Positions 1 to 20,690 of a stretch of 20,690 nucleotides of DNA are shown here, piece after piece; position 1 is the stretch's first letter; the number at the start of each line of letters is the position of its first letter. The notes beneath the pieces were generated by a model. The model was not told the origin of the DNA and searched no databases. It saw only the letters and a list, made by a program, of their open reading frames with translations. Position numbers and translations under genes: made by a program. Where the stretch lies: positions 1 to 20,690 of the forward strand of contig JBHLNT010000067.1 of NCBI GenBank assembly GCA_048941265.1. The letters run 5' to 3'. Source of the DNA: Promethearchaeota archaeon (GTDB taxonomy: Archaea; Asgardarchaeota; Lokiarchaeia; Sigyniarchaeales; SOKP01).

Positions 1-468
1 TACAATTGAATCTTTAGATGGATCTTGATATAACACAAGTTTTCCCTTTAAACCTTTCTCCGCAAAGGTTGGAAAATCGAAAGTAATTTCCCTTTTATCT
101 GGCAGCTTTTTTATTTTTAGGTCAAATGTTTCAGTTTGAAACTCAATATCTCCTTGTTCTGAACTTGTAGGAAGGTTCCAGGTACCTTTCGTGAAAAACT
201 TTTGTAGACCTCCCGCATATACTTGTTGTTCCTTATAATCCATCACTTCAAAAGTTACAAGTCCCATATACCCAACATCAGCTACAGTAACACTGAAATT
301 GTAATCAGGATGATTTACAACATAATTATCCCATTCCTTTAGCCGATGCCATTTAGCACGAACTTTTTCTCGATTATACCGTATAATAGGTTTTCTTGCC
401 CATCCATCCTGGATGAGGATACCGTCGTCATCAAACAAATCTGATGATTCAGTAATTTCTTTATTCAT
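1..468 (-). CDS. DUF2804-like protein, 5' part (runs off the window start)
   Basis: Not in the ORF track. Manual translation from ATG at 468 is open to base 1: MNKEITESSDLFDDDGILIQDGWARKPIIRYNREKVRAKWHRLKEWDNY... The GWAR-P..YNRE..RLKEWD pattern recalls DUF2804 N-termini; family call is from memory. Confidence 0.7.
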   Translation of the reverse strand, partial: MNKEITESSDLFDDDGILIQDGWARKPIIRYNREKVRAKWHRLKEWDNYVVNHPDYNFSVTVADVGYMGLVTFEVMDYKEQQVYAGGLQKFFTKGTWNLPTSSEQGDIEFQTETFDLKIKKLPDKREITFDFPTFAEKGLKGKLVLYQDPSKDSIV

Positions 469-636
469 TTAAAATTCTCGTAATATGAATTAAATCTAAT
501 CTATATTATATTTCAACTTTAAGATTATTAAATCTAATTTTATAATAATAGAAGTATGTTATACATAGTTAAAATGTTTCAACTCCATAATAGCAGTAAG
601 AATACTTTTTATTACTAAATGTACTATTAAAATTGG

Positions 637-654
637 CTACCCATAAATGGGTAG
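637..654. promoter_or_regulatory. Palindromic operator, distal copy (CTACCCAT-AA-ATGGGTAG)
   Basis: Perfect 8-bp inverted repeat with a 2-nt spacer. The 17-mer at 638..654 is identical to 862..878. Confidence 0.8.
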
Positions 655-830
655 TTGAAATGAATTATTTTTCATCATCATGATTAAGTAAATAGAGTGA
701 ATCAATCTACCTAATTATGAGAAAATTAAATTTCTTAATTGGATTAAGAATTTTGATTAAAATTATTCATCTTTTTTGTATGGCTAATCTTTCTATTAAA
801 GTTTACTTTTTTTAGTAGTTATTATAAATG

Positions 831-845
831 GTTAAAACTTATATT
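831..845 (+). promoter_or_regulatory. Candidate BRE/TATA promoter of the rib operon
   Basis: TTAAAA-CTTATATT: A-rich BRE-like run followed by a TATA-like box. Its expected start site (about 865-870) falls inside the proximal palindrome. Confidence 0.45.
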
Positions 846-861
846 AGTTGAGAGTAATCTA

Positions 862-877
862 TACCCATAAATGGGTA
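862..877. promoter_or_regulatory. Palindromic operator, proximal copy (TACCCAT-AA-ATGGGTA)
   Basis: Perfect 7-bp inverted repeat lying between the TATA-like box and the ribB RBS (AGGAGA, 901..906). Confidence 0.8.
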
Positions 878-912
878 GATATAAAAAAATATTTATCAAA
901 AGGAGAAATTAC

Positions 913-1638
913 ATGAATGAAAATATGGAAAACGCAATTAAAGAATTATTTCTAGGAAAATTCGTTCTAGTATATGATGTTGATGGTCGAGAAGAAGAAG
1001 TAGATCTTGTGTGTTTAGCAGAGAAAGTAACTCCAAATCATGTTTATCAATTACGTAATGATGCTGGAGGATTAATATGTATAGCTATGCATGCTAAAAT
1101 CGCAGAGAAATTAGGGTTACCTTTCATGTTAGAGATTTATTCAAATGTATTAAGTCAATATTCAATTTTTAACAAAATTTCTCCCAATGTTGCATGTCCC
1201 TATGGGGATAAACCATCATTTTCAGTTACTATTAACCATGTTGATACATATACAGGAATCACTGATAATGATCGTAGTTTAACTATTAGAGAATTTGGAA
1301 TACTTGGATCTCAAATTTATCAAAACAGTTTAAAAAATGAATATCATAGAGATAAATTTGGAGAAAATTTTAGAGCTCCAGGACACACACATCTATTGAT
1401 AGCAAAAAAACAACTATTAAAAGAAAGATTAGGACATACTGAATTAACTGTAACATTGGCATTATTAGGTGGTCTTTCTCCAGTTTCAGTATTATGTGAA
1501 ATGTTGGATGGAACAACTGGTAAGGCACTTTCAATTAAAAAAGCAAGAGAATATGCCAAGAGAAATAATTTAGTGATGGTTGAGGGTAAAGAAATTGTAA
1601 AAGCTTTTGATGAATATCTTATAAAGGTGAAAAATTGA
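913..1638 (+). CDS. ribB: 3,4-dihydroxy-2-butanone 4-phosphate synthase
   Basis: Motifs VYDVDGREEEVD, DAGGLIC, TGITDNDRSLT, FRAPGH, GHTEL and LCEMLD. Start moved from 871 (that ATG is part of the operator) to ATG 913, which follows AGGAGA. Confidence 0.96.
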   Translation: MNENMENAIKELFLGKFVLVYDVDGREEEVDLVCLAEKVTPNHVYQLRNDAGGLICIAMHAKIAEKLGLPFMLEIYSNVLSQYSIFNKISPNVACPYGDKPSFSVTINHVDTYTGITDNDRSLTIREFGILGSQIYQNSLKNEYHRDKFGENFRAPGHTHLLIAKKQLLKERLGHTELTVTLALLGGLSPVSVLCEMLDGTTGKALSIKKAREYAKRNNLVMVEGKEIVKAFDEYLIKVKN

Positions 1639-2108
1639 GCAAAATAAATATTGGTATTGTAGATACAACTTTTGCGCGCATTGATATGGGACACATGGCA
1701 ATAAACGAAATTGAGAATGCAACAAGTAAAGTAAAGATCATTAGATATACTGTTCCAGGCATGAAAGACATACCCGTTGCATGCAAAATTCTTTTTGATC
1801 AACATGAATGTGAAATGTGCTTAGCTCTTGGAATGCCTGGCAAAGATGATAAAGATAAAATATGTGCTCACGAAGCAAACCAAGGTATTATTATGTGCCA
1901 GTTAATGACAGGAAAACATATTATTGAATGCTTTGTACATGAAGATGAAGCAAACACTCCAGATGAATTAATTAAAGTATGTGATAATAGAGTTAGAGAA
2001 CATGCTCAAAATATTTTAAAATTATTATTTGAAAAAGATTGGCTTGAGAAAAATGCGGGAATGGGGTTAAGACAAGGTTATCCCGATGTTGGGCCAATTA
2101 AATCCTAA
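1635..2108 (+). CDS. ribC: Archaeal riboflavin synthase (lumazine-synthase-like fold)
   Basis: Motifs [34 protein letters not shown] and GLRQG. TTG start overlaps the ribB stop, with an AAGGTGA RBS upstream. Confidence 0.96.
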
Positions 2109-2122
2109 TAGGGTGTATAAAA

Positions 2123-2554
2123 ATGAGTGAAAATAAAATTAATATTGGACTAGTTGTTGGAGAATTCCATTATGATATTACAGAAAACATGTTAAATAAA
2201 GCTGTAGAACATGCACAGTTTTTAGGATGTAATGTTGTGGAAGTTATTAAGGTGCCTGGTAGCTTTGATATGCCTTTAGCAATAAAAAATCTATTAAAAA
2301 AGGATAATATTGAAGGCGTTGTTTGTTTGGGAGCAGTAATTAAAGGAGATACTGATCATGATCAGATTGTTGCCCAACATGCAGCAAGAAAAATGGTAGA
2401 TTTATCATTAGATTTTAATAAACCTGTCTCTTTAGGTGTTTCAGGACCTGGAATGACTAGAGTTGAAGCGGTTGAGAGAATTGAGGATTTTGCTCGTCGT
2501 TCTGTAGAAAGTGTGGTTAAAATGGTAAGGAGAATACGAGATTCTAATAAATAG
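2123..2554 (+). CDS. ribH: 6,7-dimethyl-8-ribityllumazine synthase
   Basis: Motifs [29 protein letters not shown] and [11 protein letters not shown]. Confidence 0.97.
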
Positions 2555-2568
2555 TGAGGTTATTTTTT

Positions 2569-3324
2569 TTGATACAAATAACTTACATTCAAATTGACAA
2601 TTTCGGACCATTTACGGAAGAAATGGGTACTTACAGAGAGCATAAAATTCAAATTCTTCTCTCAGAGGTATTTATTTTCTTACAGAAATACTTTAATCGT
2701 TATGGAGGTCTTGTATTTTCTGCTTCAAAAGATAATATGATCGCTGTTTCAAATGGAATATCCATAAAACATCATCAATTTCTTATTAATAAATTAGAAA
2801 AAAAGTTTCCTATTACAGTCAGTATGGGAATTGGAACAGGAAATACTCCAATAAATGCACAAATTGAAGCATCGGAAGTATTAATTGCCAAAGGAAGTGC
2901 TCAATCTTCAAGAAAAAAAGTTTTAGCATATAATGGTCATAAATTACCAATAAAAAACAAAGTTAAAGTAGCTCATGTTGATATAAATTATTATACGAAA
3001 TTGGCTACAGATGTAAATCCATTCTATAAAAATTACGTTGATTTGAATAGGGGATATTTGACCTTAATGGAAAATTTTCAGAATATTGGTATACTTTGTT
3101 TTTTTAATGGAGGAGATAATTTTATTTGTGTTTGTCCTCTATCAATGGAACCTGATGAATTATTACCAACAATTAGATTATTTGAATTTAAACATAAACC
3201 ATGGAAGTTGAAAGTAGGGATTGGTGTTGGAAAAAATGTTTTAGAAGCAATATCTAAAGCAAATATTTGTTTAAAAGAAATAAGAGAGGGTCATAATTCA
3301 AAACAAATAAAGGTTTTAAATTAA
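2569..3324 (+). CDS. gch3: GTP cyclohydrolase III (IIa), ArfA
   Basis: Motifs IQIDNFGPFT, DNMIAV, GSAQ, AHVDIN, GGDNF and LKVGIG. Likely start is the in-frame TTG at 2569 (MIQIT...), with GTGAGGT (2554..2560) serving as RBS rather than as the start. Confidence 0.92.
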   Translation: MIQITYIQIDNFGPFTEEMGTYREHKIQILLSEVFIFLQKYFNRYGGLVFSASKDNMIAVSNGISIKHHQFLINKLEKKFPITVSMGIGTGNTPINAQIEASEVLIAKGSAQSSRKKVLAYNGHKLPIKNKVKVAHVDINYYTKLATDVNPFYKNYVDLNRGYLTLMENFQNIGILCFFNGGDNFICVCPLSMEPDELLPTIRLFEFKHKPWKLKVGIGVGKNVLEAISKANICLKEIREGHNSKQIKVLN

Positions 3325-3382
3325 CATTTTCTTATGATTCATACTTTTTTTTATTACAGACATTATAAATAATGATTATAAA

Positions 3383-4066
3383 ATGATTAATTTCGTTTTT
3401 ATACCGATTGGAAGTTATGAACAACATGGTCCTCATTTACCTCCTGAAACAGATTATTTGATTGCCAAAAGAATAGCAGAAAAAGTTGCTCCAGCATTTA
3501 AAGGTAAAATTATTGAGGGTATAAAGATCGGTATCTCTTCAGAACATGAAGAATTTATTAATACAAAATCAATTTCTAAGGTAGAATTTGAAAATCAAGT
3601 AAATAAACTTTTAAAAAATTTTTATGAAGAAACGAAGTTTTTTCTTATTAACGCTCATGGGGGAAACAATGATGCTTTATGTTCAATCAAAAGGCAATAT
3701 CAAGATAAACTTTTAGTCTTAAATACATTTTCTATAATTAAAAAAGACTTAATGAAAATAAGAACATCAAATATTGGTGGAATTTGTCATGCTGGAGAGT
3801 TTGAAACATCAATTATGATGTATCTATTTCCAAATAGTGTAAACATGATTGACCTCAAGAAAAGTGATATTAAATATGTTCCTTATCTTGATCCAAATTA
3901 TGAGTTCGAGAAACTAAAAAGATGGAAGACTAAAGATCTAAGTATCAGTGGGATATTAGGTGATCCATTTCACGCTTCAAGAGAAAAAGGAGAAATCTGG
4001 TTTAAATTATTAATTGAAAAAATAATCTCTTTAATTGAAGTATTTATTAATCAATATAAACTTTAA
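3383..4066 (+). CDS. arfB: Creatininase-family amidohydrolase, probably the FAPy deformylase ArfB
   Basis: Motifs GSYEQHGPHLP..TD, NAHGGN and HAGEFETS. It sits directly after gch3, whose product is the ArfB substrate; the specific function is inferred from context. Confidence 0.8.
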   Translation: MINFVFIPIGSYEQHGPHLPPETDYLIAKRIAEKVAPAFKGKIIEGIKIGISSEHEEFINTKSISKVEFENQVNKLLKNFYEETKFFLINAHGGNNDALCSIKRQYQDKLLVLNTFSIIKKDLMKIRTSNIGGICHAGEFETSIMMYLFPNSVNMIDLKKSDIKYVPYLDPNYEFEKLKRWKTKDLSISGILGDPFHASREKGEIWFKLLIEKIISLIEVFINQYKL

Positions 4067-4097
4067 ATGAATTATTTAGAATATTTCTAATTTTTTC

Positions 4098-4244
4098 TTA
4101 GAAAAAAGCATCCATTTTTTTAATACCTTTAATTTCATCAAATAAAATACCAAGGGCATCAAGAACCTGTTCTAAAGCAGATATAAGAAGTTCCTTATAC
4201 TTCTTAGAATCAATGTCTTGAAGTTTTGCGGGCTCGATTGTTTT
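4098..4244 (-). pseudogene. Displaced 3'-terminal fragment of a family B DNA polymerase gene (48 codons plus stop, no start)
   Basis: Translates KTIEPAKLQDIDSKKYKELLISALEQVLDALGILFDEIKGIKKMDAFF*. By hand, 24/38 residues are identical, ungapped, to PolB residues 953-990 (KAKELATLEDVDVKKYRELLQSALEQLMDALNISYDEI). Same strand as polB. Confidence 0.93.
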
Positions 4245-4248
4245 ATGA

Positions 4249-5049
4249 TTAGAATTCTGCTTTAAGTATATCTAGTTCGTTTTTATATTTCTTTACTCTT
4301 AAAGCACAATTTTTAGCGCCCAAATCATGTTTATGCGCACTTATCCATCCCCAGAACCTGGAAAAATCTAACTTTTTGTAATTTATCACTATTTCAGGAT
4401 GCACTTCTAAGGGGCTTAGAAATAAATCACCCCATACTTTCCAAAATACAGTAAATGCAAATTTTTTATATACTAAATTCTTGAAATGGTTAAAACAGTT
4501 TGGAAAAATTGCTTTGTATTGAGTGTCTATCTCAAAAATCACATTCATTATATTCTCTATACGTGGATATCTTTTCCTTATTTCCGAATCAACATCGCTG
4601 CATTTCGTAATATTGGGTATCAGTCCACAGGGAGATTTTCCCATAAACAAAAAATCCACATAAAGGGGATATGCCTTACATACTGAAGGTCGTAAAGAAT
4701 AGATGGAGCATTTTTTCTCTTGTAGATCATAAAAGATACACCATCCTTTTTTTGTTTTGATTTGATAGGTATGCACAAATTCATAGGGAAATGATTTAAG
4801 GAAATATGTTTCATAGGGAATAAATGACGGTTTCGATAGTTTATGGTTTGATTCGATAATCTTTTTTTCATCGTAGTGAACCGTGACCGATGTGGTGGGT
4901 GCTGTAGTGAACTTTCCTTTATAGTCATATTTATACAGTATTCCTTTTTTGTTGGCGTCGGTTATGTTCAACACTTTGCAGCATTTCCCGCACCGCTGGC
5001 AATGGAAAGTATATTCTTTTAAACTTAAAATATCTGGAATGAAGATCAC
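4249..5049 (-). CDS. YkgJ-family (CxxCxxCC) Zn/Fe-chelating cysteine-cluster protein
   Basis: N-terminal FHCQRCGKCC and central CIFYD..KKCSIYSLRPSVCKAYP. GTG start. Confidence 0.85.
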   Translation of the reverse strand: MIFIPDILSLKEYTFHCQRCGKCCKVLNITDANKKGILYKYDYKGKFTTAPTTSVTVHYDEKKIIESNHKLSKPSFIPYETYFLKSFPYEFVHTYQIKTKKGWCIFYDLQEKKCSIYSLRPSVCKAYPLYVDFLFMGKSPCGLIPNITKCSDVDSEIRKRYPRIENIMNVIFEIDTQYKAIFPNCFNHFKNLVYKKFAFTVFWKVWGDLFLSPLEVHPEIVINYKKLDFSRFWGWISAHKHDLGAKNCALRVKKYKNELDILKAEF

Positions 5050-5244
5050 TTGTAAATGAAGATAAAGATTCTAGAAACTTCAAAAAATGTAGTTCATCTT
5101 TATGGATTTAAAAGATAAGAGACCGTTAGTTTATACTCCATTAAGATGTTTTGAAGATTTTAAATAATAATTAGATTTGATAAATATTTATATAAAAGGG
5201 AATTTAGTGTATTTTATAGTTTCTTATATAAAGTATATGTTATA

Positions 5245-6684
5245 ATGACTAGGGAAAAAGAATTGTTTTGTTCTTCAAAAGGAAGGGGATCAGTTTATAA
5301 GTCATGCAATGCTTTAAATAAATTTAATCCCCCCAAAAAACCAGTATATTATTTAACAAGCGGTCTTGCTTTTGATGAGGAAATAATAGTCATTAATGAA
5401 AATAATTTAATTCATAAGGTTAAAATAGGGGATATAGAGGAATCATGGAGCAATTTAAGAATCTTAGTGATTAACAGAGAGGAAATGAATTTTGGACATA
5501 TTTATTTTCAACCAATTAGGAGATTTTCAAAAATATACGCTTCAGATTTGTTTAAAATAAGTCTAGCTGATGGAAGACAAATTATATGTGGTCCAAATCA
5601 AATCTTTCCTAAATTAGTACTACAAATTAACGTTAGAAGATATAATAATCCTGCAAATACGTGGTATATTGAGCATACTTTAGCTCATAATTTAAAAATA
5701 CGAGATAACCTTTTAGTCCTTCATAATATTCCTTTATCTTCAAATCCTCCAAAATGCATTTTTATTCCAAGTTTTCTTTATTGGGAGGACAAATGGATTG
5801 GAATAAAAAGGAATGAGTATGTAAAATTTTCTTATAGAAAAAATCAAAGAACTTCTGATCCTTTAATTAAACTAATTAATTCCAAATTTCAATATTCAAA
5901 GACGGCAAAAATGTATAGGGTAATCTGGGCAAATTTATCTAAAAATGAAAAAGATCTTATTGAAATTGAAGCAAAAAAAGGGCGTGTTGAAATTTTAATA
6001 AAAATTCATGGGAATGTAGGATTTTGGTATAACTCAGTATTCCCTCTAACAAATGACTTCTTTAAATATTTGGGTTGGTATACTGCAGAAGGGTCTTCAG
6101 ATAAAAATAGGATTACAATTACTCAATCAAAAGAACTTAAATTTGATAATTGGCAAGAAATTATTAATCTGCTCGATCAATTGAATTTTCCCTATACAGC
6201 AGATGAAAAAAAGACTATTAGGGTTAATTCAAATGTATTAACTTTGTTGACAATTCATCTATGCTCTACATTAGCCCAAAATAAGAAAATACCATTTGAA
6301 TTATTAACATATGACAGAGCTTACGCTTTTTTAAATTCTTATTACAAGGGTGATGGTGATTTATTACGTACCGGATTAAGGAAATTTACAACTGCTAGTC
6401 AACAATTAAAGAATGATCTAGTAAGTGTTCTAGGAGCAATCGGACAATTTTGCTCCATCCAGCATCCTAATTCATCCGACAATTGTTATCGAATAATCGA
6501 AACTGAAGGAAAACATTATAAAAGGAAATTCATGGGATTACTTCATTTCAACGGGATTACTCCAGTAAAAATTAAGTCAATTGAAAGAATTAGTTATAAT
6601 GATAATATCTTTAATATAATTACAGAAAATGGTTGGTTTGCCTCGACAAACGGAATACTTATTAGTGAAATTTCAAATTGCTGA
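5245..6684 (+). CDS. Free-standing intein-like protein: degenerate Hint domain plus a two-motif LAGLIDADG (DOD) homing endonuclease
   Basis: Block A-like GLAFDEEIIV, block B-like GRQIICGPNQIF, LAGLIDADG motifs YLGWYTAEG and FLNSYYKGDG, block D NKKIP, block H-like FTTASQQLKNDLVSVLGAIG, and blocks F/G VKIKSIERI..IFNI..NGILISEISNC*. No real exteins. Confidence 0.9.
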   Translation: MTREKELFCSSKGRGSVYKSCNALNKFNPPKKPVYYLTSGLAFDEEIIVINENNLIHKVKIGDIEESWSNLRILVINREEMNFGHIYFQPIRRFSKIYASDLFKISLADGRQIICGPNQIFPKLVLQINVRRYNNPANTWYIEHTLAHNLKIRDNLLVLHNIPLSSNPPKCIFIPSFLYWEDKWIGIKRNEYVKFSYRKNQRTSDPLIKLINSKFQYSKTAKMYRVIWANLSKNEKDLIEIEAKKGRVEILIKIHGNVGFWYNSVFPLTNDFFKYLGWYTAEGSSDKNRITITQSKELKFDNWQEIINLLDQLNFPYTADEKKTIRVNSNVLTLLTIHLCSTLAQNKKIPFELLTYDRAYAFLNSYYKGDGDLLRTGLRKFTTASQQLKNDLVSVLGAIGQFCSIQHPNSSDNCYRIIETEGKHYKRKFMGLLHFNGITPVKIKSIERISYNDNIFNIITENGWFASTNGILISEISNC

Positions 6685-6686
6685 AT

Positions 6687-9600
6687 TTAAAAAAAATCAT
6701 CAAAATCTTTAGTAACAGTCTTCTTTTCTTTTTTTTTTTCATATCTAAGTTGTAGAATTTCATCATAACTAATGTTTAATGCATCCATTAATTGTTCTAA
6801 TGCAGATTGCAGAAGTTCTCTATATTTTTTAACATCTACATCTTCAAGTGTTGCTAACTCCTTTGCTTTTGCTCCTAAACCATCCCTAATCTTAATTATA
6901 CTAATTGTTTCACCTTTTTGATATTCCTTTCCAGTTATTTTTTTCAATTCTTTTGCTACTCTAACATGCTGAGGAAGCACTTTATCATAAGAATTGAGTT
7001 TTTTTTGTAGAGTAATATTTATAGCATAGTCATCTAAATCGAAAGCATCTGGTTTCCCAATTTTTTTCCTATTTTCCTTTATAATCTCAATTATTGTTTC
7101 TCTTGCTTTTGAAAATTCCTCATCATTGGTTATTGTTTTTAATATTTCAATTAATTGATTAAAAACTTTTTTTATAAAGTCAGGAGTATTTTTCTTCTTC
7201 GCAACCAAACCCTTCATATCAATATATTTGGAATCCTTATAGATTCCTATATAATTCTTTTTTCTTTGGGAAAGTGCTAAAAATTGGTATATTTTTTCTT
7301 CTTCTAGATCAAGATCAAGCTCCTCTTTACTCCATTTAGAAAGTTTTTGCATTTGTGCCTGAGTAGGATTTGAGAGAAAAACACTATCTGTATCTCCATA
7401 TAGAACCTTTACACCAATCTCTTCTGATTTTTTGATTGTTTGCTTAATTGAATATTGCCCAATAGTAGTAGTACTTTCAGCAACAGGTAAACAAAACAAA
7501 GGGAAATTTAGTGAACCAAAAACTCCATAGCTTGAATTAATAAACACCTTTAGCGCTTGTTGAATGGTATAATAATAGCTCCGTTGCTTTTCTGATAAAT
7601 TTTTATCGCCTGATTTTGGCTTAAAATATTTCACTCTGATATCTCGGAAAAAACCGACTACATAGGCAAAGATGCCCATCTTATGAATGCATGTATGATA
7701 AGGGATAGCTTTTAAAATATTAGATTTACAGTCAGAATGAGGACATAAAACAGTTTCATATGAAAGATTATATTCTTTGATTATAGAGGGGTAAAGACTT
7801 GCGAAATCCATAACAACAACATTATAGTGAATCCCCTTTTTTGGCGATACAACATAAGCACCCTGAAAAGTCTTTCCCTCGATAATTGATTTAGAATATC
7901 CGCCTTCTTTCATCTCAGAAATTTCTGATCTCCTTGGGATAAGAAAATTTCTTCTACGATGTTCGAAGTAGAATATATTTTGTACCCATGTAGAAATTTG
8001 GCGACGCACCATTTCATGGATAGGTAATTTTGTCATTCGGCATAATAGGAGGATTAAATTCCAAACTAAAGAGTTATTAAACTGTGTTAATTCGAGAGTT
8101 AAAATAGAATCTTTTAAGTTATACCAAGATAGGATATTATATTCCATTTCATGGATTTCTTCTTCATGTTGATACTTCTCTTTTCCTAATAATGCATCGC
8201 TAATAGCATTTAGAGAACTACTCTCATAAGCCCCTCCGAATGCATAACCAGAAATACTTCTATTGAAGAAAAAGTTAAAGAGATCGATGTGAATTCCTTT
8301 CTTTAAATCACAGTCAGCTTTAGATAAGAATCCATAACCTCTCTTAACATGGATTGGATTAATATCTCTATGAATTCTTAATCTATCTGCTCTATGAGAC
8401 ATATAATTCAAATCAAAGTTATCCCCGTTAAATGTTATAACAATGGGATATTTCCACATGAGCCGAAATGTTTCAGTTAATAATACTTTTTCAGATTTAA
8501 AGAAGATAATTTCTGCATCAGATGGAAAATTTTTATGAAGATTCCCATATGTGAAACCTTCCCGTTCAAGAATATAGACTAATTTTAATCCGTCAGTTGC
8601 TACGAAAGATATACTAATAATTTCTTGTTTAGCTTCACGCGGATCTGGAATTCTGTAATCCTGCTGACCTAAATTAACTTCAATATCAATTGCGAGTCGC
8701 TTTAAATCAGGTATTGGAGTAAGAAAAATATCTAAGTATTTTTCAGAAAACTCTTGAATCTCATTGGATTCCTCTTTAAATAAATCTCGTAGTTCTTTTG
8801 CTATTTTTTTAGATTCTTCATCTGTCTTTTCGTAATTCATTTGAGTTATTCTGCCATTTTTTATGGAATAGATTAATCCTGGTATTAATTGTCTATCAAA
8901 AATATAATTCAAATGATATCTTATATCCGCCTCCCAAGCTTTTATTCCATTTTCTCCTAAAATGTTGCGAATATTAGTACCAGATCCTCCAATATTAGTA
9001 GGAGTTTTACCATAAATTTTTGTCATATCTATTTCTTTATCACTTAATAATTCTATTCGCTTAACTGGTTCAAACCTTTTAAATCCTTCATAATCCGTTA
9101 ATTTCTTAATATGCCTTGCTTCCCCAATTTTTTCTTGATAATTTAGTTTTTCTAAATCTTTTGTCGATTCTTTGCTTAAACAATAAGGCTCATGGTTTGT
9201 TGTATCAATCCAAATTTTTATCTCATCAGTTTCTAAATCATAAAATTTACAGTATGCTTTATTTTGAGTTCCATCATAATCAACATCAAGCAATAATCCT
9301 CTTTCTAAATTTTGAATAATTTCTCCCTTATTAATTAAATAACGGATATATGTTGATGTGACTGATTCTCTCGATATCTTTTCTAATTTAATATCTCCCT
9401 CTTTTAAACCGAATGGCTCGTTATTTCCTTTAAAAAATAGATCCTTAGGGATAGGAATTATCTCGGTTGGTGCCTTAATTTTTGCTTTTTTGAATTTTAT
9501 AATATCTTCTCCATATATTTGATCTTGAACAACTTCTACCTCTACTTCTTCCTCATCTTCAATTTCTTCCGGAATATCGAGTAATTCTTCTGCTTCCTCA

Positions 9601-9725
9601 TCTAAAATTTCTTCTTCATTTTCTTCTTCACTTATTTCTGATTTTGAAGAATCCACATATGAAAATAAGGACTTTTGTTTAAGATCTTCTTTTTTTTTCT
9701 TTTTTGGTTTTTTTTGAGGCGCCAC
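6687..9725 (-). CDS. polB1: Family B DNA polymerase, PolB1/Dpo1 type
   Basis: Exonuclease motifs AIDIEV, FNGDNFD and YNLKD. Polymerase motifs DFASLYPSII, KVFINSSYG, YGDTDS and KKNY. ISTWVQNIFYFEHRRRNFLIP resembles crenarchaeal Dpo1. No internal inteins. Confidence 0.97.
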   Translation of the reverse strand: MAPQKKPKKKKKEDLKQKSLFSYVDSSKSEISEEENEEEILDEEAEELLDIPEEIEDEEEVEVEVVQDQIYGEDIIKFKKAKIKAPTEIIPIPKDLFFKGNNEPFGLKEGDIKLEKISRESVTSTYIRYLINKGEIIQNLERGLLLDVDYDGTQNKAYCKFYDLETDEIKIWIDTTNHEPYCLSKESTKDLEKLNYQEKIGEARHIKKLTDYEGFKRFEPVKRIELLSDKEIDMTKIYGKTPTNIGGSGTNIRNILGENGIKAWEADIRYHLNYIFDRQLIPGLIYSIKNGRITQMNYEKTDEESKKIAKELRDLFKEESNEIQEFSEKYLDIFLTPIPDLKRLAIDIEVNLGQQDYRIPDPREAKQEIISISFVATDGLKLVYILEREGFTYGNLHKNFPSDAEIIFFKSEKVLLTETFRLMWKYPIVITFNGDNFDLNYMSHRADRLRIHRDINPIHVKRGYGFLSKADCDLKKGIHIDLFNFFFNRSISGYAFGGAYESSSLNAISDALLGKEKYQHEEEIHEMEYNILSWYNLKDSILTLELTQFNNSLVWNLILLLCRMTKLPIHEMVRRQISTWVQNIFYFEHRRRNFLIPRRSEISEMKEGGYSKSIIEGKTFQGAYVVSPKKGIHYNVVVMDFASLYPSIIKEYNLSYETVLCPHSDCKSNILKAIPYHTCIHKMGIFAYVVGFFRDIRVKYFKPKSGDKNLSEKQRSYYYTIQQALKVFINSSYGVFGSLNFPLFCLPVAESTTTIGQYSIKQTIKKSEEIGVKVLYGDTDSVFLSNPTQAQMQKLSKWSKEELDLDLEEEKIYQFLALSQRKKNYIGIYKDSKYIDMKGLVAKKKNTPDFIKKVFNQLIEILKTITNDEEFSKARETIIEIIKENRKKIGKPDAFDLDDYAINITLQKKLNSYDKVLPQHVRVAKELKKITGKEYQKGETISIIKIRDGLGAKAKELATLEDVDVKKYRELLQSALEQLMDALNISYDEILQLRYEKKKEKKTVTKDFDDFF

Positions 9726-9868
9726 TATAATAACCAGTAATTAATATTTAATTTAGTTTTTTCTAATAATAATTATTATAATTTCAATTATAATACCATC
9801 TATTACGAATTTAATATTTTAAAATCGTTATAAAGATTAAAAAAAATAGAGGATCATAAATTTTTTAT

Positions 9869-11242
9869 TTATTTTGTTCCGGTGGTCATTCTGATATCAC
9901 CTAAGAGCATATAAGGTGCAAATATTGTATTTCCACTTGAACTTAACCAGGTATTTACCTGCTTCAGCTCTCTCCCTAAAGCAAGAGTATTTTCAAGCAT
10001 ATGGAAATGATCAGAATTAATACGGAGCTCACGAACCGGTTCTAAAATGTTGCCTTTATCTTTCACCAAAAACATACCATCTTTAGGAAGAGATGATAAT
10101 GCGCCTGGAGGGGCATAACTTTGATAGCGAGTATACCACGTTGATGTAATTAATAACGTAGGCTTTTCGGAAATTTCCATCAATTCTTTTAAAGTATGAT
10201 CTCCGGTAGAAAATACGGTATTTGAGGGTTTAGGCATGGTTATTCCAGCATTTCCAGTAGATATTTCATCCTTCCGAGCAAGCGAGGTATTAGTAAAATA
10301 TTGTTTAATTACTCCCTTATCAATTAATAAAGTTTTTTGAGCTGGAACGAGCTCATCATCAAAAGGTGAAGAATCTAAACCATATTCCATAGTACTGTCG
10401 TCCCAAGCAGATATTTTTTCATCAGAAATCTTATCTCCTTCTTTTTTACCAACTAACCATGAAAGACCCATCTTTTTCACATAAGCATTTAATCCAATCG
10501 CAGGTGTGGGCGCTTGTAGCTCTGTCGACACTTTTGGATAAATGATTATATTGTAAATGCCGGGTTTTCCTTTTTTTCCTCCTATTGCTTGTTTACAGAT
10601 CATTCCCGCTTCTTCTCCTGCTTCAATTGGGTGAAATTTTTTGTCTAAATGTGTAGAACATGATAAAGCTTCTCCAGTGGCATACATATCTTCCGCAAAT
10701 GCTCTTATTCTGAAATTTAAATTAGTTCTTTTATAATTTCCCTTTAATCCCTTACTATTAATCAAATGAAATTGAGAATCTCCAAAGAAAAAAGACCCCG
10801 CAACTCTTTTAGCTCCTTGATTTAAACTTGCATTGGTTGCATCTTCGATTAAATCAATTGCTTTCTCACCTAAGTCAACAACTTTTCCATCGAAGATCTT
10901 ATTTTGAATACCATTGTTGTAGTTAAAAGGTCCATCTGGCAACCTTTTATAATTAGAATTTATCTTAGCGACATCTAATAGTCTTTCAATGTCTTTTAAA
11001 GTCTTTTCAATAGCTCCAGGTCGTAAATCGCTAATCATCATTTCTATGGTTCTCCTTTTTTTTGATAAAAACAAATTTAGCTTAATATCATCCCAATTCT
11101 TATTAATATCTACTTTGTTTTCAGAAAATCGTATCTGACTTTCATTTCGTATTATCCCCTTTATTGCCCATTCCGTACAAACCTGTTTTAAAATTTTTTT
11201 TGCCCTTTCCATTATTTCATTTAAAATTTCTAACTTATCCAT
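9869..11242 (-). CDS. pmbA: TldE/PmbA-family protein (non-catalytic partner)
   Basis: PFDDE..P..KT.LIDKGV and STGNAG motifs, no HExxH, directly downstream of tldD with a GAGGTGA RBS. Confidence 0.88.
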   Translation of the reverse strand: MDKLEILNEIMERAKKILKQVCTEWAIKGIIRNESQIRFSENKVDINKNWDDIKLNLFLSKKRRTIEMMISDLRPGAIEKTLKDIERLLDVAKINSNYKRLPDGPFNYNNGIQNKIFDGKVVDLGEKAIDLIEDATNASLNQGAKRVAGSFFFGDSQFHLINSKGLKGNYKRTNLNFRIRAFAEDMYATGEALSCSTHLDKKFHPIEAGEEAGMICKQAIGGKKGKPGIYNIIIYPKVSTELQAPTPAIGLNAYVKKMGLSWLVGKKEGDKISDEKISAWDDSTMEYGLDSSPFDDELVPAQKTLLIDKGVIKQYFTNTSLARKDEISTGNAGITMPKPSNTVFSTGDHTLKELMEISEKPTLLITSTWYTRYQSYAPPGALSSLPKDGMFLVKDKGNILEPVRELRINSDHFHMLENTLALGRELKQVNTWLSSSGNTIFAPYMLLGDIRMTTGTK

Positions 11243-11251
11243 ATAATCACC

Positions 11252-12721
11252 TCATGCTAACCTCACGTTTCTTAATCTAACTGCGGGACCACCAGTCCAT
11301 ACAGGACAACCTTGTCCGGGTTCAGATTTCCCACAGAAAGCCGCTTGCCATTCAATAGTCTCCTTCTTTCCTTGGGCATCAATTGAACCGAACAAACCTG
11401 GAGTTGAAATTTCAAGACCAGGTTTTAACACTAAAGTATTTGTGATTTCACCATTTTTAATTAAATAAGCTTCCTGACCAACATATTTTGACTGGAGTCT
11501 TTTATCATCGATATTCCATTCAGTAAAGGACTTCATATAAATCCCTAATTTAACATCTTCCACCATTTCTTCAAGGGAATAATCACCTGGGGCAAAATAT
11601 GTATTGGCCATTCGAATCAACGGTTCCCTATCATATGCAACAGCTCTTGCTGCTGCATTGCTTTGAGTATTAAACACCGCTGCGGTCTCTCTATTATTTA
11701 ACATTTCATTAAAAATTCCGTTTTTAATTAACTCTCTTCGCTTTGCTTTCACCCCTTCATCATCATACAAATAAAAACCATAGGAACCCGGTAGTGTAGG
11801 ATCTTCAAATATATTTACACAATCATTTCCAATTTTAAAGCCGATTTCGTGTTCTTTTAAATAAGATTCCCCTGCTTGAGCACCTTCCCGCCCTAAAATA
11901 CGGTCTGCTTCGTGAGGATGACCACAGTTTTCATGGGAGATAATTCCTGCCACATCCGGCCCAAGAATAATATCAATTTCACCCTCAGGTGGTTTTTTAG
12001 ACCCTAAGATGATATCTCCAAGGACCTTAGCTTTTTCTCTAATTTTTTGCTCTATATTCCAAGAGATGAATTCATCCCATCCCCCCGTTGTGCCATATGT
12101 AATGTATGATTGCTCATTCTTTCCTCCAGGTTGTACACCTATGATGACAGGAATTAGAGCTACTCGAGGTACGTGACTGGAAATTTTCGCACCTTCACTT
12201 GTTATAAAATAAGTATCTCTTTGTTCAGTGATTAAAACAAAAATATGAATAAAATTAATAGGATGCTTCTCTGAAAAAATCTTTATAAAATCTTGAATAT
12301 AATTGATCTTCTCTTCTAAAGGAACATTTATTGGATTAATTTTATACTTACTTTGCCATTTAACTTCATATATCTTTTCTTCGCTCATTTTAATCGGTGT
12401 TTTTCTTTGAGCTCCGCTTCTTTTAGCAGTTCTATATGCATAGTCTACACAATTACGAATAGCTTCTTTTTTTAGATTATTAGTAGCTGCCATTCCCATT
12501 CCACCATTTACTAAAAGTCGGACATTTATTCCTGATTTTCTACTAAACGCATCGGTAGTCAGTTCAATGGGTAGATTTCCCATATGCATCTTTCCATTAA
12601 TAAAAATAATGGTATCGCTGTTATTAGTTTCAAGCCTGACCTCTGCGTAATCATAAGTTTTTCCATTTCCACTCGCATAATCAAGGGCATATTCCGCTAA
12701 ATCTTTAATTTCTTCCATCAT
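11252..12721 (-). CDS. tldD: TldD-family metallopeptidase
   Basis: YAEVRLE, catalytic HENCGHPHEADR, YDDEGV, RMANTY and CGK..GQ..PV..GGP. Confidence 0.93.
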   Translation of the reverse strand: MMEEIKDLAEYALDYASGNGKTYDYAEVRLETNNSDTIIFINGKMHMGNLPIELTTDAFSRKSGINVRLLVNGGMGMAATNNLKKEAIRNCVDYAYRTAKRSGAQRKTPIKMSEEKIYEVKWQSKYKINPINVPLEEKINYIQDFIKIFSEKHPINFIHIFVLITEQRDTYFITSEGAKISSHVPRVALIPVIIGVQPGGKNEQSYITYGTTGGWDEFISWNIEQKIREKAKVLGDIILGSKKPPEGEIDIILGPDVAGIISHENCGHPHEADRILGREGAQAGESYLKEHEIGFKIGNDCVNIFEDPTLPGSYGFYLYDDEGVKAKRRELIKNGIFNEMLNNRETAAVFNTQSNAAARAVAYDREPLIRMANTYFAPGDYSLEEMVEDVKLGIYMKSFTEWNIDDKRLQSKYVGQEAYLIKNGEITNTLVLKPGLEISTPGLFGSIDAQGKKETIEWQAAFCGKSEPGQGCPVWTGGPAVRLRNVRLA

Positions 12722-12864
12722 TCTCTCAAAACGATTAAAATTAATAAGTGATATAAAAACAAATAATTAATAATTCTTATAGTTTATATTCTTAAAACTA
12801 ATGAAGAATTCGTTAATTAGAATGGTAATGAATTAAGAGAAACTTGATAAAAGGAGTATTATTT

Positions 12865-13206
12865 TCATTTTTTTCCATTTAAAATTCTCTTCATTTCTTC
12901 TAATAATAATGTTTTTTCTGCTATGAACCAATCTACTTGGCTTTTTGGAGGATTTTCATGATATATGATTTCCGCGACTTCTCTAATTTCCTCCTCATTA
13001 GGGCTTATAATTTGTCCGTTTACATCTGGTCTAATTAATAAAACTAAATTATCAGTTTCTAAAGGTTTAATATCATAGCCATTAATGATGTTTTTATTGA
13101 TTGTAACACAGAGCTCCGCTAAATACCAAATCGATTTTTCATAACTCTCGCTAGACTTGTATCGCCTATATGCTAAAATCTCAACTTCTTCTTTTGAAAA
13201 TGGCAT
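12865..13206 (-). CDS. Small hypothetical protein with two DUF2934-like helical repeats
   Basis: Residues 4-31 and 70-97 share EE-x4-A-x3-Y-x10-W-x2-AE. Confidence 0.75.
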   Translation of the reverse strand: MPFSKEEVEILAYRRYKSSESYEKSIWYLAELCVTINKNIINGYDIKPLETDNLVLLIRPDVNGQIISPNEEEIREVAEIIYHENPPKSQVDWFIAEKTLLLEEMKRILNGKK

Positions 13207-13374
13207 TTTACTACAATAATATTTTATTGAAAATAATTGTATTGATGTATGTTAACAAAAAAGATAAATTAGTTTTTAATTATTTCTATTGATATTTTTA
13301 AGCTCATAAAACCACAAAATTAAATTATAATTCATTTTTATTTATATAATAAAATAACACAAAAATCTAATAAA

Positions 13375-13446
13375 GCCTCCGTGGCTCAGTGGTAGAGCAG
13401 CTGACTTGTAATCAGCCGGTCGTGGGTTCAAGTCCCACCGGGGGCT
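13375..13446 (+). tRNA. tRNA-Thr (anticodon UGU), intronless, CCA not encoded
   Basis: Acceptor GCCTCCG/CGGGGGC, D arm GCTC/GAGC, anticodon arm GCTGA-CTTGTAA-TCAGC, T arm GTGGG-TTCAAGT-CCCAC. TATA-like TTTATATA at 13341..13348. Confidence 0.98.
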
Positions 13447-13532
13447 TTAATTAATAAAAGTTATATGTTTTCTTTTTTTAATATATATAATTTTGTCCTA
13501 TTTTATAAAGAATCAGATTAGGGGATGTTTTT

Positions 13533-14900
13533 ATGACAGAAGACATTGTTTATAAAAAAAGTTATACAAAAATATTTACCTTATATTATCTTGTTGAGGG
13601 TTTTTGTCAAGGAATACCAATGCTCGTTTTTCCACCATATTTGGCACAGTTGCTAGGAAATCAATTGGATGTTGCTAAATGGCTATTTATTGTTTCACTT
13701 GCATATTTACCATGGGCTATAAAGATGATAATAGGTATTGCAAATGATAAATGGGGTTCCAAAAAGTATGGAAATCGTTTTCCATGGATCGTCAGCTTTA
13801 GTATATTTGGAGCAGTTTGGTGGTTCATATTAGCAGCATATTTACCAACAGATAATTCTATTTATGTTGTGTTAGCACTGTATTATTTGATGATCGCTAC
13901 TGGAACAGCATTTTCCGATACTGCATTGGATGGATTGATTTTGGATGTAACTCCTAAAGAGAATTTAGGGAGAATTCAGGGATATACATGGATGTGTCTT
14001 CTTTTAGGGATGGGAGCAGGAGGAATGCTCTTAGGATTAATTTTCTTAGCATTAAACATTGTACCAGTTTTATTTATCATCACTGGAGCTTTAATGATCT
14101 TTGCTAGCTTTTTAACTAAGTTTGTGAAGGAACCTCCACTTGAAGACGTTATTGAGAGATATCTTGGTCGAGAAGTGCTGTCCTTATTCACTAAAAAGAA
14201 AAATTGGAAAGTTATGTCATTTTCATTTGTCAGCACATTGGGTAGAACAGTTGTTTTCTCATTCTTTCTTTATGTTATCTTAATTGCATTAAAAGTAATT
14301 GATGTTAAAGCAACTATATTGTCTATTACATCCGGTAGCTCGGTAGAATTTTTAGGGTGGACATCAGTCTTTTACTTTTTTAATGGGCTAGGGACCTTTA
14401 TAGGGTCCTTTTACAGTGGAAAAAGCATAGATAAAAATCGTAAAAAAACGTTAGTAAAAACCTATTTAATCTATATTCCCTTCTGTCTTATAAGCGTAAT
14501 ACCATTTTTACTTACTGGAGAATATATAATAGCCTTAATATATGGAATTCTCGGTGTTGTGCTCTTTGGAGCACTTGATGGAGCACTTACGGTAGCTAGT
14601 ATGACAATTAATGGAAATATAGTAAAAAATGAATATCCGAAATTAAAAAGTACATATTATGCCTTATTGATTGCCTTATTTAACGCAGGTCAGGCCATCG
14701 GTTCGTTACTAGGTGCGTTACTTTTTATCTATATTGCACTAAACTTCCCGAGTATTAGTTTTTATATCTTATTTTTTATAATATCTGTGTTTGGGGCGGG
14801 GACTTTACTTATTAGTTTTTTCCTATTTAAAACAATAGATCCAAGGGACTATGAATTGGAGCATATAATAGGTGAAGAAAAGGAAGTTTACTTCTCTTGA
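13533..14900 (+). CDS. MFS transporter, AmpG/BT1-like
   Basis: About 12 hydrophobic segments, with YLVEG..QGIP, LPWAIK...DKW, RFPWI and SDTALDG motifs. Substrate unknown. Confidence 0.85.
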   Translation: MTEDIVYKKSYTKIFTLYYLVEGFCQGIPMLVFPPYLAQLLGNQLDVAKWLFIVSLAYLPWAIKMIIGIANDKWGSKKYGNRFPWIVSFSIFGAVWWFILAAYLPTDNSIYVVLALYYLMIATGTAFSDTALDGLILDVTPKENLGRIQGYTWMCLLLGMGAGGMLLGLIFLALNIVPVLFIITGALMIFASFLTKFVKEPPLEDVIERYLGREVLSLFTKKKNWKVMSFSFVSTLGRTVVFSFFLYVILIALKVIDVKATILSITSGSSVEFLGWTSVFYFFNGLGTFIGSFYSGKSIDKNRKKTLVKTYLIYIPFCLISVIPFLLTGEYIIALIYGILGVVLFGALDGALTVASMTINGNIVKNEYPKLKSTYYALLIALFNAGQAIGSLLGALLFIYIALNFPSISFYILFFIISVFGAGTLLISFFLFKTIDPRDYELEHIIGEEKEVYFS

Positions 14901-14927
14901 TATTCCTAAAATACCATCAAAAACCGT

Positions 14928-15184
14928 TTATTCAATAAAAAAATATTCTTTTCCTTGAGAAATAACAGATTTAATTTTATCTTCATGAACTAAATCTTTC
15001 ATTAGGCTATATAAAAAGAATTTTCCCCCCATCTTCAAACCAAATCTCTTTTCATTTTTTAAAAAAGATTCAAGTTCATTATAATTAAGACCAGTTCCTT
15101 TTTTTTTCTGAGAATCTGAAGGATTTTTTCTTTGATGTCTTCTGAACTATCATATTTATTAATCTTTTTTAAAGAAATAGGCAA
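14928..15184 (-). pseudogene. Small winged-helix-like gene interrupted by a -1 frameshift in an A9 run (pseudogene, recoded gene or sequencing error)
   Basis: AAGGTG RBS (15197..15192) and TTG at 15184 give MPISLKKINKYDSSEDIKEKILQILRKK. The -1 frame continues GTGLNYNELESFLKNEKRFGLKMGGKFFLYSLMKDLVHEDKIKSVISQGKEYFFIE* (stop at 14928). Confidence 0.65.
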
Positions 15185-15210
15185 TTTTAAGCACCTTGAA
15201 ATTATTCATT

Positions 15211-15621
15211 CTATAGAATATTTTCTTTAATCCATTTATGGATTTGATCTCTAATCTTTCTAAAAATAGTTAAAATTTGCTCTTCTGTTCCCGTAGCTTC
15301 AGCAGGATCGGTAAATGTATTATGAATATTCTTTTTTGCTCCAGGAAAAACAGGGCACACTTTTTTAGCATTATCACATACAGTCATAGCAATATCAATT
15401 TCAGTTCCATAAAATTCAGAAAAATGTTTAGATCTTTGATTTGAGATGTCAATTCCGAGTTCACTCATTACTTTTATCGCATATGGATTCAGTTTTGTAG
15501 GATTGGTACCTCCGCTGAACGCTTCAAATTTATCATTATAGAAATAATTAATAAGTCCCTCAGCCATCTGTGATCTTGCCGAATTTCCAGTACAAATAAA
15601 GAGTATTTTCTTTTTTCTCAT
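15211..15621 (-). CDS. arsC: Thioredoxin-coupled arsenate reductase (LMW-PTP fold)
   Basis: P-loop CTGNSARS, resolving Cys pair TVCDNAKKVCP, and DPA. Likely ATG at 15621. Confidence 0.9.
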   Translation of the reverse strand: MRKKKILFICTGNSARSQMAEGLINYFYNDKFEAFSGGTNPTKLNPYAIKVMSELGIDISNQRSKHFSEFYGTEIDIAMTVCDNAKKVCPVFPGAKKNIHNTFTDPAEATGTEEQILTIFRKIRDQIHKWIKENIL

Positions 15622-15655
15622 ATTAATAAACAATTTTTTTTAAAATTTATAATAA

Positions 15656-16309
15656 TCATGAAATTTCAATATGTTGCCCTGTTACCATATAATGAACCTT
15701 TTCAGCTATTTTACAAGCATGATCTCCACACCTTTCTAAATAACGAGCAACCATAATAATATGAGCACAAATTGTGATGTTTGCAGGTTTTTCCATCATA
15801 TAGGAAACAGATTCTCTAAATATACTCCATCGCATTTGATCAATTTCATTATCTCTTTCTTCAAAATCCTTTAATTTCGTAATTTCGGATTTATCAAATG
15901 ACTCAATTGCATCTTCAATTAACGATTTTACATGTTCCCACATATGAGTTATGCCTAATATTTCCGAAACGGGGATTTTATCCGATAATAATTCCACAAT
16001 AGCAGCAATATCTTTACCATAGCGTCCTAAACGATATAAATATGTAATCATCTTTAAAATTGTCGCAAGACTTCTCAAATCTATAGCCATAGGTTGATAA
16101 AGTGCAATCATTTTTAAAGAATGTTCTTCAATATGGGCATCAAATTCTCTAAGTTTGTGTTTATTATTATTCACCTCCTTAGCAAGCTCTAAATCTTGTG
16201 TATTAAGTGATTTAATTGCATTTTCCAACATATTTAATGCTAATTTACCCATGTCCAAAACATTTTGTTTTAGATTTATAATTTCCCTATGCAACTCACT
16301 TTTGGACAT
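15656..16309 (-). CDS. phoU: Phosphate signalling protein PhoU
   Basis: Motifs QPMAIDLR, DNEID and ARYLERCGDHA..IAE. Likely ATG at 16309, just after the pstB stop. Confidence 0.95.
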   Translation of the reverse strand: MSKSELHREIINLKQNVLDMGKLALNMLENAIKSLNTQDLELAKEVNNNKHKLREFDAHIEEHSLKMIALYQPMAIDLRSLATILKMITYLYRLGRYGKDIAAIVELLSDKIPVSEILGITHMWEHVKSLIEDAIESFDKSEITKLKDFEERDNEIDQMRWSIFRESVSYMMEKPANITICAHIIMVARYLERCGDHACKIAEKVHYMVTGQHIEIS

Positions 16310-16310
16310 A

Positions 16311-17159
16311 TTAACCAAACCTACCTGTAATATAATTTTCTGTTAATTTCTCTTGAGGATTTTCAAAAATCTGTTCAGTCTCTCCGAATTCAATCAATTC
16401 ACCTAAATACATGAAAGCTGTATAGTCACTAATTCTTGCTGCTTGTTGCATATTATGAGTAACTATAATAACGGTGTATTTTTCCTTTAAATCCTTAATT
16501 AATTCTTCGATTTTTGCGGTAGCAATTGGATCCAGAGAGGATGTAGGTTCATCCATAAGAATTACTTCAGGTTCAATAGCTAAGGTCCTAGCAATACACA
16601 ATCGTTGTTGTTGCCCCCCTGATAACCCTAAAGCGGAATCTTTTAACCTATCTTTTACTTCATCCCAAAGCACAGCCATTTTTAAGCTATTTTCTAAAAT
16701 TGTCTCTAGTTTTTTTTTATCCCGCATTCGATGTATTTTAGGACCATAAACGATATTATCGTATAGTGACATAGGAAATGGATTTGGTTTTTGAAAAATC
16801 ATACCTATATATTTCCTAATTTTCATCGCACTGATTTTATTTCCATAAATATTTCTCCCTTTAAATTCAACTTTCCCTTCAATTTTGCAGTCCTCTATTA
16901 CGTCATTCATCCGATTAAAAGATCTGATAAGAGTAGACTTACCACATCCAGATGGTCCAATAATAGCTGTAACTTTATTTTTTTTAACGATCATATTGAT
17001 ATCTTTTAAGGCATGATTATCATCATACCATAGATTCAAATTTTTACATTCAATTATTATATCATTCCTATTTTTAATTTTCTCTATTTCCGCATTTTGA
17101 CTTTCATAATTATCTTTAAGTAACTTCGTTTTAGCTTTTAAATTCAAGCAAATCACCAA
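16311..17159 (-). CDS. pstB: Phosphate ABC transporter ATPase
   Basis: Motifs [39 protein letters not shown] and YITGRFG. The start may be TTG 17150 after GGTGA. Confidence 0.97.
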
Positions 17160-19282
17160 TTTTTTTTTTTCTGATAATTATTTCTAACATATATTGCGAA
17201 TCCGTACATAATCATTACTAATACTAATAAGACCAGAGCAGTACCTGCTGCTTGAGTATCTGAATTTGGAATAGCAGTTGCTAATACAAATAAATGGTAG
17301 GTGAGTGCCATAACGGGCTGAATTACATATCTTGGTAAACTTTTTTGCTTAAAGACTGCCGCAGTAAACAATATTGGTGCTGTTTCCCCCGATGCTCTTC
17401 CCATTCCAAGAATCATTCCAGTCATTATCCCAGGCATGGCGGCTGGTAAAACTACTTTACTAATACTTTGCCATTTTGTCGAACCCAATGCTAAACTTCC
17501 TTCTCTAAATGAATGAGGTATACTTTTTACAGATTCTTCCGTAGTTCTAATAATTGTAGGGAGAATCATTAATGCTAATGTTAATTGTCCAGCAATCATA
17601 GAGATCCCCAACTCCAAATATAAAACAAAAAAGGCTAAACCAAACAATCCAAATACTATAGATGGTGTTCCATTTAAATTGTCAATTCCAGTACGAATAA
17701 TCTTGGTTATAGGCCCCTCTTTGGCATATTCTGCCAAATAAATTCCAGCCGCTATTCCTATTGGAACAGAATAGATAATCGCTCCTACTGTAAGCCAAAG
17801 TGTACCAACAATCATAGGAAAAATTCCTCCTGCTCGACCAGAATCCTTCGGACCTTCAGTTAAGAATTCCCATGTTATTGCAGGAAGCCCATTTGAAACA
17901 ATATAATATATTATAATACTTAATGATAATACCGAAATGAAAGCGGCAAATGAAATTATGGTAAATACGACTCTTTGTTGATTAATCGGATTTAAAATTT
18001 TAAGTATAAAAAGAAATCCTGCTAATGCGAGGCATAACAATATAGCAGTTTCCCAATCAAACCAGGTCGACAAAATCCAAGCAAGTAATATAAGTAACAT
18101 ATAGAAATAAATTATAAATTTGTATTCTTCTAATTTAAAGGGTGATATAATCCTTAAGACAAGAATTATTCCTATAAGGACTAATGAAATTATTATTGCA
18201 TTGATGATATCAAAGATATTTGTCAAGAGCCACCCAAATAAAATAGAATAGATAATATAAGTTATAATTTTTTTATTTTCCTTAATGATTTGAGGGACAG
18301 GAATTTGATTTTTTGATTTTGATTTAAGTTCTCCCTTTAATTTTTTATTAAATCGTGAAATTATAAAATTAGCAGCTAAATTGATTGTAAACGTCATTAT
18401 AAATAAAACTATAGCCAATGCAAATAATGCTCGATAATGAAGGCTATTTGCCGGGACTTCTCCCATCTCAATTCCAATAGTTCCTGTTATAGTCCTTAAA
18501 GGAGAAAAAATATTAGTAATGGGATCTGGGAAAACATTATTATTTCCAGTAACCATTAAAACAGCCATAGTTTCTCCTATTGCTCTACCTAAACCTAAGA
18601 TTACTGCAGCAGTTATTCCAGAAATAGCCCCTGGTAATACTACTTTACTGATTGTTTGCCATCTTGTTGCTCCCATAGCAAGAGAAGCCTCACGATAGTG
18701 CATAGGGACCGAACTTATTGCATCTTCTGCTACACTTACTATTGTTGGTAGGGCCATAACAGCCAAGATTAAAGAGCCAGAAAGCCAAGTCGCGCCTGTG
18801 GGAGCACCCAGTACCTCTTTTATATATCTATTTAAAACTAAAATTCCAAAAAAACCAAATACAACTGATGGCACTCCTGAAAGCAATTCTACCGCGCCTT
18901 TTAAAAATTTACTAATTTTTGGAGGTGCGATTTCGGCAATAAATATAGCAGTCAAAATCCCTAAAGGTACTGCAATTACCATCGCTCCAAAGGCGACTAA
19001 TAACGTACCTGCAATAATATTATAAGCACCAAATTGTGGTTCTTCTTCATTTGTGGGAAGCCAGTGATCATCAAATAAAAATTCTTCAAGAGTAACTTTC
19101 CTAAAAAAATTTCCTGCATTCTGAAATAAGAATAAGATGATAAAAAAAACCACAATAGTAGCAAGGGAAGCACACATTAGTAAAATAAGGTGAACCAATT
19201 TATCTGTATCAAAAGCACTTTCTATTTCAAATTCAATAGCATCATGATACTTTTGCTCATAAATTTCTGTAGTTGAAGCCAT
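17153..19282 (-). CDS. pstCA: Fused PstC-PstA phosphate ABC permease
   Basis: PstC half: [34 protein letters not shown]. PstA half: [41 protein letters not shown]. One continuous 709-aa ORF. Confidence 0.95.
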
Positions 19283-19407
19283 TTAATCCAAACCTTAATT
19301 ATTAATCAGAAAATAATTTTTTTTAATGAAAAATTTAATAAACGATTTGATAAATCGATTATTCATCTATATTTGAGAAGAAATTATAATCAGATATATT
19401 TTATTTC

Positions 19408-19450
19408 TACATAGAGTATGTAAAACTATATAATCTCTATAATCTATATA
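19408..19450. promoter_or_regulatory. Array of TATATA-like hexamers with about 9-bp period upstream of pstCA
   Basis: TACATA 19408, TATGTA 19417, TATATA 19427, TCTATA 19436, TATATA 19445. Confidence 0.45.
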
Positions 19451-19495
19451 GTCTTAAGTCTTTCTTTGGATCTTAAATCTGATTATTAAATAATC

Positions 19496-19530
19496 AAAAA
19501 AGGAAAAAATTTAAAGAATAATAAAAAAAA
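19496..19530 (-). terminator. Oligo-T terminator-like tracts after pstS
   Basis: Several T runs of 6-8 nt on the minus strand, 40-75 nt after the pstS stop. Confidence 0.4.
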
Positions 19531-19569
19531 GGATTTAATTAAAATTTATTATTTACTGCTCAATTACTC

Positions 19570-20478
19570 TTATAATGTAACAAAACCTTCCTCTGCAACT
19601 ATAGATTGACCATCGGTTCGAACCCACTGAATAAATTTATCATAATCGCTATCGAGAGGAGCTTTATAGATTATATATAATTGTCGTGAAATTAAGTAAT
19701 CTCCACTTTTAACATTCTCAACTGTAGCCTGATAATAACCAGGTCCAGAAGGACCGTCATTATAAAGATCAATGGTATCAACTGCTGAATCTACATATCC
19801 TAATCCAACATAACCGATTCCATCTTCATCTCCCGCAACAGCGTCATGAACAGCACCATTAGAATTCAGTTCTTGCTTTGATATTGATTGATAAGCAGGA
19901 TCATCTTCTAATCCAGTAATTTCCTCAAAACTTGCTCTAGTACCTGAATTACTATCTCTACCAATTAAGATAATAGATTCTGACCCTGTGCATCCAGGGG
20001 CGTCACTCCATACGGAATATGTCCCATTCCAGCATTTTAAGACATCTTCTAAAGTCCACTGTGGAATTAACCCACTACTAAAGTGTGTATTTCCTGCACT
20101 CATTATAAGTGCGATACCATCATTGGCGATTGCTTTTTGTCTTAATCTAGGTTCAAGATCTTTTTCTGATTGTTTAAGAGGTCTAGAAGCCATTCCAAGA
20201 TTACTTATATCATTGATTACATTAGAAATTCCCACACTAGAACCGCCCCCCGATACCGCAAAATTATATTCTGTATTTTCTTCTTCGAATTCTGCTGCAC
20301 ATTTTACGATAATAGGAAAACAGGTTGTAGATCCACTGATAAAAATGTTAATATCTTTCTGTTCTTTATCTTCTTCAAGAATTTCTTCACCGTAAAACAC
20401 TCCAACTGCAGACCAAGTAATGAAAGCTGCTGCGAGGATGCCGATGATCGCTAGAGTTATAATACCTTTTTTTTCCAT
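19570..20478 (-). CDS. pstS: Phosphate-binding protein PstS, N-terminally membrane-anchored
   Basis: Motifs SGSTT, GGGSSVG, GMASRPLK, RDSNSGTRASF, IGYVG and YLISRQLY; hydrophobic N-terminal helix. Confidence 0.96.
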   Translation of the reverse strand: MEKKGIITLAIIGILAAAFITWSAVGVFYGEEILEEDKEQKDINIFISGSTTCFPIIVKCAAEFEEENTEYNFAVSGGGSSVGISNVINDISNLGMASRPLKQSEKDLEPRLRQKAIANDGIALIMSAGNTHFSSGLIPQWTLEDVLKCWNGTYSVWSDAPGCTGSESIILIGRDSNSGTRASFEEITGLEDDPAYQSISKQELNSNGAVHDAVAGDEDGIGYVGLGYVDSAVDTIDLYNDGPSGPGYYQATVENVKSGDYLISRQLYIIYKAPLDSDYDKFIQWVRTDGQSIVAEEGFVTL

Positions 20479-20576
20479 CTTTTATTCCACCAAATTTAGA
20501 TTGTTTGATTTAGTTCTTATCGAATTAAAAGAAATTTCGATATAGATTATGTTGAATTATTGAGAGCTTATAGGGA

Positions 20577-20591
20577 TATATACTCTATATA
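20577..20591. promoter_or_regulatory. TATATA-CTC-TATATA element upstream of pstS
   Basis: Its reverse complement TATATA-GAG-TATATA matches TACATA-GAG-TATGTA (19408..19422) at 13/15 positions. Confidence 0.4.
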
Positions 20592-20690
20592 TAAGAAGTT
20601 TTACATTCTATCGTTATTTGGAATAATATGTTTGATTGTAGGCGTTATAGCAATAATGATACAAATCCGTAGTCGAAAGAAAGATAATCG

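What the first reader, a model, noticed from the sequence alone, without database searches (positions are those of the whole stretch)
4098..6869. Candidate archaeal WHO-like homing element that swaps the 3' end of DNA polymerase B1
Seen in sequence: along the polB strand the order is intact polB1, an antisense intein-derived LAGLIDADG gene (2 bp between the two stops), a YkgJ gene, then a second, diverged polB C-terminus ending 31 bp from the convergent arfB stop. Removing 4245..6869 rebuilds an in-frame polB1 ending ...GIKKMDAFF* tail-to-tail with the rib operon, which looks like an empty ancestral locus. Established knowledge: yeast WHO elements (relatives of HO) pair a non-splicing intein-like endonuclease with a replacement 3' part of FBA1 and push the old 3' part downstream. 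Some fungal mitochondrial endonuclease elements (e.g. Allomyces atp6) behave similarly. Inference: this is a selfish element that stays harmless by replacing the gene tail instead of splicing, and it may carry a cleavage-resistant recoded target. I know of no described archaeal example.
Basis: partly seen in the sequence, partly recalled or inferred. Interest (0 to 1): 0.93.

Follow-up and report, generated by a model that had tools for sequence, protein, structure and literature searches.

The report
Archaeal homing element swapping polymerase tail
A selfish endonuclease gene descended from an intein sits behind the replicative DNA polymerase gene of an Asgard archaeon, brings its own foreign version of the polymerase's 3' end and leaves the original end as a dead copy downstream, a design so far described only in yeast and fungal mitochondria.

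Summary
Window layout: intact polB (6687-9725, -), 2 bp, a convergent 479-aa intein-derived LAGLIDADG gene (5245-6684, +), a YkgJ-like gene (4249-5049, -), then a 48-codon orphan polB tail (4098-4244, -) 31 bp from arfB.

Relatives include an empty locus (G008), a second occupied one (G003) and a decayed one (G001). The endonuclease abuts the polB 3' end in 8 of 8 loci with visible context, and 6 of these show an orphan tail.

Trees give the predicted discordance. Orphans group with host-lineage native tails (support 96-99). In-use tails form foreign clades A and B spanning two genera (97, 100). AU tests reject placing them with the host (p 6e-4 to 3e-50).

The endonuclease is 44-46% identical to true polB motif-B inteins. 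It has Gly in place of Cys1, keeps both catalytic acidic residues, and has dN/dS of 0.25-0.38.

New points: the foreign part is about 150-190 codons, not about 60. All 8 polB genes next to an endonuclease gene carry Ser/Ala instead of Gly at the ancestral intein insertion point, against 5 of 40 native genes. The cut site is therefore probably motif B.

It is not a WHO family member but an independent archaeal analogue. No published archaeal case turned up in four searches.

The parts
4098..4244 (-). Orphan native-type polB tail: 48 codons plus stop, ending ...GIKKMDAFF*. No start codon; its 5' end is cut off by the YkgJ gene.
   Evidence: Translation. 92% and 90% identical to the in-use tails of G001 and G008. 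Groups with G001/G008 native tails and the G003 orphan, support 96-97.
4249..5049 (-). Cargo gene: 266-aa YkgJ-like CxxCxxCC (putative Zn/Fe-chelating) protein.
   Evidence: Pfam PF03692, E 3.5e-11. Among 41 genomes searched, the only close orthologue is in the other occupied locus G003 (78%); all other hits are <=38% identical and lie elsewhere. dN/dS 0.18 against G003.
5050..5244 (.). AT-rich spacer between the divergent YkgJ and endonuclease genes. It holds a TTTATATA stretch about 50 nt upstream of the endonuclease ATG, which looks like an archaeal TATA box.
   Evidence: Read from the sequence. A resemblance only, not tested.
5245..6684 (+). Free-standing, intein-derived LAGLIDADG homing endonuclease gene (479 aa), convergent with polB; 2 bp separate the two stops.
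   Evidence: Weak Pfam hits to LAGLIDADG_3 and Intein_splicing. 44-46% identical to true polB motif-B inteins. Closest solved structure is PI-PkoII, E 4e-9. Gly replaces Cys1; E282 and D370 of the two LAGLIDADG motifs are invariant in 12 of 12 aligned sequences. dN/dS 0.25-0.38. Single copy in the genome.
6687..7172 (-). In-use polB 3' part that travels with the element (type A): residues ~852-1012, ending ...DEILQLRYEKKKEKKTVTKDFDDFF*.
   Evidence: Clade A with the tails of G061, G072, G056, G104 and G073 from another genus, support 97. AU test rejects placing it with host sisters, p 6e-4. Identity profiles.
7173..7298 (-). Possible upstream extension of the imported segment, up to the nearly invariant ELDLDLEEEKTYQFLALS.RKKNY block.
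   Evidence: In five other occupied lineages the switch from host-like to element-like falls at alignment codons ~815-825. In G000 itself the signal is clear only from ~857.
7530..7535 (-). Motif-B codons Ser-Ser (residues 731-732). The ancestral intein insertion point lies between them. This is the candidate cleavage site and self-immunity substitution (native Gly to Ser).
   Evidence: Translation. Intein-bearing alleles read ...KVFING|C.... Non-Gly in 8 of 8 polB genes next to an endonuclease gene, against 5 of 40 native genes. Phylogenetically independent pairs: about 6 the same way, 0 opposite, p about 0.03.
6687..9725 (-). Host gene: intact family-B replicative DNA polymerase (1012 aa), a chimera of a host-lineage body and an imported 3' part.
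   Evidence: Pfam DNA_pol_B and exonuclease domains. Body tree places it with G001, G003 and G008, support 99.
3383..4066 (+). In the empty allele it lies tail-to-tail with polB.
   Evidence: Pfam PF02633. G008 aligns without a break across arfB, the spacer and the polB tail.

Best explanation
This is a homing genetic element built like the WHO elements of yeast and the mobile ORFs (mORFs) of fungal mitochondria, but it arose independently in Promethearchaeota (Asgard archaea).

Its core is a free-standing LAGLIDADG endonuclease gene that descends from the intein inserted in motif B of polB. The protein has lost the splicing nucleophile and has no exteins. The gene sits convergently, directly behind the polB stop codon.

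Linked to it are a foreign, resistant version of the polB 3' part, which keeps the polymerase intact, and, beyond variable cargo (here YkgJ), the displaced native 3' end as a decaying orphan.

Inferred mechanism: the endonuclease cuts polB alleles that lack the element. The break is repaired from an occupied allele, using the polB body as the left homology arm and the orphan tail plus downstream flank as the right arm. This copies the resistant 3' part, the endonuclease gene and the cargo into the recipient.

My committed guess for the cut site is the ancestral intein insertion point in motif B (about 55%). The Gly-to-Ser/Ala change at that point would give self-immunity. Under this view the last ~150-190 codons look foreign because they are tightly linked to the endonuclease gene, while sequence between them and motif B has been recombined back to host type. 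The alternative is a cut near the 5' border of the imported part (about 30%).

Shown: the architecture, its recurrence, empty and decayed alleles, discordant phylogenies, descent from an intein, conserved catalytic residues, and purifying selection. Inferred: cleavage, the site cut, and present-day mobility.
For: Architecture and recurrence:
- The endonuclease gene is convergent with and abuts the polB 3' end in 8 of 8 loci where context is visible: G000, G003, G061, G072, G106, L103, L104, L106.
- A native-type orphan tail lies beyond it in 6 of these 8. G061 has none within 9 kb, and the L106 contig ends too early.

Occupancy states:
- Empty allele in G008 with uninterrupted arfB-polB synteny.
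- Decayed element in G001: an 88-bp endonuclease fragment followed by a 14-codon tail relic.
- Recoded tail plus orphan but no endonuclease gene in G056 and G104.

Phylogeny:
- Body tree (46 sequences): occupied polB genes scatter among host lineages, support 97-100.
- Tail tree (54 sequences, including 6 orphans): clade A 97 and clade B 100, each spanning genera g1 and g11. Orphans group with host natives at 96-99 for three of them and 78-85 for two; the sixth, G106's, was not tested for clade support.
- AU tests reject placing in-use tails with host sisters: p 6e-6, 3e-50, 2e-5, 6e-4.

The endonuclease:
- 44-46% identical to inteins sitting at KVFING|C...HN|SYG in polB.
- The free-standing forms are a 100%-supported clade.
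- Cys1 is Gly, and both LAGLIDADG acidic residues are invariant.
- dN/dS 0.25-0.38.

Candidate cut site:
- Residue before the intein insertion point is non-Gly in 8 of 8 polB genes next to an endonuclease gene and in 10 of 11 with a recoded tail, against 5 of 40 natives.
- 7 independent pairs: about 6 the same way, 0 opposite.
- The two polB genes whose endonuclease gene is lost or decayed (G056, G001) have Gly.
- In another family, G034 pairs a mini-intein at this site with a convergent endonuclease-like ORF behind polB.

Other:
- No integrase or att-like repeats; the nearest tRNA is 6.7 kb beyond the endonuclease gene.
- The assembly is confirmed.
Against: - No cleavage or transfer has been observed. 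No contig in the four runs laid joins across the element, so no co-occurring empty allele of this species was seen (contigs can miss rare variants).
- Orphans start at different places (47 to ~165 codons from the stop) and none reaches motif B, which is ~281 codons from the stop. They therefore do not begin at the cut site I favour, as WHO fragments do.
- A host-like island (alignment codons ~780-805) lies between the motif-B patch and the imported tail in G061, G072 and G003. A single continuous conversion tract does not predict this.
- Tail type (A or B) does not follow the endonuclease tree. G000 (A) and G003 (B) have sister endonucleases, so tail and endonuclease have been reshuffled.
- G056 and G104 keep a recoded tail and an orphan with two unrelated genes and no endonuclease, so not every such cassette is now driven by an endonuclease.
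- Clade A+B as a whole has only 51% support, and long branches could inflate clustering.
- The 736 association gives p about 0.03 from 7 pairs, and I noticed it in the data rather than predicting it.
Confidence: 0.78

Rival explanations
1. Fossil element. The cassette was mobile in the past, but in this lineage it is now a vertically inherited relic. The endonuclease is either inactive or kept for some host purpose, so there is no present homing.
For: - G000, G003 and the G001 remnant share the same position, and G000 and G003 share the same YkgJ cargo. Their orphans follow the body tree. This fits one old acquisition before these species split.
- No empty allele of this species appears in the runs laid.
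- The N-terminal 40 and C-terminal 39 residues of the endonuclease evolve at dN/dS of about 1.1-1.2.
Against: - The whole ORF is intact in 7 of the 8 loci where a full-length copy of the gene can be read (broken only in L106), with dN/dS 0.25-0.38 and invariant catalytic residues.
- Tail clades cross genus borders (G003 with G106/L104; G000 with five g11 genomes). This requires transfers after those genera diverged.
- The in-use tails of G000 and G003 differ (A versus B) although their endonuclease genes are sisters. So exchange continued after the shared acquisition.
Confidence: 0.12
2. Integration hotspot that is not driven by the endonuclease. Some other mechanism inserts cassettes into the polB 3' end together with a replacement gene end, as integrases do at tRNA genes. 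Candidates are a site-specific recombinase acting in trans, or plain homologous recombination of islands flanked by polB sequence. On this view the endonuclease is one passenger among several.
For: - Cargo between the recoded tail and the orphan varies: YkgJ (G000, G003), four unknown ORFs (G106), a 363-aa ORF (L104).
- G056 and G104 carry a two-gene pair with no endonuclease at all. Atlas leads liken the pair to MJECL33 and MJECL32.
Against: - No integrase or transposase family was found in any ORF scanned, and there are no att-like direct repeats.
- The endonuclease is the only gene shared by the cassettes. It always takes the same position and orientation against the polB stop, with a gap of 2-60 bp.
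- It descends from an intein of this very gene, and polB genes next to it carry a substitution exactly at that intein's insertion point.
Confidence: 0.05
3. In-place duplication. The polB 3' end was duplicated locally, and the in-use copy then diverged quickly in each lineage. The apparent foreign clades would be long-branch or convergent artefacts, with no horizontal transfer.
For: In-use tails sit on long branches, and clade A+B has only 51% support. The extreme C-terminus is unalignable between tail types.
Against: - Specific shared derived strings occur in different genera. Type B...EQF..A...IDI.S.ET..F...DGF*, is in G003 (g1) and in G106, L104 and L106 (g11). Type A...EEI.L.GY.KKKE..., is in five g11 genomes.
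- At the nucleotide level G003 becomes closest to G106 from about codon 817 onward.
- AU tests reject host placement.
Confidence: 0.03

Closest known systems
WHO elements of Torulaspora/Lachancea yeasts (relatives of HO), host gene FBA1. Sources: passages of eLife 2020, PMC7282813; abstract, Introduction and Discussion of bioRxiv 10.64898/2026.08.13.744650.
   Same: - An intein-derived LAGLIDADG endonuclease without exteins, encoded just downstream of an essential, conserved host gene.
- The element includes a replacement 3' part of that gene.
- Old 3' parts remain downstream as fragments.
- The 5' and 3' parts of the host gene have different phylogenies.
- Decayed copies occur.
- Several host-gene 3' types coexist, which fits an arms race.
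   Different: - Independent origin, from an archaeal polB motif-B intein rather than the fungal VMA1 intein lineage.
- No C-terminal zinc finger. Two relatives (P0005, P0010) carry an unrelated 240-aa N-terminal extension with CxxC pairs.
- The endonuclease gene is antisense to the host gene.
- One element per locus rather than clusters of up to 9.
- Orphans do not start at a common point.
- Extra cargo genes are carried.
- The host is a prokaryote without meiosis.
- Cleavage is not yet shown.
Mobile endonuclease ORFs (mORFs) of fungal mitochondria that carry a foreign C-terminal gene part: Allomyces atp6; Glomus atp6, atp9, cox2, nad3. Source: passages of PLoS One 2013, PMC3630166.
   Same: - An endonuclease ORF with an inserted foreign C-terminal part in use, and the native C-terminal part displaced downstream.
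- The native part matches close relatives, while the inserted part is divergent and looks horizontally acquired.
   Different: - The mitochondrial ORFs are on the same strand as the host gene and often in phase with it; this one is a separate antisense gene.
- They are not intein-derived.
- This case lies in a cellular chromosome of an archaeon and carries additional cargo.
polB motif-B inteins of archaea. The closest solved relative by sequence is PI-PkoII of Thermococcus kodakarensis (2cw7).
   Same: Homologous protein with Hint and LAGLIDADG domains. Both LAGLIDADG motifs and their acidic residues are conserved. It is associated with the same host gene.
   Different: Not inserted in frame, no exteins, Cys1 replaced by Gly, terminal His-Asn not conserved. 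It therefore cannot splice and needs a different way of leaving the host gene intact.
Free-standing homing endonucleases of T-even phages ('intronless homing', seg/mob genes).
   Same: A free-standing endonuclease gene beside the gene it is thought to cut. Immunity comes from a substitution in the resident target. Spread is by co-conversion of the DNA between the cut and the endonuclease gene. This applies if motif B is the target here.
   Different: The phage genes belong to the GIY-YIG or HNH families and are not intein-derived. To my knowledge no duplicated gene end or orphan is part of those elements.

Membership tests
WHO element family (yeast) | LAGLIDADG endonuclease related to inteins but lacking exteins, encoded immediately downstream of the host gene | tested here: met
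   a separate ORF 2 bp from the polB stop, 44-46% identical to polB inteins, with no flanking extein.
WHO element family (yeast) | [quoted passage not shown] | tested here: not met
   Pfam finds only LAGLIDADG_3 and Intein_splicing. The protein ends 8-10 residues after the last Hint block.
WHO element family (yeast) | Element carries a replacement 3' part of the host gene, and old 3' parts remain downstream | tested here: met
WHO element family (yeast) | Endonuclease cleaves unoccupied alleles of the host gene but not the allele next to it | not testable with these tools
   Indirect only: a Gly-to-Ser/Ala change at the ancestral intein site in 8 of 8 polB genes next to an endonuclease gene.
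WHO element family (yeast) | Common descent with WHO/HO/VDE of budding yeasts | tested here: not met
   Nearest relatives are Promethearchaeota polB inteins and PI-PkoII. It is therefore an analogue, not a member.
Fungal mitochondrial mORF gene hybrids | Endonuclease ORF plus a foreign C-terminal part in use, with the native C-terminal part displaced downstream and matching close relatives | tested here: met
   The layout differs (antisense, not fused) and the genome is not organellar.
Intein (polB motif-B allele) | In-frame insertion in the host protein, with a Cys/Ser/Thr nucleophile at position 1 and His-Asn followed by Cys/Ser/Thr at the C-terminal junction | tested here: not met
   Separate antisense ORF. 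Gly aligns with Cys1 in 10 of 10 free-standing forms, and the C-termini vary (ISEISNC*, VHDSI*...).
LAGLIDADG homing endonuclease (double-motif) | Two LAGLIDADG motifs, each ending in a conserved acidic residue | tested here: met
   LGWYTAEGS (E282) and YYKGDGD (D370) are invariant in 12 of 12 aligned sequences. They align with the same motifs of PI-PkoII.
Integrase-borne island inserted in a gene's 3' end | Tyrosine or serine recombinase gene and att direct repeats at the borders | tested here: not met
   No recombinase family in the ORFs scanned. No att-like repeats in 3900-7200.

The most novel reading that the evidence does not exclude
Asgard archaea host a whole family of WHO-like homing elements that evolved from a polB intein, in parallel with HO and WHO evolving from the VMA1 intein in yeast.

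The endonuclease still cuts the old intein site in motif B. Instead of splicing, the element moves by dragging along a resistant polB 3' part, and it uses the displaced native tail as its right-hand homology arm.

Several tail types (A, B) and mosaic endonucleases would reflect an ongoing arms race. That race would repeatedly rewrite the C-terminal, PCNA-box-like end of the replicative polymerase. It would also turn the site into a landing pad for cargo, including possible defence genes.
Probability: 0.45. Interest if true: 0.88.

Novelty: new variant of a known kind. Interest (0 to 1): 0.8.

Why it matters
Homing elements are usually described as two kinds, introns and inteins. The recent WHO papers add a third kind, 'replace the gene end instead of splicing', and call it rare and yeast-specific. 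The related mitochondrial mORFs are also fungal.

Finding the same solution in archaeal chromosomes, built independently from an intein of the host gene itself, has three consequences:

- The strategy is a recurrent evolutionary outcome, and one way for an intein to escape its dependence on splicing.
- The family offers a natural series of stages for study: full intein, mini-intein plus free-standing endonuclease, free-standing endonuclease with a recoded tail, decayed element, resistant empty allele.
- The element acts on the replicative polymerase of the closest prokaryotic relatives of eukaryotes, changing that enzyme's C-terminal end. This implies gene flow between genera.

In practical terms, it offers new LAGLIDADG enzymes whose target can be guessed and tested. 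It also warns that polB 3' ends are unreliable phylogenetic markers in these lineages.

Tried and rejected
- **A second site resembling motif B.** I tested whether the imported segment's 5' border holds a sequence like the motif-B intein site, which would explain ectopic homing. The best ungapped matches of a 42-nt motif-B site to the polB 3' 700 nt in four native genes were 15-17 of 24. That is no better than shuffled sites (fraction of shuffles at or above the observed score: 0.07-0.99). Rejected.
- **The last ~10 codons as the recoded target.** It is weakened because the imported segment extends ~150-190 codons upstream and no site-specific signal separates occupied from native genes at the extreme end beyond common descent.
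- **Orphan reaching motif B.** The longest orphan (G106) shows homology only from ~143-165 codons before the stop.
- **Remnants behind native genes that have non-Gly at the motif-B site** (G063, G070, G102, G021, G005): none found at E <= 0.05.
- **Second polB tail in G018** (contig C84). It is nearly identical to the end of the full gene on C161 and lies at a contig end. This is probably assembly redundancy, not an orphan.
- **Cargo function.** Pfam and PADLOC gave nothing above threshold for the G106 cargo or the G056/G104 pair. Atlas look-alikes (MJECL32/33, weak PD-(D/E)xK-like folds with TM < 0.4) are leads only.
- **Empty alleles of this species in public runs.** No contig joins across the element. 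Contigs drop rare variants, so this is not evidence of absence.
- **Literature.** Searches returned no archaeal or bacterial chromosomal element of this design.

Full report
**What is in the window.** The window is a whole 20.7-kb contig of a ~5-Mb, ~30% G+C genome. Record titles of the nearest relatives name Promethearchaeota/Promethearchaeia MAGs.

On the polB strand the order is:
- polB, 6687-9725, 1012 aa, with DNA_pol_B and exonuclease domains;
- 2 bp;
- a convergent 479-aa ORF (5245-6684) with weak LAGLIDADG_3 and Intein_splicing matches;
- a 195-bp AT-rich spacer;
- a 266-aa CxxCxxCC (YkgJ-type) gene (4249-5049);
- a frame ending ...GIKKMDAFF* (4098-4244).

The last frame ends 31 bp from the stop of a creatininase-fold gene that closes a ribH / GTP-cyclohydrolase-III cluster. 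The orphan and the in-use tail share 25 of 47 residues. Window positions 4244 and 6869 are homologous, and both kept stretches are multiples of three.

The only polB paralogue in the genome is 24% identical. Contigs of three samples from two studies bridge both inner junctions without a difference.

**Relatives show every stage.** I searched 41 related genomes with polB and compared loci by tblastn and blastn.
- G008 has the empty arrangement: rib-arfB, 50 bp, then polB-TldD. Its polB tail is 90% identical to the window's orphan.
- G003 has the same occupied arrangement: orphan 79%, YkgJ 77%, endonuclease 77% identical.
- G001 has a native tail in use. This is followed by an 88-bp internal fragment of the endonuclease gene (antisense) and then a 14-codon degenerate copy of the tail end. 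It is a decayed element.
- G001 and G003 also have an MFS transporter gene between arfB and polB. This fits the body tree ((G003,G001),G000),G008.

**The endonuclease family.** A protein search gave 15 hits. Ten of the other hits are free-standing proteins of 356-690 aa at 55-77% identity. Three are partial PolB proteins at 41-49% identity in which the homologue is a true intein at ...ALKVFING|CLPY...IVHN|SYGVFGS..., that is motif B.

Across the order, 10 of 154 genomes have a match at E <= 1e-10.
- Five hold the free-standing form: G000, G003, G061, G072, G106.
- G038, G142, G150 and G011 hold 44-48%-identical copies inside open frames of 1034-1423 aa.
- I confirmed the FING|C junction in G038, G142 and G034, but not in G150 or G011.

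In an alignment of 12 sequences, the free-standing forms have Gly where the intein has Cys1, and their C-termini vary. E282 and D370 of the two LAGLIDADG motifs are invariant. These motifs align with those of PI-PkoII, the only solved structure hit (E 4e-9). The free-standing forms are a 100%-supported clade. dN/dS is 0.25-0.38 in four comparisons, against 0.07 for the polB body.

**Linkage to polB ends.** Counting the five genomes and three metagenome contigs, the gene is convergent with and abuts the polB stop in 8 of 8 loci with visible context. L105 is too short to judge.

A native-type orphan tail lies beyond it in 6 of 8:

| Locus | Orphan length | Position / cargo |
|---|---|---|
| G000 | 48 codons | after YkgJ |
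| G003 | 60 codons | after YkgJ |
| G072 | 94 codons | the endonuclease has a 240-aa N-terminal extension |
| L103 | 89 codons | directly next to the endonuclease; the minimal form |
| L104 | 48 codons | after a 363-aa ORF |
| G106 | ~145-165 codons, with a frameshift | after four unknown ORFs |

G061 has no orphan, and L106 ends too early to tell.

A search of genus g11 with the polB C-terminal 370 residues hit 48 of 54 genomes. By the extent of the match, recoded tails occur in six: G061, G072, G106, G056, G104, G073. G056 and G104 have a recoded tail and an orphan (127 codons with a stop; about 116 codons with several stops). Between them lie two same-strand genes of 373 and 336 aa instead of an endonuclease. 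The G073 contig ends at the polB stop.

**Tail types.** Native tails across the order end ...EEIKGIKKMDAFF*. In-use tails of occupied loci fall into two types:
- Type A: G000 ...DEILQLRYEKKKEKKTVTKDFDDFF*; L103; and five g11 genomes with ...EEI.L.GY.KKKE...LF*.
- Type B: G003, G106, L104, L106, with ...EQF..A...IDI.S.ET..F...DGF[SI]*.

All keep a hydrophobic/aromatic spacing like the native end. I take this to be a PCNA-interaction box; that reading is recalled, not tested.

Numbering here and below is that of my alignment, which is the residue number in the 1012-aa ORF plus 5.

The body tree used codons 330-800 (46 sequences, 1410 nt). Occupied genes scatter with their host lineages: the four g1 genes 99; G003+G001 100; G056+G074 97; G072 with G083/G092/G099/G089 100; G061 with G087/G082 100.

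The tail tree used codons 858-993 (54 sequences including 6 orphans, 414 columns).
- Clade A 97, its g11 part 100, clade B 100, A+B 51.
- Orphans of G000 and G003 group with G001 (96) and with G008 (97).
- The G056 orphan groups with G074 (99), the G072 orphan with its host group (78), and the G104 orphan with G069 (85).

AU tests reject holding in-use tails with their body sisters: G072 p 6e-6, G056 3e-50, G061 2e-5, G000+G003 6e-4. The groups came from the body tree, but I had already seen the tail tree when I named them.

Sequences left out: g11 genomes that received no locus (18 of 48 with hits). For the body tree, rows with more than 15% gaps were also dropped.

**How far the imported part reaches.** Sliding comparisons with each lineage's sisters show a switch from host-like to element-like. 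It falls at about codons 815-825 in G072, G061, G104, G056 and G003, and is clear in G000 from about 857. That border sits at the end of the almost invariant ELDLDLEEEKTYQFLALS.RKKNY block, so it may mark where recombination between diverged alleles can resolve rather than a cut.

**Where the enzyme probably cuts.** At the residue just before the ancestral intein insertion point (KVFIN-G|S-YG):
- The 40 native genes have Gly in 35. The exceptions are G063/G070/G102, G021 and G005.
- The eight aligned occupied genes have Ser or Ala in seven. The exception is G056, which has lost the endonuclease gene.
- L103, L104 and L106 also have Ala.

That gives 8 of 8 polB genes next to an endonuclease gene, and 10 of 11 with a recoded tail. 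The sister natives of each occupied lineage have Gly. On a tree built without these columns there are 7 independent pairs: about 6 go the same way, none the opposite, p about 0.03. G001, with the decayed element, has Gly. A linked Thr-to-Ile change 21 codons downstream accompanies Ala in G061, G072, G104, G106, L103, L104 and L106, and in four of the five native exceptions.

In a different family, G034 has a mini-intein at this very site plus a convergent 1021-aa ORF behind polB whose last 436 residues are endonuclease-like (42% identical).

I therefore favour the old intein site as the target, with the point substitution as self-immunity. The native exceptions would be immunised alleles produced by short conversion tracts. 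Against this view:
- No orphan reaches motif B.
- A host-like island at about codons 780-805 separates the motif-B patch from the imported tail in three lineages. I can only explain this by later recombination, which I have not shown.

**Modularity.** Tail type does not follow the endonuclease tree. G000 (A) and G003 (B) have sister endonucleases, and G106/L104 (B) are sister to L103 (A). Between G000 and G003 the endonuclease gene is a mosaic:
- 90-96% nucleotide identity at 5630-6230;
- about 65% at 5330-5630, which encodes the N-terminal Hint part;
- dN/dS of about 1.1-1.2 at both protein ends.

This fits repeated exchange and possibly an arms race like the one described for WHO elements (bioRxiv 10.64898/2026.08.13.744650; abstract, Introduction and Discussion read). 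It is not proof.

**Comparison with known systems.** WHO elements are defined by four features (sources as above, plus passages of PMC7282813):
- an intein-like LAGLIDADG endonuclease with a zinc finger and no exteins;
- a replacement 3' half of FBA1;
- leftover 3' fragments downstream;
- discordant phylogenies of the two gene halves.

The archaeal element shares the architecture and the phylogenetic signature. It lacks the zinc finger and is not related by descent. Fungal mitochondrial mORFs (passages of PMC3630166) share the foreign-C-terminus / native-C-terminus design but are same-strand, often fused, and not intein-derived.

No integrase, att repeat or nearby tRNA supports an integrase model. 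Four full-text searches found no archaeal or bacterial chromosomal example.

**Verdict.** The finding is real, recurrent and correctly interpreted in outline: an archaeal, intein-derived, WHO/mORF-like homing element on polB. Its activity and cut site remain to be shown.

Noticed in passing
L064 (G034:C119) 2808-6518 (+) and 6548-9613 (-): In a genome of another family, polB carries a mini-intein (no endonuclease domain) at the motif-B site. A convergent 1021-aa ORF starts 30 bp behind the polB stop. Its C-terminal 436 residues are a Hint+LAGLIDADG module 42% identical to the window's protein, without Cys1. Its N-terminal ~580 residues match no Pfam family. This could be an intermediate stage, with the endonuclease moved out of the intein.
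   Followed up: partly
L097 (G056) 6823-8956 (-) and L098 (G104) 3234-5367 (+): Two nearly identical adjacent genes (373 and 336 aa) occupy the place of the endonuclease between a type-A polB tail and an orphan tail. Atlas look-alikes are the MJECL33 and MJECL32 families, with weak PD-(D/E)xK-like fold hits. Function is unknown; possibly a defence or nuclease pair.
   Followed up: partly
L034 (G001) 9687-9820: Decayed element. After the native polB stop come an 88-bp antisense fragment of the endonuclease gene and then a 14-codon degenerate copy of the polB end (FDAIKGIRKMDVYL*). How the in-use tail became native again is unexplained; gene conversion from the orphan or from an empty allele are both possible.
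   Followed up: partly
P0005 (G072, L051:6272-8329) and P0010: Two free-standing endonucleases carry a ~240-aa N-terminal extension that begins with two CxxC pairs (zinc-ribbon-like by eye, no Pfam hit). This recalls the zinc-finger fusion of WHO/HO, but it is at the other end of the protein and unrelated.
   Followed up: no
window 9654-9677 (-), polB residues 17-24: The lysine-rich N-terminal extension of polB holds QKSLFSYV, which resembles a PCNA-interaction box (motif recalled from memory). Similar strings occur at the N-termini of G001, G056 and G104 polB. A second PCNA box could make changes to the C-terminal one tolerable.
   Followed up: no
polB alignment codons ~780-805 (window ~7325-7400) in G061, G072, G003: A host-like island lies between an element-like patch around motif B and the element-like 3' part, with similar borders in three independent lineages. 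Unexplained.
   Followed up: partly
window 5330-6230: Between G000 and G003, nucleotide identity in the endonuclease gene jumps from about 65% (5330-5630, N-terminal Hint part) to 90-96% (5630-6230). dS also differs several-fold between segments. This suggests recombination within the gene, or fast evolution of a possible DNA-recognition part.
   Followed up: partly
L034 7965-9377 (-), L035 3533-4897 (-): An MFS transporter gene lies between arfB and polB (or the orphan) in G001 and G003, but not in G000 or G008. This is an indel exactly in the 31-50-bp spacer.
   Followed up: no
L041 (G018:C84 end) and L042 (G018:C161 start): Two nearly identical polB 3' ends (one residue different in 86) sit at contig ends of one MAG. 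This is probably assembly redundancy or strain mixture, not an orphan tail.
   Followed up: partly
window 7509-7536, table 7: Contigs of related organisms in the same samples match the window up to the motif-B codons and then run on with the native Gly-Ser-Tyr-Gly reading. Native-type polB alleles of relatives therefore coexist in these sediments.
   Followed up: no

Follow-up and report, generated by a model that had tools for sequence, protein, structure and literature searches.

An orphan polB 3' end beside an intein-derived endonuclease gene in a Promethearchaeota genome points to a homing element

Results and discussion

The window analysed here, a stretch of 20,690 nucleotides of a Promethearchaeota genome (assembly GCA_048941265.1, contig JBHLNT010000067.1, positions 1 to 20,690), carries a complete gene for a family-B DNA polymerase (polB) and, separately on the same strand, an orphan sequence homologous to the 3' end of that gene. 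The most probable explanation, to which as a whole we give a probability of roughly 80%, is that a homing element whose endonuclease derives from polB's own intein displaced the native polB tail 2.6 kb downstream, so that the orphan would be the former 3' end of polB. The element would have integrated into the 3' part of polB and would comprise, in this lineage, three parts: a replacement segment of about 150-180 codons, an endonuclease gene and a cargo gene. The approximately 2.6 kb between the two tails consist of the replacement tail, the endonuclease gene and the cargo gene. The features of the region are the following:

3383..4066, plus strand: creatininase-family gene, 32 bp from the end of the orphan
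4098..4244, minus strand: orphan native PolB C-terminus (N-type), 48 codons and a stop codon, without a start codon, ending in ...EIKGIKKMDAFF before the stop
4245..4258, minus strand: cargo/orphan junction, holding the last two codons and the stop codon of the cargo gene
4249..5049, minus strand: CxxCxxCC cargo gene, 266 aa, with a putative Zn/Fe-chelating domain (PF03692, E = 3.5e-11)
5050..5244: AT-rich spacer (20% GC) between the divergent cargo and endonuclease genes
5245..6684, plus strand: free-standing intein-derived LAGLIDADG homing endonuclease gene, 479 aa, convergent to polB, with 2 nt between the stop codons
6687..7217, minus strand: probable replacement 3' segment of polB (D1-type), about 175 codons with an approximate upstream limit, ending in ...DEILQLRYEKKKEKKTVTKDFDDFF and not in ...EIKGIKKMDAFF before the stop
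6687..9725, minus strand: working family-B DNA polymerase gene, 1012 aa (Pfam: DNA_pol_B, 6e-50; exonuclease domain, 1.4e-24)

The orphan is homologous to PolB tails

Translation of the minus strand from 4274 to 4098 gives IYLKQNSNHKTIEPAKLQDIDSKKYKELLISALEQVLDALGILFDEIKGIKKMDAFF between two stop codons, a TAG at 4274..4272 and the terminal stop at 4100..4098, with 48 sense codons from position 4244 onwards. The interval between the TAG and the homologous part contains no ATG, GTG or TTG, the sole start codon of the frame being the ATG within ...KKMDAFF. As no start codon precedes the homologous part, the orphan is absent from the list of open reading frames. A first-pass annotation, made from the sequence alone, had described this frame as startless, closed upstream by the TAG and free of stops and frameshifts, and all of this is seen in the sequence, no stop codon or indel interrupting the orphan. 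It had also reported 24 of 38 residues identical to the in-use tail, many of them encoded by different codons. Our recount gave the same 24/38, of which 16 residues use the same codon and 8 a different one, and all six codon pairs that had been named were found.

The part of the in-use tail that is homologous to the orphan lies at 6869..6756, and the nucleotide identity between the two is 78/114. In a BLASTP comparison, the orphan aligned with the C-terminal 87 residues of PolB (1012 aa) with 25/47 identities (E = 2e-14). Searches of the genome itself and of related genomes, in line with the annotation's proposal to look at the best matches, returned PolB tails exclusively and no other proteins, and in a whole-genome search of the 5.0-Mb assembly the orphan fragment was the only extra copy of a PolB tail. 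Pfam gave no match in the 57-aa orphan piece. The arrangement is not an assembly artefact; the orphan/cargo and endonuclease/polB junctions are spanned with zero differences by contigs from three public runs of two studies, one of these runs possibly being the source of the window.

The orphan is of the native type

For comparison, we used 41 and later 154 genomes of the same order (designated by G-numbers, the genome of the window being G000). The record titles of these relatives read Promethearchaeia or Promethearchaeota (Asgard archaea). The orphan shares 44/48 amino acids with the working tail of G001 and 43/48 with that of G008, as opposed to 24/38 with the in-use tail of its own genome. 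All 14 listed in-use tails of endonuclease-free genomes are of the native type, with the consensus ...ALEQVLDALGI(S/T)(F/Y)(E/D)EIKGIKKMDAFF before the stop, apart from minor variants, and ten of them end exactly in ...KKMDAFF. In G008, the site is empty, with the same neighbouring genes and the end of polB about 50 bp from the creatininase-family gene. As the orphan is of the native type and the in-use tail is not, the orphan is the native end that was displaced, and the end now in use arrived later. The annotation had asked which of the two tails matches endonuclease-free relatives, and the answer is the orphan.

A duplication of the polB 3' end in place, with one of the copies drifting, would also leave two homologous tails on the same strand 2.6 kb apart, and could account for the three radical-looking substitutions private to the orphan (A>T, L>P and S>L). 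Nevertheless, over the 38 comparable codons, the in-use tail and the orphan differ with a dN of 0.305 and a dS of 1.06 (dN/dS of 0.29), whereas the flanking genes of this genome and of sister species show a dS of only 0.24-0.47 (a comparison that leaves out o871 and GCH3 for G003-G001). The tails therefore separated long before the sister species did and under constraint on the protein, and neither is a local duplicate of the other. Moreover, the orphan is closer to the working tails of other species than to the copy next to it, the in-use tail clusters with those of other genera (95/88), and the arrangement recurs with different junctions in five other genomes. We consider duplication in place to be hardly credible.

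The first-pass annotation had proposed that the two tails diverged while functional in separate lineages and were brought together recently, rather than arising by local duplication and decay. The first part is upheld by the dN/dS of 0.29, far from 1, and by the grouping of the in-use tail with those of cassette-bearing genomes of other genera (95/88), and the dS of 1.06 against 0.24-0.47 in the flanks speaks against local duplication. The recent encounter holds in relative terms, with no stop or indel and with three nonsynonymous and four synonymous changes unique to the orphan.

The working polB carries a divergent 3' segment

The working polB is evidently chimeric, its body being typical of the lineage and its 3' segment foreign. 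In the seven cassette-bearing genomes, the amino acid identity to element-free relatives is 80-100% and drops to 45-75% about 150-180 codons before the stop, a step that none of the control genomes shows. At this step, pN rises from at most 0.12 to 0.20-0.30, and the longest orphan (146 codons) extends to about the same point. In most pairs, pS approaches saturation throughout polB, and a step, at some 180 codons from the stop, is hinted at by G072 vs G083 alone. As synonymous sites are near saturation, the start of the foreign segment is placed by amino acid divergence alone.

The phylogenetic trees of the two parts of the gene are discordant. The tree of the body (180 codons upstream of the tail) follows the genus and groups G000, G001 and G003 (support 90/81). 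The tree of the tail (last 150 codons) places G000 with G116, G072, G061, G056 and G104 (95/88), which exhibit D1 tails with a Lys-rich insert, and G003 with G106 (100/99), which exhibit D2 tails (...IDI.S.ET..F...DGF. before the stop). Both tail groups span genera. The tails of G056 and G104 are of the same D1-type as those of the endonuclease-bearing G072 and G061 (100/99), and the orphans fall among the native tails, that of G000 pairing with the working tail of G008 (86/79). The last 150-180 codons of polB appear to travel with the cassette type, whereas the body of the gene follows the genus. The tail types are also discordant with the endonuclease tree, as G000 and G003 have sister endonucleases and D1 and D2 tails, respectively, which indicates that tails and endonucleases were reshuffled. 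Sliding identity revealed no sampled lineage clearly closest to the G000 tail between residues 850 and 967, and it is only the extreme tail and the tail tree that place this tail with D1.

The endonuclease derives from a PolB intein

The protein encoded directly behind polB is an escaped PolB intein. Its Pfam matches are weak, namely Intein_splicing and LAGLIDADG_3, the latter with 22.3 bits just under the cut-off of 22.5. Its best solved relative is PI-PkoII (PDB 2cw7, E = 4e-9), which is the endonuclease of a PolB intein from Thermococcus, and it is 43-48% identical to the in-frame PolB inteins of G038, G142, G150 and G011. Homologues at E <= 1e-10 were found in 10 of the 154 genomes of the order. 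Genuine in-frame inteins are present in the four genomes just named, at KVFING^C...VVHN^(S/C)YGVFGS (^ marks the intein boundaries), and in G000, G003, G072, G061, G106 and G034 (6/154) the homologue has a gene of its own, which follows polB immediately and converges on it. The polB of the window itself has no intein at the ancestral site.

The free-standing copies can be aligned to the inteins from end to end and retain both LAGLIDADG blocks. In the copy of the window, the two blocks contain LGWYTAEGS and YYKGDGDL, respectively. They are aligned with their counterparts in genuine inteins, and each has an acidic residue, which we take to be catalytic. Cys1 is lost in all six free-standing copies, being replaced by Gly in five and by Pro in G034, and the terminal Asn is lost in five of them. 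The copy of the window exhibits Gly at Cys1 and ends with ...LISEISNC before its stop, where inteins have ...VVHN^S. Because of the change of Cys1 to Gly and the loss of the terminal His-Asn, it cannot splice. None of the three marks of an intein (in-frame insertion, nucleophile at position 1 and a terminal Asn before Cys, Ser or Thr) is found in this endonuclease, whose gene lies on the strand opposite to polB.

All free-standing copies have gained an N-terminal leader, which comprises about 55 residues with its own start in the copy of the window. In G072, it is an extension of about 240 residues with two CxxC pairs, and the copy of G034 forms the end of a 1020-aa ORF. In the endonuclease tree, the five copies from family f1 form a clade (100/99), in which those of G000 and G003 are sisters (99/97). 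The dN/dS of 0.37 between these two would fit a working protein under weaker constraint than the host genes.

Related genomes contain intact, decaying and relic copies

Orphan tails were verified in 6 of the 154 related genomes and measure 48 to 146 codons (48, 60, 94, 106 with a further 42 codons in another frame, 119 and at least 89 codons), a count from which 17 genomes with two matches are mostly left out (G018, G024, G032, G034, G044, G048, G050, G055, G057, G115, G133, G134, G144, G145, G147, G148 and G153). Several of these 17 apparently have one tail interrupted by a small insertion.

In G003, which belongs to the same genus, the locus repeats the order of the window, with the orphan, the CxxC gene, the endonuclease and a polB whose tail is divergent. 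In G072 and G106, from another genus, polB is followed by the endonuclease, a different cargo or none, and the orphan. In G056 and G104, a polB with a replaced tail is followed by two unknown ORFs and the orphan, with no endonuclease match at these cassettes. The orphans of these last four genomes span 94 to 146 codons. The four orphans that adjoin an intact endonuclease all have an uninterrupted frame; where the endonuclease is missing, stops are present, one in G056 and three in G104. In G001, an 88-nt endonuclease remnant is found together with a 42-nt tail relic, FDAIKGIRKMDVYLN, which no longer has its stop and has changed at nonsynonymous sites only. This relic sits behind a native-type tail and is not simply derivable from a G003-like arrangement, which counts against the simple model. 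Within 7 kb beyond the G061 endonuclease and within 3.2 kb beyond the endonuclease-containing ORF of G034, no orphan was found. The presence of the element is polymorphic, with an empty site in G008, a relic in G001, orphans in six genomes and free-standing endonucleases in six genomes (154 genomes). The open, stop-bearing and relic copies look like the cycle of invasion, decay and loss of homing endonuclease genes. For the species of the window, the contigs of four runs, which drop rare variants, contained no joint of an element-free allele.

These genomes also bear on whether the endonuclease is merely a bystander. The 3' end of polB could be a recombination hotspot at which unrelated cargo arrives by illegitimate recombination or through an unseen integrase, the duplicated tail being a by-product. 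The cassettes of G056 and G104, in which a replaced tail and an orphan occur together with two unknown ORFs but no endonuclease match, are in favour of this, and another agent could indeed create such insertions; the four extra ORFs of G106 and the variation of the cargo among cassettes point in the same direction. However, the endonuclease lies directly behind the polB stop in five genomes of family f1, a homologue lies likewise in a sixth genome from another family, and a remnant is found at the same place in G001. The endonuclease is also under purifying selection with both catalytic blocks retained, and no integrase or transposase domain was found by Pfam in the cargo ORFs scanned. As G056 and G104 share the D1 tail with G072 and G061 (100/99), they are most simply explained by endonuclease loss. 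Overall, a bystander role of the endonuclease seems improbable to us.

Age of the displacement and state of the orphan

Between the orphan and the working tail of G001, the dN/dS is 0.044 (15.5 synonymous and 4.5 nonsynonymous differences), and between the orphan and the orphan of G003 it is 0.06 (14 synonymous and 5 nonsynonymous differences). The changes private to the orphan comprise four synonymous and three nonsynonymous ones (A>T, L>P, S>L), and those of the working tail of G001 comprise five and none, respectively. The private nonsynonymous changes are a mild sign of relaxed constraint. As private changes are few and neither indels nor stops are present, the displacement is young relative to the terminal branch.

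In contrast, the dS of 0.37 between the endonucleases of G000 and G003 is at about the level of the host flanks (0.24-0.44). Together with the alignable cargo/orphan junctions, this would fit one old insertion and counts against a simple young-insertion reading. Under one old insertion, intact orphans would require repeated refreshment by homing or some selection. A single old insertion predicts a neutral drift of the orphans, and yet those of G000 and G003 have not drifted apart. The model developed for the WHO elements of yeast would resolve this puzzle, the junction being handed down as part of the element and the fragment being replaced afresh at each homing event.

A selected orphan would be the other way out of the puzzle, if it is still translated, for example through a +1 frameshift at the end of the cargo ORF that adds a PolB-type PCNA-binding tail. 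This could explain the orphan-orphan dN/dS of 0.06 next to endonucleases that diverged like the host flanks, and in both G000 and G003 the orphan is in the +1 frame of the cargo ORF, its open frame overlapping the cargo stop. However, the orphan has no start codon, and the overlaps of 7-9 codons, which differ between G000 and G003, share no common slippery motif. A fusion cannot be general either, as the orphan of G072 follows a divergently oriented endonuclease and that of G106 lies about 380 nt from the nearest ORF. In addition, the private L>P and S>L affect positions conserved in working tails, and the orphans of G056, G104 and G001 are decaying. Continued translation is therefore, in our view, very improbable. 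We regard the orphan as most likely an untranslated relic of recent date, which doubles as the downstream homology arm of the element, and it would be silent.

Proposed mechanism

By analogy with WHO, the endonuclease would cut an element-free polB in a conserved region about 150-180 codons before the stop, and the break would be repaired from an element-bearing chromosome. One broken end would pair in the body of polB, whereas the other, which carries the tail of the recipient, would pair with the orphan of the donor. The recipient would gain the resistant 3' end, the endonuclease and the cargo, and its own tail would become the new orphan. Cleavage, its target site and the direction of transfer are what we infer here. 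The reshuffling of tails and endonucleases, with D1 and D2 tails beside sister endonucleases, is not predicted by the simple model.

Two positions in polB are candidates for the target:

7215..7217, minus strand: codon of Met837 in the motif Y-x-D-[I]-K-G, candidate resistance substitution and marker of the target region, from motif comparison
7533..7535, minus strand: codon of Ser731, the residue before the ancestral intein insertion point (KVFIN-G^C...HN^S-YGVFGS in relatives), the intein being absent here

The motif Y-x-D-I-K-G is found at the identity step, some 165 codons ahead of the native stop. Its Ile is replaced by Met or Lys in all seven cassette-bearing genomes and by Met in 1 of 22 others, a count that leaves out 15 genomes without a pattern match and that, the genomes being related, is a lead and not a test. 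At the residue before the ancestral intein site, the five free-standing-endonuclease genomes of family f1 all exhibit Ser or Ala, and genomes without a free-standing endonuclease exhibit Gly in 14 of 20 cases and another residue in the remaining six (three genomes without a pattern match and two intein-bearing ones being set aside, and the genomes again being related). This is suggestive of an endonuclease that may still target the ancestral intein site at residues 731/732. We rank this site below the Y-x-D-I-K-G region because the replaced segment seems to begin about 100 codons further down.

Relation to known mobile elements

WHO endonucleases are intein-like, non-splicing proteins encoded downstream of FBA1 in Torulaspora and Lachancea. 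As described by Coughlan et al. (2020, PMC7282813), each integration replaces the 3' end of FBA1, and the old 3' fragments beyond the endonuclease gene constitute a homology arm. According to the same report, the 5' and 3' parts of FBA1 yield conflicting trees, and WHO loci decay into pseudogenes. A preprint by Osborne et al. (2026, 10.64898/2026.08.13.744650) assigns the WHO elements to a third and rare category among homing elements, and the word 'archaea' does not occur in its text. In the literature searched, we found no archaeal or bacterial case of such an element.

The archaeal element resembles WHO in having a non-splicing LAGLIDADG endonuclease just downstream of a conserved housekeeping gene, the 3' part of which is replaced by a divergent allele with the previous end left beyond the endonuclease. 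It also shares with WHO the discordant 5' and 3' trees and the coexistence of intact genes, pseudogenes and decaying fragments. A free-standing, non-splicing endonuclease, an orphan beyond it, a divergent 3' allele and a polymorphic presence, which are architectural hallmarks of a WHO-type element, are all found here, and homing would be the analogous explanation. In contrast to WHO, the host gene is polB and not FBA1, and the host is an archaeon and not a yeast. The endonuclease stems from the intein of the host gene itself and groups with Asgard PolB inteins and not with WHO, HO or VDE. The copy of the window has no zinc-finger fusion, is convergent to the host gene and is accompanied by extra cargo genes, and no tandem clusters were seen. 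Judging by domain content and nearest relatives, rather than by a direct comparison with WHO sequences, the element is an analogue of WHO and not a member of the WHO/HO protein family.

A second parallel is provided by mitochondrial mobile ORFs with a carboxy-terminal duplication, which are reported for atp6 of Allomyces macrogynus and for atp6, atp9, cox2 and nad3 of Glomus (PMC3630166). In Glomus, the native C-terminus shows a nucleotide identity of 91% to relatives vs 63.5% to the inserted copy (PMC3630166). As in these cases, an endonuclease ORF is combined here with a foreign C-terminus, the native one being found downstream, and the corresponding values are 124/144 (relatives) vs 78/114. 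However, the mobile ORFs reported there are fungal and mitochondrial, are often in frame and have no intein ancestry, whereas the present arrangement is chromosomal and archaeal, with the endonuclease on the opposite strand.

With the PolB inteins (PI-PkoII and those of G038, G142 and G150), the endonuclease shares homology over the whole Hint and endonuclease parts, with 43-48% identity and the same LAGLIDADG blocks. It differs from them, in the copy of the window, in lying outside the host protein, with its own start and a leader of about 55 residues, and in having Gly at Cys1 and no His-Asn. The seg and mob genes of T4-like phages are likewise free-standing endonuclease genes beside their target that spread by co-conversion of the flanks, but those covered in the sources consulted lie between genes, leave no displaced gene end and encode GIY-YIG or HNH enzymes (PMC2790892, PMC2988022).

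The element would be a 3'-end-replacing homing element of archaeal polB that is present in two genera, and a second family harbours a more distant counterpart. Elements of this kind have been described in a small number of yeast genera, and a counterpart of them in fungal mitochondria; if our explanation is true, the strategy evolved more than once. The genomes would then provide a natural series from the intein through a mini-intein with a neighbouring endonuclease, a free-standing endonuclease and a relic to the empty site, and this series would cover the step from intein to free-standing enzyme that has been invoked for the origin of yeast HO. The homing of such an element would also explain the mosaic, discordant end of a replicative polymerase, including its presumed PCNA-binding tail, which calls for caution in the use of PolB as a marker. 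The 3' end of polB would be a landing site for accessory genes, and the family would supply new LAGLIDADG enzymes with a guessable target.

A more far-reaching picture can be drawn, which we offer tentatively, as it is more apt to fail in some part than to hold in all. The element could be an active, independently evolved Asgard counterpart of the yeast WHO elements, seen near its origin, in which an intein left the reading frame, became a free-standing endonuclease and spreads by putting a resistant version in place of the final 150-180 codons of polB. In this picture, the orphan would be a required and repeatedly renewed homology arm. An arms race would be taking place in an essential replication gene, in which a replacement of Ile837 by Met or Lys would act as the resistance switch and D1 and D2 would be alternative PCNA-binding tails, and cargo would be ferried between genera.

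Cargo gene and adjacent sequences

Among 41 genomes, a full-length match to the cargo gene was found only between G000 and G003 (78% identity), the others reaching at most 49% over partial stretches. The dN/dS between the cargo genes of G000 and G003 is 0.175. The spacer between the divergent cargo and endonuclease genes presumably holds their promoters; a scan with bacterial consensus sequences, applied here to an archaeal host, gave fewer promoter-like sites than in shuffled sequences and no terminators. The orphan begins four bases past the cargo stop. The junction aligns to that of G003 with gaps of 36 and 3 nt, and its approximately 14 nt may be, given their weak homology, further degenerate polB-derived sequence.

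Flanks of the insertion site

The two sides of the cassette, the putative homing element that lies behind polB, show markedly different levels of synonymous divergence. For polB and its upstream neighbour (6687-11242 in the window), dS to sister species is far above that of the genes at 871-4066. Between the genome of the window and G001, which belongs to the same genus, dS ranges from 0.85 to more than 2 on the polB side, and from 0.34 to 0.47 on the opposite side. Comparisons with G003, also of this genus, and with G008, which has an empty site, likewise gave higher values on the polB side. The two flanks of the insertion site seem to differ in their history.

A gene for a transporter-like membrane protein of 454-470 aa is present in G003 (L034, 3533-4897) and G001 (L035, 5965-7377), between a creatininase-family gene on one side and polB (or the orphan, the displaced native PolB C-terminus) on the other, and is absent from the corresponding position in the genome of the window and in G008.

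A possible origin of the D1-type tail

The D1-type tail, the replacement tail with a lysine-rich insert that is in use in the window's polB, has counterparts unaccompanied by a free-standing endonuclease in G116 (L071), G142 (L062), and other genomes of genus g2. These D1-like tails exhibit the lysine-rich insert, followed by a KKLDAFF ending at the stop codon, and in G142 the tail occurs alongside an in-frame intein in polB. Genus g2 may be the source of the D1-type replacement tail.

Cargo and endonuclease forms in related genomes

The same two unknown ORFs (373 and 336 aa) were found in G056 (L065, 4823-6956) and G104 (L066, 3234-5367), the two pairs being closely similar as judged by eye. 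In each genome the pair is preceded by a D1-type tail of polB and followed by an orphan undergoing decay, the endonuclease being absent, and has at most marginal matches in Pfam and PADLOC (BrxF-like, E 1.3e-3). The cassette of G106 (L059, 2970-6891) comprises four additional ORFs (286, 404, 445, and 147 aa), with the endonuclease on one side and the orphan on the other. Their weak PADLOC matches (DarG-like, 1.7e-5; AbiEi-like, 2.9e-3) hint at a defence or toxin-antitoxin cargo.

The PolB of G034 (L060, 985-7610) exhibits a mini-intein at the same motif-B site, consisting of the Hint ends only, without an endonuclease domain. Directly behind the polB stop, in convergent orientation, is a free-standing endonuclease homologue that forms the C-terminal portion of an ORF of 1020 aa. 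This combination could reflect trans-mobilisation, or a stage at which the endonuclease was partway to escaping. The free-standing endonuclease of G072 (L057, 6341-8398) has an N-terminal extension of about 240 residues with two CxxC pairs, which looks like a zinc ribbon and recalls the zinc-finger fusion of the yeast WHO and HO proteins.

Relics and a possible further orphan

The in-use tail of G001 is fully native-type, i.e. like that of endonuclease-free relatives, yet it is followed by remains of the endonuclease (88 nt) and a decayed tail relic of 42 nt (L035, 7680-7823). This order of parts is difficult to derive simply from the arrangement seen in G003 (orphan, CxxC gene, endonuclease, and polB with a divergent tail). 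Finally, a second PolB tail fragment, native-type and open over 86 codons, is located at a contig end in G018 (C84; L067, 4551-4808), the complete polB ending at the start of a different contig. The fragment may be an additional orphan or the product of an assembly break at the repeat.
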